DNA of 64,000 bases, taken from IMG/VR virus record IMGVR_UViG_3300010163_000001, positions 64,001 through 128,000 of that record. One strand, written 5' to 3'. Position 1 is the first letter of the stretch; each line of letters starts with the position of its first letter. Shown piece by piece: positions 1 to 64,000 of this stretch. The position numbers and the translations under genes were made by a program. Source of the DNA: a virus (Duplodnaviria; Caudoviricetes). The notes beneath the pieces are model-generated. The model saw only the letters and a program-made list of their open reading frames with translations, was not told the DNA's origin and did no database searches.

Positions 1-1
1 G

Positions 2-1090
2 TTTGTTTATTGTGAGCATATCAATATCTTCGTTCATTAATTGACAAGAAATTACTTTCTTTGATTCATTTAAAGTGTTTTTTACAGAAGTAGCATTTAA
101 TGATCCGGTTCTAACACTTGTAACAGTTTTTGCTTTCTTATTTGTCTTTACAATTTTTCCTTTATTATTTACAGATACTGTGTTACTTCCATATGACTTC
201 TTGATAAGTTCTGATTTGTCATCAAATGATAATTCAAATGCATTGATCACTCCATAATTATCTGTAGTATTCTCATATGCTCCTCCAGTTTGATTAGCCG
301 GATCACCTTTTGACGCAGATGTGATATAAACCAATCTACTTTCTCCTGGTTCATATGCAGTACATTCTGGAGATTTATCTATGAGATACATTCTTTTAAT
401 ACCAAAATACAAAATAGTGCCTTTTTTGTGAGGTTTACAATCATCACATACTTTTTTGATACAATCACAGAAGGGTAATGGTTCTATAACAAATTGATCG
501 TATGACTTACTATTTGTTACCGGAGACATTAGAACCTTCTTAATATTAACTTTTTCCAATATATAACCTATTGCGTCTGTTAAATTTGATTTTCCTAATG
601 GTCTATTATCTATAACAACATCATATTTTTTATAATAATGCTCATTGTAGAGTAACATAGAAAATGTTGTTAATTGTCCATATTGACTTTCTTTTGATTC
701 TATTATTTCCTGAATTTCCTTTGTCAAATCAACTGGACTTGATCCTATAAATGCATGGAATGTTTTATTAAAGCACGTCTTAAAAGATATACCTTTAACA
801 CTTGATATGTTAACAGTTTCTTTAAATTTCCCTTTCTGAAGAGCTAATTTTAATTTTAAGGTACTTCGAATGCTTGGATCTGTAATTTGTCTATAAATAC
901 TATTTGGAATAGAAACATCTATTGTGAAATATGGAAAATAAAACTTTTCAAAATCCTCTACGATATTCATTCCTGTACATAATGTGGGTTCGATATCATA
1001 ATATTTTGTATTTTCACCTTTTCCATATTGTAAAGTGATTGTCTTTATCTTGTATTTATACAGAGATAATTTTACTTTTTCCAAATCCAT
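2..1090 (-). CDS. Partial ORF running off the window start (>360 aa, MDLEKVKLSLYKYKIK...); possible virion structural (baseplate/tail) protein
   Basis: Not in the ORF track. Hand translation from ATG 1090 (RBS GAGGTG upstream) stays open to the window edge. Function is a guess. Confidence 0.6.
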   Translation of the reverse strand, partial: MDLEKVKLSLYKYKIKTITLQYGKGENTKYYDIEPTLCTGMNIVEDFEKFYFPYFTIDVSIPNSIYRQITDPSIRSTLKLKLALQKGKFKETVNISSVKGISFKTCFNKTFHAFIGSSPVDLTKEIQEIIESKESQYGQLTTFSMLLYNEHYYKKYDVVIDNRPLGKSNLTDAIGYILEKVNIKKVLMSPVTNSKSYDQFVIEPLPFCDCIKKVCDDCKPHKKGTILYFGIKRMYLIDKSPECTAYEPGESRLVYITSASKGDPANQTGGAYENTTDNYGVINAFELSFDDKSELIKKSYGSNTVSVNNKGKIVKTNKKAKTVTSVRTGSLNATSVKNTLNESKKVISCQLMNEDIDMLTINK

Positions 1091-1282
1091 ATTTTTTCAC
1101 CTCTATTCACGATTTTATTATAGGTAGGTTGAGTTTTATTCGATTTTTAATAGAAATTTATTAACTGATATATTATTAATCTGGAATAAAATATAATTAT
1201 TCCATAAATAATTATATAAGGATTATACTTAATAATCCTAAAAAATCCGTTAAAATAAGTTTTATTAAAAGGAGGATTAAAA

Positions 1283-1954
1283 ATGGCAGAACAAAACACT
1301 ACTTCTACCCCAACAGGTGGACAACAAAACAATGGATTATCAAAAGAGATAATTGAACAGCTTAAAAAGATGGCCGTGACAGCACATAATTTATGGGGAC
1401 TTCCTCCATGTGCAAGTGAATGGATTCTTACCGCGGACCAAATCAAGAAAATCGTAAGACAACAGGCGGAAGCATTCTTGGATGACATCAAGTATATTAC
1501 GTTGGAAGGTAATTCAAGAAGTGGCGCAATTGATGTTTATGTTTGGGTTCCGAAGAACAGCAGAAACGTAATGGATAATACTTTGAAAGAGAGTGGCTCT
1601 GCAATTTCAAAACCCATGAGAAGGTTTTCTTCAAAGATGAAAGAATTCATGGGAAAATATTGTAATAAGAATGAGCAGAGATTGATAACAGATGCAAACG
1701 GCGGTCCAAATGTCGGAATCAAAATTCAATGCGATACTGCATTAAAAATCTTCTTTGATGAAAATGGTACAAATTACCAAAAAGTTTACAAAGAAAAAGG
1801 TCACCGGAAAATGGTTCTCTTATTTAAAGCAACCTTGAAAGAGAAAGACAATGACCATACCTACAGTGAAGTAGTTGCATTGAAGGTGAGAAAAGGATTC
1901 CAGAATGACAGTATGGGAGAACCGAAAGCACAAAGATCATATAATGCAAGATAA
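1283..1954 (+). CDS. Hypothetical protein, 223 aa
   Basis: AGGAGG RBS, followed by a terminator hairpin. Confidence 0.8.
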   Translation: MAEQNTTSTPTGGQQNNGLSKEIIEQLKKMAVTAHNLWGLPPCASEWILTADQIKKIVRQQAEAFLDDIKYITLEGNSRSGAIDVYVWVPKNSRNVMDNTLKESGSAISKPMRRFSSKMKEFMGKYCNKNEQRLITDANGGPNVGIKIQCDTALKIFFDENGTNYQKVYKEKGHRKMVLLFKATLKEKDNDHTYSEVVALKVRKGFQNDSMGEPKAQRSYNAR

Positions 1955-1962
1955 TTAAAAAC

Positions 1963-1994
1963 GAGGGCATTGGCGAATTGTCAATGCCCTCTTT
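1963..1994 (+). terminator. Intrinsic terminator
   Basis: GAGGGCATTGGC-GAATT-GTCAATGCCCTC-TTT. Confidence 0.7.
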
Positions 1995-2009
1995 ATCTTT
2001 ATATATAAG

Positions 2010-3128
2010 GTGGTGATTTTTTATATGGATAGTCATTTCAATGGATATAAAGCAAGATATGAGATTTTGAATAAATACATGATTCCAATATGTAATTCAC
2101 AGATAGTATCTTCCATAAATATTTTCATTAATTTAGACGATTTGTTTCATGTGTTACATAATCCCCTAATTAATGATGAATTTCAAGTTTGTGGAAAAGA
2201 TGCACCGAAACAATTAATCTCAAATATATTTAATCTCATTGGTCATTATAGGTACTGGGCAATTAAAAATCATTATTCTTGTAAAGTTTATGCGATTTAT
2301 ACTTCCACAATACGAAGTTTCAAGAATAATGTTTACATCCCTTCTTATAGAGAACATTTTAAGAAAATTAACGCGATGGAATACACAAGTTGTTACTTTG
2401 TAAATAATGCAATTCAATTAGCATCCCCATTACTTGCTATCATAAGCAAGTATATACCAGACATTTATATTATAGATTCAAAATATTTAGAGCCAAGTAT
2501 GATTCCCTTCTATATATCAAGTAATGTTCATAAAGCAGATTGGAATCTTATGGTATCTAGAGATTCCTACGATTTGCAATATGCGTATAGAAATAGATGG
2601 AGTTTACTAACTCCAAAAGGAGATAATAGTAAAGTAATCAACCAGCATGGTATATGGAACTATGTAAATGAAAAAGAACATGTTTTTAAGGAAGAAGTTG
2701 ATTTGAAATATCCATACGAATTATTTATCTTATCAAAAGCAGTTGTCGGTGATCGATATCGTTCCATTCCCAGATTAAGAAGGATTGGATGGAAGACTTT
2801 ATTTAAGATGCTTGATCAAGTAATAAAAGAAAATGAGGGAGCCGGGGAAACTACATTAAAATTAAAACTGATAGAAAAGATTAAAGGAAGATCATCTTTA
2901 ACAAATAATATGATTAATGACAATCTGAATGCAATTAATATGGAATTACAAGAAGAATCTATGATGAATATTGATAAAGCATTGATCAATGATCAAATTA
3001 TAGATGTTCCGGATTATAATAACTTACAAGAGATGAATCGTACTAGATTTTTAGAATATCCATTAAACTTACAATTCTTATGTAATACAAAAGCAACAAA
3101 TGAACCAAAATCCCCATTTGATATTTAA
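2010..3128 (+). CDS. 5'-3' exonuclease / T4 RNase H (FEN-like) family protein, divergent
   Basis: H3TH-like motif VGDRYRSIPRLRRIGWKT (cf. GDxSDNIPGxxGIGxKT) and SRDSYDLQ (cf. SxDKDxxQ). Confidence 0.6.
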   Translation: MVIFYMDSHFNGYKARYEILNKYMIPICNSQIVSSINIFINLDDLFHVLHNPLINDEFQVCGKDAPKQLISNIFNLIGHYRYWAIKNHYSCKVYAIYTSTIRSFKNNVYIPSYREHFKKINAMEYTSCYFVNNAIQLASPLLAIISKYIPDIYIIDSKYLEPSMIPFYISSNVHKADWNLMVSRDSYDLQYAYRNRWSLLTPKGDNSKVINQHGIWNYVNEKEHVFKEEVDLKYPYELFILSKAVVGDRYRSIPRLRRIGWKTLFKMLDQVIKENEGAGETTLKLKLIEKIKGRSSLTNNMINDNLNAINMELQEESMMNIDKALINDQIIDVPDYNNLQEMNRTRFLEYPLNLQFLCNTKATNEPKSPFDI

Positions 3129-3172
3129 TGGGGATTCTTTTTTTATAAGTTTTATGAAATGGGTGTATGATA

Positions 3173-3607
3173 ATGTCGGAAGAGTTTTCAAAAAAGATGA
3201 ATAAACGAGAAGTTCTCAAATATCTAAATGCTTTTTCAAAAGAATATCCAAAAGATCGTTGGTGAGTATCTTATAAAGCTGCATTAGTTTTGTATGGGGT
3301 ATTTGAAGAAACAAATGATATTGATATTTATGTTTATGATGATCTATGCCACCAACTAATAAAAAGATATCCGTATGTTATTGCTCCATATGACAATGCT
3401 CTTCGAATTACAATTAATGATAGACTAGAAGCTTTTTCTTATAATGGGGAGCCACAAACTTTTACTATAATAAACGGATTTCAAGTAGATTCTATAGATA
3501 ATATTTTTAATTATTATAAAATAATGAATCGATCAAAAGATCAAAAAACTCTAGAAAAAATTAGGCAATATCAAAATCATAACAAATTAAAAGAAAGGAG
3601 ATACTAA
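3173..3607 (+). pseudogene. Nucleotidyltransferase-fold protein interrupted by an in-frame TGA at 3263-3265
   Basis: Frame from ATG 3173 reads MSEEFSKKMNKREVLKYLNAFSKEYPKDRW*VSYKAALVLYGVFEETNDIDIYV. AALVLYG...TxDID resembles minimal NTase motifs. The track ORF 3290 is the post-stop part. Confidence 0.55.
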
Positions 3608-3608
3608 A

Positions 3609-3950
3609 ATGGCTTATTCCACAATAAGTGATTTACAAAGATACTTTGAAAACACTCCGGAAGAATACTCTTTTGCTATGGAGAAATTGACTGCAGAACA
3701 AAAGAGAAATCTTCCAGATGATTGTTTCGGATTACCAGAAAAGAGAAAATACCCATTGATTGTAAAAGGTGATGGAAATGATTGGACACACTTAAAAAAT
3801 GCTATTGCATACTTTAATACGTGTAAAGATGAAGAGGACAAAAAAATTCTTGCTGAGAATATTGCAAGGGTCATAAGAGAAAATAATGTGCAAGTAAAAA
3901 TATCTCCAAATGCTAAGATACGAAATTATGCAGACTTTGAGGGATTGTAA
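3609..3950 (+). CDS. Small probable virion/head protein (DUF6582-like, LPDxxFGLPxxRKYPL)
   Basis: Motif RNLPDDCFGLPEKRKYPL...HLKNAIAYF; N-terminal leader ends in AME. Confidence 0.55.
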   Translation: MAYSTISDLQRYFENTPEEYSFAMEKLTAEQKRNLPDDCFGLPEKRKYPLIVKGDGNDWTHLKNAIAYFNTCKDEEDKKILAENIARVIRENNVQVKISPNAKIRNYADFEGL

Positions 3951-3968
3951 AATAATGGGAAGACCAAT

Positions 3969-4346
3969 TTAGTTGGTCTTCCCATTATTAATTCCCACTG
4001 TTAAATCAATAAATAATCTCTGGCACCTATTTGAAAAATCATTCACTACTGATTCATTCTCAAATGGAAGTTGAATAGGTTTATAATTTTCTATTTTGGT
4101 AATAAACTCACTAATCAAGCCACAAACCTCATCAATTATTTCATTCCGATTTTTAATTTCGCTAATAACGGGAGCTTTTAATTTTGTATTCCCAATTCCT
4201 TCCAAATTTTTTTGAGAAGAGATCTTTCCATTGTGAGTTGGTGTAATAAATACTTGGTCAACTTCTTGAGGACCATCTCTCAAGGCGACTTTTAATACAG
4301 GATGACATAATTTTCCAATTTCAATTAAGTTTAAAGCTATTGTCAT
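3969..4346 (-). CDS. Hypothetical protein
   Basis: AGGAGG RBS, TATATTATTTT motif upstream, shared convergent hairpin at ~3953-3988. Confidence 0.7.
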   Translation of the reverse strand: MTIALNLIEIGKLCHPVLKVALRDGPQEVDQVFITPTHNGKISSQKNLEGIGNTKLKAPVISEIKNRNEIIDEVCGLISEFITKIENYKPIQLPFENESVVNDFSNRCQRLFIDLTVGINNGKTN

Positions 4347-4476
4347 AATTCATACCTCCTATCTATTAAAATAATATATAGATAAAAAATCAATCCTTTA
4401 TAATATAAAATTTAGTTTTTATTATATTTTGTACCTTTACATAAGTAAAATTATATATAAAGGAGGTTTGATAAAT

Positions 4477-4602
4477 ATGAATGGAGAAAATCTATTAGAA
4501 AAAATTGACGAAAGCATTAATTCTCTATTAAAGAAACTTTTCAAAGTATTAGGTGTTGTATTTGTTATAATTTTAATTATGAGAGGAGTGAATATTTTAT
4601 GA
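4477..4602 (+). CDS. Small membrane protein, 41 aa (MNGENLLEKIDE...VLGVVFVIILIMRGVNIL)
   Basis: AGGAGG RBS; one hydrophobic segment; ATGA overlap with the next ORF. Confidence 0.6.
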   Translation: MNGENLLEKIDESINSLLKKLFKVLGVVFVIILIMRGVNIL

Positions 4603-4754
4603 AGAAATATAAACTCATTTGGTATGATATAGATGAAGCAAAACAAACTGACTTCATTGAAGCTGAAAATGAAGAAGATGCTAGAAAAAAAGGATATTCA
4701 AAATATAATGGAAATCCCCCTGCTAAAATGTTATCTATTGTAGAGGAGGAATAA
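4599..4754 (+). CDS. Small hypothetical protein, 51 aa (MKKYKLIWYDIDE...)
   Basis: GAGGAG RBS; translationally coupled to its neighbours. Confidence 0.6.
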   Translation: MKKYKLIWYDIDEAKQTDFIEAENEEDARKKGYSKYNGNPPAKMLSIVEEE

Positions 4755-4756
4755 GT

Positions 4757-5140
4757 ATGTTATTAAATGAAATTATAAATATTTCATGGATCATAATCCT
4801 GATAACAATTGCAATTCTTACAATAATTTTTGTATCTACAAAGTACTTTCTTCCTGTTTATAAGATGAAGATATCAGAAGTTTCATTTCTTGAATTATTA
4901 CAGGCGTTAAATGCAATTGTACAGACAGAACTGGATATATGGGAAAATAATGTTTTTGAAGATAAAGGAGCTTTGACGAATAGTAACTTTGAAAATTATT
5001 ATGATGAAATTTCAGTCCATATTATCAAATCATTGTCTCCAACTTTCTTTCTTAATATCGGAAAATATTTATCAGAGGATGCAGTAGTATCTATTATTGG
5101 AAGAAAAGTTAGAGAATATTTAGTAAGCAAAATAAAATAA
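4757..5140 (+). CDS. Membrane-anchored hypothetical protein
   Basis: N-terminal TM helix, RBS GAGGAGG, hairpin GGGACGCTC...GAGCGTCCC downstream. Confidence 0.7.
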   Translation: MLLNEIINISWIIILITIAILTIIFVSTKYFLPVYKMKISEVSFLELLQALNAIVQTELDIWENNVFEDKGALTNSNFENYYDEISVHIIKSLSPTFFLNIGKYLSEDAVVSIIGRKVREYLVSKIK

Positions 5141-5183
5141 AAAAAGGGACGCTCATAATCAGCGAGCGTCCCATGTTTGATTC

Positions 5184-6419
5184 CTAGTTAAAATTATTAC
5201 ATTTAGACGATAATACCGCTTGTGTAAACATTTCAATAGGTGCATTATTATACATTCCAATTTTTTTCAGAATTATTCGTTCTGGAGTCCCATTCATCAT
5301 GTCCAATGCTTCTTGAACGGTTCTATTCCCATCCAATCCTGCCTTAAATACAATTCCTTTGTAGGGATGATTTTGTAATAGTTTACCGATTGGCTTTACA
5401 TCACACCCATAAATATGCTTATAAAGGTTTCTCGCTGAATCTAATATTCTTTTAGAAGAATATAAAAATTCTGTAACCTTGTAGTCATAGTACTTTAAGA
5501 TATGTGCACATTCTGGATGATCTTCGCATATCATAGGAATACGTATTTTGTTTTCATATATCAGTTTGATCAGCCTTTCTACTGCTTTTGTACTTTTTAA
5601 ATCCATAATATGATGTAAAATTAAGTAGATGCTAGATTTTACTTTTATCCTATGATATTGTGCATCTACTACTACAAACCCCTCGTTATTACAATGGGCA
5701 ATTTTTCCATCGTAAGTTGTGTTTAGTTTCTCTACCTGAGAGATACATTCATTTAGATTTGTAAGAGGATGTTTTGTTACAATACTCATTCCTATATCCT
5801 CGTTAATCTCTTTTCCGGTGCGAATATTTCTTGTACCAATATGAATTAAATCATAGACATCATATTTTATTACAACAGTTGTCTCTGGAGATATTAACTC
5901 GAAGATATAGGTTAAATCTTTATTAAGCAACCCATCTCTAATTAACTCGTTTATATGATCTATTGTCTCACATTTATCAATTATTGTCTGAAAACTAATA
6001 TCGCTGTCTTGACGAATATAAGCATCTTTCGCATAAATCATTCCGGATGTTGCCCATTCCCATTTACCATGATATTCATCCCACCATAACTTCATCATGG
6101 AACCATCAATCTTACTCTGTACACTTGCAGTTGACCAGTCAATTTGATCTGCATATGGTTCATCGTATCTCCCAAATTTATTAAATGCCCAGCAGGCAAC
6201 ATCTCTTGTTTTTTCATTAATAATAATTCCTCTAGCTTCTTTAACTACTGGGTCATTAAAATTTGCACCTATTCCATAATATAATAATACATATGGATTA
6301 TTCGGATCATCTTCCCGAACATCTTTTATGGTGATATCTGGATACTTAGAAGCCATGAAATTTCTCCAATCATTTCCATGCTCTTCCATTAAATTACATA
6401 TAAGTGATGCTTTTGTCAT
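5184..6419 (-). CDS. T4 Rnl1-family RNA ligase
   Basis: Motif I SKIDGS, FNKF, FELISP, EGFVVV, RIKVKSxxY. Confidence 0.9.
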   Translation of the reverse strand: MTKASLICNLMEEHGNDWRNFMASKYPDITIKDVREDDPNNPYVLLYYGIGANFNDPVVKEARGIIINEKTRDVACWAFNKFGRYDEPYADQIDWSTASVQSKIDGSMMKLWWDEYHGKWEWATSGMIYAKDAYIRQDSDISFQTIIDKCETIDHINELIRDGLLNKDLTYIFELISPETTVVIKYDVYDLIHIGTRNIRTGKEINEDIGMSIVTKHPLTNLNECISQVEKLNTTYDGKIAHCNNEGFVVVDAQYHRIKVKSSIYLILHHIMDLKSTKAVERLIKLIYENKIRIPMICEDHPECAHILKYYDYKVTEFLYSSKRILDSARNLYKHIYGCDVKPIGKLLQNHPYKGIVFKAGLDGNRTVQEALDMMNGTPERIILKKIGMYNNAPIEMFTQAVLSSKCNNFN

Positions 6420-6442
6420 TATTCTTCAATCTCCTTTTTATT

Positions 6443-7156
6443 TTACCATAAGGTATCAATGTTTTTTATCTTCCATTTTCGTATTTCACTATAGCACAGA
6501 TTTTCTATTTCACGCTTCCTCGTGTCTATCTCGTCTTCCGATAGTTTTTCGAAAAAGTCTGGATATTCAAAATACAAAAACGTGAATGCGTCTCTAGAAG
6601 ACTCTGGTTCTTTAAATATCTCGTAAATGGGGTCATCTTTCATTTTTACATAATTATTAATCATATGATGTGTGATTTTTCCACTACGAGTTATAATAAT
6701 TTTATGCGCATACCCGAATTCCAAGGACGGATAATCTGTAACTAATGTATCAATATTATCCTCTGTATAAACTTCTATCTTTTTACAATTTATACCATTC
6801 ATTATAAATAATTCATCATTTTCCTTCTTAAAATAAGTTGTAATATTACTAGCTAATCTTTTTGATTTAATCAGTCCCTCACTATACATACGATTTGCAC
6901 TATCGACAATAATATAAAGGTCATTATCTTCATTATTTATAACAGAACTATCTCCAATATATACGGAAATAATATCTTCCCCTTTATTATGAACTGTACT
7001 TCGAACAGTTCTTCTTAAAATATTATCGATAGCTCCATTCTTACACTCTTCAAGGGTATACCAATATACTGCCTTTCCGTCTAATATAAAATCAAGCTTA
7101 TATGATTGATCAACCCCTAAAGATAATAGTAGATTTAATAATCCAACAACTGTCAT
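6443..7156 (-). CDS. Hypothetical protein, paralog of 7173-7892
   Basis: Start moved to ATG 7156 (MTVVGLLNLL) behind GAAAGGAG; shares N- and C-terminal motifs with its neighbour. Confidence 0.75.
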   Translation of the reverse strand: MTVVGLLNLLLSLGVDQSYKLDFILDGKAVYWYTLEECKNGAIDNILRRTVRSTVHNKGEDIISVYIGDSSVINNEDNDLYIIVDSANRMYSEGLIKSKRLASNITTYFKKENDELFIMNGINCKKIEVYTEDNIDTLVTDYPSLEFGYAHKIIITRSGKITHHMINNYVKMKDDPIYEIFKEPESSRDAFTFLYFEYPDFFEKLSEDEIDTRKREIENLCYSEIRKWKIKNIDTLW

Positions 7157-7172
7157 TATGTTTCTCCTTTCG

Positions 7173-7892
7173 TTAATTCCATATTTCGTCAAGATGTTCA
7201 ATTTTCCATTCCTTTATCTTTTCATAACAAAGATCCTCTATATATTTTTTTCTTGTTCGTTTTTCTTCTTCTGTAAGTAATCCATAGTCAAGTTTATCCT
7301 CAAAATAGATAAACCTGAAAGAAATACTACAATAACATTCTTTTTCAAGGGTCCATCTATTTTGATCAGGTTTTTTGCAAGACTTAGCAACTGTATGTTT
7401 TCTAACAGATCCAGCTACAGATATCTCGATTTCATGCTTATAACAAAATACCACTTCATTATAATCCTCGATTAAATCAACAATGTTTTCTTTTGTATAA
7501 AGTGGAACCACCGAATATGAAAAATCAAAGTTTGTTTCAGAATTTGACCCATCCATACAACTTACAATGTTTTGAGCGAGCTCATGATCCATACAAGCGG
7601 CAATTTGATATTCTCTTCTAGTAGATTCTCTTTTTTTATTTATCAGAAATATTGACTCACAATTAGGATGCTCGCTTTCAACATTCGGTTTTTTTGTTGC
7701 CTCTATAAGAAGTGTATTGTCATTAGGGAAATATGTTGCTGTTCGCACATACTTCTTATAATAAGGAAAGAATAATTTATATTGACTAAGCGTTGCACTC
7801 GCAGAATCTTTCTCTTCACTTTTAATTTCAATCTTCATTTTAGGGTCAACTTTTAATCCATTCAATAGATTTATCAGTCCAACAATTCTCAT
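7173..7892 (-). CDS. Hypothetical protein, paralog of 6443-7156
   Basis: MRIVGLINLL...TRKKYIEDLCYEKIKEWK. Confidence 0.8.
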   Translation of the reverse strand: MRIVGLINLLNGLKVDPKMKIEIKSEEKDSASATLSQYKLFFPYYKKYVRTATYFPNDNTLLIEATKKPNVESEHPNCESIFLINKKRESTRREYQIAACMDHELAQNIVSCMDGSNSETNFDFSYSVVPLYTKENIVDLIEDYNEVVFCYKHEIEISVAGSVRKHTVAKSCKKPDQNRWTLEKECYCSISFRFIYFEDKLDYGLLTEEEKRTRKKYIEDLCYEKIKEWKIEHLDEIWN

Positions 7893-7910
7893 TTTATTCC
7901 CTCCTTGTTT

Positions 7911-8084
7911 TTAGTCCGAAATATATTGAATCAGGTCTTTTTTTGTAATTCTATACACCTTATCTCCAATACGTTTTGCCGGGATAGTCCCATCCTTCAA
8001 TAGTTTGTAAACTAAATTTTTCCCAATTCCCAAAATTTCCATAACTTCTTGTGGGGTAAGTACGTCCGGATATTTCTCTAACAT
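7911..8084 (-). CDS. Excisionase-like helix-turn-helix (HTH_17) DNA-binding protein, 57 aa
   Basis: Hand-translated MLEKYPDVLTPQEVMEILGIGKNLVYKLLKDGTIPAKRIGDKVYRITKKDLIQYISD; AAGGAG RBS. Confidence 0.85.
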   Translation of the reverse strand: MLEKYPDVLTPQEVMEILGIGKNLVYKLLKDGTIPAKRIGDKVYRITKKDLIQYISD

Positions 8085-8132
8085 TTTAGTTTTCTCCTTT
8101 TCTTATTGTAATAAGTCATCTTGTGCCTTTAT

Positions 8133-8306
8133 TTAAGAAATCCTACAATCTCTCAACTTTTCCCAATATCTTTCCAACGCGATGATATTCGCATATCGAT
8201 AACATTTTTCGAATAGCATATACATATTGAAGTTATAATCACGCTGCGATAAAGGCTGTGATAAAAAGTCATGAATTTCATTCAGATCTTCAATTGTATA
8301 TCTCAT
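8133..8306 (-). CDS. Small hypothetical protein, 57 aa (MRYTIEDLNEIHDFL...)
   Basis: GAGGTG RBS; fills the operon gap. Confidence 0.6.
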   Translation of the reverse strand: MRYTIEDLNEIHDFLSQPLSQRDYNFNMYMLFEKCYRYANIIALERYWEKLRDCRIS

Positions 8307-8330
8307 TTTAAATCACCTCTTTTCATATTA

Positions 8331-8714
8331 TTAAACAATGATAATTGAACTTTTTACAAGAAGATACCCCCCTCTTTGTGGAAAGATATCTCTTTCATAA
8401 AGAGTATCTGTTACTTGAACTGCATTCAATACCTGTTTTGGAAAATAAAAATTATCGATGAAATCAGCACATTCTGCACTTGTATTAAATAATACAGGAC
8501 GTTTTGTTAAATTCATCGACTCTTTGATTGCCATTGTAAATACTCTGGAATAGAATTTCTTATCATTCGTATCTTCCTCCTTTCCTTCAAAAGAAAGACC
8601 AACAAACCATTTTCCGATAATTTCTTCTTTCTTTTCTAATTGTGTGACATTGAAACTTTGTCTCCTCCATGTAATATGACCATTATATGCCATTTTATTA
8701 TTTCCTCCTTTCAT
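8331..8714 (-). CDS. Hypothetical protein (true start probably MAYNGH)
   Basis: ORF with internal AGGAGG RBS. Confidence 0.7.
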   Translation of the reverse strand: MKGGNNKMAYNGHITWRRQSFNVTQLEKKEEIIGKWFVGLSFEGKEEDTNDKKFYSRVFTMAIKESMNLTKRPVLFNTSAECADFIDNFYFPKQVLNAVQVTDTLYERDIFPQRGGYLLVKSSIIIV

Positions 8715-8800
8715 AAAATAAATATATCTTTAAAAATCACAATGATAAAAAGTGGTGATAAATAAAATATATACTCATCACCACTTTTATCAGTTATATC

Positions 8801-11602
8801 TTAATATAAATGTAATACACGTTCGTTAATTTCTTTTGTCTTTCCTTCGTTCCATCCTGCTTCAAGTGTTCCAAGATAACCACAAGTTCTACGAACTACA
8901 ATTAACTTATGAATATCCGTACATCCACATTTTGGACATTGCCATACGCCTTCGTCATTGGTTTTTATTTCTCCATCAAATCCACATTCACTACAATAAT
9001 CAGATCGTGTATTAAACTCTCCATATCTCACATTATCATAAATGAATTTGATAAGTTCTTCTACTGCTTCCACATTGTTATTTAAATTTGGAATCTCTAC
9101 ATAGGAAATACATCCGCCAGAAGAAATATTCTGATAAACGGATTCCAATCCCAATTTAGAAAAAGCATCAATTGGTTCTGTAGGTGTCACATGATACGAA
9201 TTTGTCAGCCAGCCTTTATCTGTAATTCCTTCTACATCTCCGTATACCTTCTTAATCTTTTCACAAAGACTATAACATACAGATTCTGCTGGAGTTCCAT
9301 ATAAACTAAACCCAATATCGGTAGATGCTTTCCAATTATCAGTTGCAGCTCTTAATGCATTCATGACCTTTAATGAAAATTCCCTTCCATATCCTTCTGT
9401 ATGGGATTCTCCTGTGATATATTTCACACACTCATATAAACCGATATATCCAAGTGAAATAGAAGAATAATTTCCATGTAATAATGGATCAATTACTTCA
9501 CCAGGTTTCAATCTAGAAATTGCACCGTCTTGCCAATGTATTGGACTAACATCTGATTTAACACCTTCTAACGCTTTATGTCTACACATTAATGCATCGA
9601 AGCATATTGCCAACCTGTCATTTAATAAAGACCAGAATGTATCTTCATCTCCTTTTGCATCAAGTGCAAGCATGGGTAAGTTTAAAGTGACAACACCTTG
9701 ATTAAACCGTCCTTCCCATTTATATTTACCATTTTCATCTTTCCATGGTCCTAAGAAAGATCTACAATTATGGGAATAAATATTATTTACTTCAAAGTGT
9801 TCTGATTCTGTAGTTACATCATATGACCAATCCGCTAAAGTAAACTTCTCTACAGAGTCAACTTCTGTTTCTGTCAATGTATTCAAAGCAACTTCTTGGT
9901 GGAATTCCTCTGTTAATACAGACTTATGCTCCTCATTGTATCTGTCTATTATTTCACTATGCGCACGAAGTCCATGCTCCATATCAAACGTAGTAATAAT
10001 ATCACCATCAGGTTTCAAATTAATAGCTTGCACTTCACCTCTATTTTCTGTATCAAATGGATGATCGTAAGTGCATTTTAAACTCAATCCATTTTTCATA
10101 GTTACTTTTACCCAATCAGTAGCTTTATTTTTAATAATTCTTTGTAATTTTACGTAACCTTTCTTTGTATCCCATACTTTGAAATTTTCTTTTTCATCAG
10201 TAATGTCCATATATAAATAATCTCGATTTCCAGGAATTTGTTCTTTTACTTCATATTTTCTAGCAAGCCTCTTCCATATATTAGAAAAGGTATCTTTTCC
10301 ATAAATGGAAGTATCTTCTTCATCAACAAAAGAATACATAATTGATGAATCACCGGATACACATCCCATACAGCCAAATACTTCGCCATCATACTGCTCT
10401 TTCATGATCTTTTCACTGATGTAATCAGGATACATGCGTTTCGCAGAACATTTTGCGGCAAGATGAGTAAGATAATCATATTTTCCACCCTTTAAGCAAT
10501 TACTTTCTGTTAATACATATACTAATTTTGGAAATGGTGGTGTGGTATAAATGCCATCTTTGTTTTTTAATCCTTCTAAACGTTGTCTAAGAATTTCTTC
10601 TATAATCATTGCATTTTCTTCAATGTACGGATCATCATCCCTCAAGTACATAAAAATTGTTACAAAGGGTGACTGTCCATTCGTCGTCATTAGACTATTT
10701 ATCTGATATTGAATACATTGAATACCAGCTTTCAATTCAATTTGTAATTCCTCTTTTACAAGAGAACTTATTAATTCTTCTAATTCATCAGCCTTTTCCT
10801 GAGGCATATCTTCGTGTCCATACCATTTATATACAGTATCACGAATGCGTTTCTCAAATTTCTCTTTTGTATATGCTAAATATTCTCCTAACACATCCGA
10901 ATAGAATGTTTGTCCACCATACTGATTACTAGCAATATCAGCCATACTTTGAGTTATTACATTACAAGCAACCCTAAATGATTTTGGCTTTTCAATTGCA
11001 ACGCCATGAACCAATGTCCCATTATGAAGCATATCTCTAAAGTTTGGAAGGCAACAATTGAACTCGGGCATCATAAAATAATCCATATCATGAAAATGTA
11101 TAGTCCCTCTATCATGAGCTTCCACAATATTCCTTGGTAATAAGATCCTAGCTGCTAAGTCTTTACTAACCTCTCCAGCTATCAAATCTCTTTTTGTAGA
11201 GTTTATCGTTGACTTTTTATTCGAGTTTTCTCTTGCAACCAATTCATTTTCATCCTTTAAAAGGGACATAATAGACTCATCCGTAGAATTCGATTTACGG
11301 ATAAGATTTCTTTTATAACGGTACGTAATATATCTACGAGCAACATCAAATTTATTTAAGAACATAAGTTGATCTTCAATTAAATTCTGAATAGATTTTA
11401 CATCAGATACAGGTTCTCCTGATTCTGAAACAAATTGTGCAATAGATTCAATTTGATTATTTGATAAATAGGATTTTTCATCCTTTTTAAATAATTTCGT
11501 TTCTTCATTTGCTTTTTCTATAGCAACAATAATTTTACTAATGTTAAATGGAACTACTGTCTTACCATCCCGTTTTATTACTGATTTAATCATTAAATCC
11601 AT
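8801..11602 (-). CDS. nrdD: Anaerobic (class III) ribonucleoside-triphosphate reductase with ATP cone, intein-containing
   Basis: ATP cone VIKRDG; HFHD, NCCL, QYGGQ, MG|CRSFL, TPAES, TNSYH, CxxC...CPxCG, glycyl-radical motif RRTCGYLG. Confidence 0.97.
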   Translation of the reverse strand: MDLMIKSVIKRDGKTVVPFNISKIIVAIEKANEETKLFKKDEKSYLSNNQIESIAQFVSESGEPVSDVKSIQNLIEDQLMFLNKFDVARRYITYRYKRNLIRKSNSTDESIMSLLKDENELVARENSNKKSTINSTKRDLIAGEVSKDLAARILLPRNIVEAHDRGTIHFHDMDYFMMPEFNCCLPNFRDMLHNGTLVHGVAIEKPKSFRVACNVITQSMADIASNQYGGQTFYSDVLGEYLAYTKEKFEKRIRDTVYKWYGHEDMPQEKADELEELISSLVKEELQIELKAGIQCIQYQINSLMTTNGQSPFVTIFMYLRDDDPYIEENAMIIEEILRQRLEGLKNKDGIYTTPPFPKLVYVLTESNCLKGGKYDYLTHLAAKCSAKRMYPDYISEKIMKEQYDGEVFGCMGCVSGDSSIMYSFVDEEDTSIYGKDTFSNIWKRLARKYEVKEQIPGNRDYLYMDITDEKENFKVWDTKKGYVKLQRIIKNKATDWVKVTMKNGLSLKCTYDHPFDTENRGEVQAINLKPDGDIITTFDMEHGLRAHSEIIDRYNEEHKSVLTEEFHQEVALNTLTETEVDSVEKFTLADWSYDVTTESEHFEVNNIYSHNCRSFLGPWKDENGKYKWEGRFNQGVVTLNLPMLALDAKGDEDTFWSLLNDRLAICFDALMCRHKALEGVKSDVSPIHWQDGAISRLKPGEVIDPLLHGNYSSISLGYIGLYECVKYITGESHTEGYGREFSLKVMNALRAATDNWKASTDIGFSLYGTPAESVCYSLCEKIKKVYGDVEGITDKGWLTNSYHVTPTEPIDAFSKLGLESVYQNISSGGCISYVEIPNLNNNVEAVEELIKFIYDNVRYGEFNTRSDYCSECGFDGEIKTNDEGVWQCPKCGCTDIHKLIVVRRTCGYLGTLEAGWNEGKTKEINERVLHLY
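9767..10363 (-). mobile_element. Mini-intein (199 aa) in NrdD
   Basis: Begins CVSGDS after GCMG; block B CTYDHPF; ends YDVTTESEHFEVNNIYSHN before +1 Cys (CRSFL); too short for a LAGLIDADG domain. Confidence 0.92.
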
Positions 11603-11761
11603 TCCTTTCTTTTTTATATTTATAAAATTGTAAAAATGAATATACTTTTTACACTCATTTTTACAATTAACTCTGAAAATATCAGAGTTAAAGTCTTTTT
11701 ATCAGTATCCCCCTTTCTACTTAAAATAATATAGAAATCCTTATATTTTTACACTTAAGAC

Positions 11762-11803
11762 AAAAAAAGAAAGGCTCCCATAAAAAGGAGCCTTTCTTTT
11801 TTT
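11762..11803. terminator. Bidirectional intrinsic terminator
   Basis: AAAAAAAGAAAGGCTCC-CATAAAAA-GGAGCCTTTCTTTTTTT. Confidence 0.8.
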
Positions 11804-11819
11804 GTAATCACGATCACTT

Positions 11820-12017
11820 TTAGTCTGTGATCGTGATTACTTCTTTTTCAGCCGGTATTGTATCCAGTATCATGATGGTCATCGGTTCAATCGGCTTTCT
11901 GTCGTCGTCGTCGCCGCCGAGCTCTGAAAACTTACTGACGTTTGCTGTCTCGATAAGTTTCTTCAGCAGCATCTTTTCGAATTTCCTTTTCAAAAAATAA
12001 CTTTTAATTTTAGCCAT
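11820..12017 (-). CDS. Small orphan protein in conserved expression cassette 1
   Basis: Preceded by the shared leader, followed by a terminator. Confidence 0.75.
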   Translation of the reverse strand: MAKIKSYFLKRKFEKMLLKKLIETANVSKFSELGGDDDDRKPIEPMTIMILDTIPAEKEVITITD

Positions 12018-12094
12018 AATATTTATCCTCCTTATGTTTTATTTTTCTTATAGCTATTAAAATAATATGTATATAAATAAGGGGAGAAAAACGG
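12018..12094 (-). promoter_or_regulatory. Conserved promoter/leader module, copy 1
   Basis: CCGTTTTTCTCC...ATATTATTTTAATAGCTATAAGAAAAATAAAACATAAGGAGGATAA; near-identical copies at 25855, 39259 and 49268. Confidence 0.85.
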
Positions 12095-12128
12095 TATATG
12101 AATAAAATTCATATACCGTTTATTTATA

Positions 12129-13838
12129 TTAATCAAGTACTTCGTCAGATTCCCCAAACGAAGGAATAGTTGGATCAGGAGTTACTGGCGTATCTGTTCC
12201 TGTTTCTTCATCTTTTTTCTCTTCCCCTGTTTCGGGATGACTAATTGGATCATCTTCCTTTGGTTGATCTGACCCTGGATCCGTTGTTGTAGGTGTATCT
12301 GGGTCTGTTTCTTCTTCATCATCCTCTTCCGAAACATATTTTTCGAGATTCTGTACCTTACCATTAATTTTAACAACCGGGAGGTTATTCTTATTAAAGA
12401 GCAAATATTTTCCACCACTTGAGTACAAATAGAACAATTGAAGATTGTCTTTATGAATGGTTTTATCAATATTGATAACCGCATTACTCCAACTTGTTGT
12501 ATATTCTGCAGGTTGAATAAGAAGAATTCCCGCATACTCCTCATCTGTATCTGTAGCATTATAGGTATTTCCAACAATATTAAGAATATATTGAGGATTA
12601 TAACCGGTTCCTAACCGAATTGCATTTTTCGAAACTTCCCAAATATTATTCTTAATATCAATTGTAGCCCCTTCCGCTACATTATAAATGTTAATATGAT
12701 TATGAGAGCAACTATTTTCTGAGAAATAATTGTTATTAAAGAAACTACCGTCTTTTAATCTGCAACGTAACTGGAATAGATTATAGATATCTCTTCCACC
12801 CGGATTTCCAAAATAGCAACCGGAAACTTGAACTAACATTGGATCAGAACTTTCTGTTCTTATACCAAAGACTTCTTTCCTATTAAGATCTTCATTTGGT
12901 GTAATACCAGAAAAGATGCAATTCTTAATTATAACAGAATTTGCTTTTCCCAATTCTAAAATTGCGTCCTTTGTAAGTACTAAACCATCCAATACAACAT
13001 CCACATTCCCATTTATTGTAATCTTTCCAGAAAGTACAGTTTCATTCGCAAATTTAATTTTGTCTCTAGTTGTCTTTGATGCTGAAAGACCAGCCTTATT
13101 TCCCATAAGTGTTACAGATTTAGAGAGTGTAAGTTCCTCTGTAAACTCACCAATTCCAAGCTGTAAAGTATCTTCAATACTTGTTAATGCATCATTAATA
13201 GAGTCATATGGCGTAACAGGTGAAATAGCTTCACCAATAGATTTGACCAAATTCACATTGATACTTTTTATTTTTCCGTCTACATTAAATTTTAAAGATT
13301 CAGGCATAAGTTTCTTATTATACGTAATGGCGACTAACCTTCCAGATAAATATGCTTCGTCTCCCTTTGAAAGATACTCTAAATCTTTCACATATTGCCC
13401 TTCTTCTAAGCTGAACGTATTCACTGTATTATCGGACAGAAGAACTTCATCATCAAAACCATATGCTAACCAAGTTTTGATTCGGTCAACATTTTCAATT
13501 CCTTCATCTTCAAGAATTTCTTTCACTGGAATATTTTGAAGGTTGGAATTGAATTCTTTTGATGCATCAATAACAATTATTTCAGGTGTTACGTCGAATT
13601 CAAAGTAAGAACGTAACTTACTAGCATTTGTATAAAAACGCTTTACTGTATTTATTTTTGGTATAATATTTGCTACCCGCCCAGTAATCTTTTCAATCTG
13701 TTTATCACAAACATACCGAAAATCCGTTACTTTGTCATTCACAGTGAATGTTTTCATTGTATCGGTTCCATCTTCAAAAATGACTTTTATAAATAAAGTC
13801 AGAAATGGGGTAATTGTATTATTTACAATCCTGGACAT
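12129..13838 (-). CDS. Right-handed beta-helix (pectin-lyase-like) domain protein with acidic Pro/Thr-rich tail
   Basis: YDSINDAL...LGIGEFTEELTLSKSVTLMG cap motif followed by Asn/Gly-rich beta-helix rungs. Confidence 0.6.
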   Translation of the reverse strand: MSRIVNNTITPFLTLFIKVIFEDGTDTMKTFTVNDKVTDFRYVCDKQIEKITGRVANIIPKINTVKRFYTNASKLRSYFEFDVTPEIIVIDASKEFNSNLQNIPVKEILEDEGIENVDRIKTWLAYGFDDEVLLSDNTVNTFSLEEGQYVKDLEYLSKGDEAYLSGRLVAITYNKKLMPESLKFNVDGKIKSINVNLVKSIGEAISPVTPYDSINDALTSIEDTLQLGIGEFTEELTLSKSVTLMGNKAGLSASKTTRDKIKFANETVLSGKITINGNVDVVLDGLVLTKDAILELGKANSVIIKNCIFSGITPNEDLNRKEVFGIRTESSDPMLVQVSGCYFGNPGGRDIYNLFQLRCRLKDGSFFNNNYFSENSCSHNHINIYNVAEGATIDIKNNIWEVSKNAIRLGTGYNPQYILNIVGNTYNATDTDEEYAGILLIQPAEYTTSWSNAVINIDKTIHKDNLQLFYLYSSGGKYLLFNKNNLPVVKINGKVQNLEKYVSEEDDEEETDPDTPTTTDPGSDQPKEDDPISHPETGEEKKDEETGTDTPVTPDPTIPSFGESDEVLD

Positions 13839-13940
13839 ATAAATTCCTCCTTTACGCTATTATTTTACCAAGATGTTCTGAATATATTCAATCAATTTCG
13901 TAAACTATTAATAAAAATATAATCAAAATATTTAAAAAAC

Positions 13941-13980
13941 AAAAAAAGAAAGTATGCTTTTTTAACATACTTTCTTTTTT
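13941..13980. terminator. Bidirectional intrinsic terminator closing the small pentamer array
   Basis: AAAAAAAGAAAGTATG-loop-CATACTTTCTTTTTT. Confidence 0.8.
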
Positions 13981-13981
13981 A

Positions 13982-14108
13982 CATCTCTGCACTAGACGAA
14001 ACACACTTAACTTTACTTCACAGAACCATAACAAACCATACTCCGCATAACCTTACCCATCCTCTTCTATACATTACTTTACTTCACAGAACCACAGCAT
14101 AGCTGTTC
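13982..14108 (-). repeat. Small pentamer-phased (GNNNN)n array, about 4 units; candidate ncRNA
   Basis: + strand C every 5 nt with CC shifts at 14092/3, 14061/2 and 14026/7; 19-bp direct repeat at 14010-14028 and 14076-14094. Confidence 0.8.
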
Positions 14109-14122
14109 TATTTGTCTAATGA

Positions 14123-14662
14123 CTATGCAAAAATTTCATCCGCTCTTCTTGCCATGTCTTCAAAGGAAATCGAACCATTATACAATTTTCGACGACTCCT
14201 CTTGTTGTATATTACAACATTTGACACAACATTTTCTCCTTCAATACATTCTATATCAATTGGCTCTTGATTTTTAAGCTTACTGATAAATTCCGGAATC
14301 GTATTTGCTATACTTAATAAAGATGTCATGATATACCCTTCTAGAGTATCATCGTCATCCATGTCAATGACATCCTGCATTCCCATAACTTCCAAGCTAG
14401 TAACCTTCCCACCTGTTGTGTGGAAGATAATTGCTTCATGCAGCAAACCGAGCATTGCTATTTTCCGGTATTCATCTTTCCCGGCGCTGTCTATCAGTGC
14501 AGATGCCAATTGCTCAGGTGTAAAGGAGCCATTTAATCTCGGATCGCCGTCGAATTGCATTTCAGTAAGTGCCATCATTTGTTCTGTGATAATGGCAATT
14601 GCCATCGTAACTTTTAGTTCTCCCCATGCGTCCTTAAATTGATCAATAATATTGTTTTTCAT
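14123..14662 (-). CDS. Hypothetical protein, 179 aa
   Basis: GGAGG RBS; own TATATTATTTT motif at 14707-14718. Confidence 0.8.
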   Translation of the reverse strand: MKNNIIDQFKDAWGELKVTMAIAIITEQMMALTEMQFDGDPRLNGSFTPEQLASALIDSAGKDEYRKIAMLGLLHEAIIFHTTGGKVTSLEVMGMQDVIDMDDDDTLEGYIMTSLLSIANTIPEFISKLKNQEPIDIECIEGENVVSNVVIYNKRSRRKLYNGSISFEDMARRADEIFA

Positions 14663-14746
14663 TATAATTCCTCCGTTTCTTAAAATTGATTTAGTTTCTT
14701 TACCTAAAAATAATATATGTGTAATTCTCGAGTAATTTCAATGAAA

Positions 14747-14983
14747 TTACTCTATTTTAATACCTTTATCGTCGAGATAAAACTCTGTTCCTCGAAGTAG
14801 AATGTCACATCCGGGGACATGCATACTGTTAACACTTCCAAATCCTTTTACTTTCATTTCATCAAAGATGTGAGGTACATGATCAATATTTATATAATTT
14901 TCATATACGTCACCGATACTAGTCAACATTATGGAGATTGCATCGGTCTTTGCAACCTTCTTTCTAAGCTTCTTAAACTTCAA
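14747..14983 (-). CDS. Hypothetical protein
   Basis: AAAGGAG RBS, TTG start. Confidence 0.7.
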   Translation of the reverse strand: MKFKKLRKKVAKTDAISIMLTSIGDVYENYINIDHVPHIFDEMKVKGFGSVNSMHVPGCDILLRGTEFYLDDKGIKIE

Positions 14984-14999
14984 TAAGATTATCTCCTTT

Positions 15000-15383
15000 C
15001 TAACTTGTAATTCCCTTAATCCAAGTTCCCATCATATCTGCTAATGCGCTAACTTGCGGTAGATAATCGGGTCTCTGAACACTAAATTCTACTGATATAT
15101 CTTTAGATGGATTCGGATTTACTCTCTCATCAGGTTTCATCTTCATATCTTTTGGTTCCGGATTAATAGGAGAAGACATTTTGGTTGGATAACATCCTGT
15201 GAATACTTTGATACTTTGAGGATGTTTTAAATCCATTCTCTTGGAATCAATAATGTGAATGATATCTCGACCATCCCCTTTTGTATATTTGGATGCAACC
15301 CTCATAATCAATTTTCTACGAAATCCGTAATAGGTTCTACAACCAAGACGACGTTGTATTTTCTTCTTTATCCGCTTATTCAT
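15000..15383 (-). CDS. Hypothetical basic protein (MNKRIKKK)
   Basis: ORF in operon with RBS. Confidence 0.75.
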   Translation of the reverse strand: MNKRIKKKIQRRLGCRTYYGFRRKLIMRVASKYTKGDGRDIIHIIDSKRMDLKHPQSIKVFTGCYPTKMSSPINPEPKDMKMKPDERVNPNPSKDISVEFSVQRPDYLPQVSALADMMGTWIKGITS

Positions 15384-15401
15384 AAGTATTTTCCTTTCTT
15401 G

Positions 15402-15881
15402 TTACAGCCACCCATTATCAATATAGTCAAAAAGATCTTGATCAATTAATGGAGAATTTTCATTTCTAAGTTCTTTTAAATAATTATAAACATCATAGTT
15501 GTATCTAAATGCCCAAAGAATTAAATTGTATTCATCAACTCTCGAATCTGCACCTTTTTCAATTAATGATTTAATGACATCTAAATTTATAACTTGTGGT
15601 TCTCCTAAAATAACCTTTGTAGCATACCATCCATGAATTTCAGGACCATCTTGTATCATGGATTCCGGACAATAAATCGGGGTTTCACCTTCTGGCAATG
15701 TTACAGTACAGATAATTGGACCATAATGAAGGTATGCAAAAATATGCTTTATGTCTGTGAAATAGCATACCATCTGATCTCCGTCTTCGGTTTTAACTTG
15801 ACTAAGATCATTAAAACCCGTCTTATACTTATATCCACATCTAGAACAACTGGCGCTAAGAACTTTGTAATACTTTTCCAT
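15402..15881 (-). CDS. Hypothetical protein with one C-terminal ankyrin-like repeat
   Basis: DVIKSLIEKGAD...LILWAFRYNYDVYNYL. Confidence 0.5.
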   Translation of the reverse strand: MEKYYKVLSASCSRCGYKYKTGFNDLSQVKTEDGDQMVCYFTDIKHIFAYLHYGPIICTVTLPEGETPIYCPESMIQDGPEIHGWYATKVILGEPQVINLDVIKSLIEKGADSRVDEYNLILWAFRYNYDVYNYLKELRNENSPLIDQDLFDYIDNGWL

Positions 15882-15936
15882 TTCTATTCTCCTTTCTTTA
15901 GAATTAGTTTGATTATTTTTGAGACAGCAAAAACAC

Positions 15937-16155
15937 TTAAAAATTTTTTTTGATAATACTCAAAAGGACATGACTAATGAAGTATTCGATTAATATTAAA
16001 CCAAACACAAATAGCGTATTAAGTAATACTTTTATTATGGAATGACACTGTAGGGAACTAATGAATGGAATCATGATATATAAAAGAGTTCCACCAACTA
16101 TTCCAATTAATAAAATAGATAAAACTGATAACACAGTATAAATTGTTTGCTTCAT
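15937..16155 (-). CDS. Small two-TM membrane protein
   Basis: Two hydrophobic segments. Confidence 0.65.
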   Translation of the reverse strand: MKQTIYTVLSVLSILLIGIVGGTLLYIMIPFISSLQCHSIIKVLLNTLFVFGLILIEYFISHVLLSIIKKNF

Positions 16156-16490
16156 TAATCATCGTTCCTTTCATAATTATCGTTTATGAAATCTTCCCAG
16201 CTATTGTAAAGTAATAATACCTCTGTATCACCGTTATCAAATTGTGAAAAGACATATTTATCCGTCACAATTAACAGAGTATGGATACAGTTACATCCTT
16301 CAGGAATTGGTTGAACACATTCATGATCATACCTTAAATGTAATAACTCAAAATCCTTATTTAATACTACTAATGGGTCAGTATCCTTCCAGAGGCAAAT
16401 TAGAGATGCTTCTTTTCCTTCATAATTTGCAATCTTCTTTATCTTTGCGTCTATCTTTGCTACTAGGTCTTTTGTTGCTTCCATATACAT
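16155..16490 (-). CDS. Hypothetical protein
   Basis: AAAGGAG RBS; coupled to the next gene. Confidence 0.7.
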   Translation of the reverse strand: MYMEATKDLVAKIDAKIKKIANYEGKEASLICLWKDTDPLVVLNKDFELLHLRYDHECVQPIPEGCNCIHTLLIVTDKYVFSQFDNGDTEVLLLYNSWEDFINDNYERNDD

Positions 16491-16525
16491 ATCTCCTTTC
16501 TAATGGAAAATTTGTGATACATGTA

Positions 16526-19180
16526 TTATACATGTATCACATTTTTATAAGTGTCTTGATTCACTACTTCATCCGTTGTCATAATAACTTGAACTGGATA
16601 ACCTGTGAATACATTTTCATCGTGAGTAATAAGAAAGCTTTGCTCACTATGAATATCATCTAGATATTTAAATAATATAGCAATGAATTTCTGCTTTTCG
16701 TTTTTATGAAGGGGAGCATCCATTTCATCCAATAAAGGAATATTATATTGGAGAGATCCTGTCTTCTGTACCAATGCAAAAGACATGACAGTTGATACAA
16801 TACTGGTTTGTCCCTGTGATGCTTTACTAATATCATCAATCTTCTGTCCATTGATCATATATGGAATTTTAAATTCATTTTCTGTAATGTCAAACTCTAA
16901 AATTTCTATGTTATCTTCACATACAAAGTATAGCATGTCATTGATAATATCTTTGCATGATTCTAAAAATAATTGTACCATTACTAATGGAATTCCTTTT
17001 TTGGAGCTAACGGCATCTACCATATAACTCATCCATTTTTGTTCTTGAAGTACTCTATTTAGTTCTTCTGAAGTATATTTCATATCGTTTATCTTTGTCT
17101 TTGTTGCATCAATTTCTTCTGATAATTTTGATAACTTTTCTTTTGATAGAAGTAAATCTCTTTCCATAGAAGTAATAACTACAAAGTTATCTTCTATCTT
17201 CTTTTTATTGTCCAAGTAGTCAACCAATTCTTTCTCAGCAATATTCAATTTACTAATAATTTCTTGATGCCTCATTTCATGAGTTGATTTATCAGAAAGA
17301 ATCACATAGATATCATTGTACGATTTTAGTTGAGTAGTTGCGTCGTTTCTTTTCTTCTCCAATTCTTCAATTTCTTCTTCTAAGTTTTTCTTTTCTATTT
17401 CTAATGATGCTATAATATCTTCAATAGAGTTATCTTGGTTCATCTCTAATTCATTTAATTCTGACTTTATATCTTTTAATGTTTCTAATAAAGATGCATG
17501 TTTATCTTTTTTCTCTATCATGTCAATCGTATCTACAATTTTGTCATAATTATACCATGCTTCATATCTACCAGTGGTAACAATCTGTAATAAATTATCG
17601 CACCTCAATGCACCAATTGTCTTTAGAATTGGTCTCATCTTATTCCAATAACCTTTTAATGTAGTTAACTTAGAATAGATAAGTGAATAGTCTGAGTATT
17701 TATATATCTCCACATCAATATCTTGAATTTCAGTCTGATAACCTATAATTTCTTCATCTGCAGAACTGTTTTTTCCAATCTTTTTTTGCACAATAGATGG
17801 ATGTGTTGCATAAAATGGACAGCTCTTTGTAGGACAGAATGGAGGGAGATATAATTTTCCTAATGGTTCATAAGTTTCTGAGAATCTTAAATTATTTATC
17901 ATCTTCTGTAACTTTAATTTTCGATATTCTAATATTTCAATCTGTTTCTTTGCATATGTAATTGCAGAAGAATCAGAATTATATAATTTTTTAACGATAT
18001 CTGAATCATAATGAAGAAGTTCATCAATTAACATATTTACAAGGTTCAAATCTTCCATAAAACCTGTTAAAAATGCAGACGAATAGGAACATTTAAATCC
18101 TCTTAGTTCATTCCTATATTTCTCCTCTTGTAAAATCAGATCGTTATAAGTTTTCTTTAAACTAATCATATGATCTTTGTTGCACGAAATAGCTTGGACG
18201 CTTCTCTTATTATTCAATTCTTTAGATATTTCATCATGTCTCTTTTCTAAAGTGTTTATTTTTTCAGAATAAGAAGATATTAAAGAGTCATACTTTCCAA
18301 TATCCCTACTTACTTCTGTAATTGATGGGTATTCTTCAAATGTTTTTAACAGCTCATCTAGTTCATCCTTTGTATGCTTCATTAATTCAATATCGTTTTG
18401 TAGTATATTTCCTTTTTCCAAGAAATCTTTCCGAGATAGATTTCCTGCAAGTGTCTTATTTTCTGCTTCTAATGCAAATTTCTTCTGAGTCAATTCTTCA
18501 ATAACGTGATTTAATAAATTATAAGCTTCTTCTAGTTCTTCTAAATCTTCTTCATATTCATCAATCGGTTTCTTACCATATACATTTAACCGATTCATTA
18601 ATACAGATGCAGAAGTATTAAGATTTCTTAATTCTTGAGACCAATGTTTATGAAGAAGTAAGTAAAACTCAGTTTCTGATAATAATGATGCAATATATGC
18701 TTTTCGTTCTGTTGCTTTCATATCAATAAAGTTAATTACATTTGGTCCTAATCGGATGAGTCTTAAAAATGATGGATTAATTCCAAATTCTAATTCGATA
18801 ATTTCTTCAAAGGTGTTTCTATTTCCATTCGGATTTAATTCTATACCATCTTTTTCTACATAAGACTTTTTCGAATGGGTAGTTCCAGTCCATGTGTACT
18901 TATGAGTTATAACATATTCATGACCCATATGACTATACACAATAACTTTTAACCCATCTTTCTCTTTTATAATTGGATCATCATTATTCCGGACGTCTAA
19001 TGTTCCAACTGTAGAAAACGGTTGTAAATGAGATAAGATATATGTTTTTCCACTTCCAATCTTACCAATAAACACATTAATACGTTCTCTTGAATCTCTT
19101 AAATTAATATGAATCCGCTCTTTTCCTGTCCCGGCTAATATAGGAGCGAAATTTTCTAAGATTAGTTCCTCTATTCTCAT
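16526..19180 (-). CDS. sbcC: SbcC/Rad50-like SMC-family ATPase
   Basis: Walker A GKIGSGKT, long coiled coils with central CPTKSC hook, signature ASQGQ, Walker B LLDEMD, ITH. Confidence 0.92.
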   Translation of the reverse strand: MRIEELILENFAPILAGTGKERIHINLRDSRERINVFIGKIGSGKTYILSHLQPFSTVGTLDVRNNDDPIIKEKDGLKVIVYSHMGHEYVITHKYTWTGTTHSKKSYVEKDGIELNPNGNRNTFEEIIELEFGINPSFLRLIRLGPNVINFIDMKATERKAYIASLLSETEFYLLLHKHWSQELRNLNTSASVLMNRLNVYGKKPIDEYEEDLEELEEAYNLLNHVIEELTQKKFALEAENKTLAGNLSRKDFLEKGNILQNDIELMKHTKDELDELLKTFEEYPSITEVSRDIGKYDSLISSYSEKINTLEKRHDEISKELNNKRSVQAISCNKDHMISLKKTYNDLILQEEKYRNELRGFKCSYSSAFLTGFMEDLNLVNMLIDELLHYDSDIVKKLYNSDSSAITYAKKQIEILEYRKLKLQKMINNLRFSETYEPLGKLYLPPFCPTKSCPFYATHPSIVQKKIGKNSSADEEIIGYQTEIQDIDVEIYKYSDYSLIYSKLTTLKGYWNKMRPILKTIGALRCDNLLQIVTTGRYEAWYNYDKIVDTIDMIEKKDKHASLLETLKDIKSELNELEMNQDNSIEDIIASLEIEKKNLEEEIEELEKKRNDATTQLKSYNDIYVILSDKSTHEMRHQEIISKLNIAEKELVDYLDNKKKIEDNFVVITSMERDLLLSKEKLSKLSEEIDATKTKINDMKYTSEELNRVLQEQKWMSYMVDAVSSKKGIPLVMVQLFLESCKDIINDMLYFVCEDNIEILEFDITENEFKIPYMINGQKIDDISKASQGQTSIVSTVMSFALVQKTGSLQYNIPLLDEMDAPLHKNEKQKFIAILFKYLDDIHSEQSFLITHDENVFTGYPVQVIMTTDEVVNQDTYKNVIHV

Positions 19181-19668
19181 TTATCATCACCATTCCTCAA
19201 TATACAAGGATAATCTTGTGGAGATATAAATGTTTCATTCGCTTTACATAACGCGGATAAAAGTTCATATTTATCTTTATGACTTAGACTATCGATATAT
19301 TCTCGTATATCAGGTTCGTCGGCAACTTTTGGACAAGGTATTTTGTCATTCCTAGTAAATGTTGATGATTCTGTATATTCTCGTATACGTTGAACTTCTT
19401 TTAATATAGAAGTTAAAGTTTCTTCTAATAATGAACCGTGTTGTGTTGGTTCTAATTGATAAGGATCCTTACCTTTCAAAGGATTTACTTCTATTAAATC
19501 ATTAATAGATACCCCCATTTTTTTTGAGATTTTGTAGAAAAAATTTATGGATGGGCAATACCCTTTCATATATCCTTTCAGTAAACTCATACTAATGCCG
19601 GTTTCGATAGATAATTTGTTTAAATCTATATTTTGATATTCAAACCACTCTTTCAAATAGTGCTTCAT
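19177..19668 (-). CDS. XRE-family HTH transcriptional regulator
   Basis: LNKLSIETGISMSLLKGYMKG...PSINFFYKISKKMGVSINDLI. Confidence 0.8.
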   Translation of the reverse strand: MKHYLKEWFEYQNIDLNKLSIETGISMSLLKGYMKGYCPSINFFYKISKKMGVSINDLIEVNPLKGKDPYQLEPTQHGSLLEETLTSILKEVQRIREYTESSTFTRNDKIPCPKVADEPDIREYIDSLSHKDKYELLSALCKANETFISPQDYPCILRNGDDK

Positions 19669-19688
19669 AAAATGTTTACCTCTCTTTC

Positions 19689-20366
19689 TTAAACTTCATA
19701 AGACTCTTCTGATGATACAACAATAGGTTCTGATAATTTCTCTCCTATTACATCCTTATCTGATAATTCTTCAATTGTTACAGTATACTTCAAATTTAAC
19801 GCATCAATGAAGCGATTGAATATTTTCATGCTTAATGTATTATCACTTCGAAATACTTGCTTTAGATTAAATAACGTATTCTTATTTGGAAATCTGTCCT
19901 TATAGTGATCCAAATCAACTTTCTTTATTAAAAGAGATTTCTTAGCCGCCAATTTCAAAATATCATCATGCTCTGTTATTTCAGGTCGAAATATTTTTGC
20001 ACTTTCTGGAATAGCAACCAACAAATCTTCTTTTGTATTTGCTGTATCAATTATTGATACTGTATTCTTTATAGCCATAGCCTTCTCTATACTATAGTAT
20101 TCCTTTTCTTCTTCTGTAGTAGGTGGTACGAGGATAAACTGATTATTTGATACAAAATGATAGATACCTGGTTTATGATTTACCACATTATCATTATATT
20201 TTCCTCTATAGAAATAGAAATAATCCCCATCAAGATAAGCAATATCTTCCTTAAAATCATCCTCACTAGCATTTTCCAAATCCGGCATCAATTCAAAATC
20301 ATAAATACCATCATCTGTTACAATAATAGACTCACCTTTCGTATAATTCATAGTTGAATTTTCCAT
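19689..20366 (-). CDS. Hypothetical protein
   Basis: AGGAGG RBS. Confidence 0.8.
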   Translation of the reverse strand: MENSTMNYTKGESIIVTDDGIYDFELMPDLENASEDDFKEDIAYLDGDYFYFYRGKYNDNVVNHKPGIYHFVSNNQFILVPPTTEEEKEYYSIEKAMAIKNTVSIIDTANTKEDLLVAIPESAKIFRPEITEHDDILKLAAKKSLLIKKVDLDHYKDRFPNKNTLFNLKQVFRSDNTLSMKIFNRFIDALNLKYTVTIEELSDKDVIGEKLSEPIVVSSEESYEV

Positions 20367-20483
20367 GTTAAATTCCTCCTTTATTTGAATATTTTCTATG
20401 ATACTTCAAAATAATTAATATATCATCTTTTTTCAACAAAAAAAGAGGTGTGCTAGCGTATTGATAACACACCTCCAAAAAGT

Positions 20484-20960
20484 CTACCGCCGCATATAGT
20501 ATTTTGCGGTAACTTTATTGATAGCTTCCTTTAAAAGTAAAGATGCTGCATTATTTTTGTATATGTTAACATAAGTTATATTAGGATGAATATTTGATAA
20601 CGTCGCTGCCATTGTACTAAGGGCCCGTTGTCCACTATCCTCCTTAACATATACATATACTGGAGTATCAATATGAAGAATTTCCAATTGATATAATAAA
20701 GCAAATCCAAACTCTGTTGAGAGCATTTGAATTTCTTGAGAAAACATCATATCGAGGTTCATTATGATTAAATCATATCCACGACACGCATTTTTTATTT
20801 TTTCTCTGGATTCCTCGAGGCTGTCGGCATGATCAATCTCGCAATATGAGTATCTATTCAGATGAGAAAGTTCTTCAACAATGCTATTTTTAATCTCATC
20901 ATCATGCTCAATAATCATTATTCTAGCCGTAGTTGGTTTAAGTATCTCATGAAATTCCAT
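20484..20960 (-). CDS. Response-regulator receiver-like protein (atypical; Asn at the phosphoacceptor position)
   Basis: RIMIIEHDD...GYDLIIMNLDM...FGFALL...DTPVYVY. Confidence 0.65.
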   Translation of the reverse strand: MEFHEILKPTTARIMIIEHDDEIKNSIVEELSHLNRYSYCEIDHADSLEESREKIKNACRGYDLIIMNLDMMFSQEIQMLSTEFGFALLYQLEILHIDTPVYVYVKEDSGQRALSTMAATLSNIHPNITYVNIYKNNAASLLLKEAINKVTAKYYMRR

Positions 20961-20961
20961 T

Positions 20962-21468
20962 TTAGTTCCCCTTTTTTATCCAATCTTTTTTAATAATACT
21001 GCTCACAACAGTTACAAATTCATCTTTTGACAACGCACTTATATTCTTGCTTGTTTCAGTGTTTTCCTCGAATTGCAATTCAGACCCTCCATTAAATAAG
21101 ACAACGTCTACCACATTGGAAAAGTTTCCGGTTACGTATTTCCGGTACGTAATAAAGTCAATCGGCTTTGCGCGTGAATAAATTAGAACAGGGGTGCTTA
21201 TATGCCAAAATTCCAATGTGTGTAAAAATGTAAGGGCAAATTCTTCTGATATAGTTGGAGTGTCATTCGAAAACTTCATTTCTCGATCCATAATAATTAG
21301 ATCATACCCATTTTTGGGATCAGATATTTTTTCTCTTGCATCAAAAAGAGTTTTTGATACAGTAACCGAAGGACATCCGGCATAAATTGAATCTTTTGAA
21401 ATACTGCGGACAACGTACTCATCATTTTCAATTATTAATACTCTTAATTCTGGTTTTTCAACTTTCAT
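20962..21468 (-). CDS. Response-regulator receiver-like protein
   Basis: Start at ATG 21468 (MKVEK) behind AGGAGG; RVLIIENDE...GYDLIIMDREM...TPVLIYS. Confidence 0.7.
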   Translation of the reverse strand: MKVEKPELRVLIIENDEYVVRSISKDSIYAGCPSVTVSKTLFDAREKISDPKNGYDLIIMDREMKFSNDTPTISEEFALTFLHTLEFWHISTPVLIYSRAKPIDFITYRKYVTGNFSNVVDVVLFNGGSELQFEENTETSKNISALSKDEFVTVVSSIIKKDWIKKGN

Positions 21469-21511
21469 TTTTATTATCCTCCTTTTTTCTATATAAAAAT
21501 AATATATGTTA

Positions 21512-22141
21512 TTAATCGAATGGTGTCTTTTGATTCTCTTTTGTAATATTATTATCATACGCATGATTTTCTATAATATAATTCATGCATAATAAACTCA
21601 TTGTAATTTCATTGGTAAAGCTAAAATCTTTTAATATTCCGAATAATATTCCAATCTCTTGAAACGTTAGTGATATACAATAATTTGATTTATTCACATA
21701 TAGGTGAATCCCTTCATATTCTTTATCACCTATATGTACAATTGTTGGTATTGCTTGCATTACAGATTGATCATAATCTCCTTTATGAGTAGTTTTTGAC
21801 AATCTCTTATAATCTGCATTAAAAATTAGATGGTTATCATCATTCAATAGAAATAAGTCATTAAACTTATCATCATAAAACCATTTCATGATATCATTAA
21901 AGAATGATATCACATGAAATAAATTCTTCGGTGTAATTTTATATGACGCTTTTGCATAATCATATTCTTCTGCTATATTTTTTGGTGGTTTATATCTTAT
22001 ATATAATACAGGATTTACATTTATTAGTAGATTACTTTTTCCTTTCCCATTTAACATTCCGTTTGGGAGATGCATGAAAAAGTCTAAATCCATTCTTGAA
22101 TTTGACCATATTTTCCTTGTTATTTTATTTATTGAATTCAT
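21512..22141 (-). CDS. Hypothetical protein
   Basis: GGAGG RBS. Confidence 0.8.
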   Translation of the reverse strand: MNSINKITRKIWSNSRMDLDFFMHLPNGMLNGKGKSNLLINVNPVLYIRYKPPKNIAEEYDYAKASYKITPKNLFHVISFFNDIMKWFYDDKFNDLFLLNDDNHLIFNADYKRLSKTTHKGDYDQSVMQAIPTIVHIGDKEYEGIHLYVNKSNYCISLTFQEIGILFGILKDFSFTNEITMSLLCMNYIIENHAYDNNITKENQKTPFD

Positions 22142-22238
22142 GCTTATCCTCCATATATCTTTTTAAAAGGTTGTAAAAAAGTGAATAGAAATGTTAACAT
22201 TTCTATTCACTAAAAATAATATGTCGTCATAAAAATAA

Positions 22239-22385
22239 GACGGAGGTAAACCCACCCAAGCACTTTATTTTATGCTATGGGTGGGCTACATGAGAAAACA
22301 CCAAACGTCGAAAAGTTCCTGCAGGAACGCTAATCAGAGGAGCTACCTCTATATAGGGTAATTCCGCCTATATTATCCTATATTA
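22239..22385. ncRNA. Candidate structured RNA / regulatory element
   Basis: Locally GC-richer intergenic tract with several stems (see findings). Confidence 0.3.
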
Positions 22386-22410
22386 TATAAAAGTTATTCT
22401 GATTTATTTT

Positions 22411-23880
22411 TTAATCATAAATTTTAATTCGTGTAACTTTCTTGATTTTTGTTTCTTCTAAGTAATCTATACGTGTCTTTAATTTCTTTTTCGTGTAAGG
22501 AAATCCCATATCTGCAAACATGAAGTAAAATACATCAGATCCATCTGCCAAAGGTCTTGCTCTTCCACTACTTTGATTATCGTCTATTTTTGTGCAAATA
22601 CTGCATGATATTACATACTTTATCAAAGAGACATTGAGACCTTCGCTAAATGACTGATACGTAGATACAATCATATCACATGAGTTTTTACATTCCTCTC
22701 TTTCTTCATCTGGAACTTTCCCATGATATCTTCCAATCTTATATATATCTCCATATTTTTCTAGTAGAATCCTATGCAATTCATCTGTGTGCTCTATTAA
22801 ATTTACTAAAATAAGTATCTTATAGTTATTTTTATTTGTCTTTCTAATCATATCTAAGACATATTCTAAAGTGGAGAAGAATATGTCTTGTTTAAATTGA
22901 TATTTCATATATTCGTAGAAACTAAATCCTCTTTTCGTATATACAGAAGCTCTATCTAATTCAGAAGGTCTTGAATTGTATTGCACAATAATTGCTACCG
23001 TAAATTTTAGAGTATTCATCAATTCTGCAGATGGTCGAATAATTGGAACATTATGAAAGATATTATAATACAATCGCTCTTTCTCTTTATCCGATTGACC
23101 ATAATCCCCTGATAAGTAAATCGTTTTATCAATACTTGTAAATGCGTTTATTTTAATAATGTTTGAAATATTTCTATGAGACTCATCAAATACTTTGAAT
23201 CCTATTTTCATTTTTTCCATTAGTATATTAAGAGAATGAAACCCATATTTTTTTCCAAATGAGTTTAATAATCCTGGAGTACATAAGAAGATATCATATT
23301 CCCATACAGGGAAATCACCAAATGCAATTTTCTTTAATAGTAAGGAATCGTCAATAAGAAGTATACGAGATGGATCCATTGTAGAATCTTCCTTTATAGC
23401 AGATACCCATTGTTTTAGGATGTCTTTCTTATAACACATAATCAATGTTTTTACATTGAAATATGAGATTAGATAAATCGTAAGTAACGTTTTTCCCAAT
23501 CCTTGAGATAAGTAAACAAACCACTGTTTTTTCTTTTCTGATGATAAAATTTGTTGAATAATTACATACTGAACTTCTCTTGGTGTGATATTATCATTCA
23601 AATGAAATGGTGAATTCAATGATTCTTCTTTTGTTGGTAGTATATCTACCACCTTATAAGTTGGAAATTGTGCTTGTAAGAATAATCTGTCATGTAAGTG
23701 TGTTACGAAACATGGATCTGTATTTTCGTAATCCAAATAAAAACCGGTTACTGGATGTCTGGTGTGTCTGACTTTGTCATAGGTTGATGTAAGCTTTTCT
23801 AAATAATAATTTTGCTTTTTGTGATATGGAGTTATTCTAACTCCAGTGGTTGTTATTTGTATTTCTCCTTCTGCTTTCAT
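22411..23880 (-). CDS. SF2 DEAD/DEAH-type helicase (UvsW-like)
   Basis: LSQGLGKT, FDESH, SEGLNV, QSSGRAR. Confidence 0.88.
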   Translation of the reverse strand: MKAEGEIQITTTGVRITPYHKKQNYYLEKLTSTYDKVRHTRHPVTGFYLDYENTDPCFVTHLHDRLFLQAQFPTYKVVDILPTKEESLNSPFHLNDNITPREVQYVIIQQILSSEKKKQWFVYLSQGLGKTLLTIYLISYFNVKTLIMCYKKDILKQWVSAIKEDSTMDPSRILLIDDSLLLKKIAFGDFPVWEYDIFLCTPGLLNSFGKKYGFHSLNILMEKMKIGFKVFDESHRNISNIIKINAFTSIDKTIYLSGDYGQSDKEKERLYYNIFHNVPIIRPSAELMNTLKFTVAIIVQYNSRPSELDRASVYTKRGFSFYEYMKYQFKQDIFFSTLEYVLDMIRKTNKNNYKILILVNLIEHTDELHRILLEKYGDIYKIGRYHGKVPDEEREECKNSCDMIVSTYQSFSEGLNVSLIKYVISCSICTKIDDNQSSGRARPLADGSDVFYFMFADMGFPYTKKKLKTRIDYLEETKIKKVTRIKIYD

Positions 23881-23936
23881 ATAAACCTCCTTTCAAGTAA
23901 TAATCACGGGTAGGATTTTTCCTACCCGTGATTTCC

Positions 23937-24101
23937 TTATTTAATATTTAATTCTGTCTTTACCTGATTAAATGTATCTGTAACTATTTGCTCTGTTAAT
24001 TCATCATAATCTTCAATGTTTTCAACCTTTGTCTTTGGAAACATTCTGGTACGATTTCCTTTTTCATCTATTGTATCAACATAACCATTGAACTCTTCCA
24101 T
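23937..24101 (-). CDS. Small hypothetical protein, 54 aa (MEEFNGYVDTIDEKGNRTRMFPKTKVE...)
   Basis: AAAGGA RBS, followed by a hairpin at ~23902-23933. Confidence 0.6.
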   Translation of the reverse strand: MEEFNGYVDTIDEKGNRTRMFPKTKVENIEDYDELTEQIVTDTFNQVKTELNIK

Positions 24102-24158
24102 AACATCCACATCCTTTCAAATATTATATGAATGTTTTTAAAGATATGAAGCGTATAA

Positions 24159-25790
24159 TTATTCGGAATCTGGTTTATCTGTAATTAGAATATATAACAT
24201 CCTCATACATGTCGAGTTCCATCTTGGGATTTCAAATTTTATAATAGAGGAACCAATAGGATTATCATCATCTATAAAAAGTTCCCCACTCATATGGACA
24301 ATTCCATCATCATAATGAGAGTGATTTGTAAGTTTCTTGTGGTGTTTTTCATCCAATTCAATATCTTTATCGCAAAAGGCAGTATAAACTTTCAATTCGT
24401 GACAACGAGATACACATGAATCAGAATATGGTTCTGTAAACCATAATTGATAATCATATCTTCCTGCCCCTAATTCAAACGCCCAATAAAGCATATTTTC
24501 GTTACGAATATCCCTCATCTGTCCCCATTCAAATGATGAGCAGGCATCTAAAGCAAATTCTTGTGTTGGTATGGAATTTCGTGTTTCTTCAAAATCCAAT
24601 AGTTCTTTCTTTGTACCATCTGGTAGTGCTATATCAAGTGTATTATCCCAAAAATATTCAACCAGTGGAGTACCAACAAATTTCTTTATTTCAGATGGAT
24701 AATCTATAATATCATGTGGAATACTATGATTTGGTTTATCACATGGACGATGATGGTGATGATGATGCTTAGGTGGTTTACAATCTGTGGATCCAAGTCC
24801 TCCACATCTATCGTCTTTAATATATTTATCATCATCAATCGTAACACCATATGGAAGGAATATTCCTTGACAAAATGCTTTTCCGGCTTCAAAATTTTGT
24901 GTATTTCGATTAATTCCAAGTAAATTCCTCCATTTTGTTAAAAATGAAGCAGGATTCGGATTTGGAGGATAATCTAAAAAGACAAAAATATGTCCTTCAT
25001 TATCTGCTTTAAAATAATCGGCATCTACAACTCCAACCGTATTTGTTAATCGAATACCCGTCTTACTCCCAATTCCGCTTCTTGGGAATAAAAATAATCC
25101 CCAATTAGGATTTGTAAAAACAGTTCGGATTCCAGTAGGGATTTTAATTGTTGTACCTGGGCATAACTCAAAGCTAAATGGTGCAAAAAAATCATACCCA
25201 GCAGAATCCGTTGTAGAACGTTTCGGCAATTTGATATTTTTATACATTTCCTTTAATTCATTAGGAGAAAAATCCGCTTGTGGAAATGTCTTCGTCATAT
25301 CCTTTACATATTCTTCAAGAGAGACTTTTTCAAATCTTGCTACCTTATTTTTACACTCAATATTTTTCCAATTCATAGGTTTTACTTTATTCAGTGCTTC
25401 TGTAAATTCATTTGTTTCAACATCTGGACGGAATGGGATCTCTGCGATTAATGTTGAATTGAGCATTTCATCTGTATAATTATAATGGTCAAATGTTCCG
25501 TATACGATAACAGGAATTTTGTATGTAGGAAATCCTGTTATCCACTTTAATAAATCAAAAGATAAATCTTCCGTCATCATAGTATCTGCTATATTAAATT
25601 CCCTTATTCTTGACCCAAGAATAATCACATCTAAATCTCTTTTAAAACGAAAAGATGACATAATTTGATTCATGGCGTCTTGTTTACATGTAACATGTGT
25701 TACACGTAGATCTTGTCGATTTACTTTCTTTAAATAGTATTCTAAGATACTATATTTGTAATCATTCGATTCAACTACTAATATATCCAT
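24159..25790 (-). CDS. dut: Trimeric dUTPase fused to an N-terminal receiver-like domain and a C-terminal unknown domain
   Basis: All five motifs present: SAGYDF, PRSGIG, GVVDADY, CQGIF, RCGGLGST. Confidence 0.88.
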   Translation of the reverse strand: MDILVVESNDYKYSILEYYLKKVNRQDLRVTHVTCKQDAMNQIMSSFRFKRDLDVIILGSRIREFNIADTMMTEDLSFDLLKWITGFPTYKIPVIVYGTFDHYNYTDEMLNSTLIAEIPFRPDVETNEFTEALNKVKPMNWKNIECKNKVARFEKVSLEEYVKDMTKTFPQADFSPNELKEMYKNIKLPKRSTTDSAGYDFFAPFSFELCPGTTIKIPTGIRTVFTNPNWGLFLFPRSGIGSKTGIRLTNTVGVVDADYFKADNEGHIFVFLDYPPNPNPASFLTKWRNLLGINRNTQNFEAGKAFCQGIFLPYGVTIDDDKYIKDDRCGGLGSTDCKPPKHHHHHHRPCDKPNHSIPHDIIDYPSEIKKFVGTPLVEYFWDNTLDIALPDGTKKELLDFEETRNSIPTQEFALDACSSFEWGQMRDIRNENMLYWAFELGAGRYDYQLWFTEPYSDSCVSRCHELKVYTAFCDKDIELDEKHHKKLTNHSHYDDGIVHMSGELFIDDDNPIGSSIIKFEIPRWNSTCMRMLYILITDKPDSE

Positions 25791-25854
25791 CTTTATAAAA
25801 ATCTCCTTTCTTCTATATGTTTTTATTATTGATTGGTTCGTATATAATTAATTT

Positions 25855-25934
25855 CCGTTTTTCTCCTTCTTTCTTTAATATATTCTTTTTATAGCTATAA
25901 GAAGAAAATAAAAGAACAAAGGAGGATAAGTATT
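25855..25934 (+). promoter_or_regulatory. Conserved promoter/leader module, copy 2
   Basis: CCGTTTTTCTCC...ATATATTCTTTTTATAGCTATAAGAAGAAAATAAAA...AGGAGGATAA. Confidence 0.85.
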
Positions 25935-26303
25935 ATGGCTAATTTAAGACTTATTGATTTCGGACAAGAGGTTAGTGTATCACTCATTGAAAGTGATGAC
26001 CGCTGTTGTTTCATTGTTAATAAAACAATGTCAGAAGGAAATCAAACCCTTCTGAAGAGGACTCTTCTGACGGCAACAATCGGATTTCAAACAAAAATGT
26101 TTGTAAATCCTTCGTCTGGGATTGTCAAGATTGCAACATATGTGGATGATAACAACCCAGAATTGGATTGTGATATCGAAATGACCGCATCAGACGGCTG
26201 GCGAATGGTGGCAGCAAACTCCGGAAAGAAACAAATCTATGCTCTTACCAAAGAAAATGTTTATGATATAATTGAGCATTTTAAAAGAATATATTGCTGG
26301 TAA
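25935..26303 (+). CDS. Orphan protein in conserved expression cassette 2
   Basis: Shared leader; terminator GACGGGTGGAA...TTCCGCCCGTCTTTTTT downstream. Confidence 0.8.
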   Translation: MANLRLIDFGQEVSVSLIESDDRCCFIVNKTMSEGNQTLLKRTLLTATIGFQTKMFVNPSSGIVKIATYVDDNNPELDCDIEMTASDGWRMVAANSGKKQIYALTKENVYDIIEHFKRIYCW

Positions 26304-26361
26304 GATGCAGTAAAGGACGGGTGGAATATTACAATTTCCGCCCGTCTTTTTTTGTCTTACT

Positions 26362-28365
26362 TTAATCAATATAATTACTTAAGTCTCTAATGAATAATGC
26401 ATCCAAATGACTTGGAGCATCCTTTTCATATAATTCTGGAGAGATTAATTGTTGTTTGATATATCCATATGATAGAGAAACTAAAGCAGACGGATTATTC
26501 TTTAATCCATTACTAACCGGAACAACACATACATCATCCGGGTCTCCATTTCTACTCCAATCTGGATATTTTAAAATATTGGTCTTTCTCCGAATTAATC
26601 CTTTGATGATAGATTCGATGTGTACCAAATTAATATTAATTCCAATGGATATAAAACTCTCTGCTAACATCTGACAAATATCAGAAAGAGAATTTTCCGA
26701 CGTATTTTTCTTACTCAATATTTTCTCAATTAATTTAATTGGCTCTGTTAATTCTTTATTCTTAATTTCTACTACAAATAAAGTAGAGTCATCATCATCG
26801 ATAACTGCTTCTAATGGAATAGGAGCGACTTTTCCTTTCAATGCTTTAAACGCTTTTGTTAATTTTTCAGAAAGGTACATATTAGAGCTATTATCCTCCG
26901 AAATATTGTAAACTAATTTTCCCTTTCTATCTACAACTTTAAATTCCTTTGTATAATAGTAATCCTTATCATCATCCTGTTCTACTTGCACGTTATCTAA
27001 TAAAAGATACAATTCTTGTTCATTTGTAGGATTATCTGATACGGATATCTCAGTTGAATTTATTTCAAATAATTCATTAAATGATTCATCAAAACTAATA
27101 GTAGATGATTCTGTTCCTTGGTAATGTTTTGATGATAACACAATTTGTCCTAATGGATTACTTCCTTTTGTAGCAGCATAACTACCAACCGAAAATAAAT
27201 CTTGATTAATGTCAAATAAGGTACCATAACATTTTCTACAGATACCTTCTTTTGAATTACAAGTTGCAGGAGAAGCAAAATTTACTTTCTTCCCAATCAA
27301 ATCTTTGTCTTTTTTTGAATTTAATAATTTCAGGTTTCCCCTTGTGTCATAATAATATCTTCCATCCAATAGATTCAAAAAGTTATCATCTTTAATTAAA
27401 TATGTGATATAATGTATAGAATTACAAGTTTCATAATCACTTCTTAAGTAGCTGGGAGAAGTTGCTAACATATTGATACGCTTGCTAAATGCCCCGGGTT
27501 CTCCCATCTTCTGTTTTGTCATAATTAGAGATTTTCTGGCAGAGCAAGCCTCTATATATTGATAACTTGGTTTACTTAATCCTCCGACCAATAGGTTCGT
27601 ATCTAAGATTAATGGGATTGTGTTTCCATTGATATCTGACTTCATACCAATCTTACAATATAATTCTTTAAACTGACCCTTCGAAATATTCTTACCAGAA
27701 AGAAGAAGTGGTTTCAAGTCACAATCTACTTGTGTAAATAATTCAATTAATCGATTCGTTCTCCGGTCTAATTCTTGTTCAATTTCCATTGGTTGTAAAG
27801 ATGGGTCAATCTTTCCAAAGATAAGCTCAGAAATTTCTGGACACTTCTTTTCTGCTTGATAAATGTCATAAATAGAAGTAGACATCCCCATTAACAAACA
27901 GAATGCATTTGAAATTGCCCGTATATTATGAAAAATTTCATCACATATCTTATTCTTACTGTGAAAATCTCCTTCAAAATAAGGAAAGATTCGATTATCC
28001 ATGTAATCTACTAACATTTTAATTGTATTTGGTTGCGAAAAGTCTATGATAAATGTTTCATCTAATACATCACTTCGATCCATATCCATAAATCCATACC
28101 AAACAACAAGATTCGAAATGAAATTGTTTAAGGGTAACTCATACATCTTCTTATCGTCTTTATGAAACTTGAAATGAATGATTCTATGACGAATCTCTTC
28201 TATTTCAAATCCCAATTTCATAATATCAATCATCTGCTGTAATATCAATTCATAACATTTTACATCTGATAGTACGTCATCCATAATCAAATACATATTA
28301 GGATTGTATTTATCTAGCAGGACTTCTAAGGAATCCTTTGGCTTGTTATAATAATCTATCCACAT
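26362..28365 (-). CDS. Phage multisubunit RNA polymerase beta' subunit, C-terminal half
   Basis: Bridge helix ARKSLIMTKQKMGEPGAFSKRI, Zn site SPATC...GICRKCYG, trigger loop VGSYAA...PLGQIVLSSKH. Confidence 0.9.
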   Translation of the reverse strand: MWIDYYNKPKDSLEVLLDKYNPNMYLIMDDVLSDVKCYELILQQMIDIMKLGFEIEEIRHRIIHFKFHKDDKKMYELPLNNFISNLVVWYGFMDMDRSDVLDETFIIDFSQPNTIKMLVDYMDNRIFPYFEGDFHSKNKICDEIFHNIRAISNAFCLLMGMSTSIYDIYQAEKKCPEISELIFGKIDPSLQPMEIEQELDRRTNRLIELFTQVDCDLKPLLLSGKNISKGQFKELYCKIGMKSDINGNTIPLILDTNLLVGGLSKPSYQYIEACSARKSLIMTKQKMGEPGAFSKRINMLATSPSYLRSDYETCNSIHYITYLIKDDNFLNLLDGRYYYDTRGNLKLLNSKKDKDLIGKKVNFASPATCNSKEGICRKCYGTLFDINQDLFSVGSYAATKGSNPLGQIVLSSKHYQGTESSTISFDESFNELFEINSTEISVSDNPTNEQELYLLLDNVQVEQDDDKDYYYTKEFKVVDRKGKLVYNISEDNSSNMYLSEKLTKAFKALKGKVAPIPLEAVIDDDDSTLFVVEIKNKELTEPIKLIEKILSKKNTSENSLSDICQMLAESFISIGININLVHIESIIKGLIRRKTNILKYPDWSRNGDPDDVCVVPVSNGLKNNPSALVSLSYGYIKQQLISPELYEKDAPSHLDALFIRDLSNYID

Positions 28366-28379
28366 ATCTTCATCCTCTC

Positions 28380-30104
28380 CTATCCTATTTTAATCGTATC
28401 TGGTTCTTTTTCAACGATTTCTATTTTTTCATAAGCAAACTCCTTTTCAAACGCATTTGATTTCTTTGAAATACAATCAATATAATCTTCAAATGTATCA
28501 AGTGATAATTTACGATCGATTCCAAATTCATCTTTCAAATCTCTTTCAAAGAAATACCGTTCCTTACAAGGTTCTTTTTTATCTGTAAAGAAGAATCCAT
28601 CATATAGTTTTACAAATGGTACAATAGAACCTGACATACCACAGTCACTATTTGAAGTCGTGAATAGATCAACTACTCCGACCATGGATGGATGCAAATA
28701 ACGATATTTATCAGAAATCATCTTTGAATTTTCGTTTCCTAATGCATTAACACCTTTACAGGTAAATGCAAAATCATTCATGAATGCCATATCGTTTGAT
28801 GCATCATCTGATTTCACCATATCATTCATATTTCTCATACCAGTCAATATGATATCAGAATTGAAATTGAATAATTCTAATAAAGTATCCATTGTATTCA
28901 TTTTGGATTTATTTTTCCGCTCAATTAATTTATTAATGTTTTCTGAAATTTTCCTTCCCAATGTTCCTACTACGATTGGCTCATTCTTTCGTATTCTCTT
29001 ATTTGCAATATCAATATTTACCCGTTCTTTTAATTTATCAAAATTTGACATCATCCAATACATGATTTGATAGACATTACTCTTATATACTTCTGGTAAA
29101 CGTATAGACTCTATAGAAAAAGAATCTAATAATCGTTCTACCATATGGATGAAAGTCCTTCCTTTTTCATAAAAAGTTAATAGGTTTTTATTCTTTACAG
29201 ACCCGATATATCCAATACGACAGGTCCAATACTCTTGATCTTCTAAGAGATCCATTGAAACCGGAAAGTCTCTATTCTGAAGATGAACTGCCATACATAC
29301 AAATGATTTTACTAAATCAAATCTATCAAATATTTCCCGTACAGCAGTTACATAACAATCATTACACTCAAAAATATAACATTCTTTTTCATCTTTCTTT
29401 GTATAATTCCTCTTGAATTTCACAATTCCGTCCATACCAAAGAATTTTATTGTCTTCTTCATTCCCATCTTTGCTGCATAGATCATTAGTGGATTAACAA
29501 ATTTTACTCTTTTCTTTTTAGAAGCATATTTTCCTTTCTTTCCAGAGGAATCTTGTGCATACGAATAGATTGGAAGTACAAATGTAGTCCCATGGATATC
29601 TGGTGTTTCTTTAAATTTGTTATGGTATATCATAATAGGCATTCTGGATTTCATAGTGACCTTTCCACGTTGGGAATATGTGGATGCATCTACTAACTGC
29701 CATATAATTTTCATCTTCTTATTGTTAATTACACAATACCCATCATGTACAGTCGGAACTAAAATTCGTTTTACAATTTCTTTTGAATGCAAATTCGTCT
29801 CAATTCTTATTCTGAAATCAATTTCATGAAATCTTGTATCTAACATGTAACTGTGTTTTGGTATTTGTATACTGGACAGATCCTTTTTCTTATAGTTGAT
29901 ATTAACCATATGATTATTGATATCAACTTCATCTTGATCCTCAATGATTTTATAATCAAGAATTTTGATATTTTCAATAGATTCAAAATCTTTCATACAT
30001 TGAATTACATAGTAATCCATTGGTTTATCATATGCAGATGTTAAAAAATCCATATTAAGCTCTGATTCATGCTCATTTGGAAATAGTGCAATATAATCTA
30101 GCAT
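28380..30104 (-). CDS. Phage multisubunit RNA polymerase beta subunit, N-terminal half
   Basis: YRYLHPSMVGVVDLFTTSNSDCGMSGSIVPF (cf. [24 protein letters not shown]); DIANKRIR. Confidence 0.85.
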   Translation of the reverse strand: MLDYIALFPNEHESELNMDFLTSAYDKPMDYYVIQCMKDFESIENIKILDYKIIEDQDEVDINNHMVNINYKKKDLSSIQIPKHSYMLDTRFHEIDFRIRIETNLHSKEIVKRILVPTVHDGYCVINNKKMKIIWQLVDASTYSQRGKVTMKSRMPIMIYHNKFKETPDIHGTTFVLPIYSYAQDSSGKKGKYASKKKRVKFVNPLMIYAAKMGMKKTIKFFGMDGIVKFKRNYTKKDEKECYIFECNDCYVTAVREIFDRFDLVKSFVCMAVHLQNRDFPVSMDLLEDQEYWTCRIGYIGSVKNKNLLTFYEKGRTFIHMVERLLDSFSIESIRLPEVYKSNVYQIMYWMMSNFDKLKERVNIDIANKRIRKNEPIVVGTLGRKISENINKLIERKNKSKMNTMDTLLELFNFNSDIILTGMRNMNDMVKSDDASNDMAFMNDFAFTCKGVNALGNENSKMISDKYRYLHPSMVGVVDLFTTSNSDCGMSGSIVPFVKLYDGFFFTDKKEPCKERYFFERDLKDEFGIDRKLSLDTFEDYIDCISKKSNAFEKEFAYEKIEIVEKEPDTIKIG

Positions 30105-30415
30105 TCTGATTCCTCCTCATCTACAAAGTCATCGAAATTCTGCCGAACATAATCTACTTCAAAATGTTTCCTTAGAGTTCGGCATTGTATACATTCAGCA
30201 TTGACATCTGTCATTTTTTGAATAGCGCATTCTAACGAACATATGTCAAATGAATCGAATGAATCTTCTGGATGTGGTACATTATGATCCGAAGTATATC
30301 CAGAATAATAGTAAGCACCCTTTGGAATTACTTTTCCACATACATCACATATTACTCTATGACCAATAGGCTCCTTAGTCTGAACGATCTTCTTTTTCTT
30401 AGATTCTATTATCAT
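30098..30415 (-). CDS. Small zinc-finger protein
   Basis: CDVCG...DICSLEC. Confidence 0.7.
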   Translation of the reverse strand: MIIESKKKKIVQTKEPIGHRVICDVCGKVIPKGAYYYSGYTSDHNVPHPEDSFDSFDICSLECAIQKMTDVNAECIQCRTLRKHFEVDYVRQNFDDFVDEEESEC

Positions 30416-30528
30416 AATATTTTATCTCCTTTTCTATTAAATTTTCTATGATATGCAAAAAGATTTGCTTTTATAATTTCAATTAGAGGTTACGGACTTG
30501 ATATAATCCGTAACCTCATTTTATTCTC

Positions 30529-31005
30529 TTAAACGTCCTCTAATACTAATCCTGTAATAATTTTAATCTCGTTTTCATCGATATTCATCTTGTAAGAAAC
30601 AAGTCTCTTATCATATACATCAATGTCAAAAGGTTTTCCATTTAAAGTAATTGTGAGAAGCCCATTATGAAAATTCGGATCTCCTTCATCTAAGAGATCC
30701 ATACTTTTCAATGTTTCTGTATCCATTGTGAATGTAGCGATAGAGACTATCTGCCCATTAAAACTGTTCTCATCATTTTCCAAGCTCGAAAATGCATCTT
30801 TCATTAAATCAGATATATTTGTATTTCGGATTAAATCTGCGACTGCATCTTCCTCAGATACTGCTAACAAATCCACATCCGTACGTATTTTCATCTCATC
30901 AACCACACCATCTTTCAATGGCTTCATGAAAAATGCCTTGTAAAAAGTTATCTTTTTATTCTTTAATAGTTTAGACGGAAAGTCTTTTATATCTGTTATT
31001 TTCAT
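30529..31005 (-). CDS. Hypothetical protein
   Basis: AGGAGG RBS. Confidence 0.75.
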   Translation of the reverse strand: MKITDIKDFPSKLLKNKKITFYKAFFMKPLKDGVVDEMKIRTDVDLLAVSEEDAVADLIRNTNISDLMKDAFSSLENDENSFNGQIVSIATFTMDTETLKSMDLLDEGDPNFHNGLLTITLNGKPFDIDVYDKRLVSYKMNIDENEIKIITGLVLEDV

Positions 31006-31014
31006 ACATTCCTC

Positions 31015-31785
31015 CTATTCTTCACCAAAATCGTCATCATCATCTCCATCAGTGTCTTGGTCTGATTTAATGATTAACTTTGCTCCCATACCAGGTCTGA
31101 GATTTATTACACAGCCTTCCCCTTTCTTTGTGGCGTGAAATTCAATGATATCATTAAAGTTAATTGTGGTAGATTGCTTTCCACTTAACACCAGTTTCCT
31201 TACCAATTCCATATAAAGATTTGTAAGGAAGATATATGTTGTTGCAATTGCTTCCCATTCTTTTGGAAGTAATATACTGTGTTTATCGGCAATAATCCTT
31301 CTTGCAACTTTGTCAATTTTCTTCATTGCATTTGTCAGTTCATCATTATCTGGATAGATATATGCAGCATCAAGTGCAATAAATTCAATTTCCCTCTTAT
31401 CTGGAGGAACATCATTTGAAATAATTGCATCAACATCTTTACCAGGTCGAAATACAACATTAATATTTCCAACCTTTTCCGAACTTTCATTTTTCTTGTT
31501 TGTTGCAAATACCTTTACCAATGAATAGAAATCAATCATATTGGCTTCCGGATCGGATAATACTTTTATACCATTATTTCTGATATGAGAATAAATTGCG
31601 CTAATAATTGATTCTACGGTTTTCAACGCAATCGTGTTTGCTTCCCAATCATTGTTAATAAAAAGTCGATGACGGAGCCTTAATTCCTCTTTTGTTTTCC
31701 TGTCAACATTTAATAAATCTTCCCTCTGCACTGGTTCATTTGGGATGGCGAAATGTGTTTCGCCTTGCACTTGCATATCTGTCAT
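31015..31785 (-). CDS. Hypothetical protein with an internal duplication, possibly tandem HU/IHF-like
   Basis: Two similar halves ending NVVFRPGKDVDAII and INLRPGMGAKLII. Confidence 0.5.
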   Translation of the reverse strand: MTDMQVQGETHFAIPNEPVQREDLLNVDRKTKEELRLRHRLFINNDWEANTIALKTVESIISAIYSHIRNNGIKVLSDPEANMIDFYSLVKVFATNKKNESSEKVGNINVVFRPGKDVDAIISNDVPPDKREIEFIALDAAYIYPDNDELTNAMKKIDKVARRIIADKHSILLPKEWEAIATTYIFLTNLYMELVRKLVLSGKQSTTINFNDIIEFHATKKGEGCVINLRPGMGAKLIIKSDQDTDGDDDDDFGEE

Positions 31786-31881
31786 GTGTATTTTTCCTCC
31801 TTTAATTTTATTTTTTCTGTCACCATAACAATAATATATTAATGAAATTAAAATTAAGATAGATAAGGGCTTAGCCCTTAT

Positions 31882-32256
31882 CTATCTTAATTTGATAGTA
31901 ATTTTCTTTTGATTTATTTTATTATTCACACGTCTAAATATCTTTTCAAATTTTACTAAATCCGTAGTTAAATCTTCAACTAATTTTTCAAAGTCCTCAT
32001 CACTGTTACATTCTTTCTTATTAATTTCCTGTAGAATGAACATGGAAATATATCGCCTTTCTTGTACAAGAACCTCGTCAATAATATTTGTTACATCTGC
32101 GATGAATCCTATTATAGAAATTACGCCAATTAATATGAGCGTCATCATAATTGCCTCAAATGATAGACCATAGGAATGTAAAATTCCTAATACAATGGCA
32201 ACTACCAATAAAATTATTATATACATCCGATATGGTAATTTAATTTTATTATTCAT
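31882..32256 (-). CDS. Two-TM membrane protein
   Basis: Two N-terminal hydrophobic helices. Confidence 0.7.
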   Translation of the reverse strand: MNNKIKLPYRMYIIILLVVAIVLGILHSYGLSFEAIMMTLILIGVISIIGFIADVTNIIDEVLVQERRYISMFILQEINKKECNSDEDFEKLVEDLTTDLVKFEKIFRRVNNKINQKKITIKLR

Positions 32257-32504
32257 TTTTCATACTTCCTTTCGTTGTATTCTTCATTTGTTCTACGGCT
32301 GCTTCTTATTATTTCATATAAAAAGTTTAACACAATTATTACACATATCAAGAGTAACGTAGATAAACATCCAATTACCAGCACTAATCCTATAAGCAAA
32401 TCAACTCCTATAACATTTGTAATATGGAGAAATACTAATGCTAAACATGTAGACATTAAAATTCCTACATAAAGTGCATATAATTTCTTAAATTTCTTTA
32501 TCAT
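32253..32504 (-). CDS. Two-TM membrane protein
   Basis: Two hydrophobic helices; ATGA overlaps with both neighbours. Confidence 0.7.
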   Translation of the reverse strand: MIKKFKKLYALYVGILMSTCLALVFLHITNVIGVDLLIGLVLVIGCLSTLLLICVIIVLNFLYEIIRSSRRTNEEYNERKYEK

Positions 32505-34537
32505 CTGCTTAATCCTTTCAATACTTTGTCTGCATCGGAACGATGTTCAATTGAGATTCCTTTCTTCTGTGCAGCCTTACATTTCGTTGAGTCATGGTCA
32601 TAGGATGCATCTATTACTGCTACAGTATCTCCATTTACATTGGATGATACCTCATAACCCAAGTTGTTGAATTCTGCTTCTAAATCAGAATTTCGAAATC
32701 CAGTAAAAACCACATTCCCTTTGTAAGTAACATCGTTCACAATGTTCATGATTTCCATCAATTTTTTAATTAGTTTCTTATTTTCATGAATAAATTGAGC
32801 AAATGTCTTTGCTGTCTTTTCTCCTGTGTTTTCTGCATCAATTAATTCCCATTCCAATGTTGATTGTTCCATTTTCAACATTTTCTTTAATGGTATCACT
32901 TTTATGAGATTTTTACATTTCTTCTTTGATATTCCTGTAATTCCAAGTGCCCCTAATAAAGATGAAACTTCAATTGGTTTTTCTTTTATTTTATTAATCT
33001 CTCTGATAATAATTTCTGCAGAATCCTTACCATATTTTGGTAGCGGTTCTATTTGCTCTACGGTAAGTTCAAATAAATCTGGAATATCTTCTAATAAATG
33101 ATGATTCATCAAATCTTCAATTGTTTTATCAGAAACATCTTTTGCTTCTAATTTCACTAAGAAGTTTGAGATTCTTCCAGATATAATTCTTGGACAATCT
33201 TGATTTTCACATCGATATTGCCCCCCTGCTCCTACTCTATTTAATTTCTCTCCACAGTAAGGACACCTCTTTTTTATTTTTAATAGTTTTGCGTTTTCTT
33301 TATACCTTCTTATTTCTGGTAACTTTGCCTGTGGAATTACATCTCCAGCCGAATATACTAACACTTGTTCTCCCTCATGAATATCCATATTCACAAACTT
33401 ATCAAAAGAACCAAGTGAAACATCTTCAACAGTTGTTTCATTCACCTCAACAGGCATTACTTTTAACATTGGAACTGCAAAACCAAGCCTTCCAACTGAT
33501 ACATATCCGTAATCAACTTTTGCCAACGCTTCTTCTGTATTAACTTTGAAAGCAATCGCATTATCCATAATGTCATCATAATTTGTAAGTACATCATCTC
33601 CTAATGGATAGATTACAACACCATCTGTTCGAATGGGATATGATGCATCTCTTATAACAGATAACATCTTTTCAATTTCATCCATTAGATCTAATGGATT
33701 TCCTGCTGATATTTCTTTTGAATCCAATGGATTATATTCAATTTCCCCATTTGGCAATTGCACTGCTAATGGAATGACTGTTACATATTTTGCATATTGC
33801 AAATTCTTTGGCGAATTTACAATACCACTCGTAGCACTTCGCCTGTTCTTATACTTCTTCTCTTGAATTAAGTTGTTAAACGACTCTGTTGTCATTACCA
33901 ATTCCGTCTTAATCCAAAGATTTTCTCCAGATTTTAACTTTTCTGCATAGAAGGAACTAATCACTTTTCCATTTGAAGTTTGTCTTACCATTTTTGTAAT
34001 ATCTTGTCCTTCTTCTCCATCATTCCGAGTAACTCCCTTTACGACATTACCATCTTTATTTATCTTTATAGCAGATGATATTCCATCAAATTTAGGAGCA
34101 ATTCGAAATCTTCTTTTTCCATGAAATGGTTTCCATTTCATAAAATAAGCATAAAGCTCATCCATCGTATAGATTTTTTTAATAGATCCAACCATTCCAG
34201 GTTCTTCATGTTTTACAAAATCCCATTGCGATTGTGTAATTAACTTATCCGCATGAGATATTAATGACCCACCATTGTTAATATAGTGGGTCATTAATTG
34301 ATCATATTCATGATCAGAGATTAATACATCTCCATCTTCAGAATACGTGTAATAATCCAGAAATAATTTAATTAGTTCTTCCGCTTCATCAAATTCTTCC
34401 TGATGTAATACTTTAATATTTAAGAACCTGGAATGTAAAGATGCTAACTCTTCTCTATAGTTAGCTAAATCTGCAATTGATATTTCTCCTCTTCTTAATT
34501 TCTTTCGAAGTTCTGCTACCTTTTGCATTATCTTCAC
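32501..34537 (-). CDS. ligA: NAD-dependent DNA ligase
   Basis: ISDHEYD, PKFDGIS, TRNDGEEG, DGVVI, AFK, AGDVIP, CPYC..C..C zinc finger, BRCT (VVFTG). Confidence 0.95.
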   Translation of the reverse strand: MKIMQKVAELRKKLRRGEISIADLANYREELASLHSRFLNIKVLHQEEFDEAEELIKLFLDYYTYSEDGDVLISDHEYDQLMTHYINNGGSLISHADKLITQSQWDFVKHEEPGMVGSIKKIYTMDELYAYFMKWKPFHGKRRFRIAPKFDGISSAIKINKDGNVVKGVTRNDGEEGQDITKMVRQTSNGKVISSFYAEKLKSGENLWIKTELVMTTESFNNLIQEKKYKNRRSATSGIVNSPKNLQYAKYVTVIPLAVQLPNGEIEYNPLDSKEISAGNPLDLMDEIEKMLSVIRDASYPIRTDGVVIYPLGDDVLTNYDDIMDNAIAFKVNTEEALAKVDYGYVSVGRLGFAVPMLKVMPVEVNETTVEDVSLGSFDKFVNMDIHEGEQVLVYSAGDVIPQAKLPEIRRYKENAKLLKIKKRCPYCGEKLNRVGAGGQYRCENQDCPRIISGRISNFLVKLEAKDVSDKTIEDLMNHHLLEDIPDLFELTVEQIEPLPKYGKDSAEIIIREINKIKEKPIEVSSLLGALGITGISKKKCKNLIKVIPLKKMLKMEQSTLEWELIDAENTGEKTAKTFAQFIHENKKLIKKLMEIMNIVNDVTYKGNVVFTGFRNSDLEAEFNNLGYEVSSNVNGDTVAVIDASYDHDSTKCKAAQKKGISIEHRSDADKVLKGLSR

Positions 34538-34564
34538 CTTCCTTTCTAAAATAAGAATATATTA

Positions 34565-34819
34565 TTAAACGTTTTTATTCTTTTTCTTTGATGGTTTCTG
34601 AGGATTTACATCTGAAAACTTAATCGGAATCATATTGCCGTCATCTTCATCGTCCTCATCATCATGATCTTCTGGTTCCATAAGTGCATTAAGAACCTCA
34701 ATTATTTCATTTATTTTGGTTTCGATTAAGTATATTCTTTTCCCTATACTGTCAATATTGAAACTCACAGTTTCCTCGGGATTTTCCAATGGCTCAATCG
34801 GCTCATAATCTTCAAACAT
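34565..34819 (-). CDS. Small acidic hypothetical protein (MFEDYEPIEP...)
   Basis: Start reassigned to ATG 34819 behind AGGAGG; the longer track ORF overlaps DHFR. Confidence 0.7.
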   Translation of the reverse strand: MFEDYEPIEPLENPEETVSFNIDSIGKRIYLIETKINEIIEVLNALMEPEDHDDEDDEDDGNMIPIKFSDVNPQKPSKKKNKNV

Positions 34820-34823
34820 GAAT

Positions 34824-35315
34824 TTACCTCCTTCTAAGTTTGATGAATAAATAACTAACACCTTCATTCTCATCAAAATAATGAGGAGTTGATGTAATAA
34901 CATCCCAATCTTTATTTGTATCAAGTATTGGAAGTTTTCGATCAGAAGGTCTTTTTGCTTCTACATAAGTAATGTATGCAGTATCGCAATATGGAAGGAA
35001 AGTTTCATATGTATACTGCCCCCCTATCACAAATGCTTTATCTCCAGCTTTTTTCACAATCTCCTCAACTTTACTAGAGAATATAACTGTTTTACTTTTG
35101 TACTGATTTAAAAGAATGTCTGTATCTCTTGTGTATATGAAATTCGTCCTATTCGGAAGAGGTTTGCCAATGGATTTGAATGTTGCTTTTCCCATAATAA
35201 CAGACTCTCCAGTTGTTAATAATTTAAATAATTGCATATCCCTATGAATATGAAATAATAATCTCCCTTCATATCCAATTCCACGTTCACTATCTACACA
35301 TGCGATTAGATTCAT
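34824..35315 (-). CDS. folA: Dihydrofolate reductase
   Basis: GIGYEGRL, DMQLFK, VIMGKATFKSIGKPLPNR, VIGG. Confidence 0.95.
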   Translation of the reverse strand: MNLIACVDSERGIGYEGRLLFHIHRDMQLFKLLTTGESVIMGKATFKSIGKPLPNRTNFIYTRDTDILLNQYKSKTVIFSSKVEEIVKKAGDKAFVIGGQYTYETFLPYCDTAYITYVEAKRPSDRKLPILDTNKDWDVITSTPHYFDENEGVSYLFIKLRRR

Positions 35316-35327
35316 ATAAGTGTCCTC

Positions 35328-36305
35328 CTAAACCGCTACATCAAATTCCATTTTCTCCATATACTTATAACCTTCGATATGAATATCATCCACATTAATC
35401 TTAAAGAAATCAGTTTCATCTGTATTCCATGTCAGTTTTGGTTGGTTTCTTGATAATGTTAATGCTCTTACAATTTTTACAACCCCTGCGTCATTTTCTA
35501 ACGTATCATATGTAGAACAAATGTCCTCATAAATATCATTGTCAATTTTATTTGTCATTCTAATAAGCCTGTAATTATACAACATATCTGCATAATTATC
35601 CAAATGACTTTTATAGCAGTAGATATGAGCATCTGCCATGCAATGTGTCAAAATTCCAGGTTCAACACCAATATGTCTTGCAAATAAATGTGTTAATAAT
35701 GCATATTGTGTAGTATTAAATGGAACTCCTACAAGATAATCGGATGAACGCTGTACTAACATGCAGTTAAGCTTTCCATCTACAATTGTCCAAATTGAGG
35801 AATAACAGCATGGACAAAGATTCATATCGTTCAGATCATCTACATTCCATAAATCAATAACACACCTTCTATCACTGGAATCAGATGCTAATTTTTCTAG
35901 CACGTAATGCACCTGACTTTCATATGTCTTTCCTCCAATAGTAACATTCTTCGCTACTTGATAGCCATATGACTTTCCAATAGAACCATTTTCATCAGCC
36001 CAATCATCCCAAATGTGGGCTTTCAAATCATTTATATTATTACTTTGCTTCTGCATAATCCATAAAATCTCTTTTAATGCAGTTTTCCAGAATACATTCT
36101 TACATTTTAAAATCGGTACCGGTTCTTTCTCTAAATCTACCTCAATGATAGCATGAGGAACTCTTATTGTTTCAATTCCAGTTCTTTGATTCAATTGTCT
36201 GAATCCTGTTTCCATAATTTCTTGAGCAATACTCATATACTGCTCCTCATAAGGTACATATTTTTTTTTCATACTTTTCATCCCTCTTAAAATTATTTTA
36301 TTCAC
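35328..36305 (-). CDS. thyA: Thymidylate synthase
   Basis: IWDDWA, YGYQ, RRCVIDLWN, LCPCC, QRSSDYLVGVPFN, DAHIY. Confidence 0.95.
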   Translation of the reverse strand: MNKIILRGMKSMKKKYVPYEEQYMSIAQEIMETGFRQLNQRTGIETIRVPHAIIEVDLEKEPVPILKCKNVFWKTALKEILWIMQKQSNNINDLKAHIWDDWADENGSIGKSYGYQVAKNVTIGGKTYESQVHYVLEKLASDSSDRRCVIDLWNVDDLNDMNLCPCCYSSIWTIVDGKLNCMLVQRSSDYLVGVPFNTTQYALLTHLFARHIGVEPGILTHCMADAHIYCYKSHLDNYADMLYNYRLIRMTNKIDNDIYEDICSTYDTLENDAGVVKIVRALTLSRNQPKLTWNTDETDFFKINVDDIHIEGYKYMEKMEFDVAV

Positions 36306-36392
36306 TTATCAAAAATGTTTTTTTGATTAAAATAATGTGTAAAACGGAATAAAAAACAAATCAACATAGAAATAATCTTAAAGAAAGGAAAG

Positions 36393-37490
36393 GTGATGTT
36401 TATGGCTATTACAATGTATAAGTCTATAGACGCTGCAATTTCTAAAGTAACAGAACTTGAATTTGAGGAAGTAGGCTATTTAGAAAAAGCTTCAAACGCA
36501 AGCCTTGATTCAAAAACTGAAAATGCTGGCTATAATAATTATACTAAATATTGGAGAGACCTCAATCAGCTCGGAATTATGGGTCAATCTTCTAATTTTG
36601 CCGGTGGAAATGTATGGTATTGGTGTGCTGGTTACCAGTCATGGATTTTTTACAAAGCATTTGGATTAGATGGTGCAAGAAAATTGTTGCTTCACATGCC
36701 TTATATCACATGTGCAGTATTAGGAGAAAAGGCAAAAGCTGCTGGAAGATTATATGATGATCCACAGGAAGGAGATATTTCATTGTTCTGGAATGGGTCC
36801 AGATATAGTCATACAGGATATGTATATGCAGTTGATAGTAACAAATTCTATACTGTAGAAGGAAATACGAATTCAAGTGCAGGTGTTGTTGCAAACGGTG
36901 GTGGAGTATTCAAGAAGTCCTACGTAAGATCTACAATGAAAAATAAAGGAACGAAATTCTTTAGACCGGATTATTCTTTGGTAGTTGACGGAAAAGGAAA
37001 TACTTCTTCTAATTCCAAGCCATCCAAACCAGCAACATCTTCAAATAATTCAAATTCTACAAAAGTTATCGGGGAAGCAAAAGTAACAACCAAGACAGAT
37101 CCACTTATGTGTAGGAAGAGTGCTTCTTCCAGTGCAAGTATTCTTGGTAAGTTTGCAAAAGGTGCAACGGTTTCAATCCTGGCAAAGACTAATTCTTCTT
37201 GGTGGAAGGTAAAAGGCAAATCCACAGATGGAAAGACAATTACGGGATATTGCTCAACAAAATATCTAACAGAATGTGCAGATAAAGTTTCTCTTAAGAT
37301 AACAACCAAGACAGACCCGCTCAGATGTAGAGCAACTGCTTCTTCAAACGGAAAAATTCTTGGTAAGTTTGCAAAAGGTGCAACGGTTACATTGGTTGAG
37401 AAAACAAATTCTTCTTGGTGGAAGGTAAAAGGCAAATCCACAGATGGAAAGACAATTACGGGATATTGCTCAACGGAATACTTGGGCTAA
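36393..37490 (+). CDS. Endolysin / cell-wall hydrolase: CHAP domain plus two SH3b repeats
   Basis: NYTKYW, WCAGY, SHTGYV, TVEGNT; Ser/Asn linker; two near-identical SH3 repeats. Confidence 0.9.
   Translation: MMFMAITMYKSIDAAISKVTELEFEEVGYLEKASNASLDSKTENAGYNNYTKYWRDLNQLGIMGQSSNFAGGNVWYWCAGYQSWIFYKAFGLDGARKLLLHMPYITCAVLGEKAKAAGRLYDDPQEGDISLFWNGSRYSHTGYVYAVDSNKFYTVEGNTNSSAGVVANGGGVFKKSYVRSTMKNKGTKFFRPDYSLVVDGKGNTSSNSKPSKPATSSNNSNSTKVIGEAKVTTKTDPLMCRKSASSSASILGKFAKGATVSILAKTNSSWWKVKGKSTDGKTITGYCSTKYLTECADKVSLKITTKTDPLRCRATASSNGKILGKFAKGATVTLVEKTNSSWWKVKGKSTDGKTITGYCSTEYLG
37084..37484 (+). repeat. Intragenic tandem duplication of the SH3b module (offset 216 nt)
   Basis: Long identical DNA stretches, e.g. 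AATTCTTCTTGGTGGAAGGTAAAAGGCAAATCCACAGATGGAAAGACAATTACGGGATATTGCTCAAC twice. Confidence 0.9.
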
Positions 37491-37565
37491 AATATAAAGA
37501 GAGTATAGGAAAATCCTATACTCTCTTTATTGCTGTTACATGAATATTATGCTAAATTTACAATT

Positions 37566-37991
37566 TTATGCCTTTTGAAATACAATTGTTGGTTTTGTAA
37601 CGTGTATTGTTTCTCCTTTTTCTGCGATAATAAACTCAGCATCTATACACCAGGCGCCCCAAGTCTTTTTTGTTTTATCATAAATTCTTGTCACTGTTTT
37701 TCCAAGATACGTATAAATCTGTCGTATTTCTTCATCAAGAACTATAACAGTGAGTTTTATCTGATCTCCAGATGCAGTATCATCATAACTATTCGTATAA
37801 TACTGAATAAAATAGTTCCCCTTCTCTACCATAGTATTTAAATCTATCTTTGCATCCACAGTAGATTCAACAATATGATCAGGTGAATCAGTCATCATCT
37901 TTCTTACGTATGTTATTGTCTCATCGATTTCTTCCCCTGTGTATGAGGAGAAATACTTGGCTTCTCTTTGATTTATACTTGATTCTGCCAT
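37566..37991 (-). CDS. Tail-fibre-associated knob-like protein
   Basis: YTGEEID, DLNTMVEKGNY, RQIY...TRIY...WGAW pattern typical of pyocin-knob-like domains. Confidence 0.5.
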   Translation of the reverse strand: MAESSINQREAKYFSSYTGEEIDETITYVRKMMTDSPDHIVESTVDAKIDLNTMVEKGNYFIQYYTNSYDDTASGDQIKLTVIVLDEEIRQIYTYLGKTVTRIYDKTKKTWGAWCIDAEFIIAEKGETIHVTKPTIVFQKA

Positions 37992-38078
37992 ATATTCACT
38001 TCCTTTTTCTTCCTATTTAGTATTAATAATCTGTAAAGAATTTAACAACCTAAATAAAATATATAAAAAGGAGGTTTA

Positions 38079-39230
38079 ATGTTGGATGCGAATTTATTTT
38101 CCGAAGGTGCGATTTACTATTATGAAAATAACACCAATACAAAAAAAGACTATAAGAATGAGAATCTAAATCATGATTTCTTAGTTAGTAGACCCGTCTA
38201 TATTATAGGGTCAAAAGATTCCTATGAAGATTACACAGTAAACGTATTCATTATTACAAGCAACTTAGATAGGGTTGGAATACCTATAAATGTCACTGGA
38301 TGGAGATCTGGGAAAATTATTCCATACAGTACCTATACTGTACACAAAAAATATTTGACAACTTATATGGGAACAGTTTCTGATGAAATAAAAAAAATTG
38401 TACGAGATGCCTATAAATATCATTGTGGTTTCTCTACAGAAAAGCCAATTTATCTTAAAAAAGAAAAAGAACGTATAAAAGAAATAAAAAATTTTGTTAA
38501 GGGACTAACTCCAAAGCAAAAAAGTATTTACTATTTCTTAAAATCGAAATGTGAAATTACTGAAAAAACTGGATATGTACATTTTTACGAACTATGGAAT
38601 TCTTATAAGAAATCTAAATCGAAAGTGAAGTATGAAACAGCAGGAAATTTCAGTAAAGAACTTAATAAGGTTCTAAAAATATTTCCAAATGTTCATATGG
38701 ATGAAAGCGAAGAAGACTACTCAATTATTTATTATGGATTATGTCTAAAAGGTCAAATTCATAATAAAACAATTTCTGATCAAGTAAAACGAGACAGTAG
38801 AAAGAACGTCATTACAAATGAAAAGAAAACTTTAACAGAGGCTGATACGAAAACAATGGATACGAATCAGTTATTAGATCACCTATCAGAAAATTCTCTT
38901 AAAATATACAAGAAGATGGATCTCATTGAAAAAATAAGTAACTGGAAATCTAATCCTGATTATATACAACTAGACATAAAAAATGTATCGGACTTATGGA
39001 TTATTAAACGGTTAATTTCAATAGAGATAGAAGCTATATTAGAGCATCTATTTAGAGATCTTGATAAAGGTATGAACCCAAATAATTTATCACCATCAAA
39101 GAAATATATATTAGTACGGTGCACAGATCAAGATTTAACAGATCATATTGATAAAAAGTACTTAAAAAAGGGACTAAATAAATTTAGAAAAAACCTTAAG
39201 AATAGTATTGGATATTTAATGAGGCAGTGA
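38079..39230 (+). CDS. Hypothetical protein: PemK/MazF-like N-terminus plus winged-helix-like domain
   Basis: GAIYYY...SRPVYII...VFIITS; FLKSKC...ELWNSYKK...FSKEL...YYGLCLK. Confidence 0.45.
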   Translation: MLDANLFSEGAIYYYENNTNTKKDYKNENLNHDFLVSRPVYIIGSKDSYEDYTVNVFIITSNLDRVGIPINVTGWRSGKIIPYSTYTVHKKYLTTYMGTVSDEIKKIVRDAYKYHCGFSTEKPIYLKKEKERIKEIKNFVKGLTPKQKSIYYFLKSKCEITEKTGYVHFYELWNSYKKSKSKVKYETAGNFSKELNKVLKIFPNVHMDESEEDYSIIYYGLCLKGQIHNKTISDQVKRDSRKNVITNEKKTLTEADTKTMDTNQLLDHLSENSLKIYKKMDLIEKISNWKSNPDYIQLDIKNVSDLWIIKRLISIEIEAILEHLFRDLDKGMNPNNLSPSKKYILVRCTDQDLTDHIDKKYLKKGLNKFRKNLKNSIGYLMRQ

Positions 39231-39258
39231 TTTATAAAACGGAATCTCGTACGAGATT

Positions 39259-39336
39259 CCGTTTTTCTCCTCTTTTTTCTAATATATTCTTTTAATAGCT
39301 ATAAGAAAAAATAAAACATAAGGAGGATAAAAGATT
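39259..39336 (+). promoter_or_regulatory. Conserved promoter/leader module, copy 3
   Basis: CCGTTTTTCTCC...ATATATTCTTTTAATAGCTATAAGAAAAAATAAAACATAAGGAGGATAA. Confidence 0.85.
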
Positions 39337-39489
39337 ATGGCTAATTTAAATCACAAACAAATGGAAACTTTAGTAAAAGTGTTAAAGGATGCACAGAACA
39401 GCGCAATCGATAAACAGGAGTTCTCACTGCTGGATGATCTCTTTCATATTGAAAAAGTTGTGGAAGAGGTTATCCCAGTAAAAGGATAA
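39337..39489 (+). CDS. Small orphan protein (50 aa, MANLNHKQMETLVKVLKDAQ...) in cassette 3
   Basis: Below the track cutoff; shared leader; terminator GTGGTGACC...GGTCACCACTTTTTT follows directly. Confidence 0.75.
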   Translation: MANLNHKQMETLVKVLKDAQNSAIDKQEFSLLDDLFHIEKVVEEVIPVKG

Positions 39490-39521
39490 GTGGTGACCAT
39501 CTGGGTCACCACTTTTTTTGT

Positions 39522-42500
39522 TTATAATCTTGAGTCATCTGCAAATGATGGCATATCATCTGTAGGATTATATTTTAATATTTCCTTGGGTTTTATTGTC
39601 CTGGTGGAAATAAGTGCCCATGTCTCTTCTCCTGTTCTATTATCATAGGAATATTCAAATCTTACATTTCCAGGTTCTCCTTTTTTTGTAGGATTAGCAA
39701 AAACTGAAGAACCTATCTTGCTCATTTTGAGATTTTCAAATTTTCCATCCGAATCAATTGGATACCATGCAGATATTTTTTCTATAATAGTATCTTCCGG
39801 TATTGTCTGTAATACCGTGGATGATTCATATTGGAAATACACTTGATGTGAAATATATTCGGATAATTTTGATTTTGGTATTTGATCTCTTATTATTATT
39901 TGAGATGGCTCTGGTTCTTGTAAAAACTCATCAATTAAAGCAGATTCTTGCGCTTTTAACAAAGTTTTAAAATTGTTAATTGTTTCATCTTCTGTAAGTT
40001 CTGTCTTTGTAATAACTGCATCTGTCATATCTTTCGACCATGAAAGAATTTGATCCATTCGAGTGGATAAGTTTGATTCACCATTTGTATTTAAGGATAC
40101 AATGTAAATATAGCAATCATCTGTTTGTCCTATTCGATGAATTCGATCAGAACATTGTTCAAAATCCGCATTTCTCCACGGAGGTCCAAAGAAAAACATC
40201 TGATTTGCTTCCACTAATGTCACACCAGTTCCTAATGTTTGAGAAGTGGCTACTAGTACCATAATGTTATTATTCTCTTTAAATTCTTTTAATATTTCTA
40301 ATCGATTCTTCACATCTCCAGTAATCATAACAGTTCCAATTCCGTTATCATTTAAATCTTTATAAATATGCTCTACTACTCCTTTAAATTGAGAAAAGAT
40401 AAGAGTCTTTTTTGTATTTTCTGTGATCATCTTATAAAATACATCCTTATTCTCAGAATATAAAGAAATGTACATATCCCTTCGATATGGAGGCATAATT
40501 TCTCCATATGCAATTCCTAACCAATGTGCTTTATATCTTACATAATTCTTAATAAGAAAATTATAATAATCTTTATCTTCTTTCTTTTGTATCTTCTTTA
40601 AAACTGCTTTCATGTATTTTTCTACATATATTTGATCTATTTCATGCAAATTCTCATGTTTTCGAACCATAATATCCATAAGATCGATAAATTGATCTGC
40701 ATTCATATCATCAGGAGCATATTTTCTACTCATATCATAGAATGGTTTTCGTAACTCCATCATTTCACTCAAATGTAAGTCATAATAGTAACTAAATTTT
40801 TCAGATACTTCTTTAAATACATTAGATAAAGTGTATTTATCTTTATCTAACGTAGATAATTCTAGTGGAAGTATATGTTTTTCAGGAAGTGTTCCATCCA
40901 ACACATCCTTTTCTTTCCGATACATAATTTTACCAAATCTAGCTTGTACCAAAGATGTTCCTAATGAGGTTTTTAACTTGAAAGCCTTATCAAATATCTT
41001 AGCGGCTTCCATTGTAAAGGTTGGATCGATCATTAATAAAGCAGGAACAATCTCATTTGGTGTTGCTTTAATTGGGGTACCACTCATTACAAGAGTATCT
41101 TTACATTTCAACTTATCTCTTAATTCAATCAATTGATGAACTCTTTTTGATTCTATATTCCTAAAGTTGTGACTTTCATCGACAATTAATATATTTTTGC
41201 CAGACATTACGTATGGAAACATTTTTTCTATAGATTCGTTATTTGTAATAATAAACTTTGTAGTATTTTCATTAAACTTCGTAGGTCTATCGCTACAAAT
41301 GAATACTTCTTGTTTCCATAAATCTTCATCTTGATATTTTTCATAATATTTTTGAATTTCTAATGCCCAGTTTGCTTTTAATGAATTTGGACATACGATA
41401 TATACATGATCAGCGCTAAGGCACTCCGTTAATCCTATCGCAGTTAATGTCTTTCCAAGACCTTGCTCAAATGCCAGGATATATCCTTTCAAATTTAGTT
41501 GTGCTTTTAATCTCGGATAATTTTGAATAAAATCTATCTGATAATCATTCAATGTCAATGTCAAATTCTTTAATTTGGATGTATTTAGTGGAGCAGTAAT
41601 CTGTGCATTTCTATCTGCTTCAGCTAACCAAGAATTCTCATAAATTGTAACAGCAAATGCTTTATAAGTTTTATCTCTGAATCGTTTCCCTAAATCAGTA
41701 AATAATCTTACTAATTCTAAGGCAAAGAACTCTGGAGTATACATATAATCAATTTTAATATCTGCTCTCTGTATTCTCTTCTTTTCAAATCTCTTATATG
41801 ATAATGCATTGTATTTAGGAAGAAAGATATTTCCTAGGGATTTATCTTTATAGTGTCTTGAAATACGTGATTTTAATAATTTATAATTAATCCCCCATAT
41901 TTCAATATAGCCATCTTTAATTTTTACTCCCGTATATCCATAGTTAGCTATTCCACCAACTAAATTCTTCTCACCAAAAATCTTATGATGCCAAGTATCT
42001 AATTCTTCCTGTTTTGATTTGCCTGTAAATAAATCTAAAAATCCTTCTTTTGCTACTTGTACTTCTGAAAAGTCCATAAAGTATTGATGATCACCTTTTG
42101 ATTGAAATCCTAATTTCTCTGCTAATTTTTCAGAAGGTTCATTTCCTTCCTTACGTACTTTCCAATCTAAATAGGTAATATTATTTTCTTTTGCCCATCG
42201 AATTGCTTCATCTACTAAAATACCAGTGAACCCTTGTCTCCGATATTCAGGTTTACAAGCTATACATATAACTGCAGTATTTTTCTCCATATCTGGTAAT
42301 GTATACAGTTCAATGAATGCGGCTGGATCTTTATCTGTTAAAATTACATTTCGATAAATTACATAAGGACTCTTTTTAAAGGTTCCATTACAAATTAAAT
42401 GTAACTCTTCATCTGTTAAAGTTTTTACAATACTTTTTACATGATTAAAATTCTTAGAGAATGAGATAATATTATTTCCAAACCAAGATTCATTTACCCC

Positions 42501-44465
42501 ACCAGTTATTTCTTCTGGTAACATCCCATTCTTTCTGAGGTATTTCTGTAATGCCTGTTGGTGTACTGGATGTAAGTCATGATAAATATTACTGATTTTA
42601 ACCCATCCTAATGTATCAAAATGAGTTTCTTCATCTTCTGGCTTTACATAACCAGTATAATTTCCGTTCCATCTTCCAACATATAGTTCATTATAGTGTC
42701 CATACCACCATTTATCTTTTGGATAATTTTCCCTCATCCAATGTGGTATTTTCTTTCTCCTATTTACATAAGAACCAAAATACTCTACATCTTTTACATT
42801 TTGATGTACTTCTTCTTGTGCTTCCCGAATAGCGGTAGCCATATGGTCTTCTCCTTCATTCCACCCACCACCAGGAAAGTCATATTCTCTCTTTTTCTCA
42901 AATCCTTTTCGTAAATTAACAAGAATCTCTTCTTCATCATTCACAATGATAATTTCGGATCTCCCTCTCAATAACTTATCGGATTTATCACATTTGACAT
43001 AAGAATCTATTTCTCCTTTATAATTGCGATAGTACCATGTCCCTTCAATTAAAATTGAAGAACCATTTTGAGAAAAGAAATATTTATCTTTTGCAGATGA
43101 TTCATTTGCATAATCAAAATCTATCTGAGCATATCTCTTTTCTTTAATTAATTCCATATTTCGTTCCGTAACACTTGGATCATACTTTGAAAAATCTAAT
43201 CCATGATTCACCAATGTAGCATCATCCATATTACAAAAGTCTTCTGGTAAATATAAACTTGGATCTTTATCTATCTCTTTTCCTGCACTAAGTATCTCTG
43301 CACAAAATTCACTGCAAAAATGTTTCGTATCATGATGCGTTTTCTTCTGTAAGAATACAAAGGGCAATCGATAAAATCCATATCGCATCTCTTTTTCTCT
43401 TGCTTTAAATTTCTCAAGTGCTTCATTCATTTTCAAATACATTTGTTTATTCACAAATGTAACGTATACACTATAATATGCCTTTCCCTTCTTTATAAAA
43501 TCAGAAGTAGGATTCATATCTGTTAATCCCATCTTATGTCCAGGCTCATCTTTTAAACCAAAGGAATACATCGGAATTAAAGACGGATTAAATGATATAC
43601 AGACATGAGAAAATTCTGCTTTTGTAATCATTTTTATAGCTGCCATCATTGGAGTCTTATAACTTAACATAATAAAAAAGATAGGATAAGAATTTTCCTT
43701 TGTCCATACTGCTGCTTCAAATGCAATTGCATCAAATTTTCGCTGCTTTACAAGTTCTAAATTTCTTTTTGTAATTTCTGGATCATATTCAATGAAATTT
43801 AGCCCATGATTTACTAATGTAATATCATCTAAGCCAGCAAGATCTTGTGGTTTGTGTAAACTTGGTAACTTGTCCAATTTCCTTCCAGCATTTATAATTT
43901 CTGCAACAAATCTACTGCAGAAGTATTTCTTGGAATGCTCTGATGATCTTTGTAATTGACAACTGATAAGGTTAAAAATGTCAAATTTCCATTCTTTATA
44001 ATGTTCCATGAATTTATTTAAAGTTTCCTGCATCTTATCATATGTCTCTTTGTCTACATACATGACATATACTCCATAATAGGATTGCCATTTATCATAA
44101 TCGCCGGAATCATATGAATTCAATGTCATTCCCATACGACCTTTCCCATCTATATATTCCAATCCGAATGAATATAACGGCTTTAAAGATGGATCAAAAG
44201 AAATTCCTGCATGGGAATATTCATCTTTTGTAACTGCTTTAATTGCGTGTGCTAATGGTGTTCCAGTATGCATCAATACAATAAATACCGGATATTTATT
44301 CTTTTTTGAATAATGTGCTTCTTCTTGAACGATTTCTATATTATTCATGCCATGACAACAAGAAGCACAAGTTTGTGTTTTTTCATATTGCTGGCATAAA
44401 CCAAAGCATTCACAGTTAGAATGCCTCATATTAATAAGAGCGGCTTCTGTTGCTTTAGTTAGCAT
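39522..44465 (-). CDS. Polyvalent virion-cargo polyprotein: 2x permuted papain-like, NUDIX, GNAT, SNF2 helicase, SET-like tail
   Basis: SHAGISF..FCSRFVAE and SHVCISF..FCSEFCAE; Nudix box GGWNEGEDHMATAIREAQEE; GNAT PEYRRQG...NEPSEKLAEKLGF; SNF2 EQGLGKT, DESH, SGTP, DRIHRIGQ. Start ATG 44465 behind AGGAGG. Confidence 0.85.
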   Translation of the reverse strand: MLTKATEAALINMRHSNCECFGLCQQYEKTQTCASCCHGMNNIEIVQEEAHYSKKNKYPVFIVLMHTGTPLAHAIKAVTKDEYSHAGISFDPSLKPLYSFGLEYIDGKGRMGMTLNSYDSGDYDKWQSYYGVYVMYVDKETYDKMQETLNKFMEHYKEWKFDIFNLISCQLQRSSEHSKKYFCSRFVAEIINAGRKLDKLPSLHKPQDLAGLDDITLVNHGLNFIEYDPEITKRNLELVKQRKFDAIAFEAAVWTKENSYPIFFIMLSYKTPMMAAIKMITKAEFSHVCISFNPSLIPMYSFGLKDEPGHKMGLTDMNPTSDFIKKGKAYYSVYVTFVNKQMYLKMNEALEKFKAREKEMRYGFYRLPFVFLQKKTHHDTKHFCSEFCAEILSAGKEIDKDPSLYLPEDFCNMDDATLVNHGLDFSKYDPSVTERNMELIKEKRYAQIDFDYANESSAKDKYFFSQNGSSILIEGTWYYRNYKGEIDSYVKCDKSDKLLRGRSEIIIVNDEEEILVNLRKGFEKKREYDFPGGGWNEGEDHMATAIREAQEEVHQNVKDVEYFGSYVNRRKKIPHWMRENYPKDKWWYGHYNELYVGRWNGNYTGYVKPEDEETHFDTLGWVKISNIYHDLHPVHQQALQKYLRKNGMLPEEITGGVNESWFGNNIISFSKNFNHVKSIVKTLTDEELHLICNGTFKKSPYVIYRNVILTDKDPAAFIELYTLPDMEKNTAVICIACKPEYRRQGFTGILVDEAIRWAKENNITYLDWKVRKEGNEPSEKLAEKLGFQSKGDHQYFMDFSEVQVAKEGFLDLFTGKSKQEELDTWHHKIFGEKNLVGGIANYGYTGVKIKDGYIEIWGINYKLLKSRISRHYKDKSLGNIFLPKYNALSYKRFEKKRIQRADIKIDYMYTPEFFALELVRLFTDLGKRFRDKTYKAFAVTIYENSWLAEADRNAQITAPLNTSKLKNLTLTLNDYQIDFIQNYPRLKAQLNLKGYILAFEQGLGKTLTAIGLTECLSADHVYIVCPNSLKANWALEIQKYYEKYQDEDLWKQEVFICSDRPTKFNENTTKFIITNNESIEKMFPYVMSGKNILIVDESHNFRNIESKRVHQLIELRDKLKCKDTLVMSGTPIKATPNEIVPALLMIDPTFTMEAAKIFDKAFKLKTSLGTSLVQARFGKIMYRKEKDVLDGTLPEKHILPLELSTLDKDKYTLSNVFKEVSEKFSYYYDLHLSEMMELRKPFYDMSRKYAPDDMNADQFIDLMDIMVRKHENLHEIDQIYVEKYMKAVLKKIQKKEDKDYYNFLIKNYVRYKAHWLGIAYGEIMPPYRRDMYISLYSENKDVFYKMITENTKKTLIFSQFKGVVEHIYKDLNDNGIGTVMITGDVKNRLEILKEFKENNNIMVLVATSQTLGTGVTLVEANQMFFFGPPWRNADFEQCSDRIHRIGQTDDCYIYIVSLNTNGESNLSTRMDQILSWSKDMTDAVITKTELTEDETINNFKTLLKAQESALIDEFLQEPEPSQIIIRDQIPKSKLSEYISHQVYFQYESSTVLQTIPEDTIIEKISAWYPIDSDGKFENLKMSKIGSSVFANPTKKGEPGNVRFEYSYDNRTGEETWALISTRTIKPKEILKYNPTDDMPSFADDSRL

Positions 44466-44478
44466 AAACAAATCCTCC

Positions 44479-44901
44479 TTATTTAATATATTTTACTAAA
44501 TCTTTAGTACTGCCAATCCACTTCATGGTATAATCTGCCGCTTTATCGGAATTTACGAATAGGACTCCTAAAAATTTCCCAAGATAACGGTTATTCACAC
44601 TAATAACAGTATATACGTATATGTTACCAATCTTTTTTACTCCTAACATTTTATGATCAGGACTATTTATCACAGCGTTTTCAACATGTTCTCTCAATTC
44701 AGGAATAATCGGCTTACAATCCGACGCACGAACGTTCAATTTATCTTCCATGTAATCTGGAACATACTTTATTAAATCCTCAATTTCGTATTTTTTACTT
44801 AATTCGTTAAGTCTCTTTTTCTCTTTCATTTTATTAATTAGTCCCTCATTTGCAATAACCATGTTATTGCAATATGAGATAAAATCAGTCATTTGATTCA
44901 T
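44479..44901 (-). CDS. Probable virion protein with propeptide (FISYC...ANEG)
   Basis: Leader shared with 45929-47260. Confidence 0.6.
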   Translation of the reverse strand: MNQMTDFISYCNNMVIANEGLINKMKEKKRLNELSKKYEIEDLIKYVPDYMEDKLNVRASDCKPIIPELREHVENAVINSPDHKMLGVKKIGNIYVYTVISVNNRYLGKFLGVLFVNSDKAADYTMKWIGSTKDLVKYIK

Positions 44902-44935
44902 ACGTTAAATCACCTCTATTCTTATAGGAAAGTAT

Positions 44936-45904
44936 TTATTCATAAACGAAAAGGTCTATAAAAATATGCCCTTCGTCTCCATCTCCAGTCCCAACTTCTA
45001 AATTAAATTCATCAGAACCTTCTATCATAGTAAGGGGTTCTTTTCCATAGTCTTTTCTAAGAGCATTACCTAGAGCTTTCATTCTTATACCCTCTGTTGC
45101 AGGGATCATACTATCTTCATATTCAAAATCAACTTGATCAAATTGTTTATTTCTTACAAGTTTCATATTACGTTTTGTAACTTTTGGATTGTATTGATAA
45201 AAATCAAATCCATGATTCACTAACGAAATATCATTTAATTCTGATAAATCACTAGGTCTAGTAATGGAAGGATCTTTTCCAATATCTTTGCCGGAATTTA
45301 AAATTGTAGCAACTAATTCACTACAAAACATATAGTTTGTTTCTTTTCTCTTCTTAATTTGTAAAGCACCTCTTGTAACTATTCCGATCACTGCAAACCC
45401 ATAATCATTCTCATTCTCAAGAAAATATTCCATTTTCTTTTTCATTTTGTCTCTTGTAGCTTTATCCACATACATGACATACACGCTGTAGTATGTCTTG
45501 ATATCTTTATAATATTTTGATTTTGGAGTTGTTTTTCTTATTCCTAAACGATTATCCGGATTTTCTTCTTTTGAATTAGCTCCCATAGTATAACAAACTT
45601 TTAAATCTGGTTCAAATGCAATCATTGCATGAGTAAATTCGCTCTCTGTAAACTTCTTCGTCAAAATACTTAATCCTATTCCAGTATAAGTTAGAATTAT
45701 AAAGATAGGATATTTATTTTTCTTAGACCAGTCTGCTTCTTCTGTAACCACCCCATAATATGGATTAGTTACAATTGACTGTTCCAAACCAGCTTGACAA
45801 GCGGCACAATGACCGACTTGTTCAAACTGTTGACATAAACCAAAGCACGGACATTTAGAATGTCTAGCATTGATTATCTCTTTTTTAGCTTCGTTTGATA
45901 ACAT
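44936..45904 (-). CDS. Permuted papain-like (YiiX/NlpC-P60-type) domain virion protein with Cys-rich leader
   Basis: FTHAMIAF...MFCSELVATIL; leader RHSKCPCFGLCQQ shared with the 1649-aa protein. Confidence 0.7.
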   Translation of the reverse strand: MLSNEAKKEIINARHSKCPCFGLCQQFEQVGHCAACQAGLEQSIVTNPYYGVVTEEADWSKKNKYPIFIILTYTGIGLSILTKKFTESEFTHAMIAFEPDLKVCYTMGANSKEENPDNRLGIRKTTPKSKYYKDIKTYYSVYVMYVDKATRDKMKKKMEYFLENENDYGFAVIGIVTRGALQIKKRKETNYMFCSELVATILNSGKDIGKDPSITRPSDLSELNDISLVNHGFDFYQYNPKVTKRNMKLVRNKQFDQVDFEYEDSMIPATEGIRMKALGNALRKDYGKEPLTMIEGSDEFNLEVGTGDGDEGHIFIDLFVYE

Positions 45905-45928
45905 AAATAAATAGCCCCCTAAATAATA

Positions 45929-47260
45929 TTAATATTCAAAATCTATATTGTCAAAATTCTGTTGTCTTACCAATTTCATATTTTTCTTTGTCACTTCTGG
46001 GTCATAATCATAGAAATCATATCCATGATTTACAAGTGAAATATCTTCTAACTCAGTAAGATCTCCAGGTCTAGTGATAGATGGATCTTTATGACCTTTA
46101 TCACCAGCTTTTAGTATCTCTGCAACTAACTGACTACAGAAGAATTTAAAGTTAGGGTCTTTTTTCTTAATCTGTAATCCTCCTCCGGTAATCAATCCTG
46201 CTTGTGCGAATTTAATATCTTTCTCGTGTTCTGCAAAATACTTAACTTTATTCAGCATTTTATCTCTTGTGGCTTTATCTACATACATTACGTATACGCT
46301 ATAATAGGTACCTTTTTTAATTATTTCTCTATAATAATAGGATTTTGGTCCGAAATGAACTAAACCGTATTTATCACTACCTTTGTATCTTCCACCACCA
46401 AATTCATCTTTCAGTCTCTCAGACATAGACCAACATTGATTCAATTCTGGGTCAAACGCAATCATCGCATGAGAGAATTCACTTCCTGTAAATGGTTTAA
46501 TTACCATGGATAATGGTCCACCTGTATAAGTGAATATAAGAAAAATTGGATATCTATTTTTATGAGACCACGTTGCTTCTTCTGTTGCAGGAGTTGAATT
46601 TGCTGCTAATGCATATTTATCCATGATTTTATCCATAGTATCAATACTTAAATCAAATTGAATACGAATTAAATAATCAGCGTCATATACTTTCTCTCCA
46701 GAATGTGGTTCCAATAATTTCGCATCTTTATCAGTTCTTGAAAAATTATATACAGCATCACTAATTGCGATTATAAAATCGTCTATAACGTTTTCCGTTT
46801 CATCGTATTCTTCCCGAGATAATTTACATGTCCATTCATCGAGCTGTTTGATACAATAATAGTTTCCAAACCATTTTTCTACCTTTGGTGTTTCAATATT
46901 ATCCTTTATTACTTTATATTTTGGGTCATTTAATAATTTCTTCATAAATTGAAGTGTTTTATTTGCGATTCTTAAATTAATAGAATCTTCTAATTCTTTT
47001 ATCTTATTTAGTCCTTTTTTACTACCTTCTACCCCATATTTATGACGATAATCACTTGGTACATAATCTTTACCATATTTATCCTCTAATTTTCCTTCCC
47101 TTTTTAAGTCCTTAAGGTTTTTACGAAAAGCTTTAAAAGATCTTTTTCCGTTTTCATCTCCCAATCCAGCAGCTATTAGAATATCAAGCATTCCTGTTTT
47201 TTCATTAGCAACTTTCATACTATCACAGTATGATATAAATTCACTAACTTGATTATCCAT
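45929..47260 (-). CDS. Two-domain virion protein with C-terminal permuted papain-like domain
   Basis: FSHAMIAF...FFCSQLVAEIL following ATEEA. Confidence 0.7.
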   Translation of the reverse strand: MDNQVSEFISYCDSMKVANEKTGMLDILIAAGLGDENGKRSFKAFRKNLKDLKREGKLEDKYGKDYVPSDYRHKYGVEGSKKGLNKIKELEDSINLRIANKTLQFMKKLLNDPKYKVIKDNIETPKVEKWFGNYYCIKQLDEWTCKLSREEYDETENVIDDFIIAISDAVYNFSRTDKDAKLLEPHSGEKVYDADYLIRIQFDLSIDTMDKIMDKYALAANSTPATEEATWSHKNRYPIFLIFTYTGGPLSMVIKPFTGSEFSHAMIAFDPELNQCWSMSERLKDEFGGGRYKGSDKYGLVHFGPKSYYYREIIKKGTYYSVYVMYVDKATRDKMLNKVKYFAEHEKDIKFAQAGLITGGGLQIKKKDPNFKFFCSQLVAEILKAGDKGHKDPSITRPGDLTELEDISLVNHGYDFYDYDPEVTKKNMKLVRQQNFDNIDFEY

Positions 47261-47272
47261 CTATAAATCACC

Positions 47273-49237
47273 TCATTTTCGTTTTAAAAATAGGGTATTG
47301 TAATTATCAATACCTATTTTATATTTACTACTATCAATAATTTCTTTTAAATCTTTTGCAATCTTTTTATATTCAGAGTGGGATATGATAAATAAAGAAT
47401 TAGATTCTCCTGAATTAAATTTCTTTAAACCCCAATCTCCATTTGGTTTAATTCCGGACTTATAATTATGATCTGAGAAATATTTGTTTATTACAGTAAT
47501 TACATCATCTTCTTTGGAAGTAGATGATTCTGATGCATTTGTTAACATCTTTACTTTAAAATATTTTCTGTACATTTGAAGTTTTTCCTCTACTTCCTTC
47601 ATTCTTTTCAAATTCCATGTAAATGAATCAATTCCGTCTTTAATACCTTTATATTCTGGTATATCTCGTTTCGTTGCTCGTAATAAACTCTTTATTCCAC
47701 TCGTTCCTTTTATATAAACCGCATAATCTTGTAATAATTCTGGGGAGATAAATTCATAAAACCAAATTCCCTCCAGTACGAACTTTCTATCTTTATGAGT
47801 CTCTGCAAACCTAAGTACAAAATTAGTAAACGCTAAAGTAATCTTTTTATCAAAATCCTTTAAATCTGGATTACCACAAATTTCTCCTAACGGGACTCTA
47901 AATTTCTTACCTATTTTATCTTTAAATAAAAACTTATGGAATAAATCCCATTTCTTATATGGCCCTCCATACGTTTTATAATATTCTTCCGAATATTCAT
48001 CCTGATATATCAATAGATCTACATCGTAATGTTCTGCGACATCCGACATATCTTTACCCATTGTGGATTTTCCACTTCCTGAATATCCTGTGATAAAACA
48101 GATATTCGTCTCTCCAGAATCGAATTTATCTTTATTATAATAAAAGTCCTCTTCATCAAATACATAGGACTCTGTTGCTTTATCTTTCACCCAATCTTCA
48201 TCTGGATCAGCACTATTTTCTAATTCCCATTTCTTTTGTGCTTCTCTAGCATTTGATACTACCGGATTAGATTTCTTATCCCCATATATCCCGTTTCTAG
48301 TCATACTTGCTCCATCTGTAACAATAAAGAAATTAGCGTTATATTTCTTTCCAATTTTATCTACATCTTGTAGAAACTTTCTTGCTTCATTAACATTCTT
48401 ACATGATTCAGAAGCAACTGCTAATGTTTCTCTTGAATTCTCATCTTTTTCTTCTGGTATTTCTTCTTTGGCTTTCATGAGAAACTCAAAGAATTCCGTA
48501 AAGTTATTATCATTAATCTTTAAGTATCTTACATTTTTATTGCTAGCCATTACTTCATCTTTTAGTTTTTCTTTCACACGATTAATATCATTGAATGCTT
48601 TATTTGTAGAAGTTTGTTGTTTAATTTCAATCTCTAAGTTTAAACTTGGGATATAAAAATCTGGTATGTAAAATTTTCTACCCCAATTCTTCTTATCATC
48701 TTTTGGATTCTCATAATCGTAATAGTAAATATGTGGAGATGGTGATATCAAATCATTAGAATCCCATTCCATCATAGTATTCAACATTTCTAAAAAGTTT
48801 CTTTCATATTGTCCAACATATTCAAATTTCGTTCCATCATCAAAAGTGTATTTACCACTGATCTTTCGATTAGAAACCATTTTCTTTTGAATATTTGGAT
48901 CATCTAACAAATGTTCTTTTCCATACTTTCCTACCATTCTGCTTTTTGCTAATTTTACATAAGCTTTTTTACATTCTGGATTTGTACAATACTGGTCATA
49001 TTTCCAACTATTTTCATTCCATGGAGTAGGACCCTTACAAGTTCTACAAATTCCATGTGTTTTCCCAGTCATCGTGAAATAGAAATATCTCGCTACAGAA
49101 TAACCTTCTGGTCTAAGTCCGGGATGCATTTTATCAATATGATCCCCCCACCCATTTAAAGTTTTAAATTTCTTATTACAGGATGGACATTTATAATATT
49201 TCACTGTCATCATCGAAATATTCACACATCCTTTCAT
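47273..49237 (-). CDS. Polyprotein: Zn-finger/PD-(D/E)xK nuclease-like, small domain, P-loop kinase, C-terminal domain
   Basis: CPSC...H...H; YIPDFYIPSLNLEIEIK; ITGYSGSGKST...VLEG; junctions ASES/ATES/ASES. Confidence 0.7.
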   Translation of the reverse strand: MKGCVNISMMTVKYYKCPSCNKKFKTLNGWGDHIDKMHPGLRPEGYSVARYFYFTMTGKTHGICRTCKGPTPWNENSWKYDQYCTNPECKKAYVKLAKSRMVGKYGKEHLLDDPNIQKKMVSNRKISGKYTFDDGTKFEYVGQYERNFLEMLNTMMEWDSNDLISPSPHIYYYDYENPKDDKKNWGRKFYIPDFYIPSLNLEIEIKQQTSTNKAFNDINRVKEKLKDEVMASNKNVRYLKINDNNFTEFFEFLMKAKEEIPEEKDENSRETLAVASESCKNVNEARKFLQDVDKIGKKYNANFFIVTDGASMTRNGIYGDKKSNPVVSNAREAQKKWELENSADPDEDWVKDKATESYVFDEEDFYYNKDKFDSGETNICFITGYSGSGKSTMGKDMSDVAEHYDVDLLIYQDEYSEEYYKTYGGPYKKWDLFHKFLFKDKIGKKFRVPLGEICGNPDLKDFDKKITLAFTNFVLRFAETHKDRKFVLEGIWFYEFISPELLQDYAVYIKGTSGIKSLLRATKRDIPEYKGIKDGIDSFTWNLKRMKEVEEKLQMYRKYFKVKMLTNASESSTSKEDDVITVINKYFSDHNYKSGIKPNGDWGLKKFNSGESNSLFIISHSEYKKIAKDLKEIIDSSKYKIGIDNYNTLFLKRK

Positions 49238-49267
49238 ATTTAAATATCTTATTAATTAGTTCAACTT

Positions 49268-49345
49268 CCGTGTTTTACCTATTTAGATAAAGATATTCTT
49301 TTAGTAGCTATAAGAAAAAATAAAACAATAAGGAGGATAAAGTTT
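49268..49345 (+). promoter_or_regulatory. Conserved promoter/leader module, copy 4
   Basis: ATATTCTTTTAGTAGCTATAAGAAAAAATAAAACAATAAGGAGGATAA. Confidence 0.85.
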
Positions 49346-49777
49346 ATGGCTAAAATACAATATAAAGAAGTTTTTACAGCAAAGGGTGGCGTACCAACTC
49401 TTAAATTGGTTATACCGCCGGATGAAAACGACCCCGAATCATATGAAGGTTACTTAACACCTTTCCGCTGCTACAGATTCCAAGTATCCAAGGATGTGCA
49501 TGGTTCAGGAGACTATGGATCATCAGCAGTCATTGGATTGAAACATATTATGACGATAAGGTCTGGTGAAAAAGGACCAGGGTGGCAATCTAGCTGTAAT
49601 TTGGAAGAAACATGCAAAGAATTATTGCTTGGTCAGGCAATGATTGCAATTGCTAATTGGGCAGCAGGCATGGGAGCGGTTATGGCCGTAGCTCCAACTA
49701 GGCGTGAAAATTTTGTAGAAAAAACGCTGATTGGACAATTTATCGATCAGTGTTACGATTGGATTAAGAGTGTATAA
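49346..49777 (+). CDS. Orphan protein in conserved expression cassette 4
   Basis: Shared leader; bidirectional terminator at ~49803-49840. Confidence 0.8.
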   Translation: MAKIQYKEVFTAKGGVPTLKLVIPPDENDPESYEGYLTPFRCYRFQVSKDVHGSGDYGSSAVIGLKHIMTIRSGEKGPGWQSSCNLEETCKELLLGQAMIAIANWAAGMGAVMAVAPTRRENFVEKTLIGQFIDQCYDWIKSV

Positions 49778-49845
49778 AAACATTCAATGAGCCAATCAAG
49801 ATAAAAAAAGAAACCCTGTGTGAGCAGGGTTTCTTTTTTTATTCA

Positions 49846-50631
49846 TCATTCCGCTAATTGTTCATCGTTATCGTTACTTGAGATTTCTTCCACCTCATCC
49901 TTCTGAACAGGAATTTCTTCTGTTATAACATTTTCTGGAGTCTCTTCTATGCTTTCTCCATCATGCTCATCGACAGCTTCAATCACTGCAACTGATAGTT
50001 CATGAATTACTCGTCTAACAGAGCCTTCATCTGTCTTTTTAATAAAACATCTGGACTGAAGTCTCCCACTAATATACACAGTATCACCTTTCTTTAAACG
50101 ACTGGCATATAGAGAATTCCTATTCCATAAAATGCATGGAAGAAAGTAATTGTACTTGCTAACGTGCCGTTTTACGAACATGTCACAGATTCGTTTGTTT
50201 TGAGCAACCGTCTTTCTCAATGTTGGATCGGTATGCAATTGCGCTGTCAGATGAAAATTATTGTAATGGTGGAATCCATCATCAACAATGTCAATAGTTT
50301 CTGCTGCAACATATACCTCGAGAGATTTATTATTATATCTGGATCTGAGTTCCCCAGAAATTATTACGGTTTTACCTTCTAAGTCTTCCAAATCATTTTT
50401 TGCGATAATATGATCGGATATCATAACTATCAACGTATCAACAGTTTTAGAGTTTCTTTTTGTATCAAGAGATACAATATAGAAATCTTCTCTCTTTTTT
50501 TCACTTCTATAACTAAATACTGGTTCGCTTGATACTTTTCCGACAACAACTCCACCACTCTCATTGTTTTGTACTTCTGCTCTTCTTTCTTTTAATAATT
50601 CTCTTGTTTGTTTTAATACTTCATTGTTCAT
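49846..50631 (-). CDS. ssb: Single-stranded DNA-binding protein, tandem OB folds with acidic tail (clostridial type)
   Basis: Two OB repeats (ISGELRSR; ISGRLQSR), PCILWNRNS, acidic C-terminus. Confidence 0.85.
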   Translation of the reverse strand: MNNEVLKQTRELLKERRAEVQNNESGGVVVGKVSSEPVFSYRSEKKREDFYIVSLDTKRNSKTVDTLIVMISDHIIAKNDLEDLEGKTVIISGELRSRYNNKSLEVYVAAETIDIVDDGFHHYNNFHLTAQLHTDPTLRKTVAQNKRICDMFVKRHVSKYNYFLPCILWNRNSLYASRLKKGDTVYISGRLQSRCFIKKTDEGSVRRVIHELSVAVIEAVDEHDGESIEETPENVITEEIPVQKDEVEEISSNDNDEQLAE

Positions 50632-50728
50632 TTTTTGTAATTCCTCCTTAAATTCTTAAATTGTGTTTTATTTAGATTAACGTTTGATAATCAATGAAAT
50701 AATATGTTTTTATTTATTGTGGGTAATT

Positions 50729-51421
50729 TTATTTTATATTAACTCTTATCACGCCAATTATTGCAGATTTATCAATCTTATTGATATCTCTTTCAATATA
50801 AACGTATGGAACATATCTCTGTTTTCGAATTTCATCAAATTTATATAATGTATTCATTATGGGGATTATATTGCCTAGATCATCTTTAGGATCCTTCTGT
50901 CTTTTCATTTCTTTAAAAGCAAAGTTTACCAGAAATCTTAGAGTTTCTTCAACACTTGATCGTTTTAATAATTGACCTTTTTGAGATTTATATTGCGAGG
51001 ATGTAATAATATCTTTAAGTCTCAATTCCTTTAATAAGTCAACAAATACCTTTGATAATTCTTCTTCATTCATTCGCCGATATCTTTGGATAGTAACTGA
51101 ATTGGCGTTGATAATATTTATGTTAAAAGAATCAAAATATTTTATTTTATACAATAATTCATCGCATACTTCTCGTATGCTTTTATCAACAAACCCTATT
51201 ATTGTATCCGGATCAACATTATCATATAAACCATAAATAAACACGTTGACATAAGGATTGCTTTCATCCTCACAATGAGCTTCAACTGAAAATTGTAAAT
51301 TAGAATAATATGGATTCATGTTTATAGCTCTTCGAAATACCTCATAACAAAAAGACCCTCGATCTCTTATCGGTTCACTATTGTGTAATGATAAAACTTC
51401 TCGAATTTTTTTTAAACTCAT
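50729..51421 (-). CDS. Hypothetical protein
   Basis: AGGAGG RBS. Confidence 0.75.
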   Translation of the reverse strand: MSLKKIREVLSLHNSEPIRDRGSFCYEVFRRAINMNPYYSNLQFSVEAHCEDESNPYVNVFIYGLYDNVDPDTIIGFVDKSIREVCDELLYKIKYFDSFNINIINANSVTIQRYRRMNEEELSKVFVDLLKELRLKDIITSSQYKSQKGQLLKRSSVEETLRFLVNFAFKEMKRQKDPKDDLGNIIPIMNTLYKFDEIRKQRYVPYVYIERDINKIDKSAIIGVIRVNIK

Positions 51422-51512
51422 ATTAGATTCCTCCTTTTATTTTCTATTCAAGAATATTATATTTGTATTAAGACAGAGAGTAATTTTCAATTTCACTCTC
51501 TGTCTTGGGTCC

Positions 51513-53963
51513 TTAAACTAATGATACACCTTTGTTCTTAGAAGCTGTAATTATCATTTCTTTTATTTCCTTCGGAATGTTTAATTCTTCTACTTCTGGA
51601 AGTTTGAATATCTCTTTCCATACGTAATCTTCTTTTTCTCCAGGATAGGATTCCATGAAAGAGATACTTTCCATTTGATCTATGAATTTTGCAAATAACT
51701 TCACATACATAGAACGATTCATTGGAGTATCATATATCGTAAATTCTCCTATTTGTAAAGGCATAATAGCATCTTCTATCATAATATCATCATATTCATG
51801 TTCCTTCACAAACTTTGTCCTTAATCCTATACCTTTCAATTTCGCGTTAAAAATGTCCGCATTTGTATTAATATAATTATCCTTTACTACAAGTCTCTTG
51901 ATTTCCAATGGATTTCCATCTGTCTCTAAAATTTGTTTTAATGCTTTCTTTCCAAGAGTAGAAGAACGCATAAAGATATTATATTCCGCCAATAATCTCC
52001 CAGATATTGCAGCCATCAAATTATAAGCTTCACCAATTCGCACTGGTGATTTTGAATATTGACTGCGATTATCTCTCTTTGTGGTGTCTTTAACAGGGAG
52101 ATTCGCTCTATCAATTCGAAAAGTGCTTCTTGCAGAGAAGTTCTTGTTATTATTATGCTTGAGAACCATCATATATTTCTCAGCAACAATACCATCCTTA
52201 ATAATTCTTCTTCTTTTCGTTCCAAATATATCAATATACAATGGAAGTGGTTTGATAAAATCGAAAGTGTCATAAATCTTTCGTATTGTTTCATATCGAA
52301 TCGGAGAATCTTGTTCCTTTCGAATATAAAATCCATGTTCTTCTACATTTCGTATAAATCTTTCTTTCTCTTTCTGATTAACTAATGCAATATTATGACT
52401 TCTAATTGTTAACTTTTGATCAAATGAATTATACATATCATAGAAGAAATTACATTCAGACTCATTAATCAATCCCAAATATTCGAATATTAAGTCTTCT
52501 TTTTCTTCCATTGTATCTAACGATACTACTTTCTTACGAATTTCCTCTGAACAGAAATTCAAATCCAATTCGTCTAATTGTCCAGGATTTAATCTTCGAA
52601 GTGCTCCAGATGCATTTAACATAATATCAACAGGATACTCATCAGTATAAGGCATCTCAGAATCCGGAACTATTTCTATATTAGATGCCAATTTTGCACG
52701 CTCTTCATCATTGATCGGTCTTCCTAACATGTCTAATATGGAGTCTATTGTATCAGTTATCATATCAGCAACACCTGGTTCTGAAACCACATTTGAAACT
52801 ACTCCTTTATCTCCATACCTACCGGCAACTTTTGACCCGGGTACTAACCCTAATACGGATTGAACCTTAAATTCCACTATCATATTTCCAAACGGTTTAT
52901 TTTTCTCTTTTCCACACCAAAGCCATTCCGGATCATTGAAATGCTGATATTTACTTTTGAAGAACGGAATATTATCTGTATACTTTGATCCTGACTTTTT
53001 AATCTTACTGCTCCACTCTGTCATCTTATCTGCATATGCACATATCTCATCATACCATCCTTTTAACTGTTTAAAGAAAGTCGTTTCTGGAAATGGATCT
53101 GGATTATTGTAATAAATATTAACATCGTAAATGAAACTGTAATCCGCCTCACCAATGTAATAATCAAAATCTGTACTGTAAATTCTTCTCAGATTATCAT
53201 TCTGAAAATCTGTTACAATATGATCTTTGTTGATTGGTCTTAAAGCCATCAGTACGCTATCTTTAATATTTTCTCCAAAATTTGGGCATATTTGATAGGC
53301 ATTTTCATCCCCATATAAGTTCAGAGGAATATGATTCATATTAATAGGTATCGTTACCGTATCAATTTCGACTGATTTTACTCCATCTGCCCATCCTTTT
53401 CGAATTTTAACTGCGTCTTCTAATGTATCTGTAGAAGTTGAATAATACACTTTCGCATTCTTACCATACCGATAATTCATGTGCTCATCATATGCAGTAG
53501 ACTTATAGATTACTTTATCTGTAATAACATCTCCTACTTCTAGTTCATCCATTACTTTCGTATTATATACAAATCCAAATTTCTCAATTAGATTCTCTGC
53601 AATTGGTTTTTCTATCATATCATATAAATCTTTCTCTGGATTATATAATACGAGTGTATAAATCATTCCGTTTTTAAATTTTCTTATAATATCTTTTACT
53701 TCCCAAGTTCCTTCTAATCTTTTATAAGAGCGATCTTTATTTAATTTTCCTAATGGATTTTCCCATCCAGTAGATATTCTCGGAACATCAGGATTCAATA
53801 AGGTCAAACTTTGTATTGTCTCTGCTGTGTTCATGTATAACCTAGAAGCATCTATATCACTAGGCCATGTCAATAGCGTATTCGCAGACATTTTATAAGT
53901 TTGACCTTCATACATTTCATCCATTTTGACATAGTCATCTTTAAAAGCAATCGCCATCTTCAA
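51513..53963 (-). CDS. Phage multisubunit RNA polymerase beta subunit, C-terminal half
   Basis: DASRLYM...Q (cf. DANRALMGANMQRQ), TLEDA, GSKVAGRYGDKGVVS, RRLNPGQ, KYMMVLKH, PVRIGE. Confidence 0.92.
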   Translation of the reverse strand: MKMAIAFKDDYVKMDEMYEGQTYKMSANTLLTWPSDIDASRLYMNTAETIQSLTLLNPDVPRISTGWENPLGKLNKDRSYKRLEGTWEVKDIIRKFKNGMIYTLVLYNPEKDLYDMIEKPIAENLIEKFGFVYNTKVMDELEVGDVITDKVIYKSTAYDEHMNYRYGKNAKVYYSTSTDTLEDAVKIRKGWADGVKSVEIDTVTIPINMNHIPLNLYGDENAYQICPNFGENIKDSVLMALRPINKDHIVTDFQNDNLRRIYSTDFDYYIGEADYSFIYDVNIYYNNPDPFPETTFFKQLKGWYDEICAYADKMTEWSSKIKKSGSKYTDNIPFFKSKYQHFNDPEWLWCGKEKNKPFGNMIVEFKVQSVLGLVPGSKVAGRYGDKGVVSNVVSEPGVADMITDTIDSILDMLGRPINDEERAKLASNIEIVPDSEMPYTDEYPVDIMLNASGALRRLNPGQLDELDLNFCSEEIRKKVVSLDTMEEKEDLIFEYLGLINESECNFFYDMYNSFDQKLTIRSHNIALVNQKEKERFIRNVEEHGFYIRKEQDSPIRYETIRKIYDTFDFIKPLPLYIDIFGTKRRRIIKDGIVAEKYMMVLKHNNNKNFSARSTFRIDRANLPVKDTTKRDNRSQYSKSPVRIGEAYNLMAAISGRLLAEYNIFMRSSTLGKKALKQILETDGNPLEIKRLVVKDNYINTNADIFNAKLKGIGLRTKFVKEHEYDDIMIEDAIMPLQIGEFTIYDTPMNRSMYVKLFAKFIDQMESISFMESYPGEKEDYVWKEIFKLPEVEELNIPKEIKEMIITASKNKGVSLV

Positions 53964-53984
53964 ATTCCTCCTATATAAATATTT

Positions 53985-54362
53985 TTAATAAACGGATTTA
54001 TTTTGATTTAACATATTATTATATTTAGTAATCTTTATCATTTTTATTTTCTTTATAAGTTCATCTGGAACGCCAGTAAGCTGTTTTATATATCCTATCC
54101 CAAGTTCAACATCACAAATCTCCTCTGCTAAAGATACCATATCAATATCTCCGTTTTTTCGTATAAATTTAGATACCTCCTGTTGTAATTCTGAAAGTTC
54201 TTCTATGGCAATTATCAAATTAGCAGTCCCATGAGGTAGAGGATTGTCTTCCATAGCCTCAATCAGCATGTTTCTGTTTAGTGTTATTTCTTTTTCAAGT
54301 TCCTCATCAGACATAACATCATCAATTTTTTCTAACTCTTCTTTAATTTTAGCTAATTCCAT
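53985..54362 (-). CDS. MazG-like nucleotide pyrophosphohydrolase
   Basis: IEELSELQQEVSK...LAEEICDV. Confidence 0.75.
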   Translation of the reverse strand: MELAKIKEELEKIDDVMSDEELEKEITLNRNMLIEAMEDNPLPHGTANLIIAIEELSELQQEVSKFIRKNGDIDMVSLAEEICDVELGIGYIKQLTGVPDELIKKIKMIKITKYNNMLNQNKSVY

Positions 54363-54427
54363 ATTTCTTATCCTCCTTTTATAAAATAAGGGATTGTTAT
54401 GCTAAATAACAATCCCTATATATTTGA

Positions 54428-55666
54428 TTAAGCTGCTACAGCAGTATCAGTTTCTTTCATTTGCTCTTCATTGGCTTTCATAAAATCACCATAGAGAACT
54501 TTATCATTATTACTTAATTCTTTAGAGCCAAGTAATGCTTCTAAATGAGGCTGTAACTCACCCATGAATGCATCTCGGAATGGTTTTTCACCAAGGAACT
54601 TTGCACGAAAATCCTTTCTACTAAATTTATATTCACTTAATCCATGCATATGAAGAAATGGATTCCTTCCATCAATTAACCCAATTGATTTTGAATATTC
54701 ATATAGAGAATAAATAGGATCAAATCCAATTTCCCCATTAAAGCAAACATCAACTGAACTTCCGACAAATGCAGTTTTTGTTTTTGCAATTTGTAACGAT
54801 GCTTTAACACCATCAAATCCAACATCATCTCTTTTGTACATATTAGATTTAATCATATCTAATCGGAAATAATTCTGACTATAATACTGTGCTGCATAAC
54901 CTCTATTTACTTGCTCATTCGGCTTCAACATCATCAGACCCTTTGGTGCTTGGTTATATGGATCTGGATTTACTTTGGGCACAATATGATTAATCGTAAA
55001 CACGGTAATATTGTATCTCATCATACGATCAAGACAATTTGTGAAGAATCTCGTTACATCCTTTGCTGCTCTTGCTGCATCCATATTCGTTCCGAGATCC
55101 TTATCATTTCTATTATCTCTACTATTAAAGGACGGAAGGGAATCTATCACAAATACAGTAGGAACATAAGCCAAAAACTTCCGATTATCAAAGGACTTAG
55201 ATTCAACCTCGTATTTATATAAGTTTCCACTATTTTCTTTCACTTCACAGATTTGATTAAACATATCCATGACATCTTCAATAGAACTATAATCTTTCTT
55301 TAATCTCAATCGATCGTCCCTTGGGTCTGTTCCTGTTATTTGGACCATTCTAGGTTTCAAGTTCGTCTTTTCACAATCAATATGAAATAACATACCATCT
55401 TCAAATGGCTTGATGATATTAAATCCCATTTGATCTGCAAGAGTGGACTTTCCTGAACCAGTTGGTCCTATAATTGATATAAATGTTCCTCCCATAACTC
55501 CGATAACAGGTACCTTACGGTATGTACCGTCACCATTGTCTATTGTCATCCAAAATCCATTTGCATAATCTAATGGTAAAATACCTGTAGAATAATTTAC
55601 AAATGTATCATTTGATGTAAATAATCCTTTTTTGTCACCTGCGTCTAATTCCGCCATCAAACTCAT
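54428..55666 (-). CDS. RecA/UvsX-like recombinase
   Basis: STGILPLD, GPTGSGKST, HIDCE, VIDSL, TINHI. Confidence 0.9.
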   Translation of the reverse strand: MSLMAELDAGDKKGLFTSNDTFVNYSTGILPLDYANGFWMTIDNGDGTYRKVPVIGVMGGTFISIIGPTGSGKSTLADQMGFNIIKPFEDGMLFHIDCEKTNLKPRMVQITGTDPRDDRLRLKKDYSSIEDVMDMFNQICEVKENSGNLYKYEVESKSFDNRKFLAYVPTVFVIDSLPSFNSRDNRNDKDLGTNMDAARAAKDVTRFFTNCLDRMMRYNITVFTINHIVPKVNPDPYNQAPKGLMMLKPNEQVNRGYAAQYYSQNYFRLDMIKSNMYKRDDVGFDGVKASLQIAKTKTAFVGSSVDVCFNGEIGFDPIYSLYEYSKSIGLIDGRNPFLHMHGLSEYKFSRKDFRAKFLGEKPFRDAFMGELQPHLEALLGSKELSNNDKVLYGDFMKANEEQMKETDTAVAA

Positions 55667-55758
55667 ATTTTAATACCTCCTTTTCAAATAAAAAAATATG
55701 GAGTAGTTTATAAAAATATTATAAGGATGTCATAAATTGTATATGACATCCTTATTTA

Positions 55759-56637
55759 TTACCGTCTCTTCTTATTTTTTCCTTTCTTTCCATGTTTCTT
55801 CGCCGGATATTTCGATTTGTAATCCGAATTCATCTTTTCAATCATATCATCAAGAGAATCCTGTGTTACATAATTATCACAAGGAATTTCTTCTCCTATT
55901 GTGGGGTTATGCTTATTGTTAACTGGTGGCTTATCAGAAACTTCCGGTTTCTGATATTCCATCTTATTGGGTTTCTCTGTAAGTTTTTCTTTTTTATCCT
56001 TAACTGTATAAATTGGGAACGTTTGAGCACCCTTGAATTCTGCTACATCAACATCAGAACAATCAGAACGTTTCTTCAAATAAACAATACCTTCTTCTGT
56101 AAACTCTATCGTATGTTCCGTACACACTGTATGTTTGTCTTCATTATAACCTTCAATGTTATAAGACTCAATTTTAAGTGTAAGGACATCCTTATGATAC
56201 TTATGCGTTTTGTTAAAAAGAGATACATTCGGAACTATAACCATATACGCAATCTTCTTAAACAACGCATCATCATATTCAATATCTCTCCGCTCACTTT
56301 GAATAATAGACCCTCTGAAGATGCGATATTCAAAAGATGATTCAATCGGTTTTAATATACCGTTAAATGGTATTGCAACAATATATACATCAGTGTCAAA
56401 TCGATTTTTGGCGGAGGAATTCATTTTAAATACAGATTTTCCTTCCGAGTTATTACTCATCCAAATTCTTAGATTGTTATCAGAATAATTCTGAGTATCA
56501 GAAATAACGCTTGCTAGTCTGATTTGTTTTTGATTCTGTCCAACACCAATAGAATTAAAATGGGTAATTGTCTGATTACTATTATACTTTGATTCTACTG
56601 TAGTATGGATCAAATCCTTATTTAAAAACTTTAACAT
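55759..56637 (-). CDS. Hypothetical protein with basic C-terminal tail
   Basis: GGAGG RBS. Confidence 0.8.
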   Translation of the reverse strand: MLKFLNKDLIHTTVESKYNSNQTITHFNSIGVGQNQKQIRLASVISDTQNYSDNNLRIWMSNNSEGKSVFKMNSSAKNRFDTDVYIVAIPFNGILKPIESSFEYRIFRGSIIQSERRDIEYDDALFKKIAYMVIVPNVSLFNKTHKYHKDVLTLKIESYNIEGYNEDKHTVCTEHTIEFTEEGIVYLKKRSDCSDVDVAEFKGAQTFPIYTVKDKKEKLTEKPNKMEYQKPEVSDKPPVNNKHNPTIGEEIPCDNYVTQDSLDDMIEKMNSDYKSKYPAKKHGKKGKNKKRR

Positions 56638-56689
56638 TTTTTGTTTCCTCCATATCTGGTTTTTTATTTATAGCTTGGTTTTCTTTAAA

Positions 56690-57523
56690 TTAAAGTTTCA
56701 TCTCTATTGTATTTTTCATTTTTTTAACTATATTATGAGGCATATCACTCAAGTGAAATAAATTTCTATTTGGTTTTTCAAATAAATGTTCATTTCCTTC
56801 ATATGGGACATAATACTTAGTTTGTGATTGAATCAGATAAACTCCTTTATCTCTTCTATCCCAACTAAAGTGCCATTCGTGGTTGATCATCATTGGGTAA
56901 TCTAATTTTACAGGGGTGGCTGATTTCAGATCTTTTATAAATTCATAAATATTAAACTTAACACGAATATCTACAAATACGTACACTAATTCAGTCACTG
57001 CTTCTTGATATCCCATTTGATAAGTGAGTAAAGGTTTTCTTAACTTGATAAATTTTCCATTGAATAATGTGTAAAAAGGAGATTTTCGAATTGGAGAAAT
57101 AATCCCATTAAATCCATATCCTCCGATTAATAAAAAGTGAGTATCTGTTTCTTTTTCCTTTTCCTCTAAAGGAATGGGACATTCTATATAGTAAATAATG
57201 GTATGAAATTTTCTTTCATAAAACCCATGTATAACATCAACATATTCAGAATCTGTATAAAGATTCAATATTTTTCCTCCATATGATTCTGACATTTTTT
57301 CTAAAGTTCTAACAAGCGAATCCGAATCTTTATATTCATGATAAACCCGACATGTATTATCTATAATAATTGAAGCAAATGGAGTATCAACATCAATTTT
57401 CGGAATATTTTGATCTGTCTTAATATAAAGATTTATAGATACAGTAACCATTCCTGAAATGGATCTATGTGGAATTATTTTGGTATCAAAATAAAAAAGA
57501 TTCAAATTTTCAATTTTTAACAT
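56690..57523 (-). CDS. Hypothetical protein
   Basis: AGGAGG RBS. Confidence 0.8.
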   Translation of the reverse strand: MLKIENLNLFYFDTKIIPHRSISGMVTVSINLYIKTDQNIPKIDVDTPFASIIIDNTCRVYHEYKDSDSLVRTLEKMSESYGGKILNLYTDSEYVDVIHGFYERKFHTIIYYIECPIPLEEKEKETDTHFLLIGGYGFNGIISPIRKSPFYTLFNGKFIKLRKPLLTYQMGYQEAVTELVYVFVDIRVKFNIYEFIKDLKSATPVKLDYPMMINHEWHFSWDRRDKGVYLIQSQTKYYVPYEGNEHLFEKPNRNLFHLSDMPHNIVKKMKNTIEMKL

Positions 57524-57589
57524 TTAAAAACCTCCTTTTAACGTCTAGTATTGAACCCCGGGAGAAACATCCCGGGGTTCATTTAAGTT

Positions 57590-58576
57590 TCATTTTTTCA
57601 AGATTTTTACAATCTTATCCGCATATTTTGTAATCGTATCAGCCAACTTCGGAAAGATACTCTCATCAATATCCATCAAGTTAACACGAAGGTCAAATGA
57701 CTTATTCAGGAACATCTTTTCGATTCTCTTGATATAAAGTTCAATCATCTGCTCACGAAGCTGTTGTGGAGAATTATTTAATTCTTCCAGAGCAAAATTG
57801 GTAAGTGAATCCCAACATTCTCTCACGTCATCGGAATTCTTGTATTTGTTAACTCGATTGACTCCCTCTAATAAGACAAATGTTGCAGCCTCAATTACAT
57901 TATCCTTTCCAAACACATGCCGGAAGAAGTCTCTCCATTTTACATTTCTCTCAAATTCTCCATTCTGCTCTACTTCTGAATAGATTGTATTCAGAGTATT
58001 ATTCAAATAGAATCCAATCTGATATTTTCCAATATATTTCGGTTCCGGTATAGAAGTTAATGCTGTTACCGCAATATATTTCGGGAGTCTGCATTGCTTT
58101 GCGATATTAATCGCGTCTCGTTTAACAATTTTTCTTGCACATTTTAAAAGATCTGCGATGATGATATTGATATCTTTAATCTCATCTACCAATCGCATTG
58201 CTTCTCGTCTGCTGTAATCCCCAGCTTTCCTTTTTTCTTCAATATCGTTAATTTCGTTATTATTTGCATCAATTGCAATATTTGCAATTGATGTGAGAAA
58301 TGTTGCGTGACTTCTGGTAAATTCTCTGTACCCTTCATCCTCAATAACATCTACAATTGCTTCCATTACGAATGGTTTCGTAAATTCGGCATACATCGAA
58401 CTTACAATTTCATTTAAATTCGGAACCTTCTTTGGCTGGAACATCCATTCAATAAAGTCATCATCGTAAAACAGGGAACGTATCATTCTACGCCTTTTCT
58501 TTTTTCCCATATACTTGAAATCTCTTAACACATCCAATGCCATTTCATAATCAAACATTGCCATTTCCTCCTTCAT
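57590..58576 (-). CDS. Hypothetical alpha-helical protein
   Basis: Long ORF, promoter-like motif at 58607-58618, terminator at ~57553-57580. Confidence 0.8.
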   Translation of the reverse strand: MKEEMAMFDYEMALDVLRDFKYMGKKKRRRMIRSLFYDDDFIEWMFQPKKVPNLNEIVSSMYAEFTKPFVMEAIVDVIEDEGYREFTRSHATFLTSIANIAIDANNNEINDIEEKRKAGDYSRREAMRLVDEIKDINIIIADLLKCARKIVKRDAINIAKQCRLPKYIAVTALTSIPEPKYIGKYQIGFYLNNTLNTIYSEVEQNGEFERNVKWRDFFRHVFGKDNVIEAATFVLLEGVNRVNKYKNSDDVRECWDSLTNFALEELNNSPQQLREQMIELYIKRIEKMFLNKSFDLRVNLMDIDESIFPKLADTITKYADKIVKILKK

Positions 58577-58657
58577 TTTTTAATATTTGAATGTTGATTT
58601 CACAATGAAATAATATATATGTCTAATAAAAAAGTAAAAAAATAGGTGCGTACGCAC

Positions 58658-59194
58658 CTAATACTTTCTGCATTCATCTGACATCAATTCCTTTTTTGTT
58701 TCCTGCTTCCAGCGTTTCCTTATATTTTCCAAGTCCTTTTCCGTTGCATTATATTCCTGCCCTGGAATATGCCTGAAATCGTCTAAGGCGTCCCCTAAAA
58801 AAGAAACAGGAATAAATTCTTCGCTTTCCCCTCCATATACTCCGCTTATATCGTATGGGATATCTTTATAAAGGTAGATGATATGCCCAAACGGTGCTGC
58901 CCAGCAGACAGTGCCCCCTGGGAAAGCATCTTCTAACATCCGTGCAAAATAGTAACAATAACCGGTTGCAAATAAACTGTAGATGGTTTCTATAGTATCA
59001 TCACTTGTCCCGCCGTTTAATTCAATATCTGAAATAAATGACAGTACTCTTGTATCCGCATCCGCGCAAAACTGCAGATGCCTGTGGATGAATTCTTTTT
59101 TCATTTTTTCTTTATCCCTTTCGTTTTCCGCTTTCTTTATATGTTTAATGTGTTCTTGTGTTATCATGCCACAACCCCCTTTCAAGTTTGACAA
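58658..59194 (-). CDS. Hypothetical protein with possible Cys-His-Asp (papain/transglutaminase-like) triad
   Basis: GYCYYFARML...FGHII...YDISG; likely start MITQEH. Confidence 0.55.
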   Translation of the reverse strand: MSNLKGGCGMITQEHIKHIKKAENERDKEKMKKEFIHRHLQFCADADTRVLSFISDIELNGGTSDDTIETIYSLFATGYCYYFARMLEDAFPGGTVCWAAPFGHIIYLYKDIPYDISGVYGGESEEFIPVSFLGDALDDFRHIPGQEYNATEKDLENIRKRWKQETKKELMSDECRKY

Positions 59195-59222
59195 ACGGCA
59201 TGGGACAAGTTCCCATGCCGTT
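59194..59222 (-). terminator. Hairpin closing the large pentamer array
   Basis: AACGGCATGGGA-loop-TCCCATGCCGTT. Confidence 0.7.
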
Positions 59223-59235
59223 CATTTTCAGCTTT

Positions 59236-59871
59236 CCTTTACTTCATAACACCCAACAAGACAAAGCTATTCCATATCTTTACTAAACAACTCAACTCAT
59301 CTCTATACCTCCACACTACATCACTTTGAAGCACAAATCCATAACCATCCATACCTAACTTCACTGCACCCAACATGTCGCAACTACTCCATAACTTTAC
59401 TATACTATTCTTTGCAAGGCTACTCCATTTCTATACAAAACTCAACATGACAGTTCAGCGCCTCAACTTAACTATACTATCATAATATTTCATAGCTTCA
59501 CATCACCTGTTGCTACCAAACGATACGGTACTTTACCATTGCAATACCTCACCCCGCAATACTCATCCATCACATCACAAAACGAATCCTTTCTCTTCCT
59601 TTACTTATCATAACAATACGTTACTCTACATTAACAGTACAACTCATCTCTATGCAGTTCTTTACTTGACTGAATTATTCCCTTACATTTCATCACGTAA
59701 TCAAACCATACCATTCCCCTACTTTACAACACAACTCGTCACATTACCATTCCCAGGCGTCACGCCGCGATACGTTTCCACTCAATTCCGATGCTTTTCG
59801 CCTCATCTCTCAACAAATCCTTTACTTCACTTCACTCCACACAACGAAACCATGCCTTTACGGTGCTTTTC
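59236..59871 (-). repeat. Large pentamer-phased (GNNNN)n array, about 17 units of 31/36 nt; candidate ncRNA array
   Basis: + strand C at almost every 5th base with CC phase shifts; no long ORF on the minus strand. Confidence 0.9.
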
Positions 59872-59888
59872 TTATTTATTTTACTTAA

Positions 59889-61136
59889 TTAAAAGAGATC
59901 ATTTAACACAGAATCAATCTCATCTTGTGAGGCTTCTGTATCGGATGCTAATTTATCCTGAGAGTTATTAACTAATTCTTGTACAAGTGAAGCATCATTT
60001 GATGTATCAATTGTCTTTGTCCTCTTCAGAAATTCAGCCTGCTCTTTTACTGTGTCAATATAATACCCAATCCGATTAATCGGGTATGTCATTCCAGAAA
60101 GAATCACAACAATCTGACCATCTGTTCCTTCTGTAACGCCGTAATTTTCATATACCCCATTTTTTGGTTTATGACCAATAAAATCAAAAATTTCTTGATA
60201 ATTTCCACTTCTGGAAACTTCTGTCATATCATCTGGGCAATTGATAATTACTGCCATATGAACAGCAATTCCATCTTTTTGTATCATAACAGCAGGTCCT
60301 TTTCGGATCTCTTCAATGACACATTGCTGCATAGTCTTCTTTTCAAGAGTATTGGATGTGATATTATTCACCACATACGCTGCAAGATATCCCGGTTCCG
60401 AAATAACCGATTTCACATCATTTTCATCCATCATCTGCGAGGATGACATTCGCAAAAATTCTCCGCTGATTGCTTTAATCGTCTGAATTGCATGTTGATC
60501 CGCTTTGATAAATGCCTTATCGTTTGGCTCATCCGCAAACTGGTTCAGATCAGTTAAGCTGTATGGAATCCCAAGTTTCTGAATCTCATCCAAGCAATAT
60601 GCCGTATTGCTGAATGCAATATTGCTATCAGTATTCTTCGGAGTAATTCCATGATACATGATAATTTTCTTTGTGAACATCCTGGTCAATACTCTGCATA
60701 TTTCTGGAGAAACAGAAGGACCTGTTCCACCACCAGTTGCAGATGTTACTACAATGACATCTGCTGCCTGACATGAATTCATGAAGAACTCATTTTCTGT
60801 AAATAATTCACGTCCATTTTCCTTCCAAAGAGCGACACCTTTTCCCACATTCTTTCCTGATCCACGAGCTTCTTTTCCAACGATGAAACATGGGATCGTT
60901 CCGTCCATGATTTGATCACTCATATCTTTTACAGAAGAATTAACTGCGAATACGTCCATTCCTTCTCTGTAGCCATATGAAATAGTTTGATTACCAGCAT
61001 TTCCAACACCAATAACAAATACTCGAAGATGTACATCTTTTTCAATTTTGGTTTTAATCTTCGTTACTGGGTGTTGAACTTTTTGAGCAGCAGTTGTAAT
61101 TACTTCATGCTCTTGAATATTTTCGTTCTCTGACAT
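59889..61136 (-). CDS. Tubulin/FtsZ-family GTPase (PhuZ/TubZ-like)
   Basis: VIGVGNAGNQ, signature ATGGGTGPS, T7-like MDENDV. Confidence 0.92.
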   Translation of the reverse strand: MSENENIQEHEVITTAAQKVQHPVTKIKTKIEKDVHLRVFVIGVGNAGNQTISYGYREGMDVFAVNSSVKDMSDQIMDGTIPCFIVGKEARGSGKNVGKGVALWKENGRELFTENEFFMNSCQAADVIVVTSATGGGTGPSVSPEICRVLTRMFTKKIIMYHGITPKNTDSNIAFSNTAYCLDEIQKLGIPYSLTDLNQFADEPNDKAFIKADQHAIQTIKAISGEFLRMSSSQMMDENDVKSVISEPGYLAAYVVNNITSNTLEKKTMQQCVIEEIRKGPAVMIQKDGIAVHMAVIINCPDDMTEVSRSGNYQEIFDFIGHKPKNGVYENYGVTEGTDGQIVVILSGMTYPINRIGYYIDTVKEQAEFLKRTKTIDTSNDASLVQELVNNSQDKLASDTEASQDEIDSVLNDLF

Positions 61137-61206
61137 TTACTTGTCCTCCTTTAATTTTATTTAGATATTTTCATATCTATTGAAATAATATATTATCATT
61201 ATTTCA

Positions 61207-61929
61207 TTATATTGTTGGAGATGGTATAACTTCTGGTGGATAAACTAAATTTGTTCTAAATCCCTGCATTGTAAAATATGCATCTAAGCTATTAATTGCA
61301 ACTTTATCTTCTTGATTGTTAGATAATTCCTCTAGAGATACATATCCATCTCGATTAATTGCATTATACATTTCATTCTTTGCTCTCATATTATCAGCTC
61401 TCGGTCCTAATAATTCTTTTAGTGCATATAGAGAATCTGTTGCAACCATAGAGTATGTCTCAACGTTGGAGTTAACAGCGTTTTTATCATCACCTACAAC
61501 TTGACCAGTTTTTGGATTCCTTTGATCAATATGAATAGAGCCGGAACTTTTCTTCAACAAGGTCTGTTGCATACGTTTCTCATGAATATAACCAACTGGG
61601 ACTGGCTCTGGTGTCACGATCGGATTATCTGGGTCACCATTAATATGAGAGATTAATACATATTCAAATAATGGGATTCCTAATTCATCTGAACACTTAA
61701 AAATGTTCTCCAATGTAAGATCTCTTTCATACTCAATAATCTCCAAATAAAATCCTTTTTGCGTATCATCATTAAGAAATTCTTCAAACTTTTCTGCAAA
61801 GTCTTTATCCGATAAACTTTCATATTTTTTTTTAAATATTTTAAAATTTTCTCCAGATGGATCTAAACTATCATATAATCTTTGTACATAATCCATCACA
61901 TATTTTCGTTTTTCTTTTATTGATTTCAT
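61207..61929 (-). CDS. RNA polymerase beta extreme C-terminal fragment (second, probably virion, RNAP)
   Basis: PVGYIHEKRMQQ...RNPKTGQVVG...ETYSMVA...LKELLGPRADN (cf. VGYMYMLKL...QQPLGG...EVWALEA...LQEMLTVKSDD). Confidence 0.8.
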   Translation of the reverse strand: MKSIKEKRKYVMDYVQRLYDSLDPSGENFKIFKKKYESLSDKDFAEKFEEFLNDDTQKGFYLEIIEYERDLTLENIFKCSDELGIPLFEYVLISHINGDPDNPIVTPEPVPVGYIHEKRMQQTLLKKSSGSIHIDQRNPKTGQVVGDDKNAVNSNVETYSMVATDSLYALKELLGPRADNMRAKNEMYNAINRDGYVSLEELSNNQEDKVAINSLDAYFTMQGFRTNLVYPPEVIPSPTI

Positions 61930-61941
61930 AAAATCACTTCC

Positions 61942-62580
61942 TTACATACTAAATTCACTGCTACTCGTTGGATTATTTAATGGAGTGATATTTTCAGAAT
62001 CTTTTCCTTTTCCAAAAGTAAATACCTTGGATATCACAATTAGTCTTAATTGAATCAATTGAACATGTGCATCTGTTAATGCAATACTATCTTCATCATG
62101 AGGTCTATCTTTTCCAACTCCACGTTCTCTCTTAATTAATTCAATTTTCATTTTCTCTAATTCTTTATTCATATCTTGCATTTTCTTTATCATTAATTTC
62201 TTATCAACTTCAATGGTTGGAATCCCATCGTAATCTTCCGGCTTTGCGTACATAACTTGTGCATATTTTTTCGATGTCTTTGTCATATCAATTAACGTCA
62301 TGACATCATCAGCATCTACACTCCCTCGCTTTATATTTTTATCAACCGCTGCTAAACCATTGTCAATCTGATGGATATACATCATGATTTGATTTGGTAT
62401 TGTTGTTTTTTTCAAACGATTTGCATAGTATAATAATCTTTGTACGAAACTAATTAATTTAGTTATAAGGATTTGAATTCCTGCTATAATGTGATTTCCA
62501 GCAGATTTCATAGTGTCAGAAAACCCTTCGTTTACAATTTTATAATCTTCATAAATATTAAGATAATTCATAATATTCAC
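61942..62580 (-). CDS. Probable virion protein (leader ending VNEG)
   Basis: GAGGTG RBS; leader resembles the other putative propeptides. Confidence 0.55.
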   Translation of the reverse strand: MNIMNYLNIYEDYKIVNEGFSDTMKSAGNHIIAGIQILITKLISFVQRLLYYANRLKKTTIPNQIMMYIHQIDNGLAAVDKNIKRGSVDADDVMTLIDMTKTSKKYAQVMYAKPEDYDGIPTIEVDKKLMIKKMQDMNKELEKMKIELIKRERGVGKDRPHDEDSIALTDAHVQLIQLRLIVISKVFTFGKGKDSENITPLNNPTSSSEFSM

Positions 62581-62586
62581 CTCTTT

Positions 62587-63855
62587 CTAGTTATTCGTAA
62601 CTAATAAAATGAAATAAAAAAAGACAGCTTTACGATAATTTGTTTTTGTGCCATCTCGATTGGTTAAACGGAACGTATTTGATCCATGATTTAGCCATTT
62701 ATCCATGTGCTTTCTAACATTTACAATGTTTTTATCCACTGAATTTCCTTTTTTAATTACATCTTTCATCAATGCTAAGAATTTTAATGAATGAATCGAT
62801 TCTATAGTTGCTCTCGGATCATCCAATGTAAGATAAATATAAAACATTGATGTGTAAAAATCATGTACCTCATCACTACTTATTTCATTATGAACATATT
62901 GAAGTGTAGTTTCCAACTCTTTCACACTCACTTCTTTCGCTAACGTTGCTGCTTGTTTTGCTCTAGAAGAGCTAATACTCTCCATGAAGAATTTATTTGT
63001 ATACCTTTGTGCATAGGATTCTACAGATGCAATGATGGATGTATCTAATCTTTGTGTTCCCTGGTCATCTAATTTAGAAACACCAGTATAGACACGATTA
63101 TTATTATCATGATTTTTATAATATGCATTTGCAATTTTATTCACTTTACTACCGATATCGGATTGGATTTGATCCAGTATATATCGAATATCCTCATCAC
63201 ATGCGTTTATAACTCCTTCATGATAGTACTCAAATTTTGATTGTACTACATTTACTAATAAAGCTTTCAAGGAGCCAAGTTTCTTTATCAGACTATGGTA
63301 TGTTAAATTATTAATTGTATATACCATAACCTGCTCATCCACAGTTCCTAATGGAAATGACTTATTAAATCTTTTCCAGTAAATAGAATACCCATAATAC
63401 CCATAAAGTGCCTTTAATTTTTCTGGTTGCTTTGTAATAATGTAATATCTGGCAATTAAAAACATCGTTACCTGTAAGGGTAAAAATGCCGCTTTTTCTT
63501 TTACGTTTGGAGGCAATGGGACTTTTTTAATGTCTGCTCTTAATTCTTCCTGATTAATATTTGTGCTTCGAAATACGATATCATAATCCTCTCCTTTTTC
63601 ATTGGTTCCAAATGGAAGTATCTTTAGAAGATATGGAGAATTTATGATGTAACCATATTTATCTTCATATTTTGCAATATGTCGAAATAAATGTTTTTCT
63701 GTCTTTGGAAGAAAACTTTCAATGTTTACAAAATATTTATCCCTTAATGTAAATTCTTCTTTGAATTGATGATTGATACTATTTTCTCCTTCAAGAGCAA
63801 AATCATTATCATCCATCTCTCTCGGTATATCAAAAATAGGACTATTATAATACAT
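62587..63855 (-). CDS. Hypothetical protein, probably virion-associated (acidic leader ending ALEG)
   Basis: AGGAGG RBS; DDNDFALEG. Confidence 0.6.
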   Translation of the reverse strand: MYYNSPIFDIPREMDDNDFALEGENSINHQFKEEFTLRDKYFVNIESFLPKTEKHLFRHIAKYEDKYGYIINSPYLLKILPFGTNEKGEDYDIVFRSTNINQEELRADIKKVPLPPNVKEKAAFLPLQVTMFLIARYYIITKQPEKLKALYGYYGYSIYWKRFNKSFPLGTVDEQVMVYTINNLTYHSLIKKLGSLKALLVNVVQSKFEYYHEGVINACDEDIRYILDQIQSDIGSKVNKIANAYYKNHDNNNRVYTGVSKLDDQGTQRLDTSIIASVESYAQRYTNKFFMESISSSRAKQAATLAKEVSVKELETTLQYVHNEISSDEVHDFYTSMFYIYLTLDDPRATIESIHSLKFLALMKDVIKKGNSVDKNIVNVRKHMDKWLNHGSNTFRLTNRDGTKTNYRKAVFFYFILLVTNN

Positions 63856-64000
63856 GATTTATTTCCTCCTTTCTTTTTTTTAATTAAATTACTACTTTGT
63901 TGTTTTTACGAGTGAATCAACAAAAAAAGAGGCGACACATTGCTATTCTTATCTTTACAGTATGTAATTGATAGCAGATTATTCTGCTATCAATATTACG

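What the first reader, a model, noticed from the sequence alone, without database searches (positions are those of the whole stretch)
13982..14108. Second, distant copy of the same pentamer grammar in another 3' region
Seen: the minus strand reads GAACA GCTAT GCTGT G GTTCT GTGAA GTAAA GTAAT GTATA GAAGA G GATGG GTAAG GTTAT GCGGA GTATG.... GG shifts are 31 and 35 nt apart, one 19-bp segment is duplicated (14010-14028 and 14076-14094), and GTGAAGTAAAG is shared with the large array. The architecture is the same: stop codon, array, terminator, on the sense strand. Inference: recurrence 45 kb away behind an unrelated gene argues for a dispersed, strand-specific (RNA-level) element family. It weakens both the local-slippage and the tubulin-specific-centromere explanations.
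Basis: partly seen in the sequence, partly recalled or inferred. Interest (0 to 1): 0.85.

Follow-up and report, generated by a model that had tools for sequence, protein, structure and literature searches.

The report
Phage VIPR guide-RNA array, dispersed copy
The 130-base stretch with a G at every fifth base is real; it is most likely one of seven scattered guide-RNA arrays of a VIPR system (a CRISPR-like, RNA-guided DNA-silencing system of phages first described in 2026), because the same jumbo phage encodes a lone Cas7-like protein whose relatives in other phages almost always sit beside such arrays.

Summary
Window 13978-14111 (minus strand) is a non-coding array of about 27 five-base units. 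It scores 41.8 nats with a unit model built from the other arrays only; 2000 shuffles reached at most 14.4.

It lies between the stop codon of an orphan 179-aa gene and a 17-pair terminator. The 254.6-kb phage genome holds six such arrays of 118-637 nt and one 42-nt mini-array. All seven are on the sense strand, between a stop codon and a terminator.

Grammar:
- Position 1 is G in 95% of units, position 2 is T or C in 77% and almost never G, and three variable bases follow.
- A GG six-mer occurs every 26-41 nt, which gives a coherent period of 5.1-5.2 nt.

This matches the YNNNG and WGT/NN repeats and the "staggered" arrays described for VIPR vrRNAs in 2026 bioRxiv preprints.

Transcription, protein binding and targets are not shown. 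This scan has already met VIPR arrays on other DNA, so this is a new member of a known kind.

The parts
14712..14741 (-). Promoter-like site (TTGAAA, 18 nt, TATATT) about 50 nt upstream of the orphan gene. Probable start of the transcription unit.
   Evidence: Consensus scan, 10 of 12 matches. This is a consensus match only.
14123..14662 (-). Orphan gene P0001 (179 aa) whose stop codon lies 11 nt before the array.
   Evidence: ORF list and translation. No Pfam or PHROG family. No homologue among 5.8 billion proteins.
13978..14111 (-). The array: about 27 units of G-Y-N-N-N. It is read as a short VIPR-type vrRNA (guide RNA) array of about 3-4 guide units.
   Evidence: Array finder score 42.3. 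Leave-one-out score 41.8 against a shuffle maximum of 14.4. Parse. Period 5.06, power 12.
14088..14093 (-). First GG six-mer (GGTTCT): a one-base phase shift and probable boundary between guide units.
   Evidence: Parse and sequence.
14057..14062 (-). Second GG six-mer (GGATGG), 31 nt after the first.
   Evidence: Parse and sequence.
14022..14027 (-). Third GG shift (GGTTCT, the duplicated copy), 35 nt after the second.
   Evidence: Sequence. By analogy with the first copy of the duplicate.
14071..14099 (-). Copy 1 of the 29-nt internal duplication (19 nt exact).
14005..14033 (-). Copy 2 of the 29-nt internal duplication, 66 nt downstream. It shows that arrays grow by copying multi-unit blocks.
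13942..13980 (-). Intrinsic terminator: a 17-pair hairpin followed by a T run. It ends the transcription unit directly after the array.
59237..59873 (-). Large sister array (637 nt, about 130 units) between the tubulin stop codon and a hairpin, in the same window.
   Evidence: Array finder score 190. Parse. Period 5.10, power 30.

Best explanation
The stretch is one of seven dispersed vrRNA (guide-RNA) arrays of a VIPR-type system in a 254.6-kb tubulin-encoding jumbo phage.

Proposed mechanism:
1. The array is transcribed as the 3' part of a small unit: promoter-like site, orphan 179-aa gene, array, terminator.
2. The phage's lone Cas7-like RAMP protein (P0141, 253 aa, genome 29111-29873, minus strand, about 49 kb from this array) polymerises along the RNA, one protomer per five-base unit.
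3. The constant G and the following pyrimidine are held in protein pockets.
4. The three variable bases of successive units together spell a gapped guide for a DNA target.
5. The GG six-mers every 26-41 nt mark where one short guide ends and the next begins (the 'staggered' array design). This small array would then carry about three to four guides, one of them duplicated.
6. By analogy with the characterised systems, the complex would bind and silence DNA of a competing phage or other mobile element.

Shown here: the grammar and its significance, the family of arrays, their sense-strand and pre-terminator position, the Cas7 fold of P0141, and the near-constant adjacency of P0141 homologues and such arrays in other phages.

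Inferred: transcription, processing, binding, target and biological role.
For: Grammar:
- 344 five-base units have G 95% at position 1 and T 62% / C 15% / A 21% / G 2% at position 2. Positions 3-5 follow the local base composition.
- There are 59 six-base units, mostly GGAANN.
- Six-mer spacing is quantised at 26 (8 cases), 31 (18), 36 (12) and 41 (4) nt.
- The whole arrays show a coherent period of 5.10-5.20 with power 30-38, against a shuffle maximum of 10.6.

Literature:
- VIPR vrRNAs are five-base repeats bound one Vipr protomer per repeat. Alternative NNNGG, YNNNG and NNNNG repeats and staggered arrays with 1-nt offsets are described in bioRxiv 10.64898/2026.04.26.720920.
- Non-canonical WGT/NN and TGH/NN units are described in 10.64898/2026.10.21.760802.
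- The filament structure is in 10.64898/2026.04.26.720927.

Partner protein P0141:
- It carries a glycine-rich loop, LGQWHNSGKGRF, near its C-terminus.
- The AlphaFold model built with 9 sequences has pLDDT 68.9 and pTM 0.62.
- All 50 best Foldseek matches in the PDB are CRISPR effector complexes, the chains I recognise being Cas7-type backbone subunits (Csm3, type VII Cas7, Cmr, Cascade); best E 3.2e-5.
- The family profile's best PDB sequence hit is type VII Cas7, E 0.013, over the glycine loop.

Association:
- 12 homologues (30-46% identity) were found in IMG/VR contigs of 34-58% GC.
- In 11 of them my array finder, trained only on this phage, finds an array directly next to the gene and on its strand, with scores 28-143.
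- Those arrays show the same G-Y-NNN units, GG six-mers and period 5.14-5.22.
- Across the divergent loci the RAMP gene is the only shared protein.

Positive control: an unrelated contig (L066) with canonical GGY/NN repeats has upstream a 219-aa protein that matches PDB 36pp 'SUSP1 Vipr protein' (E 7.6e-4).
Against: - No RNA evidence: no sequencing run could be listed.
- P0141 shows no significant sequence similarity to SUSP1 Vipr or to the P0140 Vipr family. phmmer and hmmsearch found nothing. hhalign gave E 0.017-0.29 and aligned only the glycine loop. The link to published Vipr proteins therefore rests on fold and context.
- In this genome the RAMP gene has no array beside it: its stop codon is followed directly by a terminator. 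The arrays lie 24-208 kb away behind unrelated genes.
- No conserved 3' tail and no conserved accessory (vap) gene was found.
- Decoded guides found no target above controls in the phage's own genome or in 150 kb of related phages. Two exact-pattern scans of IMG/VR gave 3 and 2 unrelated hits, about my own rough estimate for chance.
- The model's pLDDT is only moderate.
Confidence: 0.8

Rival explanations
1. The array is a solo or decoy vrRNA array. It is VIPR-type RNA, but it works with or against the Vipr protein of another phage, for example by redirecting or soaking up a competitor's complex, and not with P0141.
For: Orphan vrRNAs in phages and satellites that redirect another element's VIPR are reported in bioRxiv 10.64898/2026.10.15.759431 (abstract). 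In this genome none of the arrays is next to the RAMP gene.
Against: The phage has its own RAMP gene. The arrays beside that gene's homologues elsewhere share the same unusual grammar: a single G, six-mer punctuation and period 5.14-5.22. Own use is therefore the simpler reading.
Confidence: 0.08
2. The array is a 3'UTR landing platform for a different oligomeric RNA-binding protein of the host or phage. This would work like TRAP, which reads 11 (G/U)AG triplets spaced by 2-3 nt, and would control mRNA stability or terminator read-through.
For: The array is on the sense strand between a stop codon and a terminator. The unit spacing of 5 with occasional 6 resembles natural TRAP sites (my own knowledge of the B. 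subtilis trp leader). Stretches such as GAGAT GAGTT GAGTT occur in the large array.
Against: From the unit matrix I estimate that only about a quarter of units can carry an in-phase (G/U)AG triplet. No TRAP, Hfq or cold-shock domain is found in the genome. This reading does not explain the co-occurrence with a Cas7-like gene in 11 of 12 other phages.
Confidence: 0.05
3. The array acts at the DNA level, as a binding array for an architectural or partition protein, for example a centromere for the phage tubulin. The 5.13-bp mean period would then equal half a helical turn.
For: The largest array directly follows the tubulin gene. The coherent non-integer period of 5.10-5.20 equals 10.2-10.4 bp per two units.
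Against: There are seven arrays behind unrelated genes. Tubulin-bearing relatives lack the array. All arrays lie inside transcription units upstream of terminators and on one strand. A canonical VIPR array (L066) has period 4.92, so the period is not tied to DNA twist. No partner DNA-binding gene is linked to the arrays.
Confidence: 0.04
4. The array is a neutral by-product: a decayed pentanucleotide microsatellite made by replication slippage, with no function.
For: There are internal duplications. Array length changes quickly between relatives: 637 nt against 158 nt against none.
Against: Random decay would erode all five positions equally. Here position 1 stays G in 95% of 344 units and G is excluded at position 2, while positions 3-5 are free. 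Tandem Repeats Finder sees no repeat there. The same grammar is found in unrelated phages of 34-58% GC.
Confidence: 0.03

Closest known systems
VIPR systems with alternative YNNNG (or WGT/NN, TGH/NN) repeats and 'staggered' vrRNA arrays (bioRxiv 10.64898/2026.04.26.720920, methods and fig. S18 legend; 10.64898/2026.10.21.760802, section 2.3)
   Same: - Five-base RNA repeat with one or two constant bases (G, then a pyrimidine) and variable bases.
- Long uninterrupted arrays in which units are offset by one base.
- A lone Cas7-like RAMP protein without other cas genes.
- Phage-encoded.
   Different: - The arrays are not beside the RAMP gene. They are spread over seven sites, each as the 3' end of an unrelated protein-coding transcription unit (one follows a tubulin gene).
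- The six-mers are GGAANN here, where the homologues' arrays have GG-pyrimidine.
- No conserved accessory gene was found.
- The protein is not detectably similar in sequence to the Vipr proteins I could test.
Type II VIPR of Escherichia phage SUSP1 (Vipr, Vap1 and four vrRNAs; PDB 36pp; bioRxiv 10.64898/2026.04.26.720920 and .720927)
   Same: The proposed mode of action is the same: one protomer per five-base repeat, constant bases sequestered, and variable bases presented as a gapped guide for double-stranded DNA.
   Different: - SUSP1 vrRNAs are discrete transcripts of about 100 nt with 9-16 YNNGG repeats and a conserved structured 3' tail, next to vipr-vap1.
- Here only one G is constant, three bases vary, there is no tail, the guide units are 26-41 nt, and there is no vap.
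Class 1 CRISPR backbone filaments (Csm3, Cmr4 or Cas7 on crRNA)
   Different: - CRISPR filaments bind 6 nt per subunit on a spacer flanked by 25-40-nt repeats.
- Here there is no CRISPR repeat, the period is 5 nt, and there are no Cas5, Cas6, Cas10 or large-subunit genes.
TRAP binding sites in Bacillus trp leaders
   Same: Both are single-stranded RNA read at 5-6-nt intervals by a protein oligomer and located before a terminator.
   Different: The triplet specificity (G/U)AG is not met. The arrays are up to 637 nt long against about 55 nt for TRAP. No TRAP gene is present.

Membership tests
VIPR system | A Vipr protein: a lone RAMP (RRM core, glycine-rich loop, thumb) encoded without other cas genes. 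| tested here: met
VIPR system | vrRNA: tandem five-base repeats with constant and hypervariable positions (YNNGG or the alternative NNNGG, YNNNG, NNNNG). | tested here: met
   G 95%, then Y 77% (G 2%), then three variable bases, over 344 units. This array scores 41.8 nats by leave-one-out. It corresponds to the YNNNG type named.
VIPR system | Physical linkage of the vipr gene and its arrays. | tested here: inconclusive
   Not adjacent in this genome. Adjacent and co-oriented in 11 of 12 contigs that carry a P0141 homologue.
VIPR system | Sequence membership in the published Vipr protein family (PSI-BLAST family of X1U2U4 / SUSP1 Vipr). | tested here: not met
   No PDB sequence hit to 36pp. 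No hit with a profile of 136 relatives of the Vipr homologue P0140. hhalign E 0.017-0.29 over the glycine loop only. phrog_4652, the PHROG family that P0140 matches, is absent from the genome. X1U2U4 itself could not be tested.
VIPR system | Conserved structured 3' tail after the repeat tract (type II). | tested here: not met
   Each array ends at a different terminator hairpin with no shared sequence. The staggered architecture in the paper is a separate design whose tail rules I could not read (the figure is not held).
VIPR system | Accessory vap gene next to vipr. | tested here: not met
   The RAMP gene is the only protein shared across the divergent homologue loci. The neighbours of P0141 have no informative family. 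The paper says loci 'typically' have a vap gene, so this is not strictly required.
VIPR system | vrRNA is expressed and co-purifies with Vipr. | not testable with these tools
   No run was listed.
VIPR system | Guides match natural DNA targets under a fixed skip rule. | tested here: inconclusive
   Six decoding rules gave no excess over scrambled guides in the phage's own genome plus 150 kb of relatives. Two exact scans of IMG/VR gave 3 and 2 unrelated hits. The rule for YNNNG units and the host are unknown.
TRAP-type RNA site | At least 9-11 in-phase (G/U)AG triplets with 2-3-nt spacers, and a TRAP (mtrB) protein. | tested here: not met
   The unit matrix allows such triplets in only about a quarter of units (my estimate). 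PF02081 is absent from the phage. The host was not testable.
TubZRC centromere (tubC) | A single iteron cluster beside tubR-tubZ, conserved with the tubulin module. | tested here: not met
   There are seven arrays behind unrelated genes. Five tubulin-bearing relatives have only a terminator after the gene.
CRISPR array | Direct repeats of 25-40 nt alternating with spacers. | tested here: not met
   There is no tandem repeat at these sites and no repeat family beyond the 29-nt duplicate.

The most novel reading that the evidence does not exclude
Every array is the 3' end of a protein-coding message (tubulin, an orphan gene and others). The RAMP filament might therefore also act in cis on those messages, for example by stabilising, timing or localising them. 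Alternatively, guide production may be deliberately coupled to the expression programme of seven different genes. Either would be a use of a Cas7-like filament on mRNA 3'UTRs that has not been described for VIPR.
Probability: 0.1. Interest if true: 0.75.

Novelty: new member of a known kind. Interest (0 to 1): 0.45.

Why it matters
VIPR systems were first described in April 2026. They are proposed to predate CRISPR, and few have been examined outside Enterobacteria and Pseudomonas phages. This phage adds several points:

- A RAMP family that sequence searches with known Vipr proteins do not reach.
- A single-G repeat code with three variable bases per unit.
- About 470 guide units packed into staggered arrays.
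- An unusual layout in which the arrays are scattered as 3' ends of ordinary genes, up to about 208 kb from the protein gene.

For genome annotation, G-phased, C-poor tracts before terminators should be read as guide arrays, and the spurious ORFs called inside them should be dropped. The array finder trained here recovered arrays in unrelated phages, so it could be used to map this sub-family and, once its pairing rule is known, its targets.

Tried and rejected
- **Rfam.** No family matched in the window at gathering thresholds.
- **Similar DNA.** blastn of the locus against 50,697 GenBank phages found no match. Short-word blastn of the array against its own genome found only words of 13 nt or less besides the internal duplicate.
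- **RNA evidence.** No RNA or DNA run holder was listed.
- **Relatives at this locus.**
  - The upstream gene has no homologue.
  - The downstream gene's homologues are at most 47% identical, and the two loci I fetched for them have no array.
  - The tubulin and P0001 queries found nothing in IMG/VR.
- **RNA folding.** The z-score of -4.3 for the small region includes the terminator hairpin, which I take to account for much of it. The large array gave z -1.9. Neither is informative.
- **Other RNA-binding partners.** TRAP, Hfq and cold-shock domains are absent from the phage.
- **Finding the RAMP gene by sequence.**
  - Failed: Pfam RAMPs, the L066 Vipr protein, phrog_4652, motif searches modelled on Csm3 and Vipr, and a profile of 136 Vipr relatives.
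  - It was found by reading the C-terminal 75 residues of all 150-300-aa proteins.
  - Single-sequence AlphaFold failed with pLDDT 37. The 9-sequence alignment worked.
- **Target search.** Nothing rose above controls.
- **Literature.** Two searches on five-base periodicity found nothing relevant. The VIPR lead came from this scan's earlier notes, and I then checked it in the papers.
- **Half-helical-turn DNA idea.** I considered it and dropped it, because a canonical VIPR array has period 4.92.

Full report
**What is there.**
- The window is bases 64001-128000 of a single 254,592-bp IMG/VR virus record with inverted terminal repeats, rated complete.
- It has about 31% G+C, and 183 of 257 rough ORFs are on the minus strand.
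- It encodes a tubulin (Pfam PF00091).
- That tubulin's relatives (up to 80% identical) lie on metagenomic contigs of up to 285 kb that also carry gyrase, ThyX and split RNA-polymerase genes. The record is therefore a jumbo phage.

**The finding's stretch.**
- On the minus strand, the 179-aa gene P0001 (14123-14662) ends.
- Eleven bases later a run of five-base units starts. It continues to 13978, where a 17-pair hairpin with a T run (13980-13942) begins.
- A promoter-like TTGAAA-18-TATATT site lies just upstream of the gene.

**Is the pattern real?** Yes.
- Sense-strand composition is 31% G and 8% C.
- G-periodicity power is 9.4 at period 5 and 12.0 at period 5.06.
- A phase-tracking HMM splits the region into 24 five-base, 2 six-base and 2 four-base units, 86% of which begin with G.
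- That HMM is built to find G phases, so I made a separate test. A unit matrix from the other five arrays only, scored by local alignment, gives 41.8 nats. 2000 shuffles of the region gave mean 7.0 and maximum 14.4. Locally shuffled copies of the whole genome never exceeded 14.2.

**A family of arrays.** The same finder lists seven arrays in the genome:

| Genome coordinates | Length (nt) | Score | Note |
|---|---|---|---|
| 53212-53510 | 299 | 93.7 | |
| 77978-78111 | 134 | 42.3 | this finding |
| 123237-123873 | 637 | 190.2 | after the tubulin gene |
| 182878-182919 | 42 | 18.5 | mini-array |
| 211929-212453 | 525 | 151.5 | |
| 214950-215393 | 444 | 130.8 | |
| 236743-236860 | 118 | 38.2 | |

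- All seven are G-phased on the minus strand.
- Each starts within a few bases of a minus-strand stop codon and ends at a hairpin with a T run.
- The plus strand has nothing above 15.2.
- The genes in front of the arrays are unrelated to each other.

**Grammar.**
- Pooled over 344 five-base units: position 1 is G 95%; position 2 is T 62%, A 21%, C 15%, G 2%; positions 3-5 follow the local A/T-rich composition.
- The 59 six-base units are mostly GGAANN.
- Their spacing is quantised: 26 nt (8 cases), 31 (18), 36 (12), 41 (4).
- Because the one-base slips are so regular, each whole array has a sharp non-integer period of 5.10-5.20 with power 30-38. Shuffles reached at most 10.6. Power at exactly 5.00 is about 0.5.

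**Comparative evidence at the loci.**
- P0001 has no homologue in 5.8 billion proteins.
- Homologues of the downstream gene (at most 47% identical) were fetched at two loci. There the gene upstream ends at a terminator with no array.
- Five relatives with 59-75% identical tubulin go straight from stop codon to terminator. The closest relative (80%) has a 158-nt array of the same grammar at that spot.
- The arrays are therefore young, variable in length and not part of the tubulin module.
- They grow by block duplication, as the 29-nt duplicate here shows. From reading the sequences, I also see a segment of about 42 nt that is identical in the 212-kb and 215-kb arrays.

**What it is.**
- I first considered a TRAP-like RNA platform, a DNA half-turn lattice and other ideas.
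- The notes of this scan then pointed to VIPR systems, and I checked the papers.
- bioRxiv 10.64898/2026.04.26.720920 describes phage-encoded Vipr proteins (ancestral Cas7-like RAMPs) that bind vrRNAs made of five-base YNNGG repeats.
  - The constant bases are held by the protein.
  - The variable bases pair with double-stranded DNA in a gapped code.
  - It names alternative NNNGG, YNNNG and NNNNG repeats, and 'staggered' arrays whose vrRNAs are offset by one base.
- The cryo-EM paper shows one protomer per repeat in a helical filament.
- A third preprint reports non-canonical WGT/NN and TGH/NN units next to Vipr-like folds.
- The grammar measured here (G, pyrimidine, three free bases, with a one-base offset every 26-41 nt) is the YNNNG, staggered form.

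**The partner protein.**
- Sequence searches with RAMP Pfam models, with a bona fide Vipr homologue and with its profile all failed. That homologue is P0140 from contig L066; it matches PDB 36pp 'SUSP1 Vipr protein' at E 7.6e-4 and phrog_4652.
- Reading the C-termini of all mid-sized proteins showed one with a RAMP-like glycine loop, LGQWHNSGKGRF. This is P0141, 253 aa, genome 29111-29873, minus strand.
- It has 12 homologues in IMG/VR contigs of 34-58% G+C.
- An AlphaFold model from a 9-sequence alignment has pLDDT 68.9 and pTM 0.62.
- All 50 best Foldseek matches are CRISPR effector complexes, the matched chains being Cas7-type backbone subunits such as Csm3 and type VII Cas7; best E 3.2e-5, probability 1.00.
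- The family profile's best PDB sequence hit is type VII Cas7, E 0.013, over the glycine loop.

**The association test.**
- The array finder, trained only on this phage, finds an array directly beside the P0141 homologue and on the same strand in 11 of 12 contigs (scores 28-143).
- Parsed, those arrays show G-(T/C)-NNN units, GG six-mers every 6-7 units and periods of 5.14-5.22.
- Across the divergent contigs the RAMP gene is the only shared protein.
- This recurring pairing of one protein family with one RNA grammar, in otherwise unrelated phages, is the main reason for my confidence.

**What is unusual here.**
- In this jumbo phage the RAMP gene is followed only by a terminator.
- The arrays sit 24-208 kb away, each as the tail of a separate gene's transcription unit.
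- The six-mers are GGAA, where the homologues' arrays have GG-pyrimidine.
- There is no conserved 3' tail and no conserved accessory gene.
- P0141 is not related in sequence to the Vipr proteins I could test.

**What is not shown.**
- Transcription, processing at the GG sites, binding by P0141, and targets are all unproven.
- Decoding the variable bases under six spacing rules gave no excess of matches over scrambled guides in the phage's own genome or in 150 kb of related phages.
- Exact scans of IMG/VR with one guide of this array, under two rules, gave 3 and 2 mutually unrelated hits. My rough estimate for chance alone is 2-3.
- The host is unknown.

**Verdict.**
- The element is best filed as a further, somewhat unusual example of the VIPR guide-RNA systems described in 2026. 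This scan has already met these systems several times on other DNA.

Noticed in passing
G000 genome 29111-29873 (minus strand; locus L126:3115-3873), outside the window: Lone Cas7-like RAMP gene (P0141). The long ORF call starts 25 codons too early; the likely start follows an AAAGGAGG ribosome-binding site. The copy in this phage has a Lys/Glu-rich C-terminal tail (residues 225-253) that its homologues lack.
   Followed up: yes
L066:744-1720 (IMGVR_UViG_3300028887_002201): Canonical VIPR locus. A 219-aa Vipr homologue matches PDB 36pp at E 7.6e-4. It is followed by about 310 nt of GGY/NN repeats with period 4.92, running up to the next gene's ribosome-binding site. The protein belongs to phrog_4652, which PHROGs lists as 'unknown function', so that PHROG can be labelled Vipr.
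   Followed up: partly
L079:5918-6386 (IMGVR_UViG_3300030040_000114, minus strand): 469-nt G-phased array (period 5.18, score 73) between a small gene and a DnaC-like loader gene, in a 7.4-kb contig of 46% GC. I saw no RAMP gene on the part held. It shares a 16-nt word with the 212-kb array of this phage.
   Followed up: partly
L111:2075-2175 (minus strand): About 100 nt of near-perfect GGAAT/GTAAT five-base repeats in an A/T-rich gap of a high-GC viral contig, next to palindromes. It may be iterons or a small vrRNA.
   Followed up: no
G000 genome 182878-182919 (outside the window): 42-nt mini-array (score 18.5) lying directly before a strong terminator, after a 150-aa gene. It may be a single guide unit.
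   Followed up: partly
G000 genome 211929-212453 and 214950-215393: By my reading of the sequences, the two arrays share an identical segment of about 42 nt. They bracket three genes of 245, 346 and 146 aa with no informative family. ORF callers place spurious ORFs of 45-69 aa inside all arrays.
   Followed up: partly
window 37084-37474: 216-bp tandem repeat, 1.8 copies, 86% identical. It lies in a region where the GC skew changes sign.
   Followed up: no
L137 (IMGVR_UViG_3300028666_000024, 169 kb, 34% GC): A large low-GC phage contig with a P0141 homologue followed at once by a very clean 325-nt array (score 143) with GGTAAG/GGTAAA six-mers and several duplicated guide blocks. It would be a good model locus for this sub-family.
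   Followed up: partly

What the first reader, a model, noticed from the sequence alone, without database searches (positions are those of the whole stretch)
59236..59871. Pentamer-phased non-coding array: G every 5 nt, built from 31/36-nt units (candidate guide-RNA or filament-binding system)
Seen: about 635 nt between the tubulin stop codon and a hairpin. The minus (sense) strand reads GCACC GTAAA G GCATG GTTTC GTTGT GTGGA GTGAA GTGAA GTAAA G GATTT GTTGA...; position 1 is almost always G, position 2 mostly T, positions 3-5 variable. An extra G resets the phase at + strand CC pairs 59855/6, 59819/20, 59788/9, 59752/3, 59716/7, 59680/1, 59598/9, 59567/8, 59536/7, 59461/2, 59425/6, 59389/90, 59339/40, 59308/9, 59272/3 and 59236/7. 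Units are therefore mostly 31 or 36 nt (5n+1), with a few irregular stretches, and the junction is roughly GTnAwGGA. The units differ in sequence, so this is neither a satellite nor a CRISPR array, and a period of 5 cannot come from codons. Inference: a constant scaffold base alternating with variable bases suits an RNA bound by a repeating protein subunit (one per 5 nt), cut at GG junctions into short RNAs whose variable positions could specify targets. It is conceptually like the phage pentamer (GGY/NN) guide arrays I recall being reported with RAMP/Cas7-like proteins, but the motif here differs and I see no RAMP gene in this window. Alternative: a DNA centromere-like site for the adjacent tubulin.
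Basis: partly seen in the sequence, partly recalled or inferred. Interest (0 to 1): 0.95.

Follow-up and report, generated by a model that had tools for sequence, protein, structure and literature searches.

The report
Phage VIPR guide-RNA array
The 635 bases after this jumbo phage's tubulin gene are very probably an array of short guide RNAs written in five-base steps for a CRISPR-like "VIPR" protein encoded 94 kb away; this kind of system was first described in 2026, and the unusual point here is that the arrays are scattered far from their protein gene.

Summary
On the minus strand of 59236-59871, G recurs every 5 nt (lag-5 autocorrelation 0.50; shuffles -0.001 +/- 0.04). One-base slips at GG give mostly 31/36-nt units, and all 16 listed CC pairs are present.

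It is not unique. The 254.6-kb phage genome holds six such arrays and one solo guide (about 2.5 kb, about 56 guides). All are on the minus strand, each between a stop codon and a terminator hairpin.

The grammar is G-Y-N-N-N with GYAAN-G|G-AA junctions. This fits the alternative "YNNNG" repeats and possibly the staggered arrays reported for VIPR systems (bioRxiv 10.64898/2026.04.26.720920).

The tubulin-centromere alternative fails: four of five tubulin orthologue loci lack an array.

Targets and the decoding rule could not be established.

This is a known kind, which this scan's notes mention 119 times on other DNA. Here vipr is monocistronic and every array lies at least 23 kb from it.

The parts
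59236..59871 (-). Pentamer-phased array (genome array 3 of 6). It holds about 109 pentamers and 15 slip hexamers, parsed as about 15 abutting guides of the form G(NNNNG)k with k mostly 6-7. Junctions read GTAAW-G|G-AA.
59196..59220 (-). Hairpin directly 3' of the array (10-bp stem, 5-nt loop, then TTTGT). It is the likely end of the tubulin-array transcript. The simple terminator scan did not call it because the T run is short.
   Evidence: sequence read directly
59889..61136 (-). Tubulin/FtsZ-family gene (415 aa). The array occupies the stretch between its stop codon and the hairpin, that is, its presumed 3' UTR.
13981..14108 (-). Second, small array of the same grammar (genome array 2). It has about 22 pentamers and an internally duplicated 17-19-nt block. 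It lies between the stop of a 179-aa ORF (14123-14662) and a terminator hairpin (about 13941-13980).
59510..59971 (+). Antisense 153-aa ORF that overlaps the array. It has no family match and is judged a by-product of the G-poor + strand, not a gene.

Best explanation
The stretch is a VIPR-type guide-RNA (vrRNA) array.

Proposed mechanism. The array is transcribed with, or just behind, the tubulin gene and ends at the hairpin at 59196-59220. The C-poor, unstructured RNA is coated by the phage's single Vipr protein, a minimal Cas7-like RAMP encoded at genome 29111-29872 (minus strand, 253 aa), with one protomer per pentamer. The protomers hold the fixed G and the following pyrimidine and expose the variable bases. 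Each G(NNNNG)5-8 unit, bounded by GYAAN-G|G-AA junctions, acts as one short guide. The resulting filament recognises double-stranded DNA of competing mobile elements, or of the host, through a gapped code and silences it, as shown for Escherichia phage SUSP1.

What is shown here: the periodic grammar; seven dispersed loci of it in one genome; a lone RAMP gene in the same genome; and near-universal adjacency of this RAMP family to arrays of the same grammar.

What is inferred: transcription, processing at GG, binding by Vipr, DNA targeting, the number of bases read per pentamer, and the targets.
For: 1. Periodicity far beyond chance, with 5n+1 units. Six arrays and one solo guide share the grammar. 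All are on the minus strand, each between a same-strand stop codon and a hairpin.

2. The published VIPR vrRNAs are tandem pentamers with fixed and hypervariable positions. The preprint's methods report alternative NNNGG, YNNNG and NNNNG repeats and staggered arrays.

3. The ORF at genome 29111-29872 has a C-terminal G-loop (NGLGQWHNSGKGRF) resembling the SUSP1 Vipr G-loop (GVGDWRPRFGRF).
- The profile-profile alignment to the SUSP1 Vipr clade covers 183 columns at E 0.0096.
- The best PDB sequence-profile hits are the G-loops of type VII Cas7 and Csm4.
- The AlphaFold model has pLDDT 77.7.
- Foldseek finds 62 PDB hits at E <= 1e-3; all 50 listed are CRISPR effector-complex entries, and the chains checked are Cas7-type.
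- The best BFVD hit is annotated as a RAMP superfamily protein.

4. Guilt by association. 80 of 80 IMG/VR loci and 78 of 80 genome loci that encode relatives of this protein carry a G-period-5 array on the gene's strand. In all 158, the nearest array is within 134 nt.

5. The relatives share the grammar: position 2 is pyrimidine-biased, 76 of 89 substitutions there are C<->T, and the GYAAN-G|G-AA junctions recur.

6. The nearest tubulin orthologue locus has an array at the same site with different guides, so the frame is kept while the content turns over.

7. The RNA has no significant fold (z -1.2), as expected for a protein-coated guide.
Against: - No array lies next to vipr in this genome. 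The gene has its own terminator, and the nearest array is 23 kb away, whereas all 158 relatives with arrays have one adjacent.
- No expression data exist; no sequencing run could be listed.
- No target was found under any of 24-32 decoding rules in 1.2-1.8 Mb of related phage DNA, nor in three IMG/VR scans with one guide.
- No structured 3' tail of the SUSP1 type and no conserved vap gene were found.
- Sequence similarity to the characterised Vipr clade is weak: hmmsearch E 0.21, and hhalign reports a probability of only 4% despite E 0.0096.
Confidence: 0.87

Rival explanations
1. The arrays are decoy or hijacking guides ("solo vrRNAs"). They would serve mainly to load or misdirect the Vipr proteins of rival phages rather than the phage's own protein.
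For: Every array is more than 20 kb from vipr. That is the operational definition of "solo" in bioRxiv 10.64898/2026.10.15.759431, which shows solo vrRNAs at work in satellites and reports 346 vipr-null phages that carry them.
Against: The genome has an intact, monocistronic vipr of the clade whose members carry exactly this grammar. About 2.5 kb of guides is a large investment for decoys. Nothing shows rival Vipr proteins in the same host.
Confidence: 0.05
2. The stretch is a DNA-level element. G on one strand at every half helical turn (36/7 = 5.14 nt, two steps = 10.3 bp) would form a centromere-like or wrapping site for a filament-forming DNA-binding protein that partners the adjacent tubulin (TubZRC-like).
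For: It lies next to a tubulin-family gene. The mean period of 5.1-5.2 nt equals half a DNA turn.
Against: Six further loci of the same grammar lie behind unrelated genes: a Tad8-like gene and unknown ORFs of 179, 146, 160 and 238 aa. Four of five tubulin orthologue loci go straight from stop codon to terminator, with no array. In 158 relatives the arrays flank a RAMP gene and not a tubulin. The arrays lie strictly on the transcribed strand.
Confidence: 0.02
3. The RNA is a sponge or a 3'-UTR regulatory element for a different RNA-binding protein. Candidates are a TRAP-like ring that reads triplets every 5-6 nt, or CsrA, which reads GGA.
For: The RNA is unstructured and C-poor with a 5-nt rhythm and recurrent GGA at junctions. 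It sits in a 3'-UTR position.
Against: There is no (G/U)AG triplet consensus; only G1 and Y2 are fixed. The tight linkage of this grammar to a RAMP family is not explained. No match to any Rfam family at E <= 1.
Confidence: 0.03
4. The stretch is a decaying pentanucleotide microsatellite or another compositional by-product with no function.
For: GTAAA and GTAAT are the commonest pentamers. Unit duplications are visible.
Against: Neutral decay would not keep one position at 87-94% G while the other four drift. Tandem Repeats Finder finds no array. The same frame is kept in more than 150 relatives with different content, and substitutions at position 2 are 85% C<->T.
Confidence: 0.02

Closest known systems
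VIPR systems with non-canonical repeats and staggered arrays (bioRxiv 10.64898/2026.04.26.720920, methods and figs S17-S18; non-canonical 5-mers also in 10.64898/2026.10.21.760802)
   Same: Both have a lone minimal RAMP plus tandem pentamers with a fixed anchor and hypervariable bases. YNNNG and NNNNG repeat types are reported. Staggered arrays, in which one vrRNA ends where the next begins, are reported. Both are phage or prophage borne.
   Different: I could not see the figures or tables, so I cannot say which of the seven types this clade is. Guides here are short (5-8 units, against 9-16). Here vipr stands alone and all arrays are 23-183 kb from it, each placed behind another gene's stop codon.
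Type II VIPR of Escherichia phage SUSP1 (Vipr YP_009199429, vap1, four vrRNAs; structures in 10.64898/2026.04.26.720927)
   Same: Both show a one-protomer-per-pentamer logic. Both have a G-loop with a conserved tryptophan. In SUSP1 that residue is W178, which stacks on G2. In the low-confidence hhalign alignment W178 pairs with the invariant Trp of this family.
   Different: The anchor is G-Y, not G-G-Y. In the low-confidence alignment the SUSP1 residues that read G1 (H17, D177) pair with Ser and Gln here, which would fit loss of the first G; this is an inference. There is no pseudoknotted 3' tail, no adjacent vap, and the protein is 253 aa with a basic C-terminal tail. The decoding rule is not established here.
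Solo vrRNAs of satellites and vipr-null phages (bioRxiv 10.64898/2026.10.15.759431)
   Same: In both cases the arrays lie more than 20 kb from any vipr gene.
   Different: This genome does carry a vipr of the cognate clade, so the arrays are remote rather than orphan.
Class 1 CRISPR crRNPs (Cas7/Csm3 backbone of types III and VII)
   Different: The register is 5 nt, not 6. There are no CRISPR repeats or spacers, and the RAMP family model PF03787 finds nothing else in the genome. The guide information is interleaved inside the repeat frame.
TubZRC partition systems (tubC centromere iterons bound by TubR)
   Same: A repeated element lies beside a phage tubulin gene.
   Different: tubC consists of near-identical iterons upstream of tubR-tubZ (from my own knowledge of that system). 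Here the units differ in sequence, lie downstream on the transcribed strand, occur at six other loci, and are absent from most orthologous tubulin loci.

Membership tests
VIPR (Vipr + vrRNA) | Non-coding tandem pentanucleotide repeats with fixed anchor positions and hypervariable positions. | tested here: met
   G is at position 1 in 87-94% of units, Y at position 2 in about 70%, and positions 3-5 vary. z = 12.4 against shuffles.
VIPR (Vipr + vrRNA) | Canonical GGY/NN repeat motif. | tested here: not met
   The motif here is G-Y-N-N-N. The describing preprint itself admits YNNNG and NNNNG variants, so this feature is typical rather than defining.
VIPR (Vipr + vrRNA) | Arrays and vipr occur in the same genome, with the arrays on the transcribed strand. 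| tested here: met
   Seven loci and vipr are all on the minus strand of one 254.6-kb genome. In relatives, 158 of 160 loci have an array on the vipr strand.
VIPR (Vipr + vrRNA) | Arrays flank the vipr gene (the typical locus architecture). | tested here: not met
   vipr is followed directly by a terminator and preceded by a 125-nt promoter region. The nearest array is 23 kb away. In 158 relatives the gap is at most 134 nt. The preprint calls this architecture typical, not defining.
VIPR (Vipr + vrRNA) | A conserved structured 3' tail caps each vrRNA (type II). | tested here: inconclusive
   The array has no significant fold (z -1.2) and no Rfam match. The units abut at GYAAN-G|G-AA junctions. 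The staggered arrays of the preprint may lack tails, but I could not see the figure.
VIPR (Vipr + vrRNA) | An accessory vap gene. | tested here: inconclusive
   No neighbour family is shared by more than 61 of 158 relatives' loci. Only one of the ten commonest neighbour families has a weak match (27% identity) elsewhere in this genome. The neighbours of vipr here have no Pfam match except an AAA ATPase.
VIPR (Vipr + vrRNA) | vrRNAs are expressed and co-purify with Vipr. | not testable with these tools
   No sequencing run could be listed for this stretch.
VIPR (Vipr + vrRNA) | Variable bases match DNA targets through a gapped code (NNx in type II). | tested here: inconclusive
   None of 24-32 rules exceeded shuffled guides, apart from co-linear period-5 matches that probably reflect residual array DNA and two isolated outliers judged chance. 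The IMG/VR scans were at chance level or empty.
CRISPR-Cas | Direct repeats of 20 nt or more alternating with unique spacers, plus cas operon genes. | tested here: not met
   There are no tandem repeats. Direct repeats are only 60-76% alike. No other match to the RAMP family model PF03787 in the genome.
TubZRC centromere (tubC) | Iterons linked to the tubulin operon and conserved with it. | tested here: not met
   The array is absent from four of five tubulin orthologue loci. The same grammar occurs at six loci unrelated to tubulin.

The most novel reading that the evidence does not exclude
In this jumbo-phage lineage the VIPR system has been taken apart. The vipr gene stands alone, and about 56 short guides are distributed as 3'-UTR cassettes behind seven different transcription units, among them the tubulin gene and an anti-Thoeris Tad8-like gene. 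Guide supply would then be tied to the expression programme of those genes. With only 5-8 pentamers per guide, and only G-Y fixed, this clade may read three or four bases per pentamer, a code different from the published NNx.
Probability: 0.3. Interest if true: 0.65.

Novelty: new variant of a known kind. Interest (0 to 1): 0.45.

Why it matters
The kind, VIPR, is known from three 2026 preprints, and this scan's notes already mention it 119 times on other DNA. The core finding is therefore not new.

What this case adds:
- A vipr-positive phage can keep all its guide arrays 23-183 kb from vipr. The 20-kb rule used in print to call arrays "solo" would misclassify them, and locus-centred searches would miss them.
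- It links a very large, unnamed RAMP family of gut Clostridia phages and prophages (more than 5000 sequence clusters) to G-Y-NNN arrays. The association is near-universal (158 of 160 loci), which gives a large data set for solving the code of this clade.
- It removes a tempting but wrong reading, a tubulin centromere.

Tried and rejected
- Rfam scan of 58500-60500 at E <= 1: no match.
- blastn of the array against 50,697 phage records: no match.
- Pfam RAMP model PF03787 on the whole genome: no match. The RAMP was found only through a G-loop regular expression, weak HMM hits and structure prediction.
- The genes between arrays 4 and 5 (245, 346, 146 and 160 aa) were my first Vipr candidates. 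They have no supporting Pfam or PHROG match and look mainly helical or disordered, so I dropped them.
- A 345-aa ORF (genome 173640-174677) scored E 0.02 against both Vipr profiles. It is a K/N-rich helical protein without a G-loop, and I judged the hit spurious.
- Target decoding with 822 to 1761 guides from this phage and its relatives, against 1.2-1.8 Mb of array-masked related DNA, under 24-32 rules (read positions x skip 0-3) with shuffled-guide controls. Only co-linear period-5 matches were in excess, probably residual array DNA. Two isolated outliers were judged chance: a 12-nt-seed excess for one odd rule, and one guide of a relative that hits the vipr gene of about 21 near-identical phages under a "positions 3,4 + 2 skipped" rule, which amounts to one independent event.
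- IMG/VR scan of one GC-rich guide of this array under NNx: 69 hits, about the chance number. Ten fall on a conserved SNF2-helicase motif, but the other 55 guides do not converge on those loci any more than shuffled guides do.
- The same guide under NNNx and NNNNx: 0 hits.
- Sequencing runs: none was listed and no RNA holder was listed.
- tblastn-type search for close tubulin relatives in IMG/VR: none found. The records of L007 and L074 are not held for whole-record search.
- The supplementary tables of the VIPR preprint are not held, so the VIPR type could not be assigned.

Full report
**Observation.** I read 58900-60200 on the minus strand. Between the tubulin stop codon (59889-59891) and a 10-bp hairpin (59196-59220) the sequence parses into pentamers that begin with G. 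G autocorrelation is 0.50 at lag 5, 0.34 at lag 10, and 0.38, 0.43 and 0.36 at lags 31, 36 and 41. In 5000 shuffles the lag-5 value is -0.001 +/- 0.040 with a maximum of 0.129, giving z = 12.4. The strand is very C-poor (46 C in 636 nt). Tandem Repeats Finder reports nothing, and direct repeats are only 60-76% alike.

**Extent.** A sliding scan of the window showed a second, small array at about 13981-14108. The window belongs to a complete 254,592-bp virus record with inverted terminal repeats and 31% G+C. A genome scan and parse found six arrays:
- genome about 53.2-53.5 kb
- 78.0-78.1 kb
- 123.2-123.9 kb (the finding)
- 211.9-212.5 kb
- 214.8-215.4 kb
- 236.7-236.9 kb

There is also one solo guide near 182.9 kb. 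Runs of at least seven in-phase G occur 86 times on the minus strand, all inside these arrays, and never on the plus strand. Each array starts just after the stop codon of a minus-strand gene and ends at a hairpin followed by T's. The upstream genes are unrelated: a Tad8-like anti-Thoeris protein, the tubulin, and unknown ORFs of 179, 146, 160 and 238 aa. About 22% of long-ORF coding sequence is on the plus strand, and array 4 abuts a convergent plus-strand gene. The arrays therefore follow the local direction of transcription.

**Grammar.** Over 404 pentamers, position 1 is G 87%. Position 2 is T 57%, A 22%, C 13%. Positions 3-5 are A/T-rich and variable, with only 8-10% C. The +1 slips are GG. 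The first G closes one phase and the second opens the next, so the units are G(NNNNG)k, abutting or partly overlapping. Genome-wide unit lengths are 31 (18 times), 26 (9), 41 (6) and 36 (6). Junctions read GTAAW-G|G-AA. The RNA has no significant fold (z -1.2) and no Rfam match.

**What is known.** A full-text search found bioRxiv 10.64898/2026.04.26.720920. It describes VIPR systems: a minimal RAMP protein (Vipr), an accessory vap gene, and vrRNAs of 9-16 YNNGG pentamers whose NN bases read double-stranded DNA with one skipped base. Its methods state that other loci have NNNGG, YNNNG and NNNNG repeats. [quoted passage not shown] Companion preprints give the filament structure, with one protomer per repeat: G1 is read by H17 and D177, G2 by R138 and W178, and Y3 sits in a pyrimidine pocket. 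They also describe solo vrRNAs, defined as arrays more than 20 kb from any vipr. A fourth preprint recovers 99 period-5 clusters, 21 of them with non-canonical motifs. Notes of this scan mention VIPR 119 times on other DNA. I treated those notes as leads only.

**The protein.** I took the SUSP1 Vipr (KT454805 28474-29061, 195 aa) from the phage collection and confirmed its flanking GGT-NN arrays. A regular expression for a G-loop, and phmmer and hmmsearch with the SUSP1 clade, both pointed to one ORF at genome 29111-29872 (minus strand). That is 34 kb before the window's start and 93 kb from this array. Evidence on this ORF:
- Its family is very large: 5139 clusters at E <= 1e-3, typically 199 aa, with no Pfam domain.
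- Its invariant residues concentrate in a C-terminal NG[IL]GQWHNSGKGRF loop.
- Profile-profile alignment to the SUSP1 clade spans 183 columns at E 0.0096, although hhalign reports a low probability.
- The best PDB sequence-profile matches are the G-loops of type VII Cas7 and of Csm4.
- The AlphaFold model (pLDDT 77.7) gives 62 Foldseek hits at E <= 1e-3. All 50 listed are CRISPR effector-complex entries of types I, III, IV and VII or Cas7-11, and the chains checked are Cas7-type.
- The best viral model is a 40%-identical protein annotated as a RAMP superfamily protein.

In the low-confidence alignment, the tryptophan that stacks on G2 in SUSP1 is conserved, while the two residues that read G1 pair with Ser and Gln. 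This would fit an anchor reduced from GGY to G-Y, but it is an inference.

**Association.** I fetched relatives' loci. All 80 from IMG/VR and 78 of 80 from species-representative genomes carry a G-period-5 array on the strand of the gene. The genome loci are mostly gut Clostridia MAGs such as Lachnospiraceae and Oscillospiraceae. In all 158, the nearest array is within 134 nt of the gene, lying upstream, downstream or on both sides, with a median of 620 nt of array per locus. The relatives share the grammar:
- Position 2 is C 45%, T 15%.
- 76 of 89 substitutions at position 2 between near-identical guides are C<->T.
- Position 5 is the most variable (69 variable columns, against 48 and 51 for positions 3 and 4).
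- The junctions read GYAAN-G|G-AA.
- The commonest guide has six pentamers.

This ties the array grammar to the protein family about as firmly as sequence data can.

**What differs here.** In this phage vipr is monocistronic. A 125-nt upstream region separates it from a divergent gene, and a terminator hairpin follows it directly. No array lies within 23 kb. The closest relative, a 246-kb contig whose Vipr is 62% identical, has its nearest array 7.6 kb away. A more distant 243-kb jumbo phage keeps about 4.5 kb of arrays right behind vipr and has none elsewhere. The arrays have therefore been dispersed in this lineage. No conserved accessory gene was found.

**The tubulin.** Tubulin orthologues are common in related jumbo phages. 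Of five loci fetched, only the nearest (80% identity) has an array after the stop codon. That array is about 200 nt long, with the same frame and other guides. The other four run from the stop codon straight into a terminator. The array is thus an accessory insertion into the 3' end of the transcription unit, not a partner of the tubulin.

**Targets.** I could not find them.
- Seed-and-count searches used 822 to 1761 guides under 24-32 read/skip rules, against 1.2-1.8 Mb of array-masked DNA from this genome and its relatives. They gave no excess over scaffold-preserving shuffles, apart from co-linear matches that are probably residual array DNA, a 12-nt-seed excess for one odd rule, and one non-independent hit in vipr genes. 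I judged the last two to be chance.
- One GC-rich guide of this array was scanned against IMG/VR. Under NNx it gave 69 hits, about the chance number. Ten were on a conserved SNF2-helicase motif, but the other guides do not converge there. Under NNNx and NNNNx it gave none.
- With only 5-8 pentamers per guide, reading two bases per pentamer would specify only 10-16 bp. The clade may therefore read more bases per unit. This is an argument from information content, not a result.

**Verdict.** The finding is a real member of the VIPR kind. It has a non-canonical but already reported anchor, short abutting guides, and a dispersed, vipr-remote arrangement that I did not find in the text of the four papers read. 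Expression, processing, binding and targets remain untested.

Noticed in passing
genome 53506-53799 (minus), 10.2 kb before the window's start; locus L002:5506-5799: A 97-aa ORF matches the Thoeris inhibitor family Tad8 (PF25189, E 7.9e-25). Array 1 sits directly in its 3' untranslated stretch, so an anti-defence gene and guides may share one transcript.
   Followed up: partly
genome about 182,880-182,930 (minus), beyond the window's end: A single five-pentamer guide lies here. It is preceded by the GTAAAGTAATGG junction motif and followed by a strong terminator. This is a seventh, one-guide locus.
   Followed up: partly
L069 / G001 52,681-57,220 (IMG/VR 3300035520_000350, 243 kb): A related jumbo phage carries about 4.5 kb of contiguous pentamer arrays directly behind its vipr gene. 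This is by far the largest array set seen here.
   Followed up: partly
genome arrays 4 and 5 (211.9-212.5 kb and 214.8-215.4 kb); window 14027-14095: Arrays 4 and 5 share a block of about 45 nt that spans two junctions, and array 2 contains a duplicated 17-19-nt block. Arrays seem to grow by unit duplication and exchange.
   Followed up: no
L005:6849-8336 (+) and L005:2156-3376 (-), next to vipr at genome about 26-32 kb: The vipr gene lies between an AAA ATPase gene (PF00004, E 8e-20) and a gene with an RNA polymerase Rpb1 domain 2 (E 1.2e-7). The phage therefore probably has its own multisubunit RNA polymerase, as other tubulin-bearing jumbo phages do.
   Followed up: no
L192, L207, L216, L225, L226, L228, L245, L248, L253, L256 (IMG/VR phages): One guide of the array, read as NNx, spells (I/M)V(N/K)(I/M)G(D/E)L(N/K). 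It matches a conserved IMVKMGELK motif in SNF2-family helicases of about 560 aa in unrelated phages, with varied wobble bases. I judged this a chance match because no other guide converges on those loci.
   Followed up: yes
all variable positions of the arrays (window 59236-59871 and the five others): C is depleted to 8-10% at positions 3-5, against about 16% in the genome, while G is not depleted. This may be selection against pairing with the anchor G's, which would keep the RNA unstructured.
   Followed up: no
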